Positions 1 through 64,000 of a stretch of DNA of 64,000 nucleotides are shown here, in pieces; within the stretch, counting starts at the first letter, position 1, and every line of letters starts with the position of its first letter. The notes below the pieces were generated by a model. The model saw nothing but the letters and a program-made list of their open reading frames with translations. It was not told the origin of the DNA and ran no database searches. Origin of the DNA: an uncultured Chloroflexia bacterium (lineage in GTDB: Bacteria > Chloroflexota > Dehalococcoidia > UBA2979); assembly GCA_963728205.1 (NCBI GenBank), contig CAVSIV010000006.1:576001-640000 (forward strand). Reading direction: 5' to 3'. The translations under genes were made by a program, and so were the position numbers.

Positions 1-2602
1 GCGCCGCCATGTACTCCGCCGGGTAGTGGTGCTTCAGCCACGTCGACTGGTACGCGAGCAGCGCGAACGCCGCCCCGTGGGACTTCGGGAAGCCGAACTC
101 CGCGAACCCCGGCAGGTTGTCGAACACGTGCTCCGACGCCGACCGCGGCACCCCGCGCTCGTCCGCGCCGGCGAGGAAGCGCTCGCGGTAGCGCTCCATC
201 GCCTCGTGCGAGCGCTTGCGGCTCATCGCCCGGCGGAACTGCTCGGCCTCGCCGGCGGTGAAGCCGGCCATCGCCTGGCGACCTGAGCACCTGCTCCTGG
301 TAGATCACGACGCCGAGCGTCTCCTCGAGCGCCCCCCGCACGCACGGGTGGGGCACCTCCACCACGTAGTGCGGGTTCGTCCGCTGCTTCTCCCGGCGCC
401 GCACGTACGGGTTCACCGCGCCGCCCACGATGGGCCCGGGGCGCACGATGGCCACCTGGATGGCCAGCTCCTCGAGGTTGCGCGGCTGCGTGCGCCGGAG
501 CATCGGGATCTGCGCGCGGCTCTCCATCTGGAAGACCCCCACCTTGTCGCCGCGACAGATGCCGTCGTAGACCGCCTCGTCCTGGAAGTCGATGCGCGAG
601 AGGTCGGCGATGTGCCCGCGCTCACGCGCGATGAGGTCCACCGCCTCCTCGACCAGCGAGAGCATCCCCAGCGCGAGGAAGTCGATCTTCACCATGCCCG
701 CGTCGTCGATGGAGTCCTTGTCCCAGTGGCAGAGGTAGCGGTTCGGCCACGCCGCGGGCTGCACGGGACGAAGTCGATGAGCGGGTCCGACGAGATGACC
801 ATCCCGCCCACGTGCTGCGAGATGTGCCGGGGAAGCCGGCGAGTACGTCGTCGGCCAGCTCGCCCAGCCGCGCGCGTGGAGCGGTCGGCGCCGCCCTCGA
901 GCAGCGCGATCTCGTCGGCGAGCCCCGAGGCCGAACGTGCCGGCGAGCTTGGCCAGCTGGTCGAGCTCCCCCGCGGGCAGGCCCAGCGCCTTGCCGATGT
1001 CCCGCACCGCGCTGCGCAGGCGGTAGGTGGGGAAGATGCGACGAGCGCCGCGTGCTCCTTGCCGTACTGCTCGTAGACGCGCTCGATCAGCTGCTCGCGG
1101 ATGTCGCGCGGGAAGTCGAGGTCGATGTCCGGCAGCGAGTGCAGCGCCTCGTTGAGGAAGCGGCCGAGGAAGAGCTTGGTGCTCACCGGGTCGATGTGGG
1201 AGAGCCCGATCAGGTAGCAGATGATCGAGGACACCGACGATCCCCGGCCGCGTCCCGGCGGCAGCCCGTGACCGGGCGCGCGGGGGTCGGCCGCGGACCT
1301 CGCGCGCGACCTCCTTGGCGAGCTCGAAGATCTCGTGGTAGACCAGGAAGAAGCCGGCCAGCCCGTGCTGGTCGACGAGCTTCAGCTCTGTGTGCAGGCG
1401 AGGCTCCGCGTCGTGCGCGCTGCGCCGGCGGGTACTTGCGGCCGATCGCTCGCAGGCAGAGCCGCCAGCGTCTCGATCGCGCCGCCGTCCGCGACCGGCG
1501 GCGACGGCAGGACCGTAGCCCAGGTCCTCGGTCAGGTCGAAGGCGCAGCGTCGCGCGATGCGCACGTGTTGGTCGGCGCCTCCGGGTGGTACTCCGCGAA
1601 GCGGTGCGCATGCTCCGCGGGCGAGCGCAGGAAGAATCGGCGTTGGGGCGGCGCTCGCGGTGGCTCTCGTCCAGCGTCTTGCGGTTCTTGATCGAGACGA
1701 GCACGTCCTGCAGCCGGTAGCGGTCGCGCTCGTGGTAGTGCACGTCGCCGGTGGCCACCACCCCGACCCCGATGCGCTCCGCCAGCGCGACGAGCGCGCG
1801 GTTGCGCGGGCGGTCGCCGTACACGAGGTTGTCCTGCAGCTCCACGAAGACGTTGCCGGCGCCGTACCACGCGACGAGCTCGCGCAGCGCCGCCGCCGCC
1901 TCGTCGATCCGGCCCTCGGCGGCGAGCCGCGGCACGCGCCCCTCGCGGCAGCCGGTGAGGACGATCACGCCCTCGGCGTGCGCGGGCAGCTCGGCGACGG
2001 GCAGGCAGGGGTCGAGCCTCCGCTCCTCCTTCTCGACGGGCCCGTCCGCGCGCAGGCCGAAGGCGATGCTCGAGAGCCGGCTGAGGTTGGCGTAGCCGCG
2101 ACGCGTCTCGGCGAGCAGCGTGAGGTGCGAGCGCGTGCCGCCGGCGTCCGCGCCATCGCCCTCTGAGAATCGTCAGCTCGAGCCCGGTGATCGGCCGCAG
2201 CCCCGCCTCCTGCGCCGTGCGCGCGAACTCCATCGCGCCGAATAGCCCCTCGTGATCGGTGAGCGCGAGCGCGCGGTGGCCCTGCGCCGCCGCGGTCGCG
2301 AGCAGCTCGTCGATGTGCGACGCGCCGTCGAGCAGCGAGTAGTTCGAGTGGCAGTGCAGCTCGACGTACGGCACGGCGTCGAGCACCGACTCCGGCACGG
2401 GGTCCGTCGGCGAGCGCGGGGCGAGCGAGCGGGGGGTGTCCGGGGGGAGGTCGTCCCGGTCCACGATCCCGTTCGCGCTTCGGTCGACGCCTCCGTTCGG
2501 ACTTCCGTTCGCCCTGGGCGCAGTCGAAGAGCGTGTCCGCCCCTCGAAATGCTGCCACGGCTCCATGTAGCCGGGGCGTTCGTCGTGACGACCGCGGGTC
2601 AC
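1..2602 (-). CDS. dnaE2: Error-prone DNA polymerase III alpha subunit (DnaE2/ImuC); broken by multiple frameshifts and truncated by the window edge
   Basis: PHP motifs YVELHCHSNYSLLDGAS and LALTDH in ORF 1532..2602; VATGDVHYH in 1210..1968; SSIICYLIGLSHIDP and PDIDLDF in 689..1234; PRHISQHVGG further on; lies downstream of imuB. Confidence 0.93.
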
Positions 2603-2698
2603 CGGGGAGCCTGCCTGCCGAAACAGGTAACCCTGCAGGAGTGCCTGTTATCCCTGAATGCCAATTCGTTAGACTGATTACGCTTGGAGGTGCCTTTC

Positions 2699-2968
2699 AT
2701 GGGAACCAACGTCGTGACCGTCTCCGAGAAGGGCGCCGTCGTCATCCCGAAGGAGATCCGCGAGCGATTCGGCATCTGTGCCGGAGACCGGATCCACGTC
2801 ATGGCCTGGGGCGAAGAAATCGTCCTGCTCAAGATCCCGCCCGGCGACCCGATCGAACGCGGGCTGGGGCTGCTCAAAGGCGGCTCGATGCAGCGCATCC
2901 TCGAGGACAAGCGCCGTGAGCTGGAGGAAGAGGAGCGGGACCTGCCACCGCCGCGCGCGCACGCATGA
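2699..2968 (+). CDS. AbrB/MazE/SpoVT-family antitoxin
   Basis: VTVSEKGAVVIPKEIRERFGICAGD swapped-hairpin signature; GGAGG RBS; ATGA overlap with the PIN gene. Confidence 0.9.
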   Translation: MGTNVVTVSEKGAVVIPKEIRERFGICAGDRIHVMAWGEEIVLLKIPPGDPIERGLGLLKGGSMQRILEDKRRELEEEERDLPPPRAHA

Positions 2969-3405
2969 CCGCACCGGCACCCGATCGCTTCGTTCTCGAT
3001 AGCTACGCAGTCCTCGCGTATCACCGCATGGAGCCCGGTGCTTCCGCGGTGCGCGATCTGCTGCGCCGAGCCGCCGACGGACACGCGTCGCTCTCGATGG
3101 CGGTCGTGAACATGGGCGAGGTCTACTACCGCACCGTCCGAGAGCTCGGGGCCCCCGCAGGAGTCCGCGCGCTGCGCGACTTCGTGGACTACCCCATCAC
3201 GCTCGTTGACGTCAATCGCGATCTCGCCCTGGCCGGCGCCCTGCTCAAGGGCGAGCATCCCATCTCCTACGCCGACTGCATCGCCGCGGCGCTCGCGCAG
3301 CGGCTGGACGCCGCGGTCGTCACGGGCGACCGCGACTTCGCGCGCCTCGAGCACCTCGTGCGCGTGGAGTGGCTGCCGGCGGACGGGCCGGCCGGGGCGA
3401 CCTAG
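2965..3405 (+). CDS. vapC: PIN-domain VapC toxin
   Basis: FVLDSYAV, NMGEVYY, SYADC, VVTGDRDF conserved acidic PIN residues. Confidence 0.92.
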   Translation: MTAPAPDRFVLDSYAVLAYHRMEPGASAVRDLLRRAADGHASLSMAVVNMGEVYYRTVRELGAPAGVRALRDFVDYPITLVDVNRDLALAGALLKGEHPISYADCIAAALAQRLDAAVVTGDRDFARLEHLVRVEWLPADGPAGAT

Positions 3406-3692
3406 TAGCGCTGCTCGTACCACTGCCCGTCCTCGTCGTCGCGGAAGAGGGTGAGCGGGCGGCCGCCCGCGAGGATCACGCGGAAGTAGGTGCGCGCGAG
3501 CCCCTCGCCCGACGGCGACGGCCGCCACCAGGCCTCGGCCACGCGCCAGGCCTCGTCAATCTGCTCGACGGGGAGGACGTCGCCTGCGCCGCCGCGGGTG
3601 TCGCGCGCGACCGCCAGCGGCAGGCCGTCCGCGTCGGCGCGCACGCGGAGCGGGCGGGGAAGGCCGAGGGGGCGGAGCGAAGGGCGAGTCAC
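3402..3692 (-). CDS. Small DUF6504-like protein of imuB/dnaE2 cassettes
   Basis: VEQIDEAWRVAEAWW..RTYFRV..LTLFRD..WY pattern; GGAGG before GTG at 3692; position between imuB and dnaE2. Confidence 0.75.
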   Translation of the reverse strand: MTRPSLRPLGLPRPLRVRADADGLPLAVARDTRGGAGDVLPVEQIDEAWRVAEAWWRPSPSGEGLARTYFRVILAGGRPLTLFRDDEDGQWYEQRY

Positions 3693-3724
3693 TGGGCACC
3701 TCCCCTGCCGTGCTGCTGCAGGTC

Positions 3725-3816
3725 CAAAGCGGCGGCAGATATGCCGCCGACAGGACGCGGACGCAGTCCGCGGCTGGCGCCGCGCTTCTGTCGGCGGCAT
3801 ATCTGCCGCCGCTTTG
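3725..3816. repeat. REP doublet (REPIN-like hairpin): AAAGCGGCGGCAGATATGCCGCCGACAG-spacer-inverted copy
   Basis: Two inverted 28-29 bp palindromic units; near-identical copies at 8401-8490 and 28942-29031. Confidence 0.9.
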
Positions 3817-3881
3817 ACGTTCCGACGAGGCCTGAAGCCCTTCGACAGGCTCAGGACGGGCTCTGGCCGCGCATCGGTCAT

Positions 3882-5174
3882 TCATGCCTCGTAGTCCATC
3901 AACGCGTACCGCCGCTCCGGGAGGCGGCTCCACGGCTCGACGCACACCATGCGCGCGACCGGCGACGTGCCGTAGCGCACCTTCAGGTGGCGCACCATCT
4001 CGTCGAGCTGCTCGCGGCGGCGCGCGCGCTCGGTGAACAGGCTCTGCTGGCGCGCGCTCTCCGCGGTCAGCCCGCCCAGCTCCAGCTCGAGCAGCGCGAC
4101 CGGGCCGGGGTAGTCCGCGTGCTCGAGCAGCGGGCGGATCGTCGTCCACAGGCGGTCGCGGTCGCCGGTCGGCTCCTTCAGCGTCTGCTCGCGCTCCCAG
4201 AGGCGGTCGTCCTCGGTGGTCGCGCGCAGGCGCAGCACGCGCACGAAGCGGCGCGCCGCGGCCGGCCGCCGCAGCGCTCGGCCGAGCAGCTGCTCCGCGG
4301 AGCGCGCCACCGACTCGCGGCTGACCAGCGGCGGGTCGGCCTGCGCGTGCTCGAGGATCCGCTCGCGCGCGAAGGGGTCCGGGCGCAGCGGCGACGGATC
4401 CTCGCCGCGCGCGGCGAGCCACGCGGCGCCGCCGGCCGGGCCGAACTGCGCCTCCACCGCGTGGCGCGGCAGGTCCGCCAGCGCGCCGAGCGTGCGCAGC
4501 CCGAGCAGCCGCAGATGATCGAGCGACTCCGCCGGCAGCGGCAGCCAGTCCGCCGGCAGGCGCGCGAGAAAGCCGGCGGCCGCGCCGGCGTCGTCGACCC
4601 GCAGCGCCGCGCCGGGCTCCGCCGCGCGCGCGGCGGCGGTCGCGGTGAAGCGCGCGCCGGCGATCCCGAGGCGCGGCCAGAACGCGGCAGGAATGCCGGG
4701 GAGGGACGCGCGCGGTCGCGCCTCCGCCGGTGCCGGCGATTCCGCCGGCGATTCCGCCGGCGAACGAGCCCCGAGCGGCCCCAGGATCGCCGCCTCCACG
4801 TCCCCGGCCCGCGGGTAGAGCGCCTCCGTCCCGCGCAGGTCCGCGTACAGCAGCGCATCCCCCGCGCTCGCCTCCGCCAGCGACGGCGTCTCCACCAGCG
4901 GGCTCACCGCCCCGAGCACCGCGGTCAGCCGCGCCAGCGCACGCGCCACCCGCGCCGCCCGCGGCTCGAGCACCGTCAGCGCCGGGCAGTACGCCGCCGC
5001 CTCGCGCAGCGTCATCCCCGCCCGCACCCCGCGCACCGCCGCCTGCGGCGTGGCGTCGACCACCCGCAGCCCCCGCTCGTCGCTCAGCGCGACGGGCGCC
5101 TCCGCGAGCGCGGGCCGTCGCCCCAGCTCACAGGCGAGCGCGAGAGACGGAACCAGCAGACAGGCAATCTTCAT
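3882..5174 (-). CDS. imuB: ImuB, inactive Y-family DNA polymerase
   Basis: MKIACLLVP start, GVRAGMTLREAAAYCP, LRLLGLRTLGALADLP; no intact catalytic DinB motifs; upstream of dnaE2. Confidence 0.88.
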   Translation of the reverse strand: MKIACLLVPSLALACELGRRPALAEAPVALSDERGLRVVDATPQAAVRGVRAGMTLREAAAYCPALTVLEPRAARVARALARLTAVLGAVSPLVETPSLAEASAGDALLYADLRGTEALYPRAGDVEAAILGPLGARSPAESPAESPAPAEARPRASLPGIPAAFWPRLGIAGARFTATAAARAAEPGAALRVDDAGAAAGFLARLPADWLPLPAESLDHLRLLGLRTLGALADLPRHAVEAQFGPAGGAAWLAARGEDPSPLRPDPFARERILEHAQADPPLVSRESVARSAEQLLGRALRRPAAARRFVRVLRLRATTEDDRLWEREQTLKEPTGDRDRLWTTIRPLLEHADYPGPVALLELELGGLTAESARQQSLFTERARRREQLDEMVRHLKVRYGTSPVARMVCVEPWSRLPERRYALMDYEA

Positions 5175-5208
5175 GGCATGCCCCCGCCAAGAGGCATGCC
5201 GATGCTAG

Positions 5209-5224
5209 TAGAACACCAGTTCTA
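5209..5224. promoter_or_regulatory. LexA (SOS) box TAGAAC-ACCA-GTTCTA
   Basis: Perfect GAAC-N4-GTTC, about 35 bp upstream of the imuB start; matches the Firmicutes/Actinobacteria/Chloroflexota LexA motif. Confidence 0.88.
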
Positions 5225-5243
5225 TTTCAAGGGGCGGGCGTCC

Positions 5244-5627
5244 TCAGCAGGCGACGACCGCGGCGCGCACGCCGGCCGCCGCGACGAGCCGCTCGAGGTC
5301 GCCGGCATCGCTCGTCAGGATCCGATCGCCCGCGCCGGCCACGAGCACGACCGTCGCGTCGATTGGGTCGTCCGTGCCGGCTCGCCCGACGAGCACGCCC
5401 GCGTCCGGGCCGAGCCGCGCGTCGACCGGGCGCACGTCGACGGCGCGCAGCAGCCGCGCGAGCTGCACCTGCCGTCCCGCGGGGTCGCGCCACACCTGAC
5501 CGACGACGATCGCACTCGTGCGCAGGTCGAGCCCATGCCGCTCCGCGGCGCGCAGACGCGCAATCATCGCGCGGTCGTCGCGATCGACGGCGATGAATGC
5601 CCCGGCGTCCAGGACAAGCGCGCTCAC
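5244..5627 (-). CDS. vapC: PIN-domain toxin
   Basis: LVLDAGAFIA, VVGQVWR, DPIDATVV, ILTSDAGDL; GTGA overlap with the antitoxin. Confidence 0.85.
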   Translation of the reverse strand: MSALVLDAGAFIAVDRDDRAMIARLRAAERHGLDLRTSAIVVGQVWRDPAGRQVQLARLLRAVDVRPVDARLGPDAGVLVGRAGTDDPIDATVVLVAGAGDRILTSDAGDLERLVAAAGVRAAVVAC

Positions 5628-5869
5628 GTCGACGGCACGCGACCCGGCAGCCCGAGCTCGGCTTCGGCCCGCTCCAGCTCGGCGGCCGTCAGCGGCCCGT
5701 GCGCGATCTCCCACCCGCCGAGGAACTCGCTCAGCGCCTCGGCACGCAGCTTCGCGGCCGCGGCCTCGGCCAGCCACGCCGAGAGACCCCGCCCGGACTG
5801 CTCGGCGGCTCGCCGGACCTCGTCGCCCAGCTCGGCTTCGAGCGAGATGCTCATCTTGTCGACCTTCAT
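5624..5869 (-). CDS. Ribbon-helix-helix (CopG-like) antitoxin
   Basis: MKVDKMSISLEAELGDEVRRAAEQSGRGLSAWLAEAA; coupled to the PIN gene. Confidence 0.85.
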   Translation of the reverse strand: MKVDKMSISLEAELGDEVRRAAEQSGRGLSAWLAEAAAAKLRAEALSEFLGGWEIAHGPLTAAELERAEAELGLPGRVPST

Positions 5870-5874
5870 GGTGC

Positions 5875-5909
5875 AATCATACCACGGTATGACATACCGC
5901 GGTATGATT
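5875..5909. promoter_or_regulatory. Tandem palindromic operator (CATACC-N2-GGTATG x2) upstream of the TA operon
   Basis: TCATACCACGGTATGA followed by CATACCGCGGTATG, immediately before the antitoxin start. Confidence 0.75.
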
Positions 5910-6124
5910 CGCGGCCGGCCGTATCAACCGGCGCGAACACCCTGCCGCCGCCCCGCTCATGATGCGCACCCTCCTCCGCCGCTCCCGTGCGCTCACCGGG
6001 ACAGGAGAGCGCCGGAACGAGCGGATCCGATCGCAGGCGAACAGGGAGCGTCCGCGGGCGCCACCGCCGACGCGGCCGGGCTAGGATGCCGCCATCCCGG
6101 CCGCCTCGCGAGAAGGATCGCCCC

Positions 6125-7123
6125 ATGACCACCGCCGCCGACTGGCTCGCCCTCACCCACGAAGAGGCGCTCGAACCGGACCTGCCGATCATCGACCCGC
6201 ACCACCACTTCTGGGACCGGCCGAACAACCGCTACGTCCTCGAGGACCTGGCCGCCGACGTCGCCGATCACCGCGTGCGCCAGACCGTCTTCATCGAGTG
6301 CACCTCGATGTACCGCGCCGACGGCCCCGACGAGTTCCGCGTCGTCGGCGAGACCGAGTTCGTGCAGGGGCTCGCCGCGGTGAGCGCGAGCGGCCGCTAC
6401 GGCGACCTCCGCGCCGCGGCCGGCATCGTCGGGAGCGCCGACCTGCGGCTGGGCGACCGCGTCGTGCCCGTGCTCGAGGCGCAGATCGCCGCCGCCCCGC
6501 AGCGCTTCCGCGGCATCCGCCATCGCGCCGCCTGGGCCGAGCCGGGCGTCCTGCCGAACCAGCCGGCGAGCCTGCAGCCGCATGTCCTGGTCGACCCGGA
6601 CTTCCGCCGCGGCTTCGCCCACCTGCGCCGCTACGCACTCGTCTTCGAGGCCTGGCTCTACCACCCGCAGCTGCCCGAGCTGATCGACCTCGCGCGCGCG
6701 TTCCCGGACACGACGATCGTCCTCAACCACCTCGGCGGTCCGATCGGCGTCGGCCCCTACGCCGGCCGGCGCGACGAGATCCTCCCGGCATGGAAGCGCG
6801 ACATCGCCGAGCTCGCGCGCTGCCCCAACGTGGTTGCGAAGGTCGGCGGCATCCAGATGGTCGTGAACGGCTACGGCTGGCACGAGCGCGAGCGCCCGCC
6901 CACCTCCGACGAGCTGCTCGCCGCGAACCGCGACTGGTACCTCCACACGATCGAGCAGTTCGGCCCGGACCGCTGCATGTTCGAGAGCAACTTCCCGGTC
7001 GACCGGCTGTCGTGCTCGTACACCGTGCTGTGGAACCAGTTCAAGAAGCTGACGCGCGACTTCTCGCCCGGCGAGCGCGCCGCGATGTTCCACGACACGG
7101 CGGCGCGCGTATACCGGATCTGA
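6125..7123 (+). CDS. Amidohydrolase family protein (Amidohydro_2, lactonase-like)
   Basis: IIDPHHHFWD, LNHLGGP, RCMFESNFPVD; AAGGA RBS. Confidence 0.9.
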   Translation: MTTAADWLALTHEEALEPDLPIIDPHHHFWDRPNNRYVLEDLAADVADHRVRQTVFIECTSMYRADGPDEFRVVGETEFVQGLAAVSASGRYGDLRAAAGIVGSADLRLGDRVVPVLEAQIAAAPQRFRGIRHRAAWAEPGVLPNQPASLQPHVLVDPDFRRGFAHLRRYALVFEAWLYHPQLPELIDLARAFPDTTIVLNHLGGPIGVGPYAGRRDEILPAWKRDIAELARCPNVVAKVGGIQMVVNGYGWHERERPPTSDELLAANRDWYLHTIEQFGPDRCMFESNFPVDRLSCSYTVLWNQFKKLTRDFSPGERAAMFHDTAARVYRI

Positions 7124-7148
7124 GTCCCCCCTGCCGGCGCCGCCAACC

Positions 7149-7177
7149 CAAAGCGGCGGCAGATATGCCGCCGACAG
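7149..7177. repeat. Single REP unit
   Basis: CAAAGCGGCGGCAGATATGCCGCCGACAG. Confidence 0.85.
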
Positions 7178-7252
7178 AACGGCGGCGCCATGCCGCCGCT
7201 CTCTCACCGCCAGCCCACCCACTATCATCCGGCCCCGAGAACGGAGCCGCCG

Positions 7253-8350
7253 ATGACCACCTCGCCGCCCGACGACCTCGAGCAGCTGCTCGCCGACCTC
7301 ACCAACGCCTACGGCCCCACCGGCTTCGAAGGGCCGGTGCGCCAGGTCATGCGCCGCGAGCTCACCCCGCTCGCCGCCGACGTGCAGACCGACGGGCTCG
7401 GCTCGCTGATCGCCCGCATCGACGGCGCCGCCGAGCGACCGCGCGTGATGCTCGCCGGGCACATGGACGAGCTCGGGCTGATGGTCCGGCGCATCACCGA
7501 CGAGGGCTACCTCAAGTTCCAGACGCTCGGCGGCTGGCTCGACCAATCGCTGATCAACCAGCGCTGGGTCGTCCTCACCCGCGGCGGCGCCGTGCCGGGC
7601 GTCACCGGCATCAAGACCGTGCACGTCATGACGCCAGAGGCGCGCGGCAAGGTCTTCAAGCGCGACGACATCTTCATCGACGTCGGCGCAACCAGCCGCG
7701 AGGACGCCGAGCAGCGCCTCGGCATCCGCCCCGGCGACCCCGTCGCGCCCGACAGCCGGTTCACGCCGCTCGCCGGGGGCGAGCGCTACGTCGCGAAGGC
7801 GTGGGACGACCGCGTCGGGCTCGGGGTGATGGTGCTCGCCGTGCGACGCCTGCGCGAGCTCGGCCACCCCAACACCGTCTTCGCCGTGTCGACCGTCCAG
7901 GAGGAGGTCGGGCTGCGCGGCGCCCAGACCGCCGCGCACCGCGTCGAGCCCGACATCGGCCTCAACATCGAGTCGGGCGTCGCCGGCGACTACCCGGGCA
8001 TCACCTTCGACGAGGCGCAGGAGCGCGTCGGCCACGGCCCCGCGATCTTCCTGCACGACTCGTCGATGCTCCCCAACCTCCGCCTGCGCGACTTCGTGAT
8101 GGCGGTCGCCGAGGACGCCGGCATCCCCCTGCAGTTCGACGTGCTCTCCGGCTACGGCCAGGACGGCGCCGAGGTGCAGCGCTCGCGCTCCGGCGCGCCG
8201 TCGATCAACGTCGCGATCCCGACGCGCTACCTGCACAGCCACCACGGCGTCGTCGCGCGCGACGACGTGCTGCGCGCCGCGGAGCTCGTCGCGCAGGTCG
8301 TGCACCGCCTCGACGCCGCGCGCGTCGCGGAGCTGCGCGCGTTCGATTGA
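7253..8350 (+). CDS. M42 family metallopeptidase
   Basis: MLAGHMDELG, KAWDDRVG, VQEEVGLRGA, RYLHSH. Confidence 0.93.
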   Translation: MTTSPPDDLEQLLADLTNAYGPTGFEGPVRQVMRRELTPLAADVQTDGLGSLIARIDGAAERPRVMLAGHMDELGLMVRRITDEGYLKFQTLGGWLDQSLINQRWVVLTRGGAVPGVTGIKTVHVMTPEARGKVFKRDDIFIDVGATSREDAEQRLGIRPGDPVAPDSRFTPLAGGERYVAKAWDDRVGLGVMVLAVRRLRELGHPNTVFAVSTVQEEVGLRGAQTAAHRVEPDIGLNIESGVAGDYPGITFDEAQERVGHGPAIFLHDSSMLPNLRLRDFVMAVAEDAGIPLQFDVLSGYGQDGAEVQRSRSGAPSINVAIPTRYLHSHHGVVARDDVLRAAELVAQVVHRLDAARVAELRAFD

Positions 8351-8400
8351 GCCCGGCGCGCGGCGCGCACATCCTCCGGACGCGCGGCAGGGCTCGTCGA

Positions 8401-8490
8401 AAAGCGGCGGCAGATATGCCGCCGACAGGACGCGGACGCAGTCCGCGGCTGGCGCCGCGCTTCTGTCGGCGGCATATCTGCCGCCGCTTT
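8401..8490. repeat. REP doublet
   Basis: Same sequence as 3726-3815. Confidence 0.9.
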
Positions 8491-8600
8491 GGGTGACATT
8501 GCGCACACGGCAGGTCTGAGACCTGCAGCGCGCCCGACGGGCTGGAGCGGCGCGTGATGCGAGCCGCTCGCCGGTGGCGTGTGGGCCGCGATGGCGTTCA

Positions 8601-9407
8601 ATGAATCGCGTGGACGGCCTCTTCACCGACGACGCCGCGATCCGCCGGGTGCACCGCGAGGGCGTCGTGCTGCTCGGCGGCGGCCGCGCGCTGCTGCTCC
8701 AGGTCGCACACCCGTCGGTGGCAGCCGCGGTCGAGGAGCACAGCTCGTACCGGCACGACCGCTGGGGCCGGCTGCTCCGCACGCTGCGCCCGACGCTGAC
8801 GATCGTCTTCGGGACGACCGAGCAGGCGCGCGCGGCGGCCGCCGGCGTGAACGGGCTGCACGCGGGCGTGGTCGGGAGCGGCTACCGCGCGATGGACCCC
8901 GAGCTGCTGCGCTGGGTCCTCGCGACGCTGATCGACACGGCCCTGCTCATGCACGACCGGTTCCTCGGCACGCTCTCCGCGTCCGACGCCGAGCGCTACT
9001 ACCAGGACATGTGCGTCGCGGGTCGGCTGCTCGGCATCCCGCCGGGGACGATGCCGTGCGACCTCGACGCGTTCCGCCGCTACTTCGACGGCGTGGTGGC
9101 GACGCTCGAGGTCGCGCCGGCGGCGCGGCGCATCGCGCGCGACCTCGCAGCGCCCGCGGGCTGGGTCACGCCCGCGATCCTGCTCGCGCGCGAGCTCACC
9201 GCCGGGCTGCTGCCGCCGCGCATTCGCGCGCAGTTCGGCTACCGCTGGGGGCCGCGGCGCGAGGCCGCGCTCACGGGCATCGCCCGCGCCAGTCGCCTCC
9301 TCCTCCCGCACGTCCCGGCGCCGCTGCGCGCACCGCCGGCGGTCGTGCTGCCGGCGGGCGTGCGCGTCGCGCCACGCCGCGGCGGGGCGGATGCGAGGCA
9401 CCTGTGA
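8601..9407 (+). CDS. Oxygenase MpaB/DUF2236 family protein
   Basis: GGGRALLLQVAHP, EHS, GRLLRT, YRAMDPELLRWV. Confidence 0.88.
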   Translation: MNRVDGLFTDDAAIRRVHREGVVLLGGGRALLLQVAHPSVAAAVEEHSSYRHDRWGRLLRTLRPTLTIVFGTTEQARAAAAGVNGLHAGVVGSGYRAMDPELLRWVLATLIDTALLMHDRFLGTLSASDAERYYQDMCVAGRLLGIPPGTMPCDLDAFRRYFDGVVATLEVAPAARRIARDLAAPAGWVTPAILLARELTAGLLPPRIRAQFGYRWGPRREAALTGIARASRLLLPHVPAPLRAPPAVVLPAGVRVAPRRGGADARHL

Positions 9408-9517
9408 CGCGGGCCCCCGAGCGGGCGCAACGAAACCGCACGGCGTGCACCAGAACCGATCCGCGTCCTCACCCGTTCTAGGGATAGAGGGGTCGGGCGA
9501 CGGATGGGAGCACCGCG

Positions 9518-9706
9518 ATGAGCCAGACGCGCACCCAGGGCGCCTACCGCATTCACCACGATCCCGATGCCGGCAGCGGCTTCCGCGTCGTCCGCTGCGA
9601 CATCTGCGAGCGCGACCTCGCGATCGTCGCCACGGAGCGCGAGGCGAACGTGATCATCGGCTGGCACGGTGTGGCACACGCCGGCGGTCGCGCCATGCTG
9701 CCCTAG
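9518..9706 (+). CDS. Small hypothetical protein, possible C2H2-type zinc binder
   Basis: GGGAG RBS; CDIC...HGVAH; GC-rich third codon positions. Confidence 0.55.
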   Translation: MSQTRTQGAYRIHHDPDAGSGFRVVRCDICERDLAIVATEREANVIIGWHGVAHAGGRAMLP

Positions 9707-9852
9707 CCGGAGCACGCGCCGGCTCACCGGACGCGCGCCACCGCGGTCACCGCCACCCCGCGGGCGCGACCCGGCGCGTGGCATGCCCCTTCCCCGCTTG
9801 GCCGCTCGCGTATAACAGAGGTCCGCGAGCGGCCAGCCCCGGGGAGCGCGCA

Positions 9853-11478
9853 ATGGCCACCACCGAACCCGTCCGAGTGCTCGGCGGCACGCAGGGACGC
9901 CGTGCCGAGATCCTGTCCGCCGATGCGCTCTCCTTCCTCGCCGAGCTGCACCGCGCGTTCGACCCGCGCCGGCGCGAGCTCCTCGCCGCGCGCGCCGAGC
10001 GACGCGCCCGCTTCGCCGCCGGCGAACGGCCCGCCTTCCTCGACGCCACCCGCGAAGTCCGCGCCGGCGACTGGCGCGTCGCCCCGCCGCCCCCCGACCT
10101 GCGCGACCGGCGCGTGGAGATCACCGGCCCCACCGACCGCAAGATGGTGATCAACGCGCTCAACTCCGGCGCCCGCGTCTTCATGGCCGACTTCGAAGAC
10201 GCGAACTCACCGACGTGGGCCAACATGGTCGACGGCCAGGCCAACCTCTTCGACGCCGTCCGCCGCCAGATCGACTTCACCGCCGACGACGGCCGCGCCT
10301 ACCGCCTCGGCGACGCCCCCGCCGTGCTCGTCGTTCGCCCGCGCGGCTGGCACCTCCCCGAACGCCACCTCCTCGTCGACGGCGACCCCGTCGCCGGCTC
10401 GCTCTTCGACAGCGGTCTGTATGCCTTCCACAATGCACGGGAACTGCTCGCGCGGCGCACCGGCCCGTACCTTTACCTGCCGAAGCTCGAGAGCCACCTC
10501 GAGGCGCGCCTCTGGAACGACGTCTTCACCTTCATCGAGGAGCGGCTCGACCTCGGCCATGGCGCCATCCGCGCGACCGTGCTGATCGAGACGATCCCCG
10601 CCGCGTTCGAGATGGACGAGATCCTGTACGAGCTGCGCGACCACTCCGCCGGCCTCAACGCCGGCCGCTGGGACTACATCTTCAGCATCATCAAACAGCT
10701 CGGGCAGGACCCCGCCTTCGTCCTCCCGAACCGCAGCCAGGTCACGATGACCGTGCCCTTCATGCAGGCCTACGCGCGCCTGCTCGTCCAGACCTGCCAC
10801 CGTCGCGGCGCCCATGCGATGGGCGGGATGGCCGCGTTCATCCCCAACCGCCGCGACCCCGACGCGACCGGCGTCGCGCTGGGCAAGGTGCGCGAGGACA
10901 AGCAGCGCGAGGCGAGCGAGGGCTTCGACGGCACGTGGGTCGCGCACCCCGACCTCGTCGACGTCGCCCGCGCCGTCTTCGACGCGCAGCTCGGCGACCG
11001 ACCCAACCAGGTCGACCGGCTGCGCGACGACGTGACGGTCACGATGGACGACCTGCTCGACGTGCGCGTGCCCGGCGCCGCCTTCACGACCGCCGAGTTC
11101 GAGAACAACGCCGCCGTCGCGGTGCGCTACCTCGCGGCGTGGCTCGCCGGCACCGGCGCGGTCGCCATCAACAACCTCATGGAGGACGCCGCCACCGCCG
11201 AGATCGCGCGGGCGCAGCTCTGGCAGTGGTCGCGCTTCGGGGCGCAGCTCGACGATGGCCCCGCGCGCGTCACCCCCGAGCGCGTGCGCGACGCGCTGCG
11301 CACCGCCGCCGAGCGCGCGACCGCGGACCTGCCCGCCGGCGGCGCCGTGACCGCCGCCCACGCCGAGACCGCGCGCGAGGTGCTGGAGGCGACGACCGGC
11401 GGCGACACGCTGGCGGAGTTCGTCACGCTCCCCGCGTACGAGCACCTCTCGCCGCCCGCCGCCGGCGAGCGCCCGTGA
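9853..11478 (+). CDS. aceB: Malate synthase A
   Basis: DRRVEITGP, VFMADFED, RPRGWHL, GLNAGRWDYIFS, GFDGTWVAHP, NLMEDAATAEI. Confidence 0.96.
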   Translation: MATTEPVRVLGGTQGRRAEILSADALSFLAELHRAFDPRRRELLAARAERRARFAAGERPAFLDATREVRAGDWRVAPPPPDLRDRRVEITGPTDRKMVINALNSGARVFMADFEDANSPTWANMVDGQANLFDAVRRQIDFTADDGRAYRLGDAPAVLVVRPRGWHLPERHLLVDGDPVAGSLFDSGLYAFHNARELLARRTGPYLYLPKLESHLEARLWNDVFTFIEERLDLGHGAIRATVLIETIPAAFEMDEILYELRDHSAGLNAGRWDYIFSIIKQLGQDPAFVLPNRSQVTMTVPFMQAYARLLVQTCHRRGAHAMGGMAAFIPNRRDPDATGVALGKVREDKQREASEGFDGTWVAHPDLVDVARAVFDAQLGDRPNQVDRLRDDVTVTMDDLLDVRVPGAAFTTAEFENNAAVAVRYLAAWLAGTGAVAINNLMEDAATAEIARAQLWQWSRFGAQLDDGPARVTPERVRDALRTAAERATADLPAGGAVTAAHAETAREVLEATTGGDTLAEFVTLPAYEHLSPPAAGERP

Positions 11479-11533
11479 CCCGCGGCGATACAATCGATCG
11501 GAGACGCACCGCAACACGATGGGAGAGCGCACC

Positions 11534-11722
11534 ATGCAACTCCAGCTCACGGACGACGAGGGCCGGCTGCTCGCGAAGATGGTCGAGCGTTACCGCGGCG
11601 AGCTCAGCATGGAGATCGCCGACACCGACAACTCGCGCTTCCACGACGAGCTGCGCGAGGAACAGGGCGTGCTGAACGCGCTCATCCAGAAGCTGCAGGG
11701 CGCTGGCGTCGGCGGCGCCTGA
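11534..11722 (+). CDS. Small hypothetical coiled-coil protein
   Basis: GGGAGA RBS; MQLQLTDDE..ELSMEIADTDN..; coding-like codon usage. Confidence 0.65.
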   Translation: MQLQLTDDEGRLLAKMVERYRGELSMEIADTDNSRFHDELREEQGVLNALIQKLQGAGVGGA

Positions 11723-11809
11723 CCCCGCCGCCCGCGCGGCACCGGTGGGCGCGGGGTCAGGCGCCCGCCCCCGACGAGCCTGCGACCGGCCGCGCGCGCA
11801 GCGGAGCGC

Positions 11810-11914
11810 GGGCGCTGGCCCACCGTGAAGTAGCCCGGGCGCTGGCCCACCGTCAAGTAGCCCGGGCGCTGGCGCACCGTGAAGGAGCCCGGGCGCTAGC
11901 CCACCGTAAAGTAG
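11810..11914. repeat. 27-bp tandem repeat x4
   Basis: GGGCGCTGGCCCACCGTGAAGTAGCCC-like units; the last unit is the 3' end of the kinase gene. Confidence 0.85.
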
Positions 11915-13719
11915 AACGTCGCGCCCGCGTCCGGCGCCGACTCCGCCCACACGCGGCCGCCGTGGCGCGCCACGATCCGCTCGACAATCGCCAGGCCCAC
12001 GCCCGTGCCCTCGTACTCGTCGCCGCTGTGCAGCCGCTGGAACACGCCGAAGAGCCGGTCCGCCTCCGCCATGTCGAACCCCACGCCGTTGTCGCGCACG
12101 AAGATCGCGTCCGCGCCGTCCTGCGCCGTCCGCCCCACCTCGATGCGTGCCGGCGACCGGTGCCGCGTGAACTTCACCGCGTTCGACAGCAGGTTCACGA
12201 ACACCCGCTGCATCAGCCCGGCGTCCACGTCCGCCTCGCCGAGGTCCCCAATCGCGAGGTCCAGCGCGTGGCCCTCGAGCTCGGAGTGCACCTCGTCGAG
12301 CGCCGCGTGCACCACCGACAGCAGCGCCGTCGGCCGCCGCTCCAGCCCCACCCGGCTCACGCGCGAGAACTGCAGCAGGTCGTCGATCAGCCGCGCCATC
12401 TGCTGCGCGCCGCCGCGGATGCGCGACAGGTAGCGCCGCGCCTCCGCGTCGAGCGTGTCGCCGAACTCCTCGTCGAGCATCTCCGAGAAGCCGTCGACCG
12501 TGCGCAGCGGCCCGCGCAGGTCGTGCGACACCGAGTACGTGAACGCCTCGAGCTCGCGGTTCACGTCGGTCAGCGCCGCCGTGCGCTCCTCGACGCGCCG
12601 CTCCAGCGTCGCGTTGAGGTCGTGCAGCTCGCGCGTGCGGCGCGACAGCGCCACCGCCATCGCGTCGAACGCGTGTCCCATCGTGCCCAGCTCGCCGCCC
12701 GCGTACGGCGGGCCGACCCGCGCCGCGAAGTCGCCGCCCGCGACGCGGCGCGTCGCGTCGATCAGCGCCCCCACCGGCCGCAGCACCGTGCGGTCGCTCG
12801 CGTACCACCCCGCGAGCAGCGCCGCCGCCGTCACGGCGCCCAGCAGCAGCAGGTCGCGGCGCAGCGCGTCGTCGGCGGGCGCGAACGCGGCCGCGCGCGG
12901 GACGCTCACGATCGCGAACGCGTCGCCGCCCAGCGCCGGCAGCGACGTGAACGCCACCAGCTCCGACGGCGCGCCGGCGGGTGCCCACTCGGTCGTCCCC
13001 CGGCCGCTCGCCGTCATCGTCGTGAACAGCGGCGTGTCGCGCAGCGACGCGCCCACCCCCGCGGCCGACTGCGGCGACCGCGGCACGCGCGCCAGCACCG
13101 TGCCCGCGCCGTCGGTCACCGCCGCGTACGAGCCGGGCGGGAGCTGCCCGATGGCCGCCGTCGGCTGCAGCTGCGCGAGATCGATCGCCGCGAACGCGAG
13201 CCCGCGCGGCGTGCCGTCGCCGCGGAGGATCGGCGTCGCGACGTTGAACGTCTGCTTGCCCGAGAGCCGGTCGACGATGAGATGGCCGACCGCGGAGCCG
13301 CGCGAGCGCATCGCCGCCTGGAAGTACGGGCGGTCCGCGAGGTTCACCGGAACGGGCAGCGGGACGCTCGAGCACAGCACGTTGCCGTCGGCGTCGGTGA
13401 CGCCGACGCTCGCGTAGATCGAGCCGGGGTCGGAGAAGTGGGCGAAGTACCGGTCGCAGGCGAGGCCGTCGATGCTGTGGAAGTCGGGCAGCGTCCCGAA
13501 GAACATCGCGATCGGGAGCAGCATCTGGCGTGCGCCCGCGACGGCCTGCTGATCCTGCTCGGCGACCGTGCGCGCGATCTGCAGGCCCTGCTCGCGAACG
13601 CGCGCGCCGGCGTCCGCGCGGCGCTGCAGGCCGGTGCGCAGGGTCAGCAGGATCGCCGGGACCGCGACGATCGCCACGAGCAGCAGCAGCCGCACGCGGA
13701 GACTGCGCAAGACACGCAA
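11896..13719 (-). CDS. Membrane sensor histidine kinase (Cache-HAMP-HisKA-HATPase)
   Basis: Two TM segments, DRPYF Cache motif, HAMP, FTYSVSHDLRGPL, NLLSNAVKF, DNGVGF, GTGVGL. Confidence 0.93.
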   Translation of the reverse strand: MRVLRSLRVRLLLLVAIVAVPAILLTLRTGLQRRADAGARVREQGLQIARTVAEQDQQAVAGARQMLLPIAMFFGTLPDFHSIDGLACDRYFAHFSDPGSIYASVGVTDADGNVLCSSVPLPVPVNLADRPYFQAAMRSRGSAVGHLIVDRLSGKQTFNVATPILRGDGTPRGLAFAAIDLAQLQPTAAIGQLPPGSYAAVTDGAGTVLARVPRSPQSAAGVGASLRDTPLFTTMTASGRGTTEWAPAGAPSELVAFTSLPALGGDAFAIVSVPRAAAFAPADDALRRDLLLLGAVTAAALLAGWYASDRTVLRPVGALIDATRRVAGGDFAARVGPPYAGGELGTMGHAFDAMAVALSRRTRELHDLNATLERRVEERTAALTDVNRELEAFTYSVSHDLRGPLRTVDGFSEMLDEEFGDTLDAEARRYLSRIRGGAQQMARLIDDLLQFSRVSRVGLERRPTALLSVVHAALDEVHSELEGHALDLAIGDLGEADVDAGLMQRVFVNLLSNAVKFTRHRSPARIEVGRTAQDGADAIFVRDNGVGFDMAEADRLFGVFQRLHSGDEYEGTGVGLAIVERIVARHGGRVWAESAPDAGATFYFTVG

Positions 13720-14115
13720 CGGGACTCACTCTCTGCGCGTGCGCCGGCCGGTCCGCTCCGGTGCGTGCGTCTCACGAGCGTAGCCGTCGGCCCGGCTTCG
13801 CTCGCGGCCCCGAGTGTACGGTGGGGGACAGGAGAGGGCACGACTCCCGGCCCGGCGCCGGCCGGCGCCCGGCACGGCTGCGGCGCCGCCCGTCTCGCCC
13901 GCGCGCGCTCTTTCAGCGCGCCTTCAGGGTCGAGCAGGACGCGAGCGCTACGGTCGGAACGGCACAGGTGCTGTGCCTGTTCCTCCCATGGGGCGCCGCC
14001 AGCTGCCTCTCTACCCCTCTGGATGGCGGCGTCCCCCTTCCCACCCACCCGGCCATCCGTCCCCGCCTGTCGCCGGCCGCAGACGGCAGTCGCCGTGCGG
14101 ACACGGGACGTGACC

Positions 14116-14227
14116 CACAGCGGCGGCAGACATGCCGCCGACAGGGCGCCGGCTACCGCCGGCGTTTCCGGGCGGCCCGCCCGTTCGGCGGCCGGGTCCT
14201 GTCGGCGGCATGTCTGCCGCCGCTGTG
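14116..14227. repeat. REP doublet variant
   Basis: CAGCGGCGGCAGACATGCCGCCGACAG ... inverted copy. Confidence 0.85.
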
Positions 14228-14324
14228 ACCTGGGGGCGCGAAGCCGGCTGCGCGCGAGCGGGGTTTCCGCCGCGACGCGACGCGGTACGCTCCGATCGCT
14301 CCCCCGGGACCGGGTCGACCGCCG

Positions 14325-14795
14325 ATGCCTCGACACGCGCCACGCCCGCTGCGACTGCTCGCCACGGCGGCCGCCGTCGCCGCGCTCGCACTGAGCGCCG
14401 CGTGCGCGCCGTCCGGATCGAGCGCCACCAGCGGGCCGGCGACCTGTCCGCCCGCCACCCCCGCCGCCGGCGCCGTCGCGGCGCACCCGTTCGTCTGCGT
14501 CGACACGCCGACGCCGGGCACGACCGTCGGGCGGGCCGTCGCCGTGGCCGGTCGCGCCGCGAACTTCGGGCCGTTCCGCGTGACGGTCGACCTGATCGAC
14601 GGCAGCGGCCTGATCGCGACGTCCGGCGTCGCGGAGTTCGGCGACGCGGGGGCGGCGGGGCACGTGCGCGCGTGGCGGATCGCGCTGTCGGTGCCTGCGG
14701 GCGTCGAGCCCGGCGAGATGACGCTGGTAGCGCGCGCGTTCGACCGGCAGCACCGCACGCTGGGGGAGCACGACGTGCCGGTGGTGTTGCGGTAG
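14325..14795 (+). CDS. Lipoprotein with a Gmad2-like Ig domain
   Basis: Lipobox LSAAC after a hydrophobic stretch; VDTPTPGTTV..VAVAGRA beta-rich domain. Confidence 0.6.
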   Translation: MPRHAPRPLRLLATAAAVAALALSAACAPSGSSATSGPATCPPATPAAGAVAAHPFVCVDTPTPGTTVGRAVAVAGRAANFGPFRVTVDLIDGSGLIATSGVAEFGDAGAAGHVRAWRIALSVPAGVEPGEMTLVARAFDRQHRTLGEHDVPVVLR

Positions 14796-14825
14796 CGGAG
14801 GCGGGGAGGTGTCCCCATCATCCAG

Positions 14826-16037
14826 TCAAGCGGCGACGCGCGAGCGCATGGTGTGTGTTGCGTCGTAGGCGGTGCCGGACTTGAGCATCGCAAGGATCAC
14901 GTCGCAGCGACGGCGAGCGAGGCAGATGATGGCGGCGTTGTGCTTCTTCCCCTGAGCGCGCTTGCGGTCGTAGAAGGCTCGGGAGGGCGGATGCCGCAGG
15001 GAGCAGAAGGCCGCGAGGAAGAGTGCATTCTTCAGCCGGTGGTTCCCCCGGCGGCTCCGCTTCTCGCCCCGGATGCTGGTACCCGACTGGCGCGTGACCG
15101 GAGCCAGTCCCGCGTAGCTCGCGAGCTGGGCGCCTGTGGCGAAGCGAGCGCCGTCACCGATCTCGGCGAGGATCTTCGCGCCGGTCCTGGGGCCCACGCC
15201 GGGGAGCGATATCAGGACCGGCCCCAGAGGGTGGCTGCGGAAGACCTCCTCGATCTGAACGAGGATCCGGCTGCGTCTGGCGTCGAGCCGGCCGAGTTCG
15301 GTGGCGAGCTCTGCAACGATCGGTCCAATGCGCCGCTCGCTTTGTACGGTGATCGTCTGGGCGTCGAGTGCGCTGAAGACCTCGTCCGCGAGGCGCGCGG
15401 CGACTCGGGGCGCCTGCCGGCGAAGCAGTCGCAGCACGGGACCACGGCCGGCCGCGCGGAGAGCCGACGGGGTGGGGTAGCGGGCAAGCAGCGCCCACGC
15501 CGCGGGGTGATCCAGTCGTGGACCGAGCACGGCCTCGAGTGGTGGATGCACGCTCGTGAGCATGTCGCGCAGCCGGTTCACCAGGCGGACTCGGTCCGCG
15601 GCGAGGTCATCGTCGTACCCCGAGAGGATGCGCAGCTCCTCGAGCAGCTCGTCGCCGACGGCCAGCCAGCGCAGGTTCCCTGGGTGGGTTCGTGCGAAGT
15701 CGGCAAGGACGAAGCTGTCGCGGACGTCCGTCTTCGCCTCGCCCGGGTAGAGATCTGCGGCTCGTCGCATGACCAGCCCGGGCACGTAGGCGACCGGGAC
15801 ACCGATCTCTCGGCACACGGCAAGCGTCAGCGCGGCGATCGACCCCGGCTGGTCCAACACCACTCCGGCATGCCCGATCGACGCTGCCGTCGACAGCAGC
15901 GCCTGAAGATCGGCCTGCTGATTCCGAACCGCGCGGGACGACAGCACCTCGCCGCCACCGTTGATCAGCGTTGCGTGGTGCTCGGTCTTTCCGACGTCGA
16001 GCCCAATGAACACATCGACCCGTGCCTCGGTCGGCAT
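14826..16037 (-). CDS. IS110 DEDD recombinase/transposase
   Basis: FIGLDVGK, KTDVRDS, LISLPGVG, LASYAGLAPVTRQSG, RRGNHRLK; GGAGG RBS. Confidence 0.96.
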   Translation of the reverse strand: MPTEARVDVFIGLDVGKTEHHATLINGGGEVLSSRAVRNQQADLQALLSTAASIGHAGVVLDQPGSIAALTLAVCREIGVPVAYVPGLVMRRAADLYPGEAKTDVRDSFVLADFARTHPGNLRWLAVGDELLEELRILSGYDDDLAADRVRLVNRLRDMLTSVHPPLEAVLGPRLDHPAAWALLARYPTPSALRAAGRGPVLRLLRRQAPRVAARLADEVFSALDAQTITVQSERRIGPIVAELATELGRLDARRSRILVQIEEVFRSHPLGPVLISLPGVGPRTGAKILAEIGDGARFATGAQLASYAGLAPVTRQSGTSIRGEKRSRRGNHRLKNALFLAAFCSLRHPPSRAFYDRKRAQGKKHNAAIICLARRRCDVILAMLKSGTAYDATHTMRSRVAA

Positions 16038-16044
16038 GCGCCCT

Positions 16045-16255
16045 CCGATCGCGACCGCGCTTTGCGCATCCGACCGGGTGCCTCGGCCTGCATCCACCTT
16101 ACGAACGAGCGCTCACGGCGCCGGTCCCCATCAGCGGTCCACGGCACCCAGCATCACCGGTGGCAACACCCCCCAGGTCCTCGAACAGACAGGGGGCAGA
16201 TGAGCCATGCCGGCGACGCCGGATGTGATCACGGGCCGCGGTCAGCCCGGCGATC
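16045..16255 (-). ncRNA. Putative bridge RNA in the IS110 left-end non-coding region
   Basis: Contains TGATGGGGAC (16133-16124), identical to the right end, and GTAAGGTG (16102-16095), complementary to the circle junction, either side of a hairpin; also a target-like GCCCCCT / GGGGGG pair; boundaries approximate. Confidence 0.75.
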
Positions 16256-16538
16256 GCGAAGAAGGTAAGGGGGGCCGGCAGCGGCGGCGCGCGGGCCGGA
16301 TGCCCGCGACAGGGTCGGCGGCCTGTCTGCCGCCGCTGAGGGCGGGCGGCGGCGGGCGGCGAGGCCGGCCGGACCGCGGGCGGGCGGCGGCGGGCGGCGA
16401 GGCCGGCCGGACCGTGGGCGGACGCCGGCGGGCGGCGGGGCCGGCCGGACCGCGGGCGGACGCCGGCGGTGCGCGCGACCGTTACGGTGGGGGACGGCGG
16501 GCGCGCCCACGCCGCCGCGAGACGAAGCCGGAGCGCGC

Positions 16539-17771
16539 ATGGCGTCCCCCGCACCCGCCGCTCCGCCTCGCTTCGACGCGCGCCGCAACGTCAGCCTGTT
16601 CTCCCTCCTCGGGCTCGTGCGCGACTTCAGCCCGCTCGTCGGCATCTGGGTCGTCTACCTCACCGGCTACCGCCACCTCACGCTCACCGAGGTGGGCGTG
16701 CTCGACGGCGCGTTCTGGGTCGTGAAGCTCGTCGCGCAGGTGCCGAGCGGCCTGCTGGCCGACCGCTACAGCCGCCGCTCGATGGTGCTGGCCGGGACGG
16801 TGATCGAGGCGTCGGGCGTCGTCGCGTTCGGGTTCGCCGCGGGGTTCGGCATGCTGCTGCTGTCGTACGTGCTGTGGTCGATCGGGATGGCGCTGAAGAC
16901 CGGCAGCAACGACCAGGCGCTGCTCTACGACAGCCTCGCCTTCGGCGGGCGCCAGCAGGAGTTCGGCGACCGCTTCGGGCTGTACCAGGCGCTGGCGACG
17001 GTGGGTGCGCTCGGCGGGGGGCTGATCGGCGGGTTCGTCGCCGCGGCGCTCAACCTGCGCGTCGCGGTGCTTGCCGCGGTCATCCCCTACCTGCCGGCCG
17101 TGCTGATCCTGCTCGCGATGCGCGAGCCGCCACGCTCGGCCACCGTCACCGCGCCGTCGACGTACCTGGCCACGATCGTCGGCGGCCTGGGCGGGATGTG
17201 GCGCGACCGCGGCCTGCGCTACGCGGTGCTGTTCTCGATCGCGCTCAGCTCGTTCGCGCCGATCTTCTCGCTGCTGGCGCAGCCCTTCATGAGCACGCAC
17301 CTGGTGCCGCTCGCGCTGTTCGGGGTGCTCGGCATCCCGGTGCGCGTGCTCGACGCCGGCGCCGCCTTCGCGAGCGGCCGCCTCGCGCGTCGCATCGGGC
17401 TGCCGCGCACGCTCGCGGCCGCGCTCGTGGCGATGACCGTGGGGGTGGCGGTGCTCACCGGCGTCGACCACGTGGCGGCGTTCGCCGGGTTCGTGATCGC
17501 ATTCCCCGCGATCTCGCTCGCGCTGCCGGCGCTGGGCGGGTACGTGAACGACCGCACGGGGCAGCGGGTGCGGGCGACGGTGCTGTCGCTCACGCCGCTG
17601 GGGACGTCGTTCGCGTGGATCTTCGTGAGCGTGAGCGGCGGGGCGCTCGCCGAGCAGTCGCTGCAGCTGGCGTTCGGGGTGCTGGGCGCGCTGGTGGTGA
17701 TCGCGTCGGTGGTGACGTACGTGCTGTGGCTGCGCGCGGAGCGGCCGCGGCTGGAGCGGGCGGGACGGTGA
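16539..17771 (+). CDS. MFS transporter
   Basis: QVPSGLLADRYSRR motif A, SNDQALLYDSL; about 12 TM segments. Confidence 0.9.
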   Translation: MASPAPAAPPRFDARRNVSLFSLLGLVRDFSPLVGIWVVYLTGYRHLTLTEVGVLDGAFWVVKLVAQVPSGLLADRYSRRSMVLAGTVIEASGVVAFGFAAGFGMLLLSYVLWSIGMALKTGSNDQALLYDSLAFGGRQQEFGDRFGLYQALATVGALGGGLIGGFVAAALNLRVAVLAAVIPYLPAVLILLAMREPPRSATVTAPSTYLATIVGGLGGMWRDRGLRYAVLFSIALSSFAPIFSLLAQPFMSTHLVPLALFGVLGIPVRVLDAGAAFASGRLARRIGLPRTLAAALVAMTVGVAVLTGVDHVAAFAGFVIAFPAISLALPALGGYVNDRTGQRVRATVLSLTPLGTSFAWIFVSVSGGALAEQSLQLAFGVLGALVVIASVVTYVLWLRAERPRLERAGR

Positions 17772-17811
17772 GGGGCCGCATCGGATGCGCGCGGGGCCAT
17801 CGACCGTTGGC

Positions 17812-18010
17812 AAGCGGCGGCAGCATGCCGACGATACCGGGGCGGGCACACGGCCCGCCTTTCCCACAGACGCCGCGACACCGAAGTGCCGCGGGACATC
17901 GGCGGCATGCTGCCGCCGCTTGACACGGGCGATGGGGGCGCGGAACGCGCGCGCGGCGACGGCGGGCCGAAGGCCCGCCGTCTGTCGGCGGCATGTCTGC
18001 CGCCGCTTTG
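17812..18010. repeat. REP variants (doublet 17812-17922 plus single 17982-18010)
   Basis: AAGCGGCGGCAGCATGCC..., CATCGGCGGCATGCTGCCGCCGCTT, CTGTCGGCGGCATGTCTGCCGCCGCTTT. Confidence 0.8.
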
Positions 18011-18022
18011 GGTTGGGCGCGG

Positions 18023-18283
18023 CTAGCGCGGCAGCGGGCGCCGGCGCTCCACCTCGACCACGTCGTCGTCGTCGTAGTCGCGGTACGAGCGGTCCCGGCG
18101 ACCCCAGAACCGCCACCGCGAGTCGGCGTCGACCATCATCAGCGACGTCAGCCAGCCGGCGAAGCCGACCACCATCAGAATCACGCCGACCGTCGTCAGG
18201 TCGATGCCGCGCGTCGTCACGGTCACCGCGAACGCGAGGATCGCGCCGACGGCAATCAGGATGATGCTCACGGTCAGGCCCAT
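18023..18283 (-). CDS. DUF6458-like small two-TM membrane protein
   Basis: MGLTVSIILIAVGAILAFAV..GIDLTTVGVILMVVG; GGAGG RBS. Confidence 0.8.
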   Translation of the reverse strand: MGLTVSIILIAVGAILAFAVTVTTRGIDLTTVGVILMVVGFAGWLTSLMMVDADSRWRFWGRRDRSYRDYDDDDVVEVERRRPLPR

Positions 18284-18329
18284 GAGCGCACCTCCTCTCC
18301 CGTCATCGCTCGCCCCGCCCCCGGATCGG

Positions 18330-18593
18330 TCACGAGAGCGTGCGACCGATGCGCGTGCTCTCCGTCGCGCGCAGCTGCGCGCCCTCCTCGGCCGTGAACG
18401 TGTGTCCGCAGCCCTCGCAGTGGTAGGAGGCGACGCGGTCGTCGTGGCCCATGTCCTCCGCGCGGTCCCACCGCGGGATCATCGTCACGTGCGGGCAGCT
18501 CGCGTCCATCTCGCGCGGGTCCGCCGGCGCCCGGTCGGCGCCCCGGCTGCGCTCCTCTGCGGCGTGTCGTCGGCTCAGTCCGCGAAGCTTCAT
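18330..18593 (-). CDS. Small hypothetical protein with a zinc-ribbon-like CPH...CEGC motif
   Basis: GGAGG RBS; SCPHV..PRWD..YHCEGCGHTFT. Confidence 0.7.
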   Translation of the reverse strand: MKLRGLSRRHAAEERSRGADRAPADPREMDASCPHVTMIPRWDRAEDMGHDDRVASYHCEGCGHTFTAEEGAQLRATESTRIGRTLS

Positions 18594-19167
18594 CGTCAGT
18601 GCTCCTCCGGGCCGCTCATCCGCCGCCGCCTCGAGTGAGGACGGCCGGCCCCGATGGTGGTGGTGCGACCCCTCTACTCGTTGAACGGAGCGCGCCCCGG
18701 CGCGTTGCTTGCATTCCTGTTGCAGCGCGCGCCCCGCCGGCGCGGCTCTCGGCGCCCCGGGGATGCCCTCGGCGCGGCCGGCGTGCCGCCCCCCGCGCCC
18801 GCGCCGCCGAGCCGCGGCGCGCGCCGATGCCGCGCTCGCGCCAGGTCGCGCGTGCTCGCCGGCACGGTCAACCGGGTGCGTTGCGGAATGCGTTCAGACC
18901 GGCGAACGGGCGCCCCGGCGTGTCGTTTTCGAGGCAGGGACCGCCGCAACACGGCCCCCGGGTGGACGCAGCGGGGAGCGGAACCATGGGCGTGATCGTG
19001 ATCTGTCTCGTCGTGCTGGCCGCGGGTATCGGCGCCGAGGTGGGCGCCGGCCTCGCCGTGAACAATCCGGGCGCGCGCGACGTCTTACCTCCCGGGGCGC
19101 GAACGCGATCGGGTCGCACCGCCCGCTGACCGCCGAGCCGGCAGCGGCGGCCACCGGCCGCCTGCTG

Positions 19168-19320
19168 TGTCGGCGGCGTATCCGCCGCCGCTTTGGGGGG
19201 GCGGATACCCGCCCGGCCGTGTCGGCGGCGTATCCGCCGCCGCTTTGGGGGGGCGGATGCCCGCCCGGGCCGGTCGGCGGCGTATCCGCCGCCGCTGTGG
19301 GCGGGCGGATGCCCGCCCGG
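19168..19320. repeat. 52-bp tandem REP + hairpin mosaic x3 (BIME-like)
   Basis: GTCGGCGGCGTATCCGCCGCCGCT at 19169, 19221, 19273, each followed by a GGGCGG-N4-CCGCCC hairpin. Confidence 0.85.
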
Positions 19321-19647
19321 GCGAGAGGGAGCGCGATGCCCGCCACTGCACGCAGCCACCGCCCGGCACGCGGGCGCCACGCCGCGGCCTCCGGCGCGCA
19401 CGGGCCCGTGGCGGCCCGCCCGCGCGCGGGTGCGACGCAGCGCCGCCCCGCGTCGCACCCGCGCGCGATCTCGCGCGCATTCGCGAGCGCCGCCAGCCGC
19501 AAGGGAACTGATAGCGCGCGCTTCGAGCCCGTAACGGCTGCGTACCGCCCCCGTGCCTAACGTGAACTCCATCGATCGGCACGACCTCCGCCGCCCGACC
19601 GCGTCGCGGCGTGGGGGGTCGGCGTCCGCCTACCGGGGAGCGTACGC

Positions 19648-22305
19648 GTGATACCTGCATGGCAAGTGGCCCGCATGCGGCGCGACCGTCTCGCGCTGTC
19701 CGCGCACGAGCGCCGCGGCGACCTCGCGCTCCCGCTCTTCGCCGGCGCCGCCACGCTCTTCTTCGCCGTCGGCATCCTCGCGCTCGCCCTCTCGGCGATG
19801 GTCTCGATCGGCACGCCCTACGTCGCCGACGCCTCGCACATCGAGTCGCCCCAGCAGCTGATCTCGACCTTCTCCAAGGGCGGCGCGCGCATCTACGACC
19901 GCAACGGCACCCTGCTCTACCAGTTCGTCGACCCGTACGCCGGCCTGCGCCGGCCCGTCCCGCTCACCGACATCTCGCCGTGGCTCGTGAAGGCCACCGT
20001 CGCCGTCGAGGACCCGACGTTCTACACGAACCCCGGCTTCAGCCCGCGCGGGCTCGCGCGCGCCGGCTACGAGAACTTCGCGCCGTGGGCGCACAACGGC
20101 GACGTGCTGCAGGGCTCCGGCGGCTCCGGCATCACCCAGCAGCTCGCGAAGAACATCTACATCCCGCCCGACCAGCGCCTGGAGCGGTCGATCTCGCGCA
20201 AGCTCAAGGAGCTCGCGATCGCCGTGCAGCTCACGCGCGAGTACCCGAAGGACCAGATCCTCGGCTGGTACCTGAACTCGATCTCGTACGGCGGCATCTA
20301 CGTCGGCGCCGAGGCCGCCGCGCAGGGCTACTTCAGCGAGCACGCGAAGGACCTCACGCTCGGCCAGGCCGCGCTGCTCGCCGGCCTGCCGCAGTCGCCC
20401 GCCGCCTACGACCCCGTGGTCCACCCCGACGCCGCGCGCGCGCGGCGCGAGGAGGTGCTGCGGCTGATGGTCGAGCACGGCGCGATCACGCAGGCCCAGG
20501 CCGCGCAGGCCGCCACCGAGCCGATCCAGCTCCACAAGGAGCAGTTCAACATCCAGGCGCCGCACTTCGTCTTCGGCCCCGTCTTCGACGAGCTCAAGGC
20601 CCGCTTCGGCGAGAAGGCCATCTACAACGACGGCCTGATCGTCACCACCAGCCTCGACCTCCGCCTGCAGAACGCCGCGCAGGACATCCTCAACCAGGAC
20701 ATCGCCGCGCACGAGCAGGCCACCAACTCGCACAACGGCGCGATCGAGGCCGTCGACCCGAAGACCGGCGAGGTGCTCGTCTACCTCGGCAGCCGCGACT
20801 ACTTCGACGACTCCATCGACGGCCGCGTCGACAACATCCGCTCGCTCAACTCGCCGGGCTCGACCCTCAAGCCGTTCACCTACATGACCGCGTTCGAGAA
20901 GGGCTGGGGCACCGGCACCGGCATCCCCGACGAGCCGTTCGTCTACCACGACATCGGCTCCGGCAAGGACTTCCTGCCGGTCAACGCCGGCAAGGACTAC
21001 CAGGGGATCGCCACCGCCGCGACCGGGCTCGGCAACTCGTCGAACGTCGCCGCCGTGCACACCATCCTGTTCGCCGGCGTGCCCTCCGTGGTGAAGACGC
21101 TGAAGGCCGTCGGCTACACGACCTTCGAGGACCCGAGCATGTACGGCCCCGCCCTCACCGTCGGCGGCACCGACATCAAGCTCGAGGACAGCGTGATGGG
21201 CTACACGGTGCTCGCGAACGAGGGGATCATGCGCGGCGAGCGCACCCTGCAGCAGCGCCCGTCCGACGTCCGCCAGATCGACCCGGTGACGATCCTCGAC
21301 GTGAAGGACTCGACCGGGAAGGACCTCTACCACTTCGACCACCCGGTCGAGCAGCGCGTCGTCCCGGCCGCCGCCACGTACCTCGTGACGTCGATCCTCG
21401 ACGACGGCAAGAACACCTGCGTGACGTGGTGGTGCGGCGCGCTCAAGCTGACGAACGGCATGCCCTCCGCGGTGAAGACCGGCGCGAGCCAGCCGTACAT
21501 CGACTCCGACAACACCGGCGACACCTGGGCGCTCGGCTACACGAGCGAGCTCGTGGCCGGCGTGTGGGCCGGCAACTCGGACAACTCGCCGGCGCACGAC
21601 CTCTTCTCGACGACCATCGCGTGGCAGACGTGGAACGACTTCATGGTGAAGGCGCACGAGATCATGGGCGTCACCGCGAAGCCGTTCACCGAGCCGCCCG
21701 GCGTCGTGACGAAGGTCGTCTGCTGGCCGTCGGGCAACCTCGCGACGGGCGCCTGCCCGTCGAACCACCGCTACACGAGCCTGTTCCTCGCCGACGTGAA
21801 GCCCGCGGTCGACACGTGGTGGCACAACGGCCAGCTCGCGATCCCGGCGTCGTTCTGGGGCAACTCGCAGGGCCAGCTCGTGAACGCGGTCAAGGGCGGG
21901 CTGGGCAACGGCGAGCAGATGATCGGCGCGCCGGGCGCGGCGGCGACGCCGGCGGCGGCGCCCGCGCCGGCCCCTGCGCAGCAGACGGCCTCGAACACCG
22001 GCTCGACGACGACGGCCGCGAACGGCGGCGCAAGCATCATCTCGCCGGGCGACGGCGGGACCGTGAGCGGCATGATCTCGATCGCCGGCATCGCGCAGTC
22101 CGACCACTTCCAGAGCTACTACCTCGACGCCACCGCCGGCGCCGTCCACGTCGTGCTCGCGATGGGCCACGCCCCGGCGAGCGGCGTGCTCGCGACCTGG
22201 AACACCACCGGCGTGCCGAACGGCATGTACACGGTGCGGCTCGTCGTGCAGGACGCGCAGCGCGGCACGATGCTCTCGAGCATCCGCGTGACCGTGGCAA
22301 ACTGA
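19648..22305 (+). CDS. Bifunctional penicillin-binding protein (transglycosylase + transpeptidase) with a C-terminal Ig-like domain
   Basis: VAVEDPTFY, GGSGITQQLAKN, RKLKE, SPGSTLKP (SxxK), SSN, KTG. Confidence 0.93.
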   Translation: MIPAWQVARMRRDRLALSAHERRGDLALPLFAGAATLFFAVGILALALSAMVSIGTPYVADASHIESPQQLISTFSKGGARIYDRNGTLLYQFVDPYAGLRRPVPLTDISPWLVKATVAVEDPTFYTNPGFSPRGLARAGYENFAPWAHNGDVLQGSGGSGITQQLAKNIYIPPDQRLERSISRKLKELAIAVQLTREYPKDQILGWYLNSISYGGIYVGAEAAAQGYFSEHAKDLTLGQAALLAGLPQSPAAYDPVVHPDAARARREEVLRLMVEHGAITQAQAAQAATEPIQLHKEQFNIQAPHFVFGPVFDELKARFGEKAIYNDGLIVTTSLDLRLQNAAQDILNQDIAAHEQATNSHNGAIEAVDPKTGEVLVYLGSRDYFDDSIDGRVDNIRSLNSPGSTLKPFTYMTAFEKGWGTGTGIPDEPFVYHDIGSGKDFLPVNAGKDYQGIATAATGLGNSSNVAAVHTILFAGVPSVVKTLKAVGYTTFEDPSMYGPALTVGGTDIKLEDSVMGYTVLANEGIMRGERTLQQRPSDVRQIDPVTILDVKDSTGKDLYHFDHPVEQRVVPAAATYLVTSILDDGKNTCVTWWCGALKLTNGMPSAVKTGASQPYIDSDNTGDTWALGYTSELVAGVWAGNSDNSPAHDLFSTTIAWQTWNDFMVKAHEIMGVTAKPFTEPPGVVTKVVCWPSGNLATGACPSNHRYTSLFLADVKPAVDTWWHNGQLAIPASFWGNSQGQLVNAVKGGLGNGEQMIGAPGAAATPAAAPAPAPAQQTASNTGSTTTAANGGASIISPGDGGTVSGMISIAGIAQSDHFQSYYLDATAGAVHVVLAMGHAPASGVLATWNTTGVPNGMYTVRLVVQDAQRGTMLSSIRVTVAN

Positions 22306-22348
22306 CGTCGTAGGACGCGGGCGTAAGCAGCGCGCGTGACGCGCGCTG

Positions 22349-22408
22349 TGCGCCGCGGGCGCCGCGGGCGCCGCGGGCGCCGCGGGCGCTGCGGGCGCTG
22401 CGGGCGCC
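22349..22408. repeat. 9-bp tandem repeat (GCGCCGCGG) x6
   Basis: Direct reading. Confidence 0.75.
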
Positions 22409-22614
22409 CGGCGAGGCGATCCCCGGGGACACGGCCTACTTGCGCAAGACGGCGCGGCTGGTAGATTGCTGCCCGCGCGATCCATGGCGGCCGCGGTCGG
22501 GGGCCGATGTGGGCGGCAGGAGGAGACCTCCGGCGCTCCCGAGCGCTGAGAGCGCAACGGTCGGGCGGTTCGCGCGATTCTGATGGGCCGGTACTGGAGG
22601 AGGGTCGATTTTCC

Positions 22615-22884
22615 ATGCGCAAGCGCACCGTGTCGGTGGCCGTCGTCAGCATGCTGGCGGCATCCATGCTCTTCGCGGGCACCGCGTTCGCGGCCTCGCC
22701 GAACCACGCGGCGCCCGGCACGCCCGGCACCCCGGGCTGCGTCGGTCAGACGACCGCGTACCTCGCCCAGGCGGCGTCGACCGTCGACCTGGGCATCAAC
22801 CCCGGCATCGGCAACCTCGCGGACGCCGCGGGCCTCACCGTGGCGGAGGTGCACCAGGTGGTCATCGACTACTGCGGCAGCTAG
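22615..22884 (+). CDS. Small secreted protein with two cysteines
   Basis: Signal peptide ending AFA; PGTPGTPGC ... YC; GGAGG upstream. Confidence 0.7.
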   Translation: MRKRTVSVAVVSMLAASMLFAGTAFAASPNHAAPGTPGTPGCVGQTTAYLAQAASTVDLGINPGIGNLADAAGLTVAEVHQVVIDYCGS

Positions 22885-22999
22885 TCGCGCCCGCTCGCCG
22901 GGCGGCCGCCGCGCGGCGAGCGGTCAGGACGGGGCCGGCGGAGACGCCGGCCTCGTTCGTGCCGAGCGGAAGCGGGCGCGCGCCCGGCACATCGAGACA

Positions 23000-23330
23000 G
23001 CAAGCCGGTCGGCTTCGGCTGGCCCGTCCTGCTCGCGTTCCTGCGGCTGTCGACCCGCCTCCAAATCTTCGCGCAGCCCTCGCGGCGACCGAGGCGTTCG
23101 ACGTGGTCGAGGGCTGGCTCGCGCAGCCTCACGCGCTCGTGCTGCATCCCGCCGAGCGGCACCTCAGCGTCCTGCGCGGTCCCCTCGAGCCCGTCGGGAC
23201 CGCCGGCAACCTCACGGCGGACGCACACCTCGCCGCCCTGGCAATCGAACACGGTGGCGAGGTGTGCTCGGCCGACGCCGACTTCGCGCGCTTCGCCGGG
23301 CTTCGCTGGAGCAACCCGCTCGCCACCTGA
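23000..23330 (+). pseudogene. vapC: 5'-truncated, frameshifted VapC PIN toxin with no antitoxin
   Basis: WPVLLAFLRLSTR in one frame; GTAGNLTADAHLAALAIEHG..SADADFARFAGLRWSNPL in another; N-terminal PIN aspartate strand missing. Confidence 0.75.
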
Positions 23331-23434
23331 AGCGGCGACGCGCATCGAGCGGCGTGGGCCGTGCCGGGCCACCGCGCCGGCACGGCGCGCCGTACCCTGC
23401 GGCGTGCGCGGGCGCGCGGCGAAAGGGGCACGGA

Positions 23435-24427
23435 ATGCGACTCGGTTTGCTGGCGGGGATGGGCACGGACTGGCGCGAGAGCCTGGAGAAGGTCCGCATC
23501 GCGGAGGACCTCGGGTACGAGCTCGTGGCGTCGGGCGAGGCGTGGAACGCGTCGTCGCTGCCGTGGCTCGCGGTGCTCGCCGCGAACACGACGAAGATCA
23601 CGCTCGGCACGTCGATCCTCAACGTCTACTCGCGCACGCCAGCCGCGATCGCGCAGGAGTACGCCGCGCTCGAGGAGATCTCGGGCGGCCGCATGATGCT
23701 CGGGCTCGGCTCGTCCGGCGCCTACGTGATCGAGCACTTCCACGGCGTGCCGTTCGACCGGCCGCTGCGACGGCTGCGCGAGTACGTCGAGATCTTCAAC
23801 ATGCTGATCGCCGGCGAGCCCCTCAACTACGAGGGGCAGGTCTTCCAGATGAGCCGCGGCTTCCGCATCGACTACGAGCGCCCGCGCGGCCACGTCCCCG
23901 TCTACATCGCCGGCATCACGCCGAAGTCGATCCGCCAGACCGCCGAGATCGCCGACGGCATCCTGCCCATCCACTGGCCGGCGCAGCACTTCGCGACGCT
24001 GCGCGCGGAGCTCGCGGAGGGCGCGCAGGCGGTCGGCCGCGACGCGTCCGCGATCACGATCGCGCCGCAGACGTACGTCTTCATCACCGACGGCACGAAC
24101 GACGACGAGCAGTGGGCGGCCGCGCGCAGGCCGCTGCAGTACTACATCAACCGCATGGGCGTCTTCTACTGGCAGATGCTCGAGCGCAACGGCTACGAGG
24201 CCGAGGTCGCGGCCTCGCGCGCGGCGTGGGCGGAGCGCGACGCCGCCGGCTCGATGGCCGCGATCAGCGAGCGCATGGTGCGCGACATCGAGGTGATCGG
24301 CCCGCTGGAGTCGGTCAAGGAGCAGCTCGAGGCGCGGTCGGAGCTGGGCGCGGAGCTGCAGCTGCTGCACATGCCGCCGGGCACGACGCAAGAGGTCGGG
24401 CGCGTGCTCGAGGCGTTCATCAAGTAG
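23435..24427 (+). CDS. LLM-class flavin/F420-dependent oxidoreductase
   Basis: AEDLGY..GEAW, LGTSILNVYSRTPA, ISGGRMMLGLGSSG, AEIADG. Confidence 0.92.
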   Translation: MRLGLLAGMGTDWRESLEKVRIAEDLGYELVASGEAWNASSLPWLAVLAANTTKITLGTSILNVYSRTPAAIAQEYAALEEISGGRMMLGLGSSGAYVIEHFHGVPFDRPLRRLREYVEIFNMLIAGEPLNYEGQVFQMSRGFRIDYERPRGHVPVYIAGITPKSIRQTAEIADGILPIHWPAQHFATLRAELAEGAQAVGRDASAITIAPQTYVFITDGTNDDEQWAAARRPLQYYINRMGVFYWQMLERNGYEAEVAASRAAWAERDAAGSMAAISERMVRDIEVIGPLESVKEQLEARSELGAELQLLHMPPGTTQEVGRVLEAFIK

Positions 24428-24581
24428 GCGGAGGCCGGTCGGTCGAGCGAGCTGCACGCCACCACAGCGGCGGCAGAGATGCCGCCGACAGCGCCGGTTG
24501 CGCCGAGCGAGCCGTCCGGCGCCCACAGCGGACTGCGGGTGAGGGGGCCGCTCGCTCGGCGGGGCTCGTCTCCGGCGGTGT

Positions 24582-25040
24582 TCAGCTGCCCGAGTCGGAG
24601 TCCAGGACCAGGACATCGAGCCCGTCGAACTGAGTGAACGCCCGGTCGGTCGTCACCAGCCGGTACTCGCCCGCGTCGGCGAACGCGGCGAGGTACGCAT
24701 CCATCCAGAGTTTCGGCGAGGCGCTGGGACGGAGCGCCCATGCGGGCCATCGCTCCTCGAGTCCGGGCGGTTCGTCCACCACGATGCCGACTCGGCCGTC
24801 GGCAGCAAGGGCCTCGTACGCAGCCCAGGCCTCCGCGTTCGTCAGGGGCGGGTTCCCGTACGGCGCCAGGACCGCGCGGTTGGTCAGGAGACGCAGCAGC
24901 GACTGCTGCGTCGCACGACAAAAGAGGATGCTGACCGGCGTGTCGACGGCATCGAACCAGTCGCGCGTGCGCGGGTGGTGGACATGCGCCGACAGCGTGA
25001 GCGCGAGCCACACGTTGGTGTCACAGAGGTACGTCGTCAC
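24582..25040 (-). CDS. vapC: PIN-domain VapC toxin
   Basis: LCDTNVWLAL, TQQSLLRLLTN, WMDAYLAAFA, LVTTDRAF; GTGA overlap. Confidence 0.9.
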   Translation of the reverse strand: MTTYLCDTNVWLALTLSAHVHHPRTRDWFDAVDTPVSILFCRATQQSLLRLLTNRAVLAPYGNPPLTNAEAWAAYEALAADGRVGIVVDEPPGLEERWPAWALRPSASPKLWMDAYLAAFADAGEYRLVTTDRAFTQFDGLDVLVLDSDSGS

Positions 25041-25318
25041 GCCGCGCCGCTCGGGTCGCTGGCGTTGCGCGCTTCCTCGTCCAGGAGCGCAGCCGCCGTC
25101 CGATCCGGCGTCATCTCCTGCTCGGGTCTTGCGGGATGTGCGCACATCACGAGCGGGAGGCGGACGCGCCTCCGCCCTGCCGGCGCCCCGCCCGCGTCCT
25201 GCGCCAGGCCGCGCTGCAGCAGGTCGGCAAAGACGTCCTTGAGGCGCCGGTTCTCGCGTACCGCGCGTAGCTTCACCTGGCGCACCAGATCGTCGGGAAG
25301 GTCGAGCGTGGTCTTCAC
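25037..25318 (-). CDS. vapB: VapB-type RHH antitoxin
   Basis: MKTTLDLPDDLVRQVKLRA..LKDVFADLLQRGL. Confidence 0.88.
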   Translation of the reverse strand: MKTTLDLPDDLVRQVKLRAVRENRRLKDVFADLLQRGLAQDAGGAPAGRRRVRLPLVMCAHPARPEQEMTPDRTAAALLDEEARNASDPSGAA

Positions 25319-25552
25319 CGAGCCAGCTTACCAGCAACCCGGGGAAATGGGCGATCGGCGTTGACGCTCCGTCCGATGCGCCGCGCGCGCGAACGGTCGC
25401 TGGTGTATCTCGCTGGGGACGCGGAGCAGCTGCTGGCTCACACGGCCCGACGATGCCAGCGACCGCCTGGTCACACCAGACCAGCCGGCAGGATTGCGGG
25501 CCGGCACCGCGCGCCGACGTTTGCGTCACCGGTTCGCGCCACGCTCCGGCGT

Positions 25553-25762
25553 ATGGCGCACACACCAGACGAACCGGGCGGCGGCCACGGCGAGCGGAGC
25601 GCGGTCCCGGAGTCGCTCGATGGCGATCCCGCGCGCGGGATCCTGCTCGGCGTGCTCATCTCCGTGCTGTTTGTCTGGCTGCCGGCGCTGCTGATCGGGC
25701 GCGCGCTGCGGCGCGCGCTGTCGGCCGAGCGAAGGTCCGGCGCCGCGACGCCGGGGCGCTGA
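25553..25762 (+). CDS. Small single-TM protein, DGxPARGIL family copy 1
   Basis: ESLDGDPARGILLGVLISVLFVWLP; paralogues at 28743 and 30363. Confidence 0.7.
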   Translation: MAHTPDEPGGGHGERSAVPESLDGDPARGILLGVLISVLFVWLPALLIGRALRRALSAERRSGAATPGR

Positions 25763-26072
25763 GACCGCATCCAGCTGAGTCGCTCGACACAAAGCGGCGG
25801 CAGACATGCCGCCGACAGATCGCGGCCGCAGGGCCGCGTCCCCCATCGGCGGCGTGTCTGCCGCCACGGTGACGGCGACGCCGGCGTCACGTCTGCCAGG
25901 CGTTGCGCGCATGCCCCGGCGGTGCGACGGGGGAGTCCGAGGCCAGGGGGCGAAGAGGCGAGCGGAGGGCGCGCCGACGGCCGACTTCGCGCGAGGTCAC
26001 GGTGTTGCGCGGGCGGCGATAGCGGCGGCGAGAACGCCGCCGACCTGTCGGCGCCATGTCTGGCGCCGCTTT

Positions 26073-26254
26073 GGTGGCGCGGGGGCAACCCCGCGTGCCG
26101 GTGGCGCGGGGGCAACCCCGCGCGCCGGTGGCGCGGGGGCAACCCCGCTTTGGTGGCGCGGGGGCAACCCCGCGTGCCGGTGGCGCGGGCAACCCCGCGT
26201 GCCGGTGGCGCGGGGGCAACCCAGCGTGCCGGTGGCGCGGGGGGAACCCCGCGC
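26073..26254. repeat. About 27-bp tandem hairpin array (GGTGGCGCGGGGGCAACCCCGCGTGCC) x7
   Basis: Each unit folds as GCGGGG-GCAA-CCCCGC; begins at the end of a degenerate REP (26045-26072). Confidence 0.85.
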
Positions 26255-26286
26255 GTCAAGTGCGACCGCGCGTCCGCCCGCCCCGA

Positions 26287-28265
26287 CTACCGCGCCGACT
26301 CCGGCGGCTCGAACGCGACGTACCGGTCGTGGTCGAGCGCGCCCCGGTAGAGCGATACCTGCGCCTGGCCGGCGTTGCCGGCGTTCGTGTTTTCGAGCAC
26401 CTCGACGGTGCCGGGCGTGAACCCGCCCTGCTTCCAGAACAGCACCCCCTGCAGCGGGTCCGCCGACTTCGGGCGGTACGTGATGCGCACGCTGCGCTGC
26501 TGCCCGTCGTCGACGGCGAGGAAGCCGGACACGACCGTCAGCCCGTTCTCGTACGAGTAGCCGGGCGGGCTGTCGAAACCGGTGGCGGCGACCAGCTGCG
26601 ACCCCGGCAGCAGGTAGATGCGCGTGAAGTTGCCGAAGACGCCGGCGTCCTTTCGCAGCTTGCCCGCCTCGTAGTCGTAGATGCCACCGCCCACGCCGAA
26701 GCGCTTGTAGCGCGCGCCGTCGTAGGTGGAGACCTCGTTGCGCCACGTGATCAGCAGGTCGACGGTGCCGTCGCCGTGGCGCAGGTACGTGACGTCGCGG
26801 TGGATGGCCGGCTGGATCTTGTCGTACGAGAAGTTCGCGTCCACGACGCCGACGAAGTCCGCGTCCGCCCGCGGCTGCATCGCCCCCGACGCGCCGAAAC
26901 GGTCGACGAGCGACTGCGCCCGCGGGTCGGTGACGTAGACCTGCAGGTGGCGGCCGGCGACCGCCTGCTGGAGCGCCTTCAGCAGCGCCGGCACCTGGTC
27001 GTGGCTCGCCGACTGCGCCCGGCCGAGCAGGTCCTCGAGCACCGGCTGGAGGTACGCCTCCTTCGCGGCGCTATGGAGTGTGCTGCGGGCGTCGTAGATC
27101 GCGTTGTCCGCCTGCACAAACCAGTTCGCCTGCGTCAGCGGCTCGGGGAACTGCGGGACCGAGATCGGCCCGAACACCCCGAGCAGCAGCCCCACCATCT
27201 CCGAGTCGACGGCGATCACCCCGTCCGGCGCGAGGTGCTGATCGGCCTGCATGAACTGCAGCACCTGCCGGCCGCTGTCCGGGAAGTTCGGCCACCAGTT
27301 CGCCTCGCGCAGCAGCCACACCGACGAGCCGAGGTAGCGGATCATCGGGTCCGGCGGCGGGCGGTCCGGCAGCGGCTTCGGGTCGAAGTCGTACGACGAC
27401 CTGTAGTCCGACGACGCCACCTTCCCGTCCTTCACCGTGACGAGGCCCATCGTGCCGATGAACCCGCCCGTCGGCCGCAGCTCCTGGTCGTTCTGGCCGA
27501 CGACCACGTAGGTCTTCGGCGTGCCGAACCCGAGCAGCGCGTCGAACGCGACCCGCAGGTCGCCCGTGAGCCGGATCCCGTCGGGCACGCGGTCGAGGTC
27601 GCCCGACAGCTGCGCGAGCATGTGGCCCGCCGGCGCGAAGGGGCCGCGCCACGACATCGCCGCGAGGCGGTCGACGTCGGGCCGCGCGGCGTCGAGCTGC
27701 GCGAGGCCCGCGCCGAGCGCGTCGCCGTTCGTCACGAAGACGCCGCGCGCGAGGTCGACGAGCGTGCCGTGGCCGTCGAACAGCGGCGCCGTCGCGCCGA
27801 GCACCTCGTCGGTCGCGCCCGCGACCTGGTCGCCGACGCGCAGCACGTCGGGCGCGTGGGCGACGTCGGGGCCGACGACCGGCAGCCAGCCGAGCCACGG
27901 CGCGACGCGCAGCAGGTAGCCGAGGCGGGCGCGCGCGTCCTCGAGCTCCACGCCCGCCGCCGCCGTCTGCGTGCGCGCCCGCGTGAAGTCCTCGCCGCTC
28001 GGCCAGCCCTGCGGGTCGAAGTGGATGAGCGGCCGCAGCGTGCCCTCGACCGACAGCAGGTCCGCGCGCGCCGCGAGGAGGTGGCGGCGGGCGTCGCGGA
28101 CGCGGTGGAAGGCGTCGACGCCGGCGAACGCGAGGCGGCGAGGACGAGGACGACGACCGCGATGACGGCAAGCCGGCGCGCCGGGTGACGGCCGAGGAGA
28201 CGGGCGCCGAGCGCGAAGCGCGCCCGCCGGGTCGAGCGCCCGTCGCGCGACTCCTCGTTCAGCAT
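26287..28265 (-). CDS. DUF4012-domain membrane-anchored protein; N-terminal part frameshifted
   Basis: TYVVVGQNDQELRPTGGFIG, LREANWWPNFP, DGVIAVD, VVDAN; N-terminal TM in upstream frames. Confidence 0.82.
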
Positions 28266-28365
28266 GCGTCGGACGGTAGCAAGGCGAGCCGCTGCGGGGC
28301 AGGTGGAAGTGGACGTGTCTCTAGAATGGTGGCGAAGCGCAACCAGGTGGGAGGTGGCGGCGCGC

Positions 28366-28608
28366 ATGCCGAGCATCACCATCAACAACGTGCCGGAAGA
28401 GCTGCTGCAACGGCTGCGAGCACGGGCGCAGGCGCATCGCCGCTCGCTCGACGCGGAACTGCTGACGATCCTCGAGCGGGCCGTGAGCCGCCGGGGCCGG
28501 CTGAGCATCGAGGAGCTCCGCGCCCGGATTGACGCGGTGGGCTTCCCGCCGCGCGACGAGGCCGCAGAGGTCGTGCGCAGCGGCCGCGATGCCCGCGCGG
28601 GTCGTTGA
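28366..28608 (+). CDS. FitA/Arc-like RHH antitoxin
   Basis: MPSITINNVPEELLQRLRARAQAHRRSLDAEL; GGAGG RBS. Confidence 0.87.
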   Translation: MPSITINNVPEELLQRLRARAQAHRRSLDAELLTILERAVSRRGRLSIEELRARIDAVGFPPRDEAAEVVRSGRDARAGR

Positions 28609-28678
28609 CGCGTCGGCGCCGGTCACGCTCGACGGCGCACTCGCCGCGGTCGCGAACCGGCTTGGCGTGGGTGCGTGA
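28589..28678 (+). pseudogene. Internally deleted PIN toxin (29 aa)
   Basis: MPARVVDASA joined in frame to PVTLDGALAAVANRLGVGA, i.e. only the first and last PIN motifs. Confidence 0.7.
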
Positions 28679-28742
28679 GTTATGACATCTCGCTCACGGT
28701 TCGTTGATGCTTTCGTGACCCGGCCGGGCGAACACTGGAAGC

Positions 28743-28901
28743 ATGATGACTGCGTACACACCACACGCGCGGCGGGTCGCGCCGGCCCGCCGGATTGCGG
28801 ACGAAGACGGCTCGCCGGCGCGGGGCATCCTGCTCGCCGTGGCGATCTCGGTCGCCGGGTTCTGGGCGCCGCTCGCCGTGCTGCTGGCCCGGCTGCGGTA
28901 G
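28743..28901 (+). CDS. Small single-TM protein, DGxPARGIL family copy 2 (52 aa; below ORF-track cut-off)
   Basis: Manual translation: MMTAYTPHARRVAPARRIADEDGSPARGILLAVAISVAGFWAPLAVLLARLR. Confidence 0.7.
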   Translation: MMTAYTPHARRVAPARRIADEDGSPARGILLAVAISVAGFWAPLAVLLARLR

Positions 28902-28915
28902 GCGCGCGGCAGGCC

Positions 28916-29031
28916 ACAGCGGCGGCATATCTGCCGCCCCACAGCGGCGGCAGATACGCCGCCGACAGGACGCGGACGCAGTCCGCGGCTGGCGCCGCGC
29001 TTCTGTCGGCGGCATATCTGCCGCCGCTGTG
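28916..29031. repeat. REP single plus REP doublet
   Basis: Same family and spacer as 3725-3816. Confidence 0.88.
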
Positions 29032-29057
29032 GGTGCGGGTTCCGCGCACCAGCTGCC

Positions 29058-30176
29058 TCACGATCCACGGCGGGCCTGAAGCCCGCCGCGCGCCGGCCCG
29101 GTCAGCGACTCCACGAGGTCGGCGACGGCCACCTCTCCGCGCTCGGTGACGGGCTCGCGGGGCGGCAGCGCGAGCAGCGTCTCCACCGTCCCCCGCACCG
29201 CGTCCCGATCCCAACCGTCGGCGAAGTCGACGCTCGTGCCGTAGCCGCCGGCCGCGACGTCGCGCGCGATGCCGGACTCCTCCGCGGTGTGGAGGCCGCG
29301 CAGCACGAGCACGCGGCCGGGGCCGCGCAGCGTCTCGGCGATCGTGGAGTAGCCGGCCTTGGAGACGACCAGGCGCGAGGCGGCGAGCAGGTCCGGCCAG
29401 TAGACGTCGTCGGGCACGAGGTGGATGCCGCGCGGCAACCCCGCCCCGGCGCCGGCGAGCGACGCCGACGCGACCACCGGGATGCCGGCGCCGGCGCACG
29501 CCTCGGCGACCACCGCGAGCAGCTCGAGCGGCTGCTCGGCGGCGGGCGAGCGGCCCATCGCCCACGCCACGGGCGCCACGGACGGATCGAGCCCGTGGGC
29601 GCGGAGCGCGGCGCCGGCGTCCAGACGCGGCATGCGCGTGAGCAGGCCGACCGCGGACTGCTCGGCGACGGCGCCCAGCCCCGTCCCGAGCGGGAGGCGG
29701 CAGGCGACGTCGAAGCGGGCCACGCGCTCGCGCAGCGCGGCGACCTCGTCCGTCTCGCCGAGCAGCGACGCGTACTGCTCCTCCCACGAGAAGTTCGAGC
29801 AGAGCACCGACGCCGCGCCGCCGGCGCGCGCCAGGTCCGCGCCCCACGGCGTCGCGTCGGCGACGATCACGTCGGGGCGCCAGCCGGCGACGGCGGCGCG
29901 GACGGCAGCGTCGGGCTGCGCGAGCGACTCGCGCAGGCGCGCGCGCGTCGCGTCGGGGTCGACGCCCCGGCCCCCGGGGCGCACGACGAGGCCGCGGTCG
30001 AGCGCGGCGGCGCGCACGTCGGTCGCGGGGTGGCGCTCGCGCAGGCTCGCGGCGATCGCCTCGCCCGCGAGGACCAGCGTCGGCCAGCCGCGCCCCGCGA
30101 CCTCGTCGATCAGCGCCGACATCCGCCCGGCGTGTCCCCAGCCGTGATCGCTGATCAGCAGCGCGACCCGCACCAT
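29058..30176 (-). CDS. GT-B fold glycosyltransferase-like protein (similar to the arabinokinase N-terminal domain)
   Basis: ISDHGWGHAGR, VIVAD, SNFSW, PDLLAASRLVVSKAGYSTIAE. Confidence 0.8.
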   Translation of the reverse strand: MVRVALLISDHGWGHAGRMSALIDEVAGRGWPTLVLAGEAIAASLRERHPATDVRAAALDRGLVVRPGGRGVDPDATRARLRESLAQPDAAVRAAVAGWRPDVIVADATPWGADLARAGGAASVLCSNFSWEEQYASLLGETDEVAALRERVARFDVACRLPLGTGLGAVAEQSAVGLLTRMPRLDAGAALRAHGLDPSVAPVAWAMGRSPAAEQPLELLAVVAEACAGAGIPVVASASLAGAGAGLPRGIHLVPDDVYWPDLLAASRLVVSKAGYSTIAETLRGPGRVLVLRGLHTAEESGIARDVAAGGYGTSVDFADGWDRDAVRGTVETLLALPPREPVTERGEVAVADLVESLTGPARGGLQARRGS

Positions 30177-30362
30177 GCGCGGCTCCTCCCCGCAATCCGA
30201 CGAGGATCAGGGGGGATCCCCATAGGAACGAGCCGCGCCGGGCGACAGACTGGTGACGGGCCCGCGCACGCGACCGCCGCTATCCGCCGGACGGCCGCTG
30301 CCGATGATCCGTGTAGCGGGGTTTGTCCGCACCGAACGCACGCCCGCAGCAGGAGTGCCGCC

Positions 30363-30539
30363 ATGGCTGCCCTTCGCAAGGTCGAACCCGAAGACCGGCG
30401 CCCGCGCCTCAGCGTGGTCCCGCGCACGATCCCGATGGAGTCGCTGGACGGCTCCCCGGCGCGCGGGATCCTGATCGGCGTCGTGGTGTCGGTGGCCGCG
30501 TTCTGGCTCCCGGCGGCGGTGCTGATCCTCAACCGCTAG
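30363..30539 (+). CDS. Small single-TM protein, DGxPARGIL family copy 3
   Basis: AGGAG RBS; MESLDGSPARGILIGVVVSVAAFWLP. Confidence 0.72.
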   Translation: MAALRKVEPEDRRPRLSVVPRTIPMESLDGSPARGILIGVVVSVAAFWLPAAVLILNR

Positions 30540-31047
30540 TCCGCGCCGCCCAGAACTCCGTCAGCCACGTCTCCTGCGCCTCGGTGAGCTGCGTGCCCGG
30601 GCGCGCGACGCGCACCGCCTGCACGGCCTCGCGCAGGGAGAGCCCCTGCTGCTCGATCAGCAGCGCCGCGGCCACGGTCGGCGTGCGCTGGAGGCCCGCC
30701 TGGCAGTGCAGGTAGAGCAGCGCCGGCGCGCCGCCCGCCGGCTCCTCCGCGCGGAACCAGCGCAGCAACTCCAGCACCATCAGCCGCGTCGGCGCCTCGC
30801 GGTCGCGCACCGGGAAGCGGCGCCAGCGCACCCCGATCCGCTCCATGAACACCGGGTCATCCAGCGCCTCCTCGCGGAGGTCGGCGATCGCCGTGACGCC
30901 GGCCTGCTCGACCAGCGTGCCGTACTCGTCGCGGTCGAGCGCCGGCCCGATCAGGAGCCACGGCGCGGGACGCCCGATCGCGTGCGCGATCGAACTGTGG
31001 CCGCCCCCGGTGAGCCGCCCCCACAACCGGGAGAGTGCGTCGGTCAT
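30529..31047 (-). CDS. Dual-specificity/tyrosine protein phosphatase
   Basis: PVRD acid loop; LHCQAGLQRT CX5R motif. Confidence 0.87.
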   Translation of the reverse strand: MTDALSRLWGRLTGGGHSSIAHAIGRPAPWLLIGPALDRDEYGTLVEQAGVTAIADLREEALDDPVFMERIGVRWRRFPVRDREAPTRLMVLELLRWFRAEEPAGGAPALLYLHCQAGLQRTPTVAAALLIEQQGLSLREAVQAVRVARPGTQLTEAQETWLTEFWAARTSG

Positions 31048-31110
31048 GACGGGCGGGATGGTAGCGCTTGCGGAGCCGCGCCGCGCCCCGGGACGTGTCG
31101 GGACGTCAAT

Positions 31111-31190
31111 TCAAGCGGCGGCAGCATGCCGCCGATACTGGCGTGGCCCGGGGGCCGCGGTGGCATCGGCGGCATGCTGCCGCCGCTTGA
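31111..31190. repeat. REP doublet variant
   Basis: TCAAGCGGCGGCAGCATGCCGCCGAT ... ATCGGCGGCATGCTGCCGCCGCTTGA. Confidence 0.85.
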
Positions 31191-31197
31191 CTACGGG

Positions 31198-32826
31198 CTA
31201 CGGGGTGGCCGTGGGCGGGGGGCGCGTGGAGGCGGGGGGTGCGGGCTCGGCATCCGACCCGGACTCGGCGTCGGGGTCGGCGGGGACGGGGCGTCGGGCG
31301 GCGACGCCGTTGATCTCGCGCTCGGCGCGGCGCAGCTCGCGCTCGTCGCGCTCGAGGTGGACCGCGCCGTTGCCGTTCGTCTCGACCGGCGGCGCCGCCT
31401 CGGGCTCGCCGGCCTCGGCGCGGCGCGCGAGCTGGGCGTCGCCGCGCACGCGGTCGAGCCGCTCGCGGGTGGAGTCGACGTACGCCTGGCGATACTCGGA
31501 GTGGTAGTAGGCGGTGTGCTTGCGCTGCACGCGGTTGATCACGACGCCGGCGAGCGGGTGGCCGGAGAGCGCGAGGTCCTCCACAGCGGCGCGTAGCGCC
31601 GGCGTGCGGGTCTTGCCGCCGCGCACGACGAGCACCGTCGCGTCCACCTCGGTGGCGAGCACCGACGCGTCGGTGACGGCGAGGATCGGCGGGCTGTCGA
31701 TCAGCAGCAGGTCGAAGCGCGCGCGCAGCTGCGAGAGCACCTGCTTCATGCGCGTGGAGCCGAGCAGCTCCGACGGGTTCGCCGGGACCGGGCCCGAGGT
31801 CAGCACGGAGACGTTGGGGTACGCGGTGCGGTGGACGGTGCGCTCGGCCTCGGCGCCGCGGCCGGCCAGCAGCGTGGTCAGGCCCTCGGCGTTGTCGAGC
31901 CCGAACAGGCGGTGCTGCACCGGGCGGCGCAGGTCGGCGTCGATCACGCAGACGCGCAGGCCGGCCAGCCCGAACACGACCGCGAGGTTGCCGACCGTCG
32001 TCGTCTTGCCCTCGGTCGTCCCCGGGCTCGTGAACAGCACGACCTTCTTCTCGCGGCTCTCCCCGAGCGACAGCGCGTGCGAGAGGCCGGTGCGCGTTGC
32101 GCGGTACGCCTCCGCGACGGTCGAACGCGGGCTGTTCGCGGCCGGCAGCTGCGCGCCGGGGAACTTCGTCTTGCCGAACTCCTCGACCCGCCCCACCGTC
32201 GAGAGCCCGGTCGCCTCCGCCACGTCTTCGCCGGTCTTCACCGTGTCGTCGAGGTACTCGACGAGCAGCACGAGGCCCGACACGGCCATCAGCGCGAGGA
32301 TCCCGCCGAGCGCGGCGTTGACCGTCTTGCGCGGCGAGACAGGCGCCTGCGGCGGCACCGCCCGCTCGACGATCGAGACCACCCCCGGGCGGCTCGAGAG
32401 ATCGGACTGGTTGCTGTTGATGAAGGTCTCGCTGACCGTGTTCGCGATCGTGCTGGCGAGCTGCGGACTGCGGTCCTCCGCGCTCACCTCGAGCAGCTGC
32501 GTCGAACGGGGGTTGCTCACCGAGATCTTCTGCTGCAGGTGATCGACGTCCAGCGGCAGCTTGCCGTTGTCGATCGCCTGCTGCAGCACCGGCCGCAGCG
32601 TGATCAGGCTGCTGAAGGTGTTCGCGAGCTGCTGGCTGGTCTGGATGTCGTTGAGCTGGACGACGCCGCTCGCCTGGCGCTGCACCACCAGGAGGGTGGC
32701 CGTCGCCCGGTAGGTGGGGGGGATGCGAGTGGAAACCAGGTAGGCGACGACGGCGCCGAGCAGGGGGGCGGCGACGAGGAGCCACCACCAGCGACGGGCG
32801 ATGCGCAGGTACTCGGTCAACTCCAT
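31198..32826 (-). CDS. Polysaccharide co-polymerase / BY-kinase fusion (Wzc/CpsCD-like)
   Basis: Wzz N-terminus MELTEYLRIARRWWW, PVSP; AEAYR, TSPGTTEGKTT Walker A, IDADLRRP, IDSPP, Tyr-containing tail. Confidence 0.92.
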   Translation of the reverse strand: MELTEYLRIARRWWWLLVAAPLLGAVVAYLVSTRIPPTYRATATLLVVQRQASGVVQLNDIQTSQQLANTFSSLITLRPVLQQAIDNGKLPLDVDHLQQKISVSNPRSTQLLEVSAEDRSPQLASTIANTVSETFINSNQSDLSSRPGVVSIVERAVPPQAPVSPRKTVNAALGGILALMAVSGLVLLVEYLDDTVKTGEDVAEATGLSTVGRVEEFGKTKFPGAQLPAANSPRSTVAEAYRATRTGLSHALSLGESREKKVVLFTSPGTTEGKTTTVGNLAVVFGLAGLRVCVIDADLRRPVQHRLFGLDNAEGLTTLLAGRGAEAERTVHRTAYPNVSVLTSGPVPANPSELLGSTRMKQVLSQLRARFDLLLIDSPPILAVTDASVLATEVDATVLVVRGGKTRTPALRAAVEDLALSGHPLAGVVINRVQRKHTAYYHSEYRQAYVDSTRERLDRVRGDAQLARRAEAGEPEAAPPVETNGNGAVHLERDERELRRAEREINGVAARRPVPADPDAESGSDAEPAPPASTRPPPTATP

Positions 32827-33091
32827 GGGGCGGGGCCGGCCTCTCCCTGGGATCTTCGGCGCGTGACGCGGAGTTGTTCAAATGTCGGCGCACCGGGCGT
32901 CCGCACGGAACCGTCGGACTCTACGCGTGGACTCCCCACGTCCGCCATCCGGATTTCCCCGCGGTCACGACAAATTATCAGATCGATGTTGCCTTGGTTC
33001 ATCAGGACTCATATGATTCCGGACAACTTTAGACGCTCCATGGACGGAGCGCCTCCGGTGCACGGACGCACGCGGACCCAGGGGGTACAGC

Positions 33092-33904
33092 ATGATCAAG
33101 GTTCGCTCGCCACGTGCCATTGGAACATGGATCGCCATCGCGGTCGCGATCGCGGTCGCCGCGTTCGCGCTGATGCCCGGCTCGTGGGGCACCGCCGAGG
33201 GGCAGACCGCCGGTCCGCCGCCGCCGACGCCCGCGCCGGCAGCCACGCCGGTGACCGTGACCGTTCCGCCATCCGGTGGGACCGTGAGCGCGCCGGCGGC
33301 ATCGGTTAGCATCACGCTCCCCGCCTCGGCAACGGGAGGCCAGCCGATCGTCGTGTCGGTCACGCCGCTCGGGGTCGGGAGCGGATCGCCGGCCCAGACC
33401 AACGCGGTGGCGCAGCAGGTGCTCGCCAGCCTCGGCATTCCCGCGCCCGCCGGTGAGATCACCGACCTCTTCCAGATCGACGCGTCGAACGCGTCCAGCG
33501 GCCAGGTCGTCCACAACCTCGACGGCACCGTGACCCTCACCGTCGCGATCAGCCCCGCCGTGCTCGCCGCGGCGGGCGGCAACCCCGCGAACGTCTCGCT
33601 GCAGTTCTTCGACACCGCCTCCGGGAAGTGGACGCCCGTCTCCTGCACGGCATCCGCCACCGGCCTCGCCTGCAACGTGAACCACTTCTCGGTCTGGGCG
33701 CAGGTGGTCACGAGCGCGCCGATCGCGGGCGCGGCGCCAACGCCGGCCGCTCCGACTTCCGCGCCGGTTCCGGCGGCGACGGGGTACGGGCCGGGAGCCT
33801 CGAGCCGCGCGGGCGTGAGCCCGCTCTGGTTCCTTGGTGCCGCCGTTGTTCTTGGCGGTCTTGGATTCGGTGGGCTGACGGTCACGCGGAAGCGCCGCGC
33901 CTAA
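33092..33904 (+). CDS. Secreted, C-terminally anchored protein with a GPS-like HFS motif (copy 1)
   Basis: Signal peptide, Pro/Thr linker, NVSLQFFDTASGKWTPVSC..LACNVNHFSVWA, PAATG, TM, RKRRA tail. Confidence 0.8.
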   Translation: MIKVRSPRAIGTWIAIAVAIAVAAFALMPGSWGTAEGQTAGPPPPTPAPAATPVTVTVPPSGGTVSAPAASVSITLPASATGGQPIVVSVTPLGVGSGSPAQTNAVAQQVLASLGIPAPAGEITDLFQIDASNASSGQVVHNLDGTVTLTVAISPAVLAAAGGNPANVSLQFFDTASGKWTPVSCTASATGLACNVNHFSVWAQVVTSAPIAGAAPTPAAPTSAPVPAATGYGPGASSRAGVSPLWFLGAAVVLGGLGFGGLTVTRKRRA

Positions 33905-33936
33905 GGCACGGCGGAACCCCGGACCTGCTCAACAAC

Positions 33937-33968
33937 GCATGAGGCGGGAGAGTCTTCCCGCCTCATGC
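33937..33968 (+). terminator. 13-bp stem-loop, probable terminator
   Basis: GCATGAGGCGGGA-N6-TCCCGCCTCATGC; no clear U-tract. Confidence 0.55.
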
Positions 33969-34134
33969 CGTGTCCGGGTGCCTCTCGAGTCGGTGCTGCT
34001 GGCGACATTCGAGCAGAACGAGCCCTCACGAACCGGCCGAGGCTGTCGACGATCGAACAGGGTGCGTGAAGTGCGCTCTTTCGCTCCCGGTGCGCGTCGA
34101 CGCTGAGACCGAGCACAGATACAAGGGGTCGGTT

Positions 34135-35646
34135 ATGTCTCAGAGCGATGGGTTCGTCGTCTGGCTGACCGGGCTTTCCGGAGCCGGTAAGTCGACGCTG
34201 GCCACGCGCCTGGCCGAGCACCTCAAGTCCGCAGGGATCGAGACCGAGGTTCTCGACGGCGACGAGGTTCGCGGCCACCTATCGCAGGGGCTCGGATTCT
34301 CGCGTGCCGATCGCAACGCGAATATTGCTCGCATTGCCTACGTGGCTCGCCTCTTGGCCGCGCATGGCGTTGCGGTCATCGTTGCGGCGATCTCCCCATA
34401 CGCCGACGCGCGGGAGGAGGCGCGACGTAGCGTCGATCGCTTCGTCGAGGTCCACGTGGACTGCTCGCTGGACGAACTGACCCGCCGCGATCCGAAGGGG
34501 CTGTACGAACGAGCGCTCCGGGGTCAGATCGCGAACTTCACCGGAGTCTCCGATCCGTATGAATCGCCGGCGTCTCCGGAGGTCCGTGTGAACTCCGAAC
34601 GTCAGACCGTGCAAGAGTCGCTCGACGACATCGTCGCCTACCTGCAGCGATCGGGTCTGGCACCCGCGACAAAGGGGCGGCCACCAACGACGCCCCTCAC
34701 AGTTTCCGTTCCACTCCGCGAACTTCGCCCGCCGACGCATCGCCAACACCAGTTCGAGCACCTCGATCTGCTCGAGGCGGAAGCCGTATACATCTTCCGC
34801 GAGGTCGCTGCGGAATGTGAACGCCCGGCGCTCCTCTTCTCTGGCGGCAAGGACTCGGCCGTCATGCTGCGCGTTGCCGAAAAGGCATTCCTGCCGGCGA
34901 AGATTCCGTTCCCGGTCGTGCACGTGGACACCGGACACAACTTCCCTGAGGTGATTGACTTCCGTGATCGCCGCGCCGGGGAGCTCGGGGTGCGACTGCT
35001 CATCGGCTCCGTGCAGGAGGCGATTGACGCTGGCCGAGTCATCGACGAGACAGGGCCGCGCGCCACGCGCAATCGGCTACAGACCGAAGTGCTACTCGAA
35101 ACTATCCGGAGATACCGCTTCGACGCGCTCTTCGGGGGTGGGCGTCGTGACGAAGAGAAGGCGCGCGCGAAGGAGCGGGTCTTCTCGTTCCGCGATGAGT
35201 TCGGTCAGTGGGACCCGAAGCGACAACGGCCGGAACTCTGGGATCTGTACAACGCGCGGAAACGTTCGGGCGAGCACCTGCGTGTGTTCCCGATCTCGAA
35301 CTGGACGGAACTGGACGTATGGCAGTACATCGCGCGAGAGGAGATCGATCTTCCGTCGATCTACCGCGCGCATCGCCGGCCGGTCGTTCGACGGGACGGA
35401 ATGCTCATGCCGGTCAGCGACTATCTCGTGCTCCTCGAAGGCGAGGCGCCGTTCGAGGCGACAGTACGGTTCCGCACCGTAGGCGATATGACGTGCACGG
35501 CGGCGGTCGAGTCACAGGCTGAGTGCCTCGATGACGTGATCGCCGAGATCGCGGCGACGCGCGTCACGGAGCGCGGTGAGACCCGCGCCGATGATCGTTT
35601 TTCTGAGACGGCGATGGAAGACCGCAAGCGCCTGGGGTACTTCTGA
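34135..35646 (+). CDS. cysD: Fused APS kinase (CysC) - sulfate adenylyltransferase subunit 2 (CysD)
   Basis: WLTGLSGAGKST, LDGD, RDPKGLY, FTGVSDPYE; then LFSGGKDS, HVDTGHNF, GGGRRDEEKARAKER, MEDRKRLGYF, all in one frame. Confidence 0.9.
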   Translation: MSQSDGFVVWLTGLSGAGKSTLATRLAEHLKSAGIETEVLDGDEVRGHLSQGLGFSRADRNANIARIAYVARLLAAHGVAVIVAAISPYADAREEARRSVDRFVEVHVDCSLDELTRRDPKGLYERALRGQIANFTGVSDPYESPASPEVRVNSERQTVQESLDDIVAYLQRSGLAPATKGRPPTTPLTVSVPLRELRPPTHRQHQFEHLDLLEAEAVYIFREVAAECERPALLFSGGKDSAVMLRVAEKAFLPAKIPFPVVHVDTGHNFPEVIDFRDRRAGELGVRLLIGSVQEAIDAGRVIDETGPRATRNRLQTEVLLETIRRYRFDALFGGGRRDEEKARAKERVFSFRDEFGQWDPKRQRPELWDLYNARKRSGEHLRVFPISNWTELDVWQYIAREEIDLPSIYRAHRRPVVRRDGMLMPVSDYLVLLEGEAPFEATVRFRTVGDMTCTAAVESQAECLDDVIAEIAATRVTERGETRADDRFSETAMEDRKRLGYF

Positions 35647-36893
35647 TGGAACTCTTGCGATTCGTCGCAGTTGGGTCAGTGGACGACGGGAAGAGTACGC
35701 TCATCGGCCGTCTGCTCTACGACTCGAAGGCCATCTTCCAGGACCAGCTCGACTCGTTGGAGCGCGCGAGCATTCATCGGGGGAATGGCGCGATCGATCT
35801 CTCCCTGCTCACGGACGGGCTCCGGGCGGAGCGTGAGCAGGGGATCACAATCGACGTTGCGTACCGCTACTTTGCGACGCCCCGTCGCAAGTTCATCATC
35901 ATCGATACCCCGGGCCACTTGCAATACACGCGGAACATGGTCACGGGTGCGTCAAACGCCGACCTGGCGCTCATCCTGATCGACGCTCGGCGCGGCGTCC
36001 TCGAGCAATCCCGCCGCCATGCGTTCATCGCGTCTCTACTCGGCATCCAGCACCTCGTTGTATGTGTGAACAAGATGGATCTGGTTGGGTGGAGCGAAGA
36101 ACGCTTCGACGAGGTGCGAGCCGAGTTCTCGGAGTTCGCGGCGCGACTCGATACCACGGACGTGTCCTTCATCCCCATCTCCGCCCGAGACGGGGACAAC
36201 GTTGTCGAACGTTCGCCTCACATGCAGTGGTATCAGGGGGCGACACTCCTCCACCTCCTCGAAGAGGTATATGTATCGGCGGATCGCAACCTGATCGACG
36301 TCCGCTTCCCCGTCCAGTACGTGATACGCGATTACTCCGCCGGATACCGCGGATATGCCGGCACCGTCGCCGGCGGAGTAATCCGGCGCGGCGACGAGGT
36401 CGTCGCCCTGCCGTCCGGAAGAGGCACCCGCGTCGCGAGCATCGAACGCTATGGCGAACTAGTGGATGAAGCGTTCGCTCCGATGGCGGTGACGATCCGC
36501 CTCGAGGACGAGCTCGACATTTCCCGCGGCGACATGATCTGCCGCTCGAACAACCGGCCGAGTATCGTCCAGCGGTTCGAGGCAATGGTGTGCTGGATGA
36601 GCGACAGCAGGGACCTCTCCCAGGGCGACCGGCTGCTCCTCAGGCAAACTACCCGCGAGGTGCGCGCCACCGTAGACAGCCTTCGGTACCGGATCGACGT
36701 CAACACGCTGCACCGGAAGCGTGGTGTCGATCACCTTTCATTGAACGACATCGGACGCGTGCGCTTTCAGAGCACGGCGCCGGTCCTGTTCGATGAGTAC
36801 CGGCGAAACCGGAAGACCGGCGCGTTCATTCTCCTGGACGAGCAGACGAACGACACAGTCGCAGCGGGGATGACGGTCGATGTTGGCGTCTGA
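35646..36893 (+). CDS. cysN: Sulfate adenylyltransferase subunit 1 (no C-terminal CysC domain)
   Basis: GSVDDGKSTLIGRLL, EREQGITIDVAYRYF, DTPGH, NKMD, TGAFILLD..TVAAGM. Confidence 0.95.
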   Translation: MELLRFVAVGSVDDGKSTLIGRLLYDSKAIFQDQLDSLERASIHRGNGAIDLSLLTDGLRAEREQGITIDVAYRYFATPRRKFIIIDTPGHLQYTRNMVTGASNADLALILIDARRGVLEQSRRHAFIASLLGIQHLVVCVNKMDLVGWSEERFDEVRAEFSEFAARLDTTDVSFIPISARDGDNVVERSPHMQWYQGATLLHLLEEVYVSADRNLIDVRFPVQYVIRDYSAGYRGYAGTVAGGVIRRGDEVVALPSGRGTRVASIERYGELVDEAFAPMAVTIRLEDELDISRGDMICRSNNRPSIVQRFEAMVCWMSDSRDLSQGDRLLLRQTTREVRATVDSLRYRIDVNTLHRKRGVDHLSLNDIGRVRFQSTAPVLFDEYRRNRKTGAFILLDEQTNDTVAAGMTVDVGV

Positions 36894-38007
36894 CGTCCGC
36901 CCCTACCGCCCCGGGCAAGTTTCTGGTGACCGTCGGATAGCGCTCGTCCATCCATGGGTCGTCCACGCCCGCGGCGCCGAACGCGCCTTCTTCGAGATGG
37001 CGCGCACGTTCCCTGATGCGGATCTCTTCTTCCTCCACTACCGCCCCGAAGTGCTGCCGCCGGACTTGGCTCCCCGCGTACGCGGGAGCACGTTTCTTCA
37101 GCACGCACCATTTAAGACCCGAGCCTACAGGACATTCCTGCCCCTCCTTCCGTTAGCAGCGGACTCGCTTGAACTGCGCGGGTACGACATCGTTGTGTCC
37201 TCTTCCTATGGATGGACGCATGGCGCTGGGCGCGGACGCGATCTTCAGCGCATCAGCTACATGCACTCACCGCCGCGCTACCTCTGGGAGGAATCTCCCC
37301 CGGATCGCTTCGCACAAGCGCTCCGTCCTTTCCTCGGGCCGACCCTTTCGCGGCTTCGACGGTGGGACGTCGCGGCCGCCTCATCTGTGTCACAGTTCGT
37401 CGCGAACTCGAAGATATCGGCGGAGAGAATCATGGCGCGCTATGGTCGGATCTCCAAGGTGATCTATCCTCCGGTCGATACGGCGCGTTTCCGGCATCTC
37501 GATAGGGATCCGCACGGCTTCCTGCTCACGCTCGGCGAACTCGTCCCGTACAAGCGATTCGACCTTGCGGTGCTCGCGGCTGCCGCGACGCGTCGATCGT
37601 TGGTCGTCGTCGGTGACGGACCCGAACGTGCCCGGCTGAAGCGACTCGCGTCGGGTGCCGACGTACGCTTTGTGGGTCGCGTGACTGACCGCCAGCTCCT
37701 CGATCTGATGAGCGGTGCCGCCGCACTGCTCCACCCAGGGGTTGAAGACTTCGGTATTGTCATTGTCGAGGCGCTGGCAGCCGGTCTACCCGTCATCGGG
37801 GCTCCGACGGGAGGTGCCGCCGAAATCCTAACGGAGGGCACAGGGCTTCTGGCCCACGCGCTCGAAGTCTCCGCTTTCGCCGAGGCGATTGAGTCGGTGC
37901 TGCGGATCCGCGTCGCCTCTTGCGATCTACGCGAACGCGCGGAACACTTCGGGGTCGCGCGGTTCCGCACTGGGCTCGCCGACTTCGTTGCAGGCGCGGC
38001 GTTCTGA
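36880..38007 (+). CDS. GT4 glycosyltransferase
   Basis: RGAER, HSPPRYLW, VIYPPVD, YKRFDL, EDFGIVIVEA. Confidence 0.92.
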   Translation: MLASDVRPYRPGQVSGDRRIALVHPWVVHARGAERAFFEMARTFPDADLFFLHYRPEVLPPDLAPRVRGSTFLQHAPFKTRAYRTFLPLLPLAADSLELRGYDIVVSSSYGWTHGAGRGRDLQRISYMHSPPRYLWEESPPDRFAQALRPFLGPTLSRLRRWDVAAASSVSQFVANSKISAERIMARYGRISKVIYPPVDTARFRHLDRDPHGFLLTLGELVPYKRFDLAVLAAAATRRSLVVVGDGPERARLKRLASGADVRFVGRVTDRQLLDLMSGAAALLHPGVEDFGIVIVEALAAGLPVIGAPTGGAAEILTEGTGLLAHALEVSAFAEAIESVLRIRVASCDLRERAEHFGVARFRTGLADFVAGAAF

Positions 38008-38008
38008 C

Positions 38009-39112
38009 GTGTTGCTCATCGATGCAACAACTGCCGAGCACGCCACAGGAATCCGCGTGGTCATAGCGGGATTCCTGCGCGGCCTTGCGGCGGCCGAGCC
38101 CGGCACGCGGGACCAAGTCATGGTCGTGGCAGGCCCGCACACACCCGTGGCCCCATCACTGCGCGTATTTCGGGTGCCCATAGCATCGTCCCGACTTGGC
38201 CGACTGGCATACCAGCGCCTTGCCTTGCCGTTCCACATCTCGTTGCTTCGACGCAAAGGTTTGGCGATCGACCACGCACTACTGATGGACTCCTACCTCC
38301 CGTACATCAGCGGCGTGCGAGGCGTACGGTATACATGCTTCGTGCACGACGTGCTGCCGTTGACGCACCCGCAGTACTGGTCTCAGTCCCAACTACTCCT
38401 TAAGCGTTCCGCGTTCGCGACGATACGGCGGGCCCGAGCAGGGATCGTCACGTCGAGCGACTACAATGCCAACGAGATTCGGTGTGTGCTCGGCGTCGAC
38501 GCGCGGGTCGCGCGCTTCGGGTGCGGACAGTTGAGCGACGATGACGCCGACTCGGCGGTCCCGGTCCGCGCGCGTCGCCCGCGCTTTGTCTTCGTCGGTT
38601 CAATCGAGCCGCGGAAGTGCGTGCTGCAACTCGTCGAGGCATTCGGAAGCCTCGTGGACGCGAGTGCCTCCGGCAGCGAACTCGTGTTGATCGGTAACGC
38701 GAGCGGGGACTACGGGCGCGCGGTCCGGCAACGAATCGCCGACCTTAGCCTGTTGGGGCGCGTACGGTTCGCCGGCGCGCTCCCTCCGCATGAGACGGTA
38801 GCGCTGATGCGCGACGCGCGAGCCGTCGTGTTTCCGTCCGTCGCCGAGGGCTTTGGGCTCCCAGTGCTCGAAGCGCTTGCATTGGGAACGCCCGTCGTGG
38901 CATCTGACATCGAGTCGATTCGCGGCTGGGCCGGCACGGCGGTGTTCTACGCAAGCCCAGGCGATGTGGGCTCCCTCGCGGCAGCGCTCGCTGCCACACC
39001 AGAGACTGGCGACTCGTCAGTTCCCTCGCGCGGCCAGCATGTCGCGCTGAGTTATCGTTGGCGAAGGTTCGCTGCTGAGCTCCTTAACTTCGCTCAGCAG
39101 CCACCCACGTAA
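38009..39112 (+). CDS. GT4 glycosyltransferase
   Basis: VHD, VGSIEPRK, FPSVAEGFGLPVLEA. Confidence 0.9.
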   Translation: MLLIDATTAEHATGIRVVIAGFLRGLAAAEPGTRDQVMVVAGPHTPVAPSLRVFRVPIASSRLGRLAYQRLALPFHISLLRRKGLAIDHALLMDSYLPYISGVRGVRYTCFVHDVLPLTHPQYWSQSQLLLKRSAFATIRRARAGIVTSSDYNANEIRCVLGVDARVARFGCGQLSDDDADSAVPVRARRPRFVFVGSIEPRKCVLQLVEAFGSLVDASASGSELVLIGNASGDYGRAVRQRIADLSLLGRVRFAGALPPHETVALMRDARAVVFPSVAEGFGLPVLEALALGTPVVASDIESIRGWAGTAVFYASPGDVGSLAAALAATPETGDSSVPSRGQHVALSYRWRRFAAELLNFAQQPPT

Positions 39113-39189
39113 CGACGGCGAGGAGTCAATGCACAACGGCGCCGAACAGAGAGTCGCGAGCCTAGGTTCCCCCATCGGTACTTCAGTCG

Positions 39190-40662
39190 ATGAGCGCTGA
39201 ACTTCCGCCCGCGGGGATCGTCGTGCTAGCGATCTGTGGTTTGATCTTCCTGCAGCGCCCGCGGTGGCTACTGCCGCTGACCTTCGTGCTCTCTCCGTTT
39301 CAAGCCGCATCCGCGATCAGCGTCGCCTCCGGAAATACCGTAATTGGCATCCAGCCAGCATTGATACCCGGTACGTTCTTTTGTCTGCACATGATCCTGA
39401 ATCGCGACTGGCATCATGTGACGGCGATATCGATCATTTATTCCACTGCTTCTATATTCGCTGTATACGCATCATTATCATCAATACTAATGCCGCAATT
39501 GTTCAACGGACAGGTGCTCGTCCTGTCGCCAAGGAATGGCATCGACATTTCAAGGCTAACCGAGCCTGCACCTCAGATCTCGAATTTGAACCAATCAGCT
39601 TACATCATATTCTACGTCACATTTTCGTTCTTAGCTGCCCATGAGATACGCCGAACGCCGATACCGTCAATTCGTGCGTACATCGCTGCGATCGTGATCG
39701 CCTCCTTCTTCGGAATCTACGATCTGATCAGCTATCACACGAGCCTTCCGTGGCCGTCCTCCGTCATTAACTCGAATATCGCTTACCGCCAACTGTTCGT
39801 ACAGAGTATCGGTTCATTTCACCGATCTAGCAGTACGTTTACAGAGCCCTCCGCAGCCGCACTCTACTTATCTGCCGGATCAGTCTTCCTGCTGATCATG
39901 TGGCAGCGCACGCACAGGCGGAAATTCTTCGCGCTAGCGTGCCTGTCGATATCTGCGGCGCTATTCACACTCTCGACTACTGCGTATCTCACGCTCGGCA
40001 TCTGCCTCCTATTCATCGTGTGTCGCTGGGCCGTGAACCGCGGCGACTTCAGAAACGCAGCACCAGCGATTCTTGGCACTGCACTACTCGCCGGAGTAGC
40101 GCTATTGGCGATTGCCTTGACAGGAATCGCGGGGGGAACATCTACAATCATCCAGGAGACGATCACCGAGAAGGCAAGCACAGTTTCCTTCACCAACCGA
40201 TGGGCTGCCGACATGCACTCAGCTCAGCTGATCGCTCAAACCTACACTCTCGGAGCAGGGTGGGGCAGCAATCGGCCATCGAGCCTCTTAGCCAGCATTT
40301 TGAGCAATCTCGGGATTTGGGGTGCATTATTGGTCGGCGGCTTTATCATCACTCTTTCGAGAACTACTCGGCGCGCCATCGCGCATTCTCGCAACGACGC
40401 ACACGAGCAGGAATCACGCGCGGTCTTGAGCGCTGCCGCGTACGCACTTCTAGCAATCGGCATCGCGGGAGTCGCCTCCAACCCGGACCTGTCGACTGTT
40501 GCGCTCTGGCTGGACATTTCGCTGGTCGCCGGCTTGGCCGCGCGGGTGTTGCAGACATCAATGCCGTATGAACAACCACGCAACGTGAGTCGCGCCTGGC
40601 AAGGGTCGATTATACCCAGTCGCCGACTCCCCGAGATCACCGACGGATCGCCGAACGCCTAA
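39190..40662 (+). CDS. Wzy-like polysaccharide polymerase / O-antigen ligase family
   Basis: Many TM segments, RSSSTFTEPS, GAGWG; lowest GC in the window. Confidence 0.75.
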   Translation: MSAELPPAGIVVLAICGLIFLQRPRWLLPLTFVLSPFQAASAISVASGNTVIGIQPALIPGTFFCLHMILNRDWHHVTAISIIYSTASIFAVYASLSSILMPQLFNGQVLVLSPRNGIDISRLTEPAPQISNLNQSAYIIFYVTFSFLAAHEIRRTPIPSIRAYIAAIVIASFFGIYDLISYHTSLPWPSSVINSNIAYRQLFVQSIGSFHRSSSTFTEPSAAALYLSAGSVFLLIMWQRTHRRKFFALACLSISAALFTLSTTAYLTLGICLLFIVCRWAVNRGDFRNAAPAILGTALLAGVALLAIALTGIAGGTSTIIQETITEKASTVSFTNRWAADMHSAQLIAQTYTLGAGWGSNRPSSLLASILSNLGIWGALLVGGFIITLSRTTRRAIAHSRNDAHEQESRAVLSAAAYALLAIGIAGVASNPDLSTVALWLDISLVAGLAARVLQTSMPYEQPRNVSRAWQGSIIPSRRLPEITDGSPNA

Positions 40663-40770
40663 ACAGCCGCCCGCACCCTCGCGCATCGATCTTCAGCCCT
40701 CTCGGGCATCGGCCGGGGTGGGGATGGTCGGATGTTGTGATCGAAAGGACTGGCTTTAATAACTCCTTCG

Positions 40771-41723
40771 TCAGCGAGGCCAGATGGCGGAAGAGTACCC
40801 ATATGCGACTAGCAGCGGCCACGTCGCCGCAGTCACGATGAACTTCTGCCTGTTCGACATGGCAGATCTCCATTCGTCATCGAGTGTGATGCGCAACCTC
40901 CCCGTATCGAAGCGGATCGGGTTACCTGACACAGTGTGCGCGATACCTAGTTCAAGCTCGCCCGACAAGATCCGCTCCAAACGAGCGCGCGCCGGCGAGT
41001 CCAGTGAAAGGATTCCGCAGAGCAAATCCTGCGGCAGCTTGACGAAATCCTCGTATCGCACCAATCGATAGCTGCGCGCATAGCGTTTCAAGAGCGACGC
41101 CGTCAGGTTGTGCAACCACCACGACCGGATGCTCGACGCGGCACCGTATCGCGTCAGTTCCGCATGTCCAGAAGGGATTTCGGGATTGCGCTTGTGCCTT
41201 TGCCAGGAGAATGCCGTCGCGCGACTGTCTCGCACGAGATGGACGACGTCCACGTCGAAGTTTTCCATCGAACAGAGCAGTAACGCGAGCGAGGCATTCT
41301 TCGACGAATCCACGATGATGTCTGATCCGGATTCTACTCTAATGGCCCGGTAGAGCTCATTGACAGCCGTGACGTACGCACGATAATCGCTGGATCGCCT
41401 GAAGCGGTGCAGCACTCGAGATGGGAGATGCCGCGAGCGATCGACCCGAGCCGAAAGTAGCAGCATCCGGTCGATCTGCTGCTGGTCGTCCATGCTAAGG
41501 GATGCGCGACGCGCGACCGCTTGCCAAAAGGTGCATTCGCGAAACGGAGACCCACACCCGCATAGCCGATTCTCTTTAAACCCTCGCTCCCAAATCGTCC
41601 AAACCTCACCGACTGAAACAAAACCTGGTACTGCCCAACCACGCGATCCATCAATGTCGTACCGCTGCGGCCGGTACCGGCGATGAAAAGTATGCGTACC
41701 CGATCGTTACGGCCGAAAGTCAA
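40771..41723 (-). CDS. Sulfotransferase (one frameshift near 41630)
   Basis: 5'-PSB IAGTGRSGTT in 41334..41723; shifted frame gives GFVSVGEV..LCGCG; IVDSSK, VHLVRDSRA, VRYEDF, HTVSGNPIRF. Confidence 0.87.
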
Positions 41724-41733
41724 CAGTAGCCCC

Positions 41734-43086
41734 TTACATCACAAAGGATCGGATCCCCATCCGCCGTCTCGCCGTCCAAACAAGCCAACCGTTCCACGCA
41801 ACCTTTGCGGCCACCAGGGCAATGGCTACGCCTTCGATCCCAAATGGACGCGCGACGAACGCGGCAGCGGCGACGAATGCGATAGCCGCCGCACCTTGGG
41901 CGATCGCCACGTCGTCCTGATGCCCAGTAGTCGATAGAAGGATCCCTACCGGCCCCGTACTGGAGTGTATGAGCTGGCCCACGAGAAGTATCCGAAGAGT
42001 GACCGCACCCTGCGAAAATCCGCTACCGAACAGTTCGAGCGCGGGCACCGCCCAGACGAACAAAACCCCTCCGCCCACGAGTGACAGCAGTGCACTGGCA
42101 CGGGCCGCGTTTTGGGTGAAATGCCGTAGCGAGTCCTGCTGCCGCGTTACGTGTAGACGCGATATGACTGGAGCCGCGACAGCATTGATCGCAATCAAGG
42201 CGAAGCTGGCCACGAGCGCCAGACGCGATGCTGCGGCGAAGAGACCGGATGGTCCTGCACCGATCGCCATCCCTACGACGATCACCCCCGCCTGATCAAT
42301 CACCGCGCCGAAGGCACCGACAAGGAGCAACGGGCCAGCAACGCGGACCCATAGCGACATCTCATACTGGCTCCGAGGAGACTCGGTCCTCTCGACGCCT
42401 TGCGGGCGGAAGTACATCCATTGGACGATGACCGCACCCGTGGCCCCGACGAGAGCGGCCAAGAGGGCGCCTTCCGGGAGCGGACCGCGGAGGGCGAAGA
42501 TCAGAACCCCTGTTATCCCTGTTAGAGCAAAACGCCCGGGGGCGAAGGGAAGATATGCGACGACAATCCGCTCGTAGCTGCGCGCTAATTCTGTCTGTGT
42601 CGACAGCAGCGCAACGATCGGGACGATTGCCATGGAAATCAGGATTTCGCCCGGGCGTATGGCCGGTGGGTGCAGCGCCATGAGTCCGACCGCGGCGCAG
42701 CTGCCTGTAACTAGACCCCCAGCGAGGGATCCATATCGACTGAATCTAATTAAGCCCTGCAGGCGCGCATGATCCCCGGTGACTCGGTATTCAGGCACAA
42801 AGCGAAGGAGCGATTGGCCTAATCCAAGACCGCCTACGAGTGCAAGAATTGTGGCCCAGGAAAAGAGGTATGAATACGCACCAAATCCCAGAGGACCAAG
42901 CGTCCGTGCGAAGAACAGCTCGACACATAATCTGGTTGCCGTTCCGATGGTGTACAGGATAAACACCCAGGCCGCACCACCAATTACTGACGTGGCGAAG
43001 AATCCTGACGCCAAGACCGCGCGCGTCAGATGCCTGGCCCGCACGAGAAGTCCTGCTGCTTCTTCTGAGGACGTAGGCTCGCTCAC
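41734..43086 (-). CDS. Wzx-type oligosaccharide flippase
   Basis: FARTLGPLGFGAY, LRFVP, GLFAAASRL, LFGSGF, PFGIEGVAIA; about 12 TM. Confidence 0.87.
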   Translation of the reverse strand: MSEPTSSEEAAGLLVRARHLTRAVLASGFFATSVIGGAAWVFILYTIGTATRLCVELFFARTLGPLGFGAYSYLFSWATILALVGGLGLGQSLLRFVPEYRVTGDHARLQGLIRFSRYGSLAGGLVTGSCAAVGLMALHPPAIRPGEILISMAIVPIVALLSTQTELARSYERIVVAYLPFAPGRFALTGITGVLIFALRGPLPEGALLAALVGATGAVIVQWMYFRPQGVERTESPRSQYEMSLWVRVAGPLLLVGAFGAVIDQAGVIVVGMAIGAGPSGLFAAASRLALVASFALIAINAVAAPVISRLHVTRQQDSLRHFTQNAARASALLSLVGGGVLFVWAVPALELFGSGFSQGAVTLRILLVGQLIHSSTGPVGILLSTTGHQDDVAIAQGAAAIAFVAAAAFVARPFGIEGVAIALVAAKVAWNGWLVWTARRRMGIRSFVM

Positions 43087-43349
43087 TTTGGCTCGGATCT
43101 GCCGAACCGACGATTCACCGGTTAAAGCTCAGCATCATTTGCATTGTCACCTCCGGAAAAATCGAATGCGAGCCGCCGGTGGGCGGCGAGATTTGCGTTG
43201 CGTTGTGCGGAATACTGCTCCCACAACACCGCGCAACGCAACCTTAGGAAATTAGGGTAGTCCGCTATTCAGCTACGTCCCCCGCTCTGCTTAACTAATT
43301 GGGACATTTCAGGTACGATGCCCGCATGTGCACCGTCGGAAGCTAAAAC

Positions 43350-44045
43350 ATGAGCAAGAGAGCCACCGCGTCGTCGTCGTCACGCTCCTCAGCACGAGGC
43401 GGAACGGAGCCGCATCCGGGCTACTTCGCGATCAAGCGTGCGATTGATGTGGTGGCTGGCGGGGTGGCACTCGTCCTGGCACTCCCTGTCATGGTGGTCG
43501 TCGTCACCGCCATTAAGCTCGATTCGGCTGGACCTGTCCTTTACAAGCACTCGCGCGTCGGCGAGCGTGGCCGCATATTTGATTGCTACAAGTTTCGTTC
43601 GATGTACCACGGTGCAGCAGCGAGGCGCGAAGAGTTACGCCATTTGTCGCAGGTCGGCGGACCCGCGTTCAAGCTACCACGAGACCCACGGATAACCCGT
43701 GTTGGTCGAATCCTGCGCCGCACGAGCATCGACGAGCTACCGCAACTAATCCATGTCCTGCGCGGAGAGCTGAGTCTTGTAGGGCCACGTCCGCTATCTC
43801 TAGAGGATTTTCAAGGTCGGCACGATCATATTTCTGACGTCGCAATCCTTCGTCTTGTTGAGTCGCGGACTGAAGTCAAGCCGGGGTTGACCTGCCTGTG
43901 GCAAGTCTCGGGGCGTAGCAATCTCTCATTCAATAGTTGGATGCGGCTCGACGAAGAGTACATGCGGCGTCGCTCGATCCCATACGACTTATTTATCTTA
44001 GTTCGAACGGTTTGGGCAGTGATCTCAATGCATGGAGCGATGTAA
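43350..44045 (+). CDS. Priming sugar transferase (Bac_transf)
   Basis: [45 protein letters not shown]. Confidence 0.95.
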
Positions 44046-44256
44046 GATTGCCCCCCATTGGGGCGATGATGGGCCCAGACTAGCCACCGGTGCAGCGCGG
44101 TGGCGAACGCGGATGGTCCGATGAGGCCGCACAGTCGGGGGGGCCGAACCGCCGCCTGTTCATGGGAGCGCTCGATCGCGTCCAGGGTCCGAAACTCTAC
44201 ATCCGCGATGCGGTCCGCTGGGCGCGGGACATCGGCGAGAGCGTACAGTATCTGAC

Positions 44257-44724
44257 ATGGACAAACGCGCCATTCTGCCCGGGTGGGAACAGGTGATAGT
44301 GCTGTTCCTCTACCGTCTGGCCAGACGTGTCAGAAATGTCTACCCGCTCTACGTTCTCACTCGCATCATCAACATCGCCGTGGTGCAGTTCCTACTGGGT
44401 GGAATCATCTTCCCACACGCTGAGATCGGAGAGGGCCTTCGTCTACCGCACGGAGCAATGGGAATTGTCATCCACGCGGACTGCAAGATCGGGAATAACG
44501 TCACAATTTTCCATCAGGTGACGATCGGCGTTCGTGAAGGCTCAGGCTCGTGGGGGGCACCTGTCATCGAGGACGGCGTCACCATCGGCGTAGGGGCTAA
44601 GATACTTGGTCCCATTACGATCGGGCGCGGGGCGACCATCGGCGCCAATGCTGTCGTCATTCGCGACGTGCCGGCGGGTTGGACTGCGGTGGGTGTGCCC
44701 GCGAAGAACATCCCGCCCAGCTAG
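44257..44724 (+). CDS. Hexapeptide-repeat O-acetyltransferase (CysE/WcaB-like)
   Basis: LPHGAMGIVIH, IFHQVTIG, IGANAVVIRDVP, VGVPAK. Confidence 0.88.
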   Translation: MDKRAILPGWEQVIVLFLYRLARRVRNVYPLYVLTRIINIAVVQFLLGGIIFPHAEIGEGLRLPHGAMGIVIHADCKIGNNVTIFHQVTIGVREGSGSWGAPVIEDGVTIGVGAKILGPITIGRGATIGANAVVIRDVPAGWTAVGVPAKNIPPS

Positions 44725-45008
44725 GCGCGGAGCTCGACCTGCATTAGCGCTTTCGAACCGCCGCATCCGGTTCCTCTCACTCCGCTAACGGATCGTTGCT
44801 AAGTGAGGCAGTCCGGCGACGGGCATAAGCGGGGCGTCTCGGGCGTCATCGCTAAGCCGTCCGTGGGGTGCTCAGTGGGGCTCGTGCTCCGCCGTTCACC
44901 GTCAGGCGAGCGGACGGGTGCAATCAGATTGCCCCGTCCGCCGCCTTGGCAAGCCCAAGCCGCATCGGGAGCGTGGCTATGGCCACGCTCCCGATGTGAG
45001 TGCGTCCC

Positions 45009-45720
45009 CTACGACGCCGACACGACCTCGAGCGAGATCGGCACCGGCCCGAGGCCGGTCAGTCGCAGGTAGAGCGCGTCGAGACGGTTCACCGCCGTCA
45101 ACGTGTTCGCGAACGCGGGCGCCCCGGGGACGTACGTCTGCCACGATTGCGTCGTCGCGTCGTACCGCGCGATCGAGACGACGCCGGCCGCGCCGGCGAT
45201 GAGCGACGCGGGGTCGGTGTCGTCCGCCCCGGCGAAGCCGAAGGCGTTCAGCCCGGGCACGAGCGTCACCGTGCGGCGCCCGCGCGGCGGCGGGACGATG
45301 TCCGTCTCCGTCCAGTCGTGACCCGAGTAGGCGTTCACGAAGATCGCGTCGCCCTGGGTGAGCGTCCGCAGCGAGTTCACCAGCGGCGGCGCGCCCACGA
45401 TGTACGAGTCGTACAGCTGCGTCTGCGGGTTGAACCGGGACACGCTCTCGACGCCGGACCCGAGCGTCCCGACGAAGTCGGCGATCGCGGTCCCGGTCGC
45501 GCCGGTGAACGTGACGGCGTTGAGGCGGCGCTCGAGCGTCCGGGTCACCTTCGGCAGCACGAAGACGGCGTAGAGCGTCAGGTGGTCCTGCGAGACGCGG
45601 ACGGTGCCGTCCGCCGACACGGTGGCGGGCACCTGCACCCACCCGCCGGCGTCGACGTCGTAGGAGAAGACGGCCACGGTCGCGGGATCCGTCGTCGCGG
45701 TGTCGACGTGGAAGCTGCGC
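45009..45720 (-). pseudogene. C-terminal part of a surface protein: HLT motif domain plus two YxPGAP modules; N-terminus missing
   Basis: VFSYDVDAGGWVQVP..DHLTLYAVF, then YDSYIVGAPPLVNSL and WQTYVPGAPAFANTL; frame is closed upstream and there is no signal peptide. Confidence 0.65.
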
Positions 45721-45778
45721 GGTGGGCGGCAGGTCGTTCACCCGCAGCACGCGGTGGCCGGCGGCGCTCACGCCGAGC

Positions 45779-46600
45779 TCACGCCCTCGCGCCCCGGGCG
45801 TCTCGTCTGAGGCTCTCGATCGCCTCCCATGTCACCGCATCGACCGGGATCCAGTCGAGGAATGCGAGCCGCTTCGCGTGGTTCGCGGTGTTCACCACGA
45901 CCTCGAAACGCATCCGCGGCAGGCCGTCGAGCTGCCATGTCACCGGGAACGACCAGCGAATCTTCGGGGCGCGGGCCGGCGTGCGGTCCCACAGCTCCTG
46001 CAGCTCGCCGACCCGGTGGGGAACCCCCTCGACGAAGCGGTCGATCACGGAGGCGAAGTACGGGCTCAGCGACGAGAGGTCTTCGGCGCCGCGGCGATGG
46101 CCCTTCATCGTGGCGATGCCGACCTTCACCGCCTCGCGCCAGTTCACGAGCTTCGTCGCGATCCGCGGGTGGCTGACAACGCTCATCAGGTTCCGCGCAA
46201 CGGGGTCGGGGTGCCTGGCGTCGAGCGAGACGTCCCACACGCGCTGCAGGAGCCGGTTCGCGCCGAGCACCTGCATCACCTCGTCGACGAGCGCGGCCGG
46301 CCACGGCCGACCCTCGAGGTCGCGCAGCGCCTCCTCGCGCTCGAAGAAGTAGTCGGCGTTCGACGGGCCGAGCAGCGAGCTGTCCGCCGGGTACCCGGCG
46401 GCGACCAGGATCTCGTCGCGGACGTCGCGGGGCGCCTTGAGCACGTCGAGCATGCGCACGAGCGACAGCCGCGACGGATGCCGCACCCCGGTCTCGTACT
46501 TGCCCAGCGACGAGACGGAGATCGGCACGAGCTTCGCGAGGGCTGCCTGCGAGAGCCCTCGCGAGCGTCGGAGGTCAGCCGCACGCTCCCACCACTCCAT
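45779..46600 (-). CDS. XRE HTH regulator with an MmyB-like PAS domain
   Basis: LRRSRGLSQAALAK..SLGKYETGVRHP; PAALVDEVMQVLGAN, RNL. Confidence 0.87.
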   Translation of the reverse strand: MEWWERAADLRRSRGLSQAALAKLVPISVSSLGKYETGVRHPSRLSLVRMLDVLKAPRDVRDEILVAAGYPADSSLLGPSNADYFFEREEALRDLEGRPWPAALVDEVMQVLGANRLLQRVWDVSLDARHPDPVARNLMSVVSHPRIATKLVNWREAVKVGIATMKGHRRGAEDLSSLSPYFASVIDRFVEGVPHRVGELQELWDRTPARAPKIRWSFPVTWQLDGLPRMRFEVVVNTANHAKRLAFLDWIPVDAVTWEAIESLRRDARGARA

Positions 46601-46799
46601 CGACTCGATGATCGCACAGCGGCCGCGGGGTCGGGCGGGCATGACGCTGCAATTTCGCTGCCAGTCGGCACGCCGGTCGATGCCGGCTGCAACAACTGCC
46701 GACGCAGCGCTCGGACTGAAGTGCTAGATTCGGCGCCTCCCGAGGTCGCGGGTGTCCCGTGCGCGGGCGTGCCCCGGCCGGAATCTCCAGGGAGGTCGC

Positions 46800-47894
46800 G
46801 TGGACGTCACTCGAGATGACGAGCGATCCCCGGGCGCGGCCCGCGACACCACGGCCGGCACGCCGTCTGCGATGGAAGGCACGGCGCCGCGCGTGCGGAT
46901 CGTCGCGGACGAGGACGCGCACGTGGTCCGCGTCGACGGCGAGCCCGTGCCCGCCGCCACCGAGATGATGTTCCGGTTCGTGCAGCTGCTGGGCCGGCAG
47001 CCCGGCGCGGCGATGGCAACCGGCGACATCGGCCGGGCACTGTGGTCCGACCCCGACGCCCGGCAGAACGTCCAGTCGCTCGCGCGTCGCATCCGCGACC
47101 AGCTGACGGCGGCCGGCCATCCGGGCGGCGACCTCATCCTCACGCGGCCACGCTTCGGCTACGCGCTCGCGACGGCGGACACCGAGGCCGCAGACGCGGA
47201 CACCAACGCTGCCGAGGCCGGCGTCGAGATCGCGTCCGTGGATGGGATGCGACGCCGGCCGCGACGGGCCGTGGCGTCCGCGATCGGCGTCGCGGTGATC
47301 GCCGTCGCATCGGTGGTCGCGCTGCCGCTCCACCGCCCGCCGGGCCACGCCCCGCCCGCCGGCGCGTCGGGCACGTACGCCTCATCAGAGAGCGTCGGAC
47401 CGCCCGCCGTCACCGCCGTGATCGACGAGGGCATGGGCGATCAGATCGTCGTGCGTGGCTGGCCCGCGGGGACCGAGGTGACCGCGGACCTCCGCGCGCC
47501 GGACGGCGCGAGCATCGGCCGGTGGACGGCGGGCATCGGGAGCGGGGACTACACGGCGATCCACATCGGCAGGCGAGTCTTCCTGCCGGGCCAGACGCTC
47601 ACGGTGTCCGGAGGATCGCGGCGGGAGTCGCTGGTCATCGCGCCGCTCGAGGTGGTGGCGCCTCTGGGTGCGAGCGTCGTCGCGGGACAGGCGCCGGCGA
47701 ATGCGCTGGTCGTCGTCACGGCGAACTGCGCGGACGACGCCTGCGAGGTCAGCTCGGCGGTCCACGCCGATGCGCGCGGGGCGTTCCGGCTGGACCTCGG
47801 CGCGGAGCACGCGCTCGGCCCGGGGAGCCGCGTGTCCGTCTCGGTCGCCGACGTGAACGGGAACCGCGTGAGCTGGCAGGAATTGCTGCACTGA
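46800..47894 (+). CDS. Membrane-spanning winged-HTH (ToxR/CadC-like) regulator with an extracellular beta domain
   Basis: ALWSD..NVQSLARRIRDQL..ILTRPRFGYAL Trans_reg_C-like; single TM; GGAGG RBS. Confidence 0.72.
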   Translation: MDVTRDDERSPGAARDTTAGTPSAMEGTAPRVRIVADEDAHVVRVDGEPVPAATEMMFRFVQLLGRQPGAAMATGDIGRALWSDPDARQNVQSLARRIRDQLTAAGHPGGDLILTRPRFGYALATADTEAADADTNAAEAGVEIASVDGMRRRPRRAVASAIGVAVIAVASVVALPLHRPPGHAPPAGASGTYASSESVGPPAVTAVIDEGMGDQIVVRGWPAGTEVTADLRAPDGASIGRWTAGIGSGDYTAIHIGRRVFLPGQTLTVSGGSRRESLVIAPLEVVAPLGASVVAGQAPANALVVVTANCADDACEVSSAVHADARGAFRLDLGAEHALGPGSRVSVSVADVNGNRVSWQELLH

Positions 47895-48001
47895 CGGCCG
47901 CCTCAGACACAGCGACCGCGGCGAAGCCCTTGCCCGCAATGTTCTCGGTCGGCTCCCATTTCGCCGGGGCGCACCGCATACTGGCCGAAGGGAGCGAGCG
48001 C

Positions 48002-48557
48002 ATGGCCACCGAGTTCGACGCCCAGAAGTTCCGCGGAGCTGGTGCTCCTGATCGCGCAGGAATCCGAGGAGGATCCGCGCTTCGGGGCGACCAAGCTCAA
48101 TAAGATCCTGTACTTCTCCGACTTCAAGGCGTTCGCCGCCCTGGGGGAGTCGATCACCGGCGCCGCCTATCAGCGCCTGGATCGCGGCCCGGCCCCCGTC
48201 GAGCTGCTGCCTGAGCTGGACCGGATGGAACGTGAGGGAGAAATCGTTCGCGAGGAGCGCGCGTACTACAACCGCGTCCAGAAGGTCGTCCGTGCACGCC
48301 GCGCCTCACGCGCCGGCGAGCTCCTCGATCAGGACGAGCTCCGCATCGTCCGCACGGTGCTGCGGGACCTCCGCGACCTGGATGCGTCGCAGGTAAGCGC
48401 GCTCTCCCACCTCGAGGCAGGCTGGCAGCTCGCGGATGACCGCGAAGTCATTCCATACGAGGCGGCGTGGATCTCGGACCGGCGGCCGACGCGCCGCGAG
48501 CTGGAGCTCTGGAAGCAAGATGCCGAGGAGTGGCAATCCCACCGATCCGCTTCCTGA
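48002..48557 (+). CDS. Panacea (DUF4065/SocA-like) antitoxin; +1 frameshift near 48034
   Basis: MATEFDAQKF.. then TKLNKILYFSDF, SITG..Y..GPAP, SALSH..W. Confidence 0.82.
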
Positions 48558-48782
48558 GCGTCCAGGCCGCGCACTGCACTTCGAGTTCCACACCGACACG
48601 CGCTTCTGGAACTCGCTCGCGGACCGAACACCATCTTGAGCATCCGTCGCGCCCCACCCCTCCACGAGGCGGAAGACGAGTCGGGCTCGCCGTGATCACG
48701 AGGTCCGGCGAGGCGCGCGGCGACGGAGTCGACCACCCCGCGACTGGGACTCCCATCCACCGTTTCGAGTCGCGCTCCCTGA

Positions 48783-48798
48783 TAGGGAAAAACCCCTA
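48783..48798. promoter_or_regulatory. Palindrome TAGGG-N6-CCCTA, candidate regulator site
   Basis: AT-rich island about 130 bp upstream of the 48929 gene. Confidence 0.4.
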
Positions 48799-48928
48799 AG
48801 GGTTTCCGTCTCCCTGCCGATGGTTCTAGTAGCCCCTCGCCCGCCGGGATGGCGGACACGCGAGCCGGGCTGAGCCCATCTGCACCCCTCAGCACTCCTG
48901 CTGAAGGCGCCGGGGACGGAGCCCGTAT

Positions 48929-49375
48929 ATGCCTGCGCTCCTTGCGCTCTTTCTCTCCCTGTGGAGCATCGTCGGCGGCCACGTCACGATTCACCAGCTC
49001 AACGGCCCGGTCCAGTTCACCGACCTCTACGGCAGCCCGCGCGAGGCCGCGGCGGCCACCGGCTGCGTGCACCGCCACCCCGACATGTGGCTGTCGCCCG
49101 ACGTCGACATGGCGACGCTCGCGCACGAGACCGCGCACGCCGTCGACTGCCTCGACGACGGCCTGATGAACGACAGCCCGTCGCTGCGGCCGGCCGTGCG
49201 GCCGGCGTGGGTGTCGGACTACTGCTGGAACTCGGACGCCGAGTGGTACGCGTGCTCGGTCGTGTACTACCAGAGCGCCCACCCGTACACGGTCGCTCCG
49301 TGGGGGCCGGCCGCGATGGTCGCGGCGGGGGTGACGTCGCCGCACACCGCGCACGCGGCGATCGCGTCGCGGTAA
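48929..49375 (+). CDS. Small exported HExxH (zincin-like) protein, copy 1
   Basis: Hydrophobic N-terminus; LAHETAHAVDCLDDG; RPAWVSDYCW..EWYAC. Confidence 0.75.
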   Translation: MPALLALFLSLWSIVGGHVTIHQLNGPVQFTDLYGSPREAAAATGCVHRHPDMWLSPDVDMATLAHETAHAVDCLDDGLMNDSPSLRPAVRPAWVSDYCWNSDAEWYACSVVYYQSAHPYTVAPWGPAAMVAAGVTSPHTAHAAIASR

Positions 49376-49384
49376 CCCCCCTGC

Positions 49385-49545
<161 letters not shown>

Positions 49546-49699
49546 TCGGCGTTCGCGTCCGCCGGTCGCCGTTCGCGGTCGCCGCACGGTGTAGGGGAAT
49601 CCCGTATTCTCGCGCGGCGCAGCCCTGCCTACGGTGACCACTGCGCGCTGGTCCCAATCGGCGGGGCGGGATCAGCGCGCGAGCGAATCGGAGTCCCCG

Positions 49700-50563
49700 A
49701 TGGGCCGGAGCCCGGGGTCCCACGCCGGCACACCCTCGAGCGCGCGCGGCCGGCGGGCCGTCGCGGCGGCGACGGTCGTCGTCGCCCTCCTCGCGCTCGC
49801 GCCCGGCTCCTGGGGACGCGCGCACGGGCAGACCTCCGGGCCGGCGGCCACGCCGCCCCCGGCGCCCACCCCCATCGCGACCGCCGTGCCGGCCGCGGGC
49901 GGCACCCTCTCCGCGCCCAGCCAGCAGATCGCCGTGCAGCTGCCGGCCGGCGCGGCCGGGCAGGCGGTCGTCGTCGCAATCGTGCCGGTGGTGTCGCCGT
50001 CGGCGGCGCCCGTGCAGGACCAGGCGCGGCTCGAGGCGGTGCTGCAGAACCTCGGCGTGCCCGTCCCGCAGACGGCGTCGGGGCAGGCGGCGCTCGTCGT
50101 GCAGGTGTTCGAGCTCGGCGCGACGAGCGCGACGACGGGCGCGCCGGTCAACACGTTCGCCGTGCCGGTCACGATCTTCGTCGACGTCGCGCCCGAGGTG
50201 CGGGCGCTGGCGGGCGGCGACCTCTCGAACGTGTCGCTGCAGTTCTTCGACACCGCGACGGGGCGCTGGACGCCGGTGCCGTGCACGCCGACGACCATCG
50301 GGCTCGACTGCCGCGTGACGCACTTCTCGCTGTGGGCGGTGGTGGTGCGCGGCGTGCTCGCCAGCGGCGCGGCGCCGGGCCCCGCGCCGGCGGGGTCGCT
50401 GCCCGCGCCGGCGCCGTCGGGCGGCGGCGCGCTGGCCGGCACCGTGGGCGCGCTGCGGGACGGCGTCGCAACGCGCGCGATCCCGGCGGCGCTCGGCGCG
50501 CTGGCGCTCGCGCTCGTCGTGGCGCTCGCGGTCGCCGACGTGCCGCGGTTGCACCGGCGGTAG
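49700..50563 (+). CDS. Secreted, C-terminally anchored protein with a GPS-like HFS motif (copy 2)
   Basis: APGSWGRAHGQ signal end; NVSLQFFDTATGRWTPVPC..LDCRVTHFSLWA; C-terminal TM and basic tail. Confidence 0.8.
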   Translation: MGRSPGSHAGTPSSARGRRAVAAATVVVALLALAPGSWGRAHGQTSGPAATPPPAPTPIATAVPAAGGTLSAPSQQIAVQLPAGAAGQAVVVAIVPVVSPSAAPVQDQARLEAVLQNLGVPVPQTASGQAALVVQVFELGATSATTGAPVNTFAVPVTIFVDVAPEVRALAGGDLSNVSLQFFDTATGRWTPVPCTPTTIGLDCRVTHFSLWAVVVRGVLASGAAPGPAPAGSLPAPAPSGGGALAGTVGALRDGVATRAIPAALGALALALVVALAVADVPRLHRR

Positions 50564-50611
50564 CGGGTCCGCCGGGCCCGACGGCGGCCGGTGGAGCGGC
50601 CCCGGCGGCGG

Positions 50612-51022
50612 TCAGGCGCGCGGTCGGGCAGCGGGCACCAGATCCACGACCTCGCCGTGCTGATCGGCCAACCCGCGATCCATGGTCGCCAGGCGTGCGC
50701 CCCGGGATCGCGCGAGATGCACGAGGTAGGTGTCGGTGACCTGTCGGTGGCCGACCACCTCGCCGAGCGGTACGTCGCGGTACGTCGCGTCGTCCGCCCA
50801 GAACTCGTAGCGGGGATGTGCGGCGAGCGTGTCGAGCATCCGCTGGGCGGTGCGCGCGGCAACGCCTTCGCGGACCAGCAGGCGGACCAGCGCGCCCTCG
50901 GTGATCGGGCAGGTGGCGAACGGGTCGCGGCTCGCGCCGAACCACGTCTCCGCCGCGTCGTGGTGCACGTGGTCGGCGACGAGCAGCGCGATGAGCACGT
51001 TGGCGTCGAGGAGGGTGGTCAC
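50612..51022 (-). CDS. vapC: PIN-domain VapC toxin
   Basis: LLDANVLIAL, TCPITE, RQVTDTYL, LATMDRG. Confidence 0.92.
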   Translation of the reverse strand: MTTLLDANVLIALLVADHVHHDAAETWFGASRDPFATCPITEGALVRLLVREGVAARTAQRMLDTLAAHPRYEFWADDATYRDVPLGEVVGHRQVTDTYLVHLARSRGARLATMDRGLADQHGEVVDLVPAARPRA

Positions 51023-51315
51023 GCCTCGTCGGCCTCGTCGGCCTCGCCGACTTCGCCGGCCCCGCCGGCCCCGCCGGCCCCGTCGACCTCATCATCCTGG
51101 AGCGCGCGGACGTCCTCGGTGGTCACGACCGTGCCCAGCCGGATCACGGGCAGGCCGGTGCGGGCGCTGCGCGCGACATCCGAGCGCGGCTCGGCGGCCA
51201 GGCCGCGCCGGATCAGGTCCGCGATCGTCGCGCTGAGGCTCCGCGACGTGTCGCGCGCGATGGCGCGAGCGCGCCGGTGCAGGTCCTCCGGGAGATCGAC
51301 GGTGGTGCGCACCAC
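51019..51315 (-). CDS. vapB: VapB RHH antitoxin
   Basis: RTTVDLPEDLHRRARAIA..SLSATIADLIRRGL..TGLPVI..VTTEDV. Confidence 0.9.
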   Translation of the reverse strand: MVRTTVDLPEDLHRRARAIARDTSRSLSATIADLIRRGLAAEPRSDVARSARTGLPVIRLGTVVTTEDVRALQDDEVDGAGGAGGAGEVGEADEADEA

Positions 51316-51349
51316 GGCATCATAGCATCATGATGCCGTGGTGCGCACC
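51304..51349. promoter_or_regulatory. Perfect 20-bp inverted repeat over the vapB start and promoter
   Basis: GGTGCGCACCACGGCATCAT-AGCATC-ATGATGCCGTGGTGCGCACC. Confidence 0.8.
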
Positions 51350-51394
51350 CCGGGCCTCCGGCCCTCGGCCGCACGTGCGCCGTCCAGCGCCGGG

Positions 51395-51627
51395 TCAGCG
51401 CGGCCCTTCGGCAATCAGCGCGGCCGTCACCTGGGCCGCGGAGCGGCCGTCCGTCGAGCGCGCCGCGCCCACGCGGGGTCGTCGCGCGGCGCGCAGGGCG
51501 CGCGCCTTCTCCTCAATCGCCTCGCGCACGACGACCGCGAGCGAGACGTGGCGTCGCTCGGCCTCCGCTTCGAGCGTGCGCAGTGCCTCGGGCGAGCGCC
51601 GACCGTGGTGCGTCGCAGCCGGCTCAT
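51395..51627 (-). pseudogene. Orphan CopG-like antitoxin, frameshifted near the 5' end
   Basis: MSRLRRTTV then shifted EALRTLEAEAERRHVSLAVVVREAIEE..GAARSTDG; no toxin follows. Confidence 0.65.
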
Positions 51628-51892
51628 GATGCACGAGGATGGCGTCGCTCCCCGGTGGGCCCGCGGAATCTCACCCCCGCTCAACGTCTGCTCGACCCCT
51701 GCTCAACCTCCGCGACGCAGCATGTCGCCGCGCGTCCGAGGGATGCGCGAGCCGGCGCGCGCGCCCGACTCGCCCGGCCGCGCGGTTGCGCGCCGGGGCC
51801 GGGGCCGGGGACGCAGCGGGCGGGCGCGACGGCGACACATGCGCGCGACCACGGCCCGCCGGCGATCGCCGCGCGGCGATCGGAGCCATGCG

Positions 51893-52969
51893 ATGCGGAA
51901 GCGGTCGATGCGAAGGCGCGCGGCGCCGGGCGTGCTGGCGGCGGCGCTGATCGTCGTCGCGCTCGCGCTCGCGCTCGCCCCCGCCGCCGGCCGCCCGTGG
52001 GGCGCCGCGCGCGCCCAGGAGCCGACCGTCACCGCCACGCCGGGCGTCGTCCACACCCCCGTCACCCCGACGCCGACGCCGACGCCCACGGCGTCGCCGA
52101 CCACGGCTGTGCCGACGGCCACGCCGACCGCCTCCCCCGTCGCCGCGCCCACGACGGCCGCGCCGACCGCGACGCCGGGCGTGGTCCACACCCCGGTCAT
52201 CCCGGCCGCGGCCGCCGCTGCGCCGGCGCCGGCCGCGGCCGCGCTCACCGCCGCCGGCGGCACGGTCGTGGCGCCCGGCGCCGGGATCGCCATCCTGCTG
52301 CCGCCCGGCGCGGTCGCGGCCCCGGTGATCGTCACGATCACCCCGGTGTCCGCGCCGTCCGCCGCGCCGCTCGAGGAGCAGCCGCGGCTGCAGGCGATCC
52401 TGCACGCGCTCGGCGTGCCGGTGCCGCCCTCGACCTCGGGCGCGGCCGCGCTGGTGCTGGGGCTCTTCCGGGTCGACGTCACCGACGCCGCGACGGGCGT
52501 GCCCGCCGGCCCGCTGGCGCAGCCCGCGACGCTCTCGGTCGACGTCGGCGCGCCGGCGCTGGCGGCCGCCGGCGGCGACCTCGCGGCGGTGTCGGTCCGC
52601 TCCTTCGACGCCGCGACGGGCACGTGGACGCCGGCGCCGTGCGCGGCGACGACGACGGGGCTGGACTGTCGCGTGACGCACTTCTCGCTGTGGGCGGTGG
52701 TGGCGCGCGGCGTGCTGGCCGCGGGCGTGCCGCCGGCGCCGGCGCCCGGCGGCGGCGTGCAGCCCGCGCCGGCGTCGGCGGGCGGGGGCGCGCTGGCGGC
52801 GGTGATCGGCGGGGCGCGCAGGGAGGGCCTGCGCGACCGCGCGGTGCCGTGGGCGCTCGCGCTGATGGTGATCGGCGTCGCGGGCTTGCTCGCGGTGGTC
52901 GAGCTGCCGCGGCTGCGTGCCCGGCGCACCGGCCCGCCGGACGAGCGGCGCATCTTCCCGGACAGCTGA
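51893..52969 (+). CDS. Secreted, C-terminally anchored protein with a GPS-like HFS motif (copy 3)
   Basis: PWGAARAQ signal end; long PT linker; VRSFDAATGTWTPAPC..LDCRVTHFSLWA; C-terminal TM. Confidence 0.8.
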   Translation: MRKRSMRRRAAPGVLAAALIVVALALALAPAAGRPWGAARAQEPTVTATPGVVHTPVTPTPTPTPTASPTTAVPTATPTASPVAAPTTAAPTATPGVVHTPVIPAAAAAAPAPAAAALTAAGGTVVAPGAGIAILLPPGAVAAPVIVTITPVSAPSAAPLEEQPRLQAILHALGVPVPPSTSGAAALVLGLFRVDVTDAATGVPAGPLAQPATLSVDVGAPALAAAGGDLAAVSVRSFDAATGTWTPAPCAATTTGLDCRVTHFSLWAVVARGVLAAGVPPAPAPGGGVQPAPASAGGGALAAVIGGARREGLRDRAVPWALALMVIGVAGLLAVVELPRLRARRTGPPDERRIFPDS

Positions 52970-53234
52970 CCCGCGGTCCGGTGCGCGAGACGCAGCGACG
53001 CAGCGACGCAGCGACTGCGCCTCGGCCCGCGCCTCGCCTCGGCGTTCCCTCAACCCGCGCGCGCCATCTTCTCCTCGCCGCGTCCGTCGCCGGGGTCAAC
53101 GGGGGGCGCGGCAACCACGCTCGCACCGCGGGCTCCGTGCGCCGAACCGCTCGACGACGCACGTCCCCGCGGCGCGCCCGCCGCCGAATAGCCTCCTCGC
53201 TCATGCGCCGCACGCGATCGAACCGAGACGCGGG

Positions 53235-53771
53235 ATGCCGCCGCTGCTGTCGCTGCTCCTCGCGCTGTGGGCGATCGTGGGCTCGCACGTCGCGATCTCC
53301 GAGATGACGCACCCGGTCGAGTTCACGGACCTCTACGGCGTCCGGCGCGAAGGACCGGCCGCGACGGCGTGTCCGCACGGCGCGCCCGTGGTGTGGCTGT
53401 CGCCCTCCGCGACGCTCGCCGAGCTCGACCACGAGCTGGCGCACGCCGTCGACTGCCTCGACGACGGCACGATGAACGGCAGCCCGGGGCCGGCGCGCCC
53501 GGCGTCGCGGCCGGCGTGGGCGTCCGACTTCTGCTGGGACTCGCCGGTGGAGTGGTACGCGTGCCTGGTCGTGCACGACCTGCGCGTGCACCCGCAGGCG
53601 CCGGCCGCGTCCGCCGGCGGGAGCCGCGCGCCGGTCGCGCGGTTCGGCGGGTGGGTCGCGGCGCTGCGGTCGGTGCTGTCGCTCGTGTTCCCGCTCCCGC
53701 TGCCGCTCCTCTTGCCGCAGCGCACACAGCGGCGGCGTCCGCGACGTGACGGCACCGGCGGGCCGCGGTGA
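53235..53771 (+). CDS. Small exported HExxH (zincin-like) protein, copy 2
   Basis: FTDLYG, LDHELAHAVDCLDDG, RPAWASDFCW..EWYAC; paralogue of 48929. Confidence 0.75.
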   Translation: MPPLLSLLLALWAIVGSHVAISEMTHPVEFTDLYGVRREGPAATACPHGAPVVWLSPSATLAELDHELAHAVDCLDDGTMNGSPGPARPASRPAWASDFCWDSPVEWYACLVVHDLRVHPQAPAASAGGSRAPVARFGGWVAALRSVLSLVFPLPLPLLLPQRTQRRRPRRDGTGGPR

Positions 53772-54120
53772 GCGGCGGCGCGTCGCATGCCGAGATCCAA
53801 AACGGCGGCAGACATGCCGCCGACAGGACGCGGACGCAGTTCGCCACCGGCGGGCCGCGGTGAGCGGCGGCGCGTCGCATGCCGCGATCCAAAACGGCGG
53901 CAGACATGCCGCCGACAGGACGCGGACGCAGTTCGCCACCGGCGGGCCGCGGTGAGCGGCGGCGCGTCGCATGCCGCGATCCAAAACGGCGGCAGACATG
54001 CCGCCGACAGGACGCGGACGCAGTCCGCCACCGGCGGGCCGCGGTGAGCGGCGGCGCGTCGCATGCCGCGATCCAAAGCGGCGGCAGACATGCCGCCGAC
54101 AGGACGCGGACGGCAGTCCG
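53753..54120. repeat. 92-bp tandem repeat x4, each containing a REP unit
   Basis: Units start at 53753, 53845, 53937, 54029; near-identical. Confidence 0.92.
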
Positions 54121-54260
54121 CGCCCGGCCAGGCGCTTCTGTCGCCGGCCCTTCGCCCCGTTGAGGCGACCCATGTCTGTCGCCGCGTGGCGCCCGGGGTC
54201 CGCGCGGACTCGTAATCTCGCGGGACCCCCTTCTCAAAGCGACACATCGCGGCCCATCGT

Positions 54261-54461
54261 GTGAGCGAGCTCGTCATGGACGCAGCGTTGCTCCGGACGG
54301 CGGGCGACCTGGCGGAGCGCATGGAGCTCCGGGCAGACGACGCGGTGCACCTGGCGGCCCTCGTGCGGACCGGCGCGCCGGCGGACGTCACGTTCGCGTG
54401 CTGGGACGGCGCGCTGCGCCGCGCGGCGTCCGCGCTGGGGTACGACCTGCGGCCCGCGTAG
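54261..54461 (+). pseudogene. C-terminal remnant of a PIN toxin
   Basis: LRADDAVHLAA..FACWDGALRRAA..LG; N-terminus and antitoxin absent. Confidence 0.7.
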
Positions 54462-54506
54462 CGCACGGCGTCGGGCAACCGATCCCGCGCGGTCGTGCCG
54501 ATCCGT

Positions 54507-55953
54507 TCAGCGCCCGCGAATCACCGGCGCCACGCCGCGCGTGTCGATCACCGTCACGTCCGGCCGCTCGTGCTTCACCACGCGCAGGTACCACAGCGGG
54601 AACGTCAGCCCGTCGTCGTCGGAGCGGATCGTGCCGCCGCGCGGCGCGTGCGCGAGCGCCGCGCGGGCGGCGTCGAGCGCCGACCGGTCGCCGTGCAGCG
54701 AGACCTGCCGCGCGTTGATGCCGCCCCACAGCGCGACGACCGCCACCACCGCCACGCCGAGCCCCGCCGCCAGCGCCGGCAGCTCGCGGGCGCGCGAGCG
54801 GTCGCGCAGCCGGCGCCACGCCTCGGCGGCCCCCCACGCCGAGGTGAGGGCGGCGGCCATCGCCACCGTCGCGAGGTAGTCCTCGCGGCCGGTCGCGCGG
54901 TAGACGGAGACGAAGGCGAGCATCGCGACGACGTCGACGGCCAGCGCGGCGGTGAGCGCGGGGCGGGCGCGCCACGCGGCGAGCGCGCCGGCGGGGATGG
55001 CGAACCACGCCGGCGGCGGCACCTGCCGCAGCGCGAGCCGGATCGTCGGCGGCAGCGCCCGGCGCGCGTAGGCGAGCGACACGTCGGGCAGGCCGCGGTA
55101 CTCGGAGCCGCTGAGGTGCGTCCACAGCCCGTGCAGCGTCGCGGTGTCCCCCCACGCGATCGGCGCGTGCGCGCGCGCCACCAGGTAGCCGACCGACCAC
55201 GCCGCCGGCAGGAGGAACCCGGCGGCCGCCCACGCCAGCGCGCGCGCGCCCGGCCGCGCCGTCACCCCGGCGCGCGACCGCGACGGGGATCGCGAGCGCG
55301 AGCCCGGTGGGGTGGTTCCAGCAGAGGAGCCCGGCGACAAGCCCCGCGGCGAATGCCCGCGTTGCTCCCGGCGAACGGCCTCGCGTGAGCGAGCTGAGTC
55401 GCCGCCCCGACCCCGTGTCCGCCCCCGCGGCTCCCCCCGGCTCCGCGCCGCCGCTCAGCCGGCTCACGCCGGGCCGTTCCGCGCGGAGCGCCCCGGCATT
55501 GCTCGCGACGGCGAGCACCGCCGCCGCGAGCAGCGCCTGCAGCGCCAGCACCTCGGTGATGAGCGCCTCGGACCACGGGATCGGCGCCGTCGCGAAGAGC
55601 GCGCCGGCGAGCGCCGCCGCCCACCACGGCGTGCCGGCAATCCAGCGCCGCGCCGCGACGACGACCAGCGCCGCGGCGCCGGCCATGCACGCCGCCGAGA
55701 GCACGTTCGTGCGCAGCGCCGGCTCCGGCAGGAACGCGAGCACGTGCAGCGCGAGCCACCCGAGCGGCGTCCAGATCGCCTCGCCGGGCGGATGCCCCAC
55801 GCCCAGCACCGAAGCCACCGACACGAGCTCGGCGCTGTCGGTGCTCCCGTGCACCGTTGCCACGGTCGGCGCAATCGTCGTGAGGGAGAGCGCGAACGCC
55901 GCCGCGCCCACCGCGACGGGCACGAGGAGATCCGGGCGCAGCCGCGTGCTCAC
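54507..55953 (-). CDS. DUF2723 / TMEM260-like GT-C membrane glycosyltransferase; frameshift near 55280
   Basis: TIAPTV..DSAEL..LGVGHPPGE; WSEALITEV; second frame IAWGD..HLSGSEY..FPLWY. Confidence 0.8.
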
Positions 55954-56020
55954 GGCCGCGAGCGTACCCGCTGACCGCGACACGCGCGGAGCCCCCGCGC
56001 GCCGCGGCGAGCCGGTGCAG

Positions 56021-56050
56021 TCTCGCACAATCTCGTACAATGATGTACGA
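56021..56050. promoter_or_regulatory. TA operator/promoter (TCGTACA-N4-TGTACGA containing a TACAAT -10)
   Basis: Palindrome plus a direct repeat TCTCG(C/T)ACAA about 30 bp before the antitoxin start. Confidence 0.7.
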
Positions 56051-56081
56051 ACTACGCCAGGTCGCCCACTCCGGAGCCAGC

Positions 56082-56417
56082 ATGTCAGACCCGACGCCGC
56101 CAACCACCCAGACCGTCGCCGCGTCGGCTGCCCGGCAGCGGTGGAGCCAGCTGCTCAACCAGGTCTTCCGCCACGAGATCCGTGTCATCGTGGAGAAGAG
56201 CGGCGTGCCCGTCGCGGCGCTCGTATCGGCCGATGACCTGGCGCGCCTGGAACTCCTCGATCACGAGCGGGCCGAACGCTTTCGTGCGCTCGACGCGAGC
56301 TGGAAGGCGTTCGAGGGCGTGCCGGCGGCGGAGATCGAGCAGGAGGTCGCGCGCGCGGTTGAAGAGGCGCGAGCGCGCCGGCGTCTCGAGCCGCCCACCA
56401 CCGGCCCGACGACGTGA
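56082..56417 (+). CDS. Phd/YefM-family antitoxin
   Basis: TVAASAARQRWSQLLNQV..RVIVEKSGVPVAALVS. Confidence 0.9.
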   Translation: MSDPTPPTTQTVAASAARQRWSQLLNQVFRHEIRVIVEKSGVPVAALVSADDLARLELLDHERAERFRALDASWKAFEGVPAAEIEQEVARAVEEARARRRLEPPTTGPTT

Positions 56418-56830
56418 CGACTGCGGTCCTGGACACGAACGTCCTGGCCTCCGGGTTCGTCCGCCCGGAACCGCCACCCGGCAGGCTGCTCGCGGCGTGG
56501 CGCGCCGCGCGCTTCACGCTCGTCGTCTCCGAGCACATCCTCGATGAGCTGGGCCGGACGTTCGATGAGCCGTACTTCCGCGACCACCTCACCCCGGAGG
56601 AGCGCGCGGACAACCTCGCGCTGCTGCGCGCCGAGGCAGTCGTCGTGCCCATGACCGTGACGATCCGCGGCGTCGCCGCACACTCGGAGGATGACCTCGT
56701 GCTCGCCACGGCCGTCTCCGCGAACGCCGACTACCTCGTCACCGGCGACCGCGCACTGCGCGAGGTCGGGACGTTTCGAGGGCTGGTCATCCTCATGCCA
56801 CGCGAGTTCCTCGACGGCGTGGTCGGCTGA
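56414..56830 (+). CDS. PIN-family toxin (PIN_3 type)
   Basis: AVLDTNVLAS, SEHILDEL, EDDLVLATA, YLVTGDRAL. Confidence 0.92.
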   Translation: MTTAVLDTNVLASGFVRPEPPPGRLLAAWRAARFTLVVSEHILDELGRTFDEPYFRDHLTPEERADNLALLRAEAVVVPMTVTIRGVAAHSEDDLVLATAVSANADYLVTGDRALREVGTFRGLVILMPREFLDGVVG

Positions 56831-57063
56831 CCCCGGCTCGCGTTCGCGGCCGCCACCCGCCCGGGCGAGCAGCGCGGCATGAGCGCATCTGCTTTCGGCC
56901 CCGCACGCCACGCTGTACTGAACGGGCCGCCGAACAGCAGGGAGCTGACGCAGCAGCGCTCGCCGCAGCGGGGGCGCCCCGCCCGGCGCGCCACTTGACG
57001 TATTCCGCCCGGCGTCGCCACCATGACGCGCTCGGACGGCGGGGGGCGGAACGAGGACTCGTC

Positions 57064-57972
57064 ATGCTCCCAGCTCACTTCGCCACCCCACGCCTGCGCC
57101 GGGCGCTCCTGCCCGCGGCCGTGCTCGCCGCCGCCGCGGCGCTCGCCGTCGCGCTCGTCGCGGCGGCCCCGCGTCGCGCCGCCGGCGCGTCGACCACCTA
57201 CACGACCCTCGCCTCCCTCGAGCGCGACTTCGGCGACCCGCCCGGCACGACCTTCGCCCGGCTCCAGATCCCGTCGCTCGGCGTCAACGCGCCGGTCGGC
57301 CAGAGCGTCGCCGGCACCGACGGCAACATGTCGATGCCGCAGGGCCCGGCCGACGTCATGTGGTACGACCTCAGCCAGTGGTACGCGCTCGGCGGCGCGC
57401 CCGGCGCCGGCGGCAACGCCGTGTTCTCCGGCCACCTCGACTACGTCGCGAACGTCCCGTACGCGGGCGTGCGCTACGACGGCCCCGGCGTCTTCGCGCG
57501 CATCCACGAGTTGCGCATCGGCGACGAGATCGACGTCGCGTACCAGGGCCAGACCCTGCGCTACTTCGTGACGTGGAACCGCGACGTCCCGCCCGACTCG
57601 AACGAGTGGCCCTCGATCTTCAGCAACCAGGTCGGCATCGACAGCATCACGCTGTTCACGTGCGGCGGGACGTTCAACCTGTCGACGCGCGACTACTCGA
57701 CGCGCGTCGCGGTGCGCGCGGAGCGCATCGAGGGCACGCCGGCGATCCTGCCGAAGCCGGCGCCCGGCGGCTTCACGTACGGCCGCGCCGGGACGAACAA
57801 CCCCGTGGCGCTGGCGGCGGCGCAGAACTTCGCGGTGCAGAGCGTGTACGGCGAGGACGCGGCGACGCGGCAGTGGCTCGTCTACATCCCGGGCGCGCCG
57901 GCGTTCGTCGACACGCTCGTCGGGCACCTGGACCCGGCCGCGCTCGTGATCATCGTGCGGCAGGCGTCGTAG
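57064..57972 (+). CDS. Class F sortase with a C-terminal YxPGAP module
   Basis: LQIPSLGVNAP, VMWY, PG..GNAVFSGHLD, ITLFTCGGTF..YSTR (His-Cys-Arg triad). Confidence 0.88.
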   Translation: MLPAHFATPRLRRALLPAAVLAAAAALAVALVAAAPRRAAGASTTYTTLASLERDFGDPPGTTFARLQIPSLGVNAPVGQSVAGTDGNMSMPQGPADVMWYDLSQWYALGGAPGAGGNAVFSGHLDYVANVPYAGVRYDGPGVFARIHELRIGDEIDVAYQGQTLRYFVTWNRDVPPDSNEWPSIFSNQVGIDSITLFTCGGTFNLSTRDYSTRVAVRAERIEGTPAILPKPAPGGFTYGRAGTNNPVALAAAQNFAVQSVYGEDAATRQWLVYIPGAPAFVDTLVGHLDPAALVIIVRQAS

Positions 57973-58049
57973 CGAGCAGCCGACGTCCGCCCGCGCCGGC
58001 GCCGCGTACGCCAGCGCGCGGCATGGCGAAGGCTCGCCATGCCGCGCGC

Positions 58050-58140
58050 TGGCCGGTGCGACGCCCCGGTCATGCTCGGGCGGCGCGCGCCGACCATGTC
58101 GTCCAGGAACTGCCGGGTCATGGCGAGGGTGTCGTCGACC
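58050..58140 (-). pseudogene. Fragment of a Crp-type HTH
   Basis: DTLAMTRQFLDDMVGARRPSMT resembles DSFPMTQQFLSEMLGARRPSVT of the 59734 Crp. Confidence 0.55.
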
Positions 58141-58348
58141 GCCTGCCCCGTATTTCAGATGGATCTTCTGCATCGCGTTAACTCGGAGAGAGTGGGGTGG
58201 CTCGTACACTCCGCCGGTCCGTGACGGGACCCGGCACTCCCCGGCCGGCCCAGCCCGGACTTAATGCGGTGATCCCGCCCGATCGGCGGGCTCATCGTTG
58301 GCGGATCAACGAAGGGCCGGACATGCCCGTACCCGAGAGGAACGCTGG

Positions 58349-59569
58349 GTGAAGAGCAAGATGGGGCTGAAGGTAGGGGTGGGAGCCACCGCGCTCGCGC
58401 TCGTGCTGGCGCTGGTGGTGCTGGGGTCGCCGCGATCGGCGTCGGCGACGACGGCGACGATCTCCGGCCGGCTCTGGCTGGTGAGTTCCACGGTCGCGGG
58501 GAACGCCGTTCCCGCGAACATTCCCGCCACGACGCCCGACGTGACGTTCGACGTCAACTCGCCGATCGATTTCGCCGAGTACTCGTCGTCGACGGTCGGG
58601 CAGTGGCTGAGCTCGGGCGGCGCCTTCAACGTCGTGGAGAACACGCCGGGGGCGCTCTCGTCTTCCGTCAACACCGGCACGCTCGTGGCCTTCGGCGGCG
58701 TCGTGAGCGTGACCAACGGTGAAACCTTCACGGTGACGCACGACGACGGCCTCACGCTGATCATCGGGAGCACGAACCTCGGCTTCAGTGCGGGTCCGAC
58801 TGCTCCGATCACGAGCACGGCCACCTACACGGGACCGACGGGGATCTTCGGCTTCCAGCTGGTCTACGGTGAGCTCTCCGGCGCACCGGCCGTGCTCCAG
58901 GTCGACCTGCCCCTGGCGACGCCGACGATCGCGCTGAATCCGCCGTCGGCCGTGAACCCGGTCGGCACGAACCACACGGTGACCGCGACCGTGGACGACA
59001 ACAACGGCAACCCGGCGCAGGGCGTGACAGTCGACTTCTCGGTGACGAGCGGGCCGAACACCGGTGCGACCGGCACCTGTGCGGTCAACGCCGACTGCAC
59101 GACCGACGCCAGTGGGAACGTCTCCTGGACGTACACCGGCGGGACGACCGCCGGGATCGACACGATCCAGGCGTGCGTCGAGCTGACGCAGACCTGCACC
59201 ACGGCGATGAAGACGTGGTACGACCCGAACGCCGGTTTCGTGACCGGCGGCGGGTGGGTCGGCGCTCACGCGAACTTCGGCTTCGTGGCCAAGTACCAGT
59301 CGGGTTCCACGACGCCCGTGGGGAGCGTCGAGTACCAGGACCGCGACGCGGGCATCAAGTTCCACTCGAACAGCTTCGATGCGAACGGACTGATCGTGCT
59401 GGGTGACACGGCGACGGTCACCGGCACGGGCACGCTCAACGGCGTATCCGTGACGTTCACACTCACGGTCACCGACAACAGTCCGGACACGTTCGAGATT
59501 GCGTTCAGCACCGGGTATGACTCCGGGCTGCAGTCGCTCACGGGCGGCAACGTCCAGATCCACAGCTAG
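58349..59569 (+). CDS. Secreted beta-rich protein (PA14-like HDDG domain, Big_1 Ig domain, C-terminal GFVTGGG domain)
   Basis: Signal peptide ending ASA; VTHDDG; TVTATVDDNNGNPAQGVTVDF; GFVTGGGW..ANFGF..GGNVQIH. Confidence 0.8.
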   Translation: MKSKMGLKVGVGATALALVLALVVLGSPRSASATTATISGRLWLVSSTVAGNAVPANIPATTPDVTFDVNSPIDFAEYSSSTVGQWLSSGGAFNVVENTPGALSSSVNTGTLVAFGGVVSVTNGETFTVTHDDGLTLIIGSTNLGFSAGPTAPITSTATYTGPTGIFGFQLVYGELSGAPAVLQVDLPLATPTIALNPPSAVNPVGTNHTVTATVDDNNGNPAQGVTVDFSVTSGPNTGATGTCAVNADCTTDASGNVSWTYTGGTTAGIDTIQACVELTQTCTTAMKTWYDPNAGFVTGGGWVGAHANFGFVAKYQSGSTTPVGSVEYQDRDAGIKFHSNSFDANGLIVLGDTATVTGTGTLNGVSVTFTLTVTDNSPDTFEIAFSTGYDSGLQSLTGGNVQIHS

Positions 59570-59733
59570 GCTGCACCGATCGGCGTGCCGAGAGGCAGAG
59601 GGGACATCCCCTCCGCCTCCCTCGACCCGTCGAGCCGATCGCTCGCCCGGGGGAGCGCCGTTCGTCCTCGCGCTCGGCCCCGCGCCCTGGTTCGCGGCCA
59701 GTCCCCGCGCGCCGCGCGGCAGCGGTGGCGCGG

Positions 59734-60510
59734 CTACGCGGTGCCGTCCCCGCTCGCGCGCACGAGCGCGGCGTCTGTGGCGCCCCCGCCGGAGCCGCCG
59801 GTGAGCATCGCGAAGCGGCGCCGCACCTGGGCGTAGCACTCGCAGGCCGCGGCTTCGAGCGCGGCGCGGTCGGCGATGGCGATCGCGCCGCGCGTGTAGG
59901 CGATGCAGCCGGCGTTGCGCAGGCCCTGGACGGCCTCGGTCACGCTCGGGCGTCGCGCGCCGAGCATCTCGCTCAGGAACTGCTGGGTCATCGGGAAGCT
60001 GTCGCCGTCGGAGCGGTCGTGCATCGCCAGCAGCCAGCGCGCGCTGCGCTGCGACACGCTGTGGAAGTGGTTGCACGCGCCGGACTGCACGAGCATCGCC
60101 ATCAGCAGCCCGGCGTAGTGCGTGAGCAGCGCGCCGAGCACGCCCGATCGCTGCAGCTGCAGCCGCAGGGCGTCGCGGTCGACGACGATCGCCTGTCCCG
60201 GCAGCTGGACGACGGAGCGCCACGGGGACGGCTCGGGGCCGAGGCCGAGCGGGAAGCCCAGCACGCCCTCGCGGCCGATCACGCCGGCCTCGAGCGTCTC
60301 GCCGCCCGCGAGCACGGCGAGGATCGAGAGCGCGCCCGAGAGCGGGAAGTAGACGTCCTCGAGCCGCTGCTCCTGCTCGTAGACCAGGGCGCCCGGGAGG
60401 AGGGTCGTGCGTCGGGCGCCGCGCAGGAGCGCATCCCGCTCGCGCGCCGGGAGCGCGGCCAACAGCACGTTCTGGGTCGCGGGCAGTTGCGAACGCGTGT
60501 CGCCGACCAT
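59734..60510 (-). CDS. Crp/Fnr family transcriptional regulator
   Basis: NVLLAALP, VYFP..G, IGREG, ACNHFH..RSARWLL, TQQFLSEMLGARRPSVT. Confidence 0.92.
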   Translation of the reverse strand: MVGDTRSQLPATQNVLLAALPARERDALLRGARRTTLLPGALVYEQEQRLEDVYFPLSGALSILAVLAGGETLEAGVIGREGVLGFPLGLGPEPSPWRSVVQLPGQAIVVDRDALRLQLQRSGVLGALLTHYAGLLMAMLVQSGACNHFHSVSQRSARWLLAMHDRSDGDSFPMTQQFLSEMLGARRPSVTEAVQGLRNAGCIAYTRGAIAIADRAALEAAACECYAQVRRRFAMLTGGSGGGATDAALVRASGDGTA

Positions 60511-60724
60511 GGGCCGGTCCCCACCTTCGTCCGCGAGCGTACGCAGGCGGCGGTTGAGCGGGCAGGGACTTTCGGCGGGTAGCGTGGGGGACCCGGCGGA
60601 GGGCAGGCTGCCGGCGGGCGGCTGCCGCCGCGGTGAGTGGGACGGGGGACCGGGCCCGCTGGCGCCGTCCCGCACGAGCTGCTCGTGATCCGCAGCGGCT
60701 GCCGCCGGCCGGCAGCCGGCGGAC

Positions 60725-60827
60725 CTGTCGGCGGCATGTCTGCCGCCGCTTTGGGCGGCGGCGCCGCCCCGCCCGCCCGCCGGCCGCCAGCCGGCGGACC
60801 TATCGGCGGCACGTCTGCCGCCGCTGA
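60725..60827. repeat. Two tandem REP units
   Basis: CTGTCGGCGGCATGTCTGCCGCCGCTTT and a variant. Confidence 0.8.
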
Positions 60828-60925
60828 GGGCGGCATGCGCCGCCCGGCCCGCGAGCGCGAAACCCCCGGCGCGCTCGCTCCCCGCGCGCCTTGACCCGCG
60901 GGCCGCTCCGCCGATAATCGCGCCC

Positions 60926-61321
60926 ATGCGCCTCGCACCGCGACCGGGCCACCTCAACCGCTTCGACCGCGCCGTGCTCGACACGCTCCTGCCCGCCGGC
61001 GCGCACCCGGCGCTCCCGCGCGGCGTCCTCGAGACCGGCTTCGACGCCTTCCTCGCCGACCTCGAGCGCGACGCCCCCGCGCGGCTGCGCCGCGCCTTCC
61101 GCCTCGGCCTCTTCGCCGCCGGCTGGGTCGCGCCGCTGCTCGTCCGCCGCGCGCCGCCGCTGTCGCGTCTCGCGGCCGCCGACCGCGAGCGCGCGCTCGA
61201 GGCGATGGAGCGCTCGCGCTTCGCCATCCCGCGCCAGCTCCTGTCGGTGCTCAAGACCGTCGTCGCGCTGCACTACGGCGCGCTCGACGACGTCCGCCGC
61301 GCGATCGGCTACGGCGCATGA
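60926..61321 (+). CDS. Small accessory protein upstream of the GMC oxidoreductase (gluconate-2-DH subunit-3-like)
   Basis: ATGA overlap with GMC; LLSVLKTVVALHYG..VRRAIGY. Confidence 0.7.
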   Translation: MRLAPRPGHLNRFDRAVLDTLLPAGAHPALPRGVLETGFDAFLADLERDAPARLRRAFRLGLFAAGWVAPLLVRRAPPLSRLAAADRERALEAMERSRFAIPRQLLSVLKTVVALHYGALDDVRRAIGYGA

Positions 61322-62856
61322 CCGCGCCCGCCGCGGCATCCGAACGCATGCCCGCCACGGACGCGGCATCCGAACACATGCCCGCCGCGGACGCGGCATC
61401 CGAACAGATGACCGCCGCGGACGCGGCGTTCGATTACGTCGTCGTCGGGTCGGGCGCGGGCGGGGCATCGGCGGCGCGCACGCTGGCGGACGCCACCGGC
61501 AGCATCGCCGTCGTCGAGGAGGGACCGGCTGTCGCGACGGCCGACTTCGACAGCCGCGCGCTCCCGACCTTCCACCGCCTCTACCGCGGGATGGGCGCGC
61601 AGGCGACCGGCGGCCGCGCGCCCATGCTCGTGCTGCAGGGGCGCTGCCTGGGCGGCACCACCGTCGTGAACTCCGCGATCCTGCGCCGCCTCCCCGAGGA
61701 GGTGTGGGCCGAGTGGGCGCGCGACCACGGGCTCGACCGCGCGTGGTCGTTCGCGCGGGTCGACGCGGCGGCCGCGGAGGTGGAGCGCGAGCTGGGCGCG
61801 ACGCCGACGCCGGCCGCCGTGTGGGGCGGCAACAACGCGGCGCTGGCCCGCGCGGCGGCCGCGGCCGGCGCCGGGGTCGCGGGGCGGCCGACGCTGCGCA
61901 ACGTCGTGGACTGCCGCGGCAGCGGCCGCTGCAACCTGGGCTGCCCGCACGGGGCGAAGCAGAGCATGCAGGTGTCGTACCTGCCCTACGCCCGCGAGCG
62001 CGGCGCGACGCTGTTCGCGGGCGAGCGCGTGGAGCGCGTGCTGCTCGACGGCCGCCGCGCGACGGGCGTGCGTACGGCGGCCCGCACGCTGCACGCGCGG
62101 CGCGCGGTGCTCGTGGCGGCGTCGGCGACGCAGACGCCGGGTGTGCTGTGGCGCAGCGGCGTGCGGTCGCCGCACCTCGGCGCGCACTTCCAGGGACACC
62201 CGGGGATGGCGATCGTCGGGCTGTTCGACGCGCCGGTGCGGATGGCAGCGGGCGCGACCCAGGGCTTCGAGGTCGACGGCTGGCGCGCGGAGTCGCGCGT
62301 GAAGGTCGAGACGCTCGCGCTGCCGCCGGAGATGTTCGCCGGCGGGCTGCCGGGCGTCGGCCGGCGCTGGGTGTCGCTGATCGCGGAGTACGCGCGCGCC
62401 GCGGTATGGGTGCTGCCGCTGCGCTCGCGCGGCGAGGGCAGCGTGGGGCTGGGCCGGCGCGACGGCCGCATGGCGTTCCGCCTCGCCCCCGGCGACCTCG
62501 CCAACCTGCGCCGCGGCCTGCGCCACGCCGCCGAGCTGATGTTCGCGGCCGGCGCGCGCGAGCTGGTGGTGCCGGTGCACGGGCTGCCCGAGCGCATCGG
62601 CCCCGCGCAGCTCGATCTCCTCGACGCCGCGAGCGACGACCCGGCTGCCTACTCGCTCACGCTGTCGCACCTCTTCGGCACCACGCGCATGAGCGCGCGG
62701 CCGGGCGCCGGCGTGGTCGACCTCGACTTCCGCGTGCGCGGCACCGACAACCTCTACGTCGTCGACTCCTCCGTCTTCCCGACGAACCTCGGCGTGAACC
62801 CGCAGCTCGCGATCATGTCGCTGGCGCGGCTGGCGTCCGAGCGGATCGCGTCGTGA
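61318..62856 (+). CDS. GMC-family oxidoreductase
   Basis: DYVVVGSGAGG, GRCLGGTTVVN, CRGSGRCNLGC, HLFGT, NLYVVDSSVFP..NPQL; N-terminal 30-bp repeats. Confidence 0.93.
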   Translation: MTAPAAASERMPATDAASEHMPAADAASEQMTAADAAFDYVVVGSGAGGASAARTLADATGSIAVVEEGPAVATADFDSRALPTFHRLYRGMGAQATGGRAPMLVLQGRCLGGTTVVNSAILRRLPEEVWAEWARDHGLDRAWSFARVDAAAAEVERELGATPTPAAVWGGNNAALARAAAAAGAGVAGRPTLRNVVDCRGSGRCNLGCPHGAKQSMQVSYLPYARERGATLFAGERVERVLLDGRRATGVRTAARTLHARRAVLVAASATQTPGVLWRSGVRSPHLGAHFQGHPGMAIVGLFDAPVRMAAGATQGFEVDGWRAESRVKVETLALPPEMFAGGLPGVGRRWVSLIAEYARAAVWVLPLRSRGEGSVGLGRRDGRMAFRLAPGDLANLRRGLRHAAELMFAAGARELVVPVHGLPERIGPAQLDLLDAASDDPAAYSLTLSHLFGTTRMSARPGAGVVDLDFRVRGTDNLYVVDSSVFPTNLGVNPQLAIMSLARLASERIAS

Positions 62857-63434
62857 CGCTCGCGGCGATGCTCGACGGCGGGCGCGCGTCGGCGGTCGAC
62901 GTCGGCGACTACCTCGACGGCCTGGCGCCGGCCGAGCGCGTGGCGGAGTGCGTCGCGCTCGGCGCGCAGCGGCAGCGCGCGCTGTGGGAGCTCGCGTCCG
63001 CGGCGCGGCCGGCGCGGCGGGGCATGCTCGTCGGCCCGCGCGACGGCGACGTCGCGACGTTCGCCGGTCGCAACTCGCTGCCGGTGCTGTCGCGGTTCGC
63101 GAAGCGGTTCGCGCGGCAGGGCGGCGAGGTGGTGGGGATGAACGCGCACCCGCTGCGCCGGCTGATCGGTCCCGGCTACTTCACGGTCGAGGCGACGGGG
63201 GCGGATGGGCTGCTGCGGTTCGACTACCGCCGCATCCCGGCCGCGGCGCCGCCCGGCTGGCCGGCCGTCGCGCCGAACACGCGGCCGCTCGCGCGCCCGG
63301 TCTACGGCAATCTCGTCGACGCGGTGGCGTGGGTGACGGCGGATGTCCTCGTGGGGTCCGCCACGCGCGCCGGCCGGCCGATCGGCTCGTACTTCGTGAT
63401 CGCGTGCACCGCCGCCCTCAGCGGCGGCAGATAG
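62853..63434 (+). CDS. Conserved hypothetical protein coupled to the GMC gene
   Basis: GTGA overlap; GRNSLP..FAKRF..GPGYF..DY..P..WP..N..VYG..D. Confidence 0.7.
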   Translation: MTLAAMLDGGRASAVDVGDYLDGLAPAERVAECVALGAQRQRALWELASAARPARRGMLVGPRDGDVATFAGRNSLPVLSRFAKRFARQGGEVVGMNAHPLRRLIGPGYFTVEATGADGLLRFDYRRIPAAAPPGWPAVAPNTRPLARPVYGNLVDAVAWVTADVLVGSATRAGRPIGSYFVIACTAALSGGR

Positions 63435-63523
63435 GCCGCCGACGCCAGGGCGGGCCGTTGCCCGCCGAACCCGTTCGCCGGCTGCTGCCGGCGCCCCGTC
63501 GGCGGCATGTCTGCCGCCGCTGT
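63420..63523. repeat. REP doublet variant overlapping the stop codon
   Basis: AGCGGCGGCAGATAGGCCGCCGAC ... GTCGGCGGCATGTCTGCCGCCGCT. Confidence 0.78.
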
Positions 63524-63617
63524 GGCCGGCGCACGCCGACGCCAAGGCGGGCCGCTGCCCGCCTGCGCCGACGCCGCGGCCGTCCGCTGCACGCGCCGAC
63601 GCCGCGGCCGGTCGCTG

Positions 63618-64000
63618 CTACGGCGGGCCGACGCCGGTCGACCCGTCCGCCGCCGGCAGCGTCAGGCGCAGCTCCGCGCCGGGCCCGCCCTCCTCGGGTT
63701 CCACCGCCGCCAGCTCGCCGCGCAGGCTGCGCGCCAGCTCGCGGCCGACGTACAACCCGATCCCGGTTCCCCGCTGGCGGCCCGACGTGTCCGCCCGGTA
63801 GTAGGCGTCGAAGATCCGCTCGCGCTCCCCGACGGGGATGCCGTCGCCCCCGTCGCGCACGCGCACGACGACCTGCTCGCCCTCGCACCGCACCACGATG
63901 CGCACCTGCGGCGTCGCGCCCCCGTACTTCACCGCGTTGTCGACGAGGTTCGTGAGGATCTGCGTCACCGCGCCCTCGTTCGCGTCCGCGACCGCGCCGC
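63618..64000 (-). CDS. Histidine kinase, C-terminal HATPase domain (partial)
   Basis: QILTNLVDNAVKYG, VRDGGDGI, IFDAYYR, GTGIGL. Confidence 0.88.
   Translation of the reverse strand, partial: GAVADANEGAVTQILTNLVDNAVKYGGATPQVRIVVRCEGEQVVVRVRDGGDGIPVGERERIFDAYYRADTSGRQRGTGIGLYVGRELARSLRGELAAVEPEEGGPGAELRLTLPAADGSTGVGPP

Follow-up and report, generated by a model that had tools for sequence, protein, structure and literature searches.

Among the closest known systems is IS621, which together with its bridge RNA comes from Escherichia coli (Durrant et al. 2024, PMC11208160; Hiraizumi et al. 2024, PMC11208158). According to PMC11208160, each of its loops carries a left guide that reads like the top strand of the DNA and a right guide that is complementary to it. 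In the same paper, IS1111 elements carry their RNA in a long right end and possess 7–17-bp subterminal inverted repeats.

Here, we compare with these systems an IS110 element on the minus strand of a 64-kb stretch of DNA (the window, 64,000 nucleotides in all) from a Chloroflexota metagenome-assembled genome (MAG). The element and IS621 share a two-domain recombinase (RuvC-like DEDD, and Tnp with a Ser), a long left end and a short right end, a leader with a 5′ stem-loop, a target loop, and a donor loop, and a −35 in the right end with a −10 in the left end, the latter two being predictions in the window element. The strand sense of left and right guides is the same in both loops, and a UG located 3′ of the right target guide matches the last bases of the right end, like the "handshake" positions of IS621. 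The differences begin with the protein, which is only 32.6% identical over 55% of its length and has 403 aa versus 328 residues for the IS621 chain in the PDB.

The IS1111 group, with which the element shares the recombinase family, was considered and rejected: the right end is only 17 nt long, and among the 25 inverted pairs listed of 27 there are no 7–17-bp subterminal repeats and none that joins the two element ends.

Element, Recombinase, and Genomic Copies

14809..16270, minus strand: whole IS110 element, one core C included at each end (left C at 16270, right C at 14809)
14826..16037, minus strand: recombinase gene, 403 aa, ATG at 16037 and TGA at 14826-14828
16041..16046, minus strand: Shine–Dalgarno-like GGAGGG 5′ of the start codon, read from the sequence

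The boundaries were taken from the identity between two genomic copies and a 42-nt left-end fragment, which make up the inventory of this genome. Shared identity begins in the C-run before TTACCTT and stops after ..GGGGACAC, leaving noncoding ends of 233 nt on the left and 17 nt on the right. The second copy lies elsewhere in the genome and has an identical leader; the two differ at five bases, every one of them within the recombinase gene, and both reading frames are whole, with proteins that are 99.5% identical. Since the flanks of the two copies differ, at least one transposition must be recent.

The protein has a full-length match to DEDD_Tnp_IS110 (PF01548, E 4.3e-43), the N-terminal RuvC-like DEDD domain, and a match to Transposase_20 (PF02371, E 8.5e-25), the C-terminal Tnp domain with the catalytic serine; it also scores 232 bits, above the cutoff of 140, against the NCBIfam model NF033542, "IS110 family RNA-guided transposase." Alignment with the IS621 structure chain 8wt6 (E 2.5e-20 over residues 271–395) sets S318 on the Ser of the ..ESG.. 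motif. Residues D14, D104, and D107 align with IS621 D11, D102, and D105, and D62 stands opposite E60, the second acidic residue, where the alignment is weak. The NCBIfam model for the TIGR-Tas endonuclease gave 56.9 bits, below its cutoff of 100, which we take as a domain-level resemblance.

A search of 5.8 billion proteins returned no informative names for relatives of the recombinase. The sequence-only reading speaks of a poorly sampled lineage; the host belongs to a Chloroflexota MAG lineage, but the transposase clade is heavily sampled (4169 of 8000 scored candidates with E ≤ 1e-30).

The explanation that we consider very probable, with the guide RNA described below, is an intact IS110-group insertion sequence, most likely moving as IS621 does. 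An unlikely alternative is that it is a bridge-RNA element by descent that no longer moves in the host genome, the copies and the fragment being relics. Such a reading would suit an inventory of only two copies and 42 nt of a left end, a promoter scan of the integrated element that found no sigma-70-like promoter, and the scarcity of targets in the host genome, where there are four C/G runs of 8 or more (versus ~1570 expected from base composition alone) and two of 9 or more. It sits poorly with whole reading frames for nearly identical proteins, with catalytic positions that have been kept, and with identical leaders between differing flanks.

For the mobile element, we looked for traces of movement in other sequences. 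A 3.4-kb query across the insertion found no empty site for the window insertion in 41 genomes (G000 and 40 relatives), its only matches being to flanking genes that have diverged (65–70% nt) and to copies of related IS elements, which lie in G012, G007, and G017; an empty site was not obtained because these relatives are too diverged. Script-built joins of the flanks had no paralogue in the genome except for a 16-nt match to an unoccupied run of nine C. Small shares of the element (0.14 or less) were present in four DNA sequencing runs, and no RNA run contained it. Assembly of the DNA runs gave only contigs of 151–207 nt identical to parts of the element (two soil runs from one study) and one 153-nt relative ending at 16270. 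One joint with 21-nt sides in this assembly was regarded as noise, and neither a circle nor a transcript of the element was seen. There was no DNA match to the element in E. coli genomes.

Ends, Core, and Predicted Circle Junction

16261..16270, minus strand: left end, core C plus the right-donor (RD) half CTTACCTTC, with a −10-like TACCTT inside at 16267-16262
14809..14822, minus strand: right end, left-donor (LD) half GATGATGGGGACA plus core C, covarying with the left donor guide of the leader across relatives
14824..14829, minus strand: −35-like hexamer TTGACT of the right end, placed 15 nt ahead of the last base of the element

When the ends are joined through the shared C, they give TTGACT, 17 nt, and TACCTT, the arrangement described by the sequence-only reading. 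We infer a promoter split across the circle junction. It would score 8 of 12 against the consensus (5/6 at the −35 and 3/6 at the −10), which is below the threshold of the promoter scan, and its −10 overlaps the donor half, itself conserved for another reason. The −35-like hexamer (14829-14824) overlaps the TGA stop codon (14828-14826). Among 72 right ends whose position was established independently of the hexamer, 62 have TTGAC at this same offset.

A shared core of CCT, as had been proposed, had to be abandoned, for the right end of the second copy reads ...GACACC and then C, not T. The core common to ends and flanks is C throughout the family and CC in the window element, not the CT dinucleotide of IS621. 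This is a difference within the bridge-RNA kind; IS621 itself accepts other first core bases.

Donor Guides

16124..16133, minus strand: left donor guide (LDG) UGAUGGGGAC, which reads in the sense of the right end and repeats 14820-14811 exactly over 10 nt
16095..16102, minus strand: right donor guide (RDG) GUAAGGUG, reverse complement of the predicted junction

Both segments were found where they had first been read, with TGATGGGGAC at 16133-16124 and again at 14820-14811, and GTAAGGTG at 16102-16095, all on the minus strand. The LDG 10-mer has only two occurrences in 64 kb (expected 0.10; at least two in 1 of 100 shuffles). One should keep in mind, though, that the same GC-rich 1.5 kb holds two further exact 10-nt direct repeats (three families in all) and that the LDG repeat alone is, therefore, weak evidence. 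CACCTTAC is present once, and at least one occurrence is seen in 24 of 100 shuffles. The LDG match in the window element ends 2 nt short of the core, and here the pairing differs from that of IS621.

More can be learned from the relatives. We compared the pairings of guides with their own DNA and with shuffled partners in about 60 relatives, using 2000 shuffles per guide test. The LDG varies together with the right end, examples among the relatives being ACGGGGACA, CATAGGGAC, GATAGGGACA, ATAGAAGCAC, and TAGAGGCAC, and the longest shared stretch averages 7.83 for own versus 5.20 for shuffled pairings. For the RDG, the values are 7.76 and 5.86. The variable base of C-N-TTAC is complementary to its partner in GUAA-N-GUGG in 62 of 63 distinct leaders (G:C in 35, C:G in 15, and A:U in 12), and these three pair types follow three clades. 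In the donor loop, the left guide reads in the same sense as the right end, whose counterpart, the left end, is complemented by the right guide.

Target Guides and Target Site

16190..16199, minus strand: left target guide (LTG) region CUGCCCCCUG, which reads in the sense of the left flank
16167..16177, minus strand: right target guide (RTG) CCUGGGGGG plus a conserved UG; in relatives, the length of its G-run varies with that of the C-run on the right
16271..16276, minus strand: left target flank, GG then a C-run
14799..14808, minus strand: right target flank, C, T, then four C, with one mismatch to the usual six-C flank of the family

The minus strand reads GCCCCCT at 16197-16191 and GGGGGG at 16174-16169 with a 3-bp GUC/GAC hairpin between them, as noted before. 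That the leader matches the reconstructed target is borne out across the relatives, in which guides follow flanks, but in the window copy the match is loose, the longest common stretch being 6 nt for the left flank and 4 nt for the right; the right flank of the second copy matches over 6 nt. Among relatives with an RTG of G5–7, 36 of 38 carry six or more C in the right flank, and 7 of 8 with AAAGGG, AAAAGG, or AAAAAG have exactly CCC, CC, or C, respectively, followed by T-runs. The LTGs of relatives with other targets match 7–10 nt of their own left flanks. Longest shared stretches were 6.05 (own) versus 5.32 (shuffled) for the LTG and 6.61 versus 5.41 for the RTG, so that guides match insertion flanks at the level of the family. 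What the element targets is a C-run; the one occupied by the window copy is imperfect (six C, one T, and four C).

In none of the four guide tests did any of the 2000 shuffles reach the observed value, and the wrong-strand controls were flat, though relatives are kin and these counts overstate independence. The window element alone is no proof of bridge-RNA guides, because its target match is of low complexity and imperfect and 10-nt repeats are not rare. Taken with the relatives, the four guides are supported in their predicted positions and strand sense, as are the stems described below.

A homopolymer target is a further difference from IS621, and it makes each of the two target guides the complement of the other; in the fold of the whole leader, C5 and G6 do pair. 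We would only tentatively, and with some doubt, propose a self-masked target loop, an insertion register at the right-hand edge of the C-run, and control of copy number by target rarity. With mutually complementary guides, the target loop of the free RNA would be closed by the RNA itself. The register would be set by that edge, since six to eight C lie to the right in relatives, and an element with such scarce targets would stay at two copies and enter imperfect sites like that of the window. Should this hold, nature would here provide an example of a target loop that masks itself and of a copy number limited by target rarity. The word "homopolymer" has no occurrence in papers on IS110 or bridge RNA among the matches listed.

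Architecture of the Predicted Bridge RNA

16227..16255, minus strand: 5′ stem-loop of the predicted bridge RNA, in the MFE and centroid folds; a weak 3-bp helix in the consensus fold
16204..16224, minus strand: basal stem of the target-binding loop (TBL), 5′ strand; consensus columns 53-72 pair with 119-137
16146..16166, minus strand: TBL basal stem, 3′ strand, from the consensus fold and duplex energies
16178..16189, minus strand: TBL distal hairpin, from the folds; consensus columns 88-90/103-105
16143..16149, minus strand: basal stem of the donor-binding loop (DBL), 5′ strand GGGUGCC, pairing with 16082-16076
16076..16082, minus strand: DBL basal stem, 3′ strand GGCACCC, from per-sequence folds and duplex energies
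16108..16122, minus strand: DBL distal hairpin (GCGC/GCGC), from MFE/centroid and per-sequence folds

The left end, thus, contains a predicted 5′ stem-loop and two stem-loops with internal loops. The order of 5′ stem-loop, TBL, and DBL is supported, and the sequence-only reading, in which a target loop precedes a donor loop in the leader, is upheld by the guide-to-DNA covariation in about 60 relatives and by compensatory stems. The TBL basal stem shows 14–24 double changes at six pairs in the consensus fold. Its duplex energy is −31.4 kcal/mol for own versus −24.8 for permuted strands, that of the DBL stem is −23.0 versus −21.3 kcal/mol, and 0/300 permutations reached the observed values.

The DBL was not recovered by the consensus fold by itself, and a column-wise helix scan of the MAFFT alignment returned only 3–5-bp fragments of it because of indels; per-sequence folds were used instead. 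The helix is present, in other letters, in the 16 representatives folded with the guides held open. The fold of the whole leader has a z-score of −1.77 against shuffles, 9 of 200 of which fold as well. An Rfam 15 scan of 14000-17000 (E ≤ 10) gave four matches, all far below the gathering score, and no bridge RNA family.

Other Readings of the Leader

Subterminal repeats bound by the recombinase protein occur in many transposons, and the leader segments that copy the ends could be of this type, acting as DNA and not as RNA guides. The 10-nt LDG is indeed a direct DNA repeat of the right end, and no RNA of the element was observed, its sequencing runs all being of DNA. Protein-binding repeats, however, are not expected to track host flanks, and the loop segments follow both; nor would they account for stems around the segments that stay paired through double changes, or for one same-sense and one complementary guide per loop, as in IS621, with wrong-strand controls that show nothing. 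We consider this explanation highly improbable. That the leader is an ordinary structured 5′ UTR for translation control of the recombinase, with guide matches arising by chance in GC-rich low-complexity sequence, is hardly credible: the modest fold z-score, the target match of C-run against C-run, and the other 10-nt repeats nearby would agree with it, but four segments covary family-wide with four DNA partners, and RD and RDG are complementary in all but one of 63 pairs.

Proposed Mechanism

By homology with IS621, the bridge-RNA element would be excised as a circle, with its right end joined to its left end at the shared C, which would set TTGACT 17 nt from TACCTT. Transcription from this junction would yield a bridge RNA of ~180 nt encoded in the left end (roughly 16255 to 16076), followed by the mRNA of the recombinase. 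Within the donor loop, UGAUGGGGAC reads in the same sense as the right end and would, therefore, pair with its bottom strand, while GUAAGGUG would pair with the top strand across the junction, to which it is complementary. As the comparison with relatives shows, the C5 and G6 segments of the target loop read a run of C, and insertion leaves about six C to the right of the element.

Related Elements

The working of IS110 elements as already understood is unchanged by this finding. The element is of a known kind and adds a cleanly decodable bridge-RNA example from a Chloroflexota genome. Together with its relatives, it forms a natural series with one scaffold and differing donor and target guides. 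This series can serve to back the published guide rules by comparison and to supply orthologues that have a C-type core and whose recombinase is longer.

The sequence-only reading called the element IS900-like, a label that the comparisons made here do not establish; the IS900 left terminus may resemble that of the window element. Our literature search found no paper with both "IS900" and "bridge RNA." The main text of PMC11208160 mentions none of ISEc20, ISArsp5, IS900, and ISSfl4, though its supplementary tables may list them. The sole mycobacterial element compared, ISMav6 of M. avium, has the same architecture, and its leader segments match its own right and left ends; its protein is only 38.7% identical to that of the window, and its guides and target are different.

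The nearest named relatives, by RefSeq annotation, are ISArsp5 (plasmid of Arthrobacter sp. FB24), ISEc20 (Shigella/E. coli), and ISSfl4, with 53.9%, 50.9%, and 50.4% aa identity, respectively, over 96% of the protein; all three differ in phylum from the window host. The ISEc20 and ISArsp5 loci (one each) follow the plan of the window element, with a C-run before C-G-TTAC at the left, TTGAC...ATAG(G/A)GGC and then a C-run at the right, and a target loop of C5 and G6–7. Both have G as the variable RD base (RDG GUAACG) versus C in the window (GUAAGG), and the A that precedes the last C is missing from their right ends.

Element and recombinase

On its sequence, the element reads as an intact, recently active-looking member of the IS110 group with a decodable predicted bridge RNA. 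The coordinates are:

16270-14809 of the window, minus strand: IS110-group element, 1.46 kb
16037-14826, minus strand: recombinase frame of 403 aa, with its ATG behind GGAGGG, the sole long frame that makes sense

The recombinase carries both IS110 transposase domains (Pfam PF01548, 4.3e-43, and PF02371, 8.5e-25) and scores 232 bits against the NCBIfam equivalog "IS110 family RNA-guided transposase" (cutoff 140). It matches the solved recombinase structures of IS621 (E 2.5e-20) and ISCro4 (E 1.9e-17), with which S318, in the serine-bearing loop, and D14, D104, and D107 align; the second acidic residue is D62 here versus E60 in IS621, over a stretch where the alignment is weak. The left non-coding end measures 233 nt, and the right end extends 17 nt past the stop codon, which itself falls within the TTGACT hexamer. 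A Gmad2-domain lipoprotein gene lies on one side of the element and an MFS transporter gene on the other; between the element and the latter there is a GC-rich tandem repeat (38 nt, 3.6 copies, 92% matches; window 16340-16478).

Relatives

A scan of species-representative genomes yielded 516 stretches encoding relatives, of which the best 80 were retained. These best 80 include one Chloroflexota MAG (80% at the amino acid level), MAGs of Acidimicrobiia, Thermoleophilia, and Dehalococcoidia at about 60%, and many Streptomyces loci at around 52-54%. The contig of the Chloroflexota MAG and a genome placed in the window host's own family are one and the same DNA. In a large protein search, 4169 of the 8000 candidates scored had E <= 1e-30. 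The sequence-only reading had spoken of a poorly sampled lineage, which may hold for the host; the transposase clade is well represented.

Among named elements, the window element would be closest to ISArsp5, ISEc20, and ISSfl4, here in a Chloroflexota host. In tblastn against annotated plasmids, ISArsp5 is the nearest (53.9% identity to the window recombinase), followed by ISEc20 (50.9%) and ISSfl4 (50.4%); ISMav6 of Mycobacterium avium reaches 38.7% and IS621 32.6%, the latter over about half of the protein. The ISEc20 and ISArsp5 loci have the same C-run flanks and target-binding loop as the window element; C-run targeting is therefore not peculiar to it.

Predicted guide segments and their partner DNA

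Ends, flanks, and leader segments were located in 82 loci, that is, the 80 relatives and the two genomic copies. The strand rules stated for IS621 in PMC11208160 have the bottom strand paired by the left guides and the top strand by the right guides. For the right donor guide (RDG) and the right-donor half (RD), the left end always begins C-N-TTAC and the leader always carries GUAA-N'-GUGG. Among 63 distinct leaders, N and N' are complementary in 62 (G:C in 35, C:G in 15, and A:U in 12; the exception is the relative L048). The left donor guide (LDG), the segment after a conserved ..CCGCU, varies together with the right end: ACGGGGACA, CATAGGGAC, GATAGGGACA, ATAGAAGCAC, and TAGAGGCAC are each found in the LDG and right end of one element.

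The target guides behave similarly. Where the right target guide (RTG) has five to seven G, the right flank opens with at least six C in 36 of 38 loci, the exceptions being the window copy and the relative L063; where it reads AAAGGG, AAAAGG, or AAAAAG (eight loci), the flank has exactly three, two, or one C and then a T-run in seven. The left target guide (LTG), on the 5' side of the target loop, repeats 7-10 nt of the element's own left flank in these T-run relatives.

When partners were permuted, the mean longest common stretch was greater for own than for shuffled pairs with all four guides (LDG, 7.83 vs. 5.20; RDG, 7.76 vs. 5.86; LTG, 6.05 vs. 5.32; RTG, 6.61 vs. 5.41), the observed value being reached by 0 of 2000 shuffles in each test, counts that overstate independence because the loci are kin and RD/RDG types follow clades. 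Wrong-strand controls gave no signal. Four segments tracking four partners in the published strand sense are nevertheless hard to explain otherwise, and the earlier interpretation of the leader as a bridge RNA with readable guides was right in substance.

The motifs on which that interpretation was built are all in place in the window, but taken alone are less compelling than they appear. The 64-kb window has only two occurrences of the 10-mer of the LDG and right end (0.10 expected), but two further exact 10-nt direct repeats lie within the same 1.5 kb as the element, 24 of 100 shuffles contain the RDG 8-mer, and the whole-leader fold is only slightly better than shuffles (z -1.77). The proposed target match is present though imperfect, C-run against C-run, with longest common stretches of 6 and 4 nt.

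Three finer points may be added as readings of the sequence. The bases 3' of the RTG (..GUG) complement the last three right-end bases (CAC) in most relatives, resembling the "handshake" positions of IS621, which base-pair with the final donor bases once strands have been exchanged; the LDG match in the window element ends two bases short of the core; and in relatives a U is often opposite the core G, where a wobble pair is still possible.

Eight loci from Streptomyces and Actinomadura (L025, L038, L058, L060, L069, L071, L077, and L079) form a sister group of the element, in which the target loop reads C-run then T-run. Viewed by eye, the other strand of their flanks apparently encodes a conserved ..GPNPVDRGK.., and the matched region is annotated "IS110 family transposase" together with "IS5 family transposase" on two plasmids of Streptomyces. 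Insertion of this group into IS5-family transposase genes is suggested.

Predicted RNA structure

Across 63 leaders, consensus folding recovered the target loop's basal stem, six pairs of which show 14 to 24 double changes, along with a small distal hairpin; the donor-binding loop was missed because of indels. When 16 representatives were folded with the guides held open, all gave one plan (basal stem, internal loop with two guides, distal hairpin), although the letters of the basal stem differ (GGGUGCC/GGCACCC in the window element, GGCAUCGA/UCGGUGCC in Streptomyces). The native basal strands pair better than permuted ones in both the target loop (-31.4 vs. -24.8 kcal/mol) and the donor loop (-23.0 vs. 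-21.3 kcal/mol); for neither loop did any of 300 permutations attain the observed value. In the predicted fold of the free RNA, the two target guides (C5 and G6) pair with one another, a consequence of the homopolymeric target.

Genomic copies and target sites

The 4.1-Mb host assembly holds two full copies, the window copy and one on contig 4, with five base differences, all inside the gene, and identical leaders and ends. Their unrelated flanks mark them as separate insertions. At the left junction both copies show flank, C-run, TTACCTT, whereas at the right ..GGGGACACC is followed by T-CCCC in the window copy and by CCCC in the contig 4 copy; the three-base core CCT previously proposed is thus not common to the two, and C or CC is.

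If the crossover is set at one C, the reconstructed unoccupied site is GG, six C, one T, four C, GCC for the window copy and CCCT, nine C, GGGC for the contig 4 copy. The window copy is either in an off-consensus site or mutated after insertion. Relatives with the same guides have three to six C on the left in the window element's clade and six to ten in Streptomyces; on the right the count stays at six to eight, and so the right edge of the C-run seems to set the insertion register.

The host genome (72.5% GC) has 111 C/G runs of at least 7, 4 of at least 8, and 2 of at least 9, whereas the expectation from a naive composition model is about 1570 runs of at least 8 and 570 of at least 9. This is strong avoidance of C/G homopolymers, and the rarity of good targets may explain the low copy number. 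Candidate free targets are the two unoccupied nine-C runs on contig 6 (near 312,370 and 1,838,115), one of which has 16 nt in common with the reconstructed site of the contig 4 copy.

A third trace of the element, a 42-nt left-end piece, lies among 87-nt hairpin repeats arranged in tandem:

L003:1373-1640 (a locus in the host's own genome, contig 6, ~1.07 Mb from the window copy): array with the 42-nt piece

The repeat unit carries the hairpin CGGCGGC..GCCGCCG and gave 360 blastn hits in the genome, 20 of them at least 60 nt. The 3' edge of the piece falls within a 9-nt stretch common to element and repeat, and it looks like the remnant of a third insertion after deletion between short homologies. 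By eye, the left flank of the window copy (16277-16330) also resembles the 87-nt unit.

Proposed junction promoter and right ends

Joined at the shared C, the two ends yield TTGACT, 17 nt, and TACCTT, the hexamers and spacing given in the sequence-only reading. The right end could be located without using the hexamer in 72 of the 82 loci, and in 62 of these TTGAC lies 15-16 nt from the last base, a fixed offset that fits a conserved -35. The -10 candidate TACCTT is weak (3/6 match), and it overlaps the donor half, a segment conserved in any case. A promoter scan found no sigma-70-like site in the integrated element, and the junction falls below the same scan's thresholds. By analogy with IS621, a circle-junction promoter may reasonably be predicted.

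In the largest Streptomyces group (L021, L023, L031, L034, L037, L039, and others), the distance from the stop codon to the right end (TTGAC..ATAGGGGCAC followed by a C-run) is 175-548 nt rather than about 18 nt, so that extra DNA follows the recombinase gene. In the Streptomyces locus L066 (about 2690-2710), a right end is directly followed by CGTTAC.., a left-end start, as expected for a tandem or nested element pair or a captured junction.
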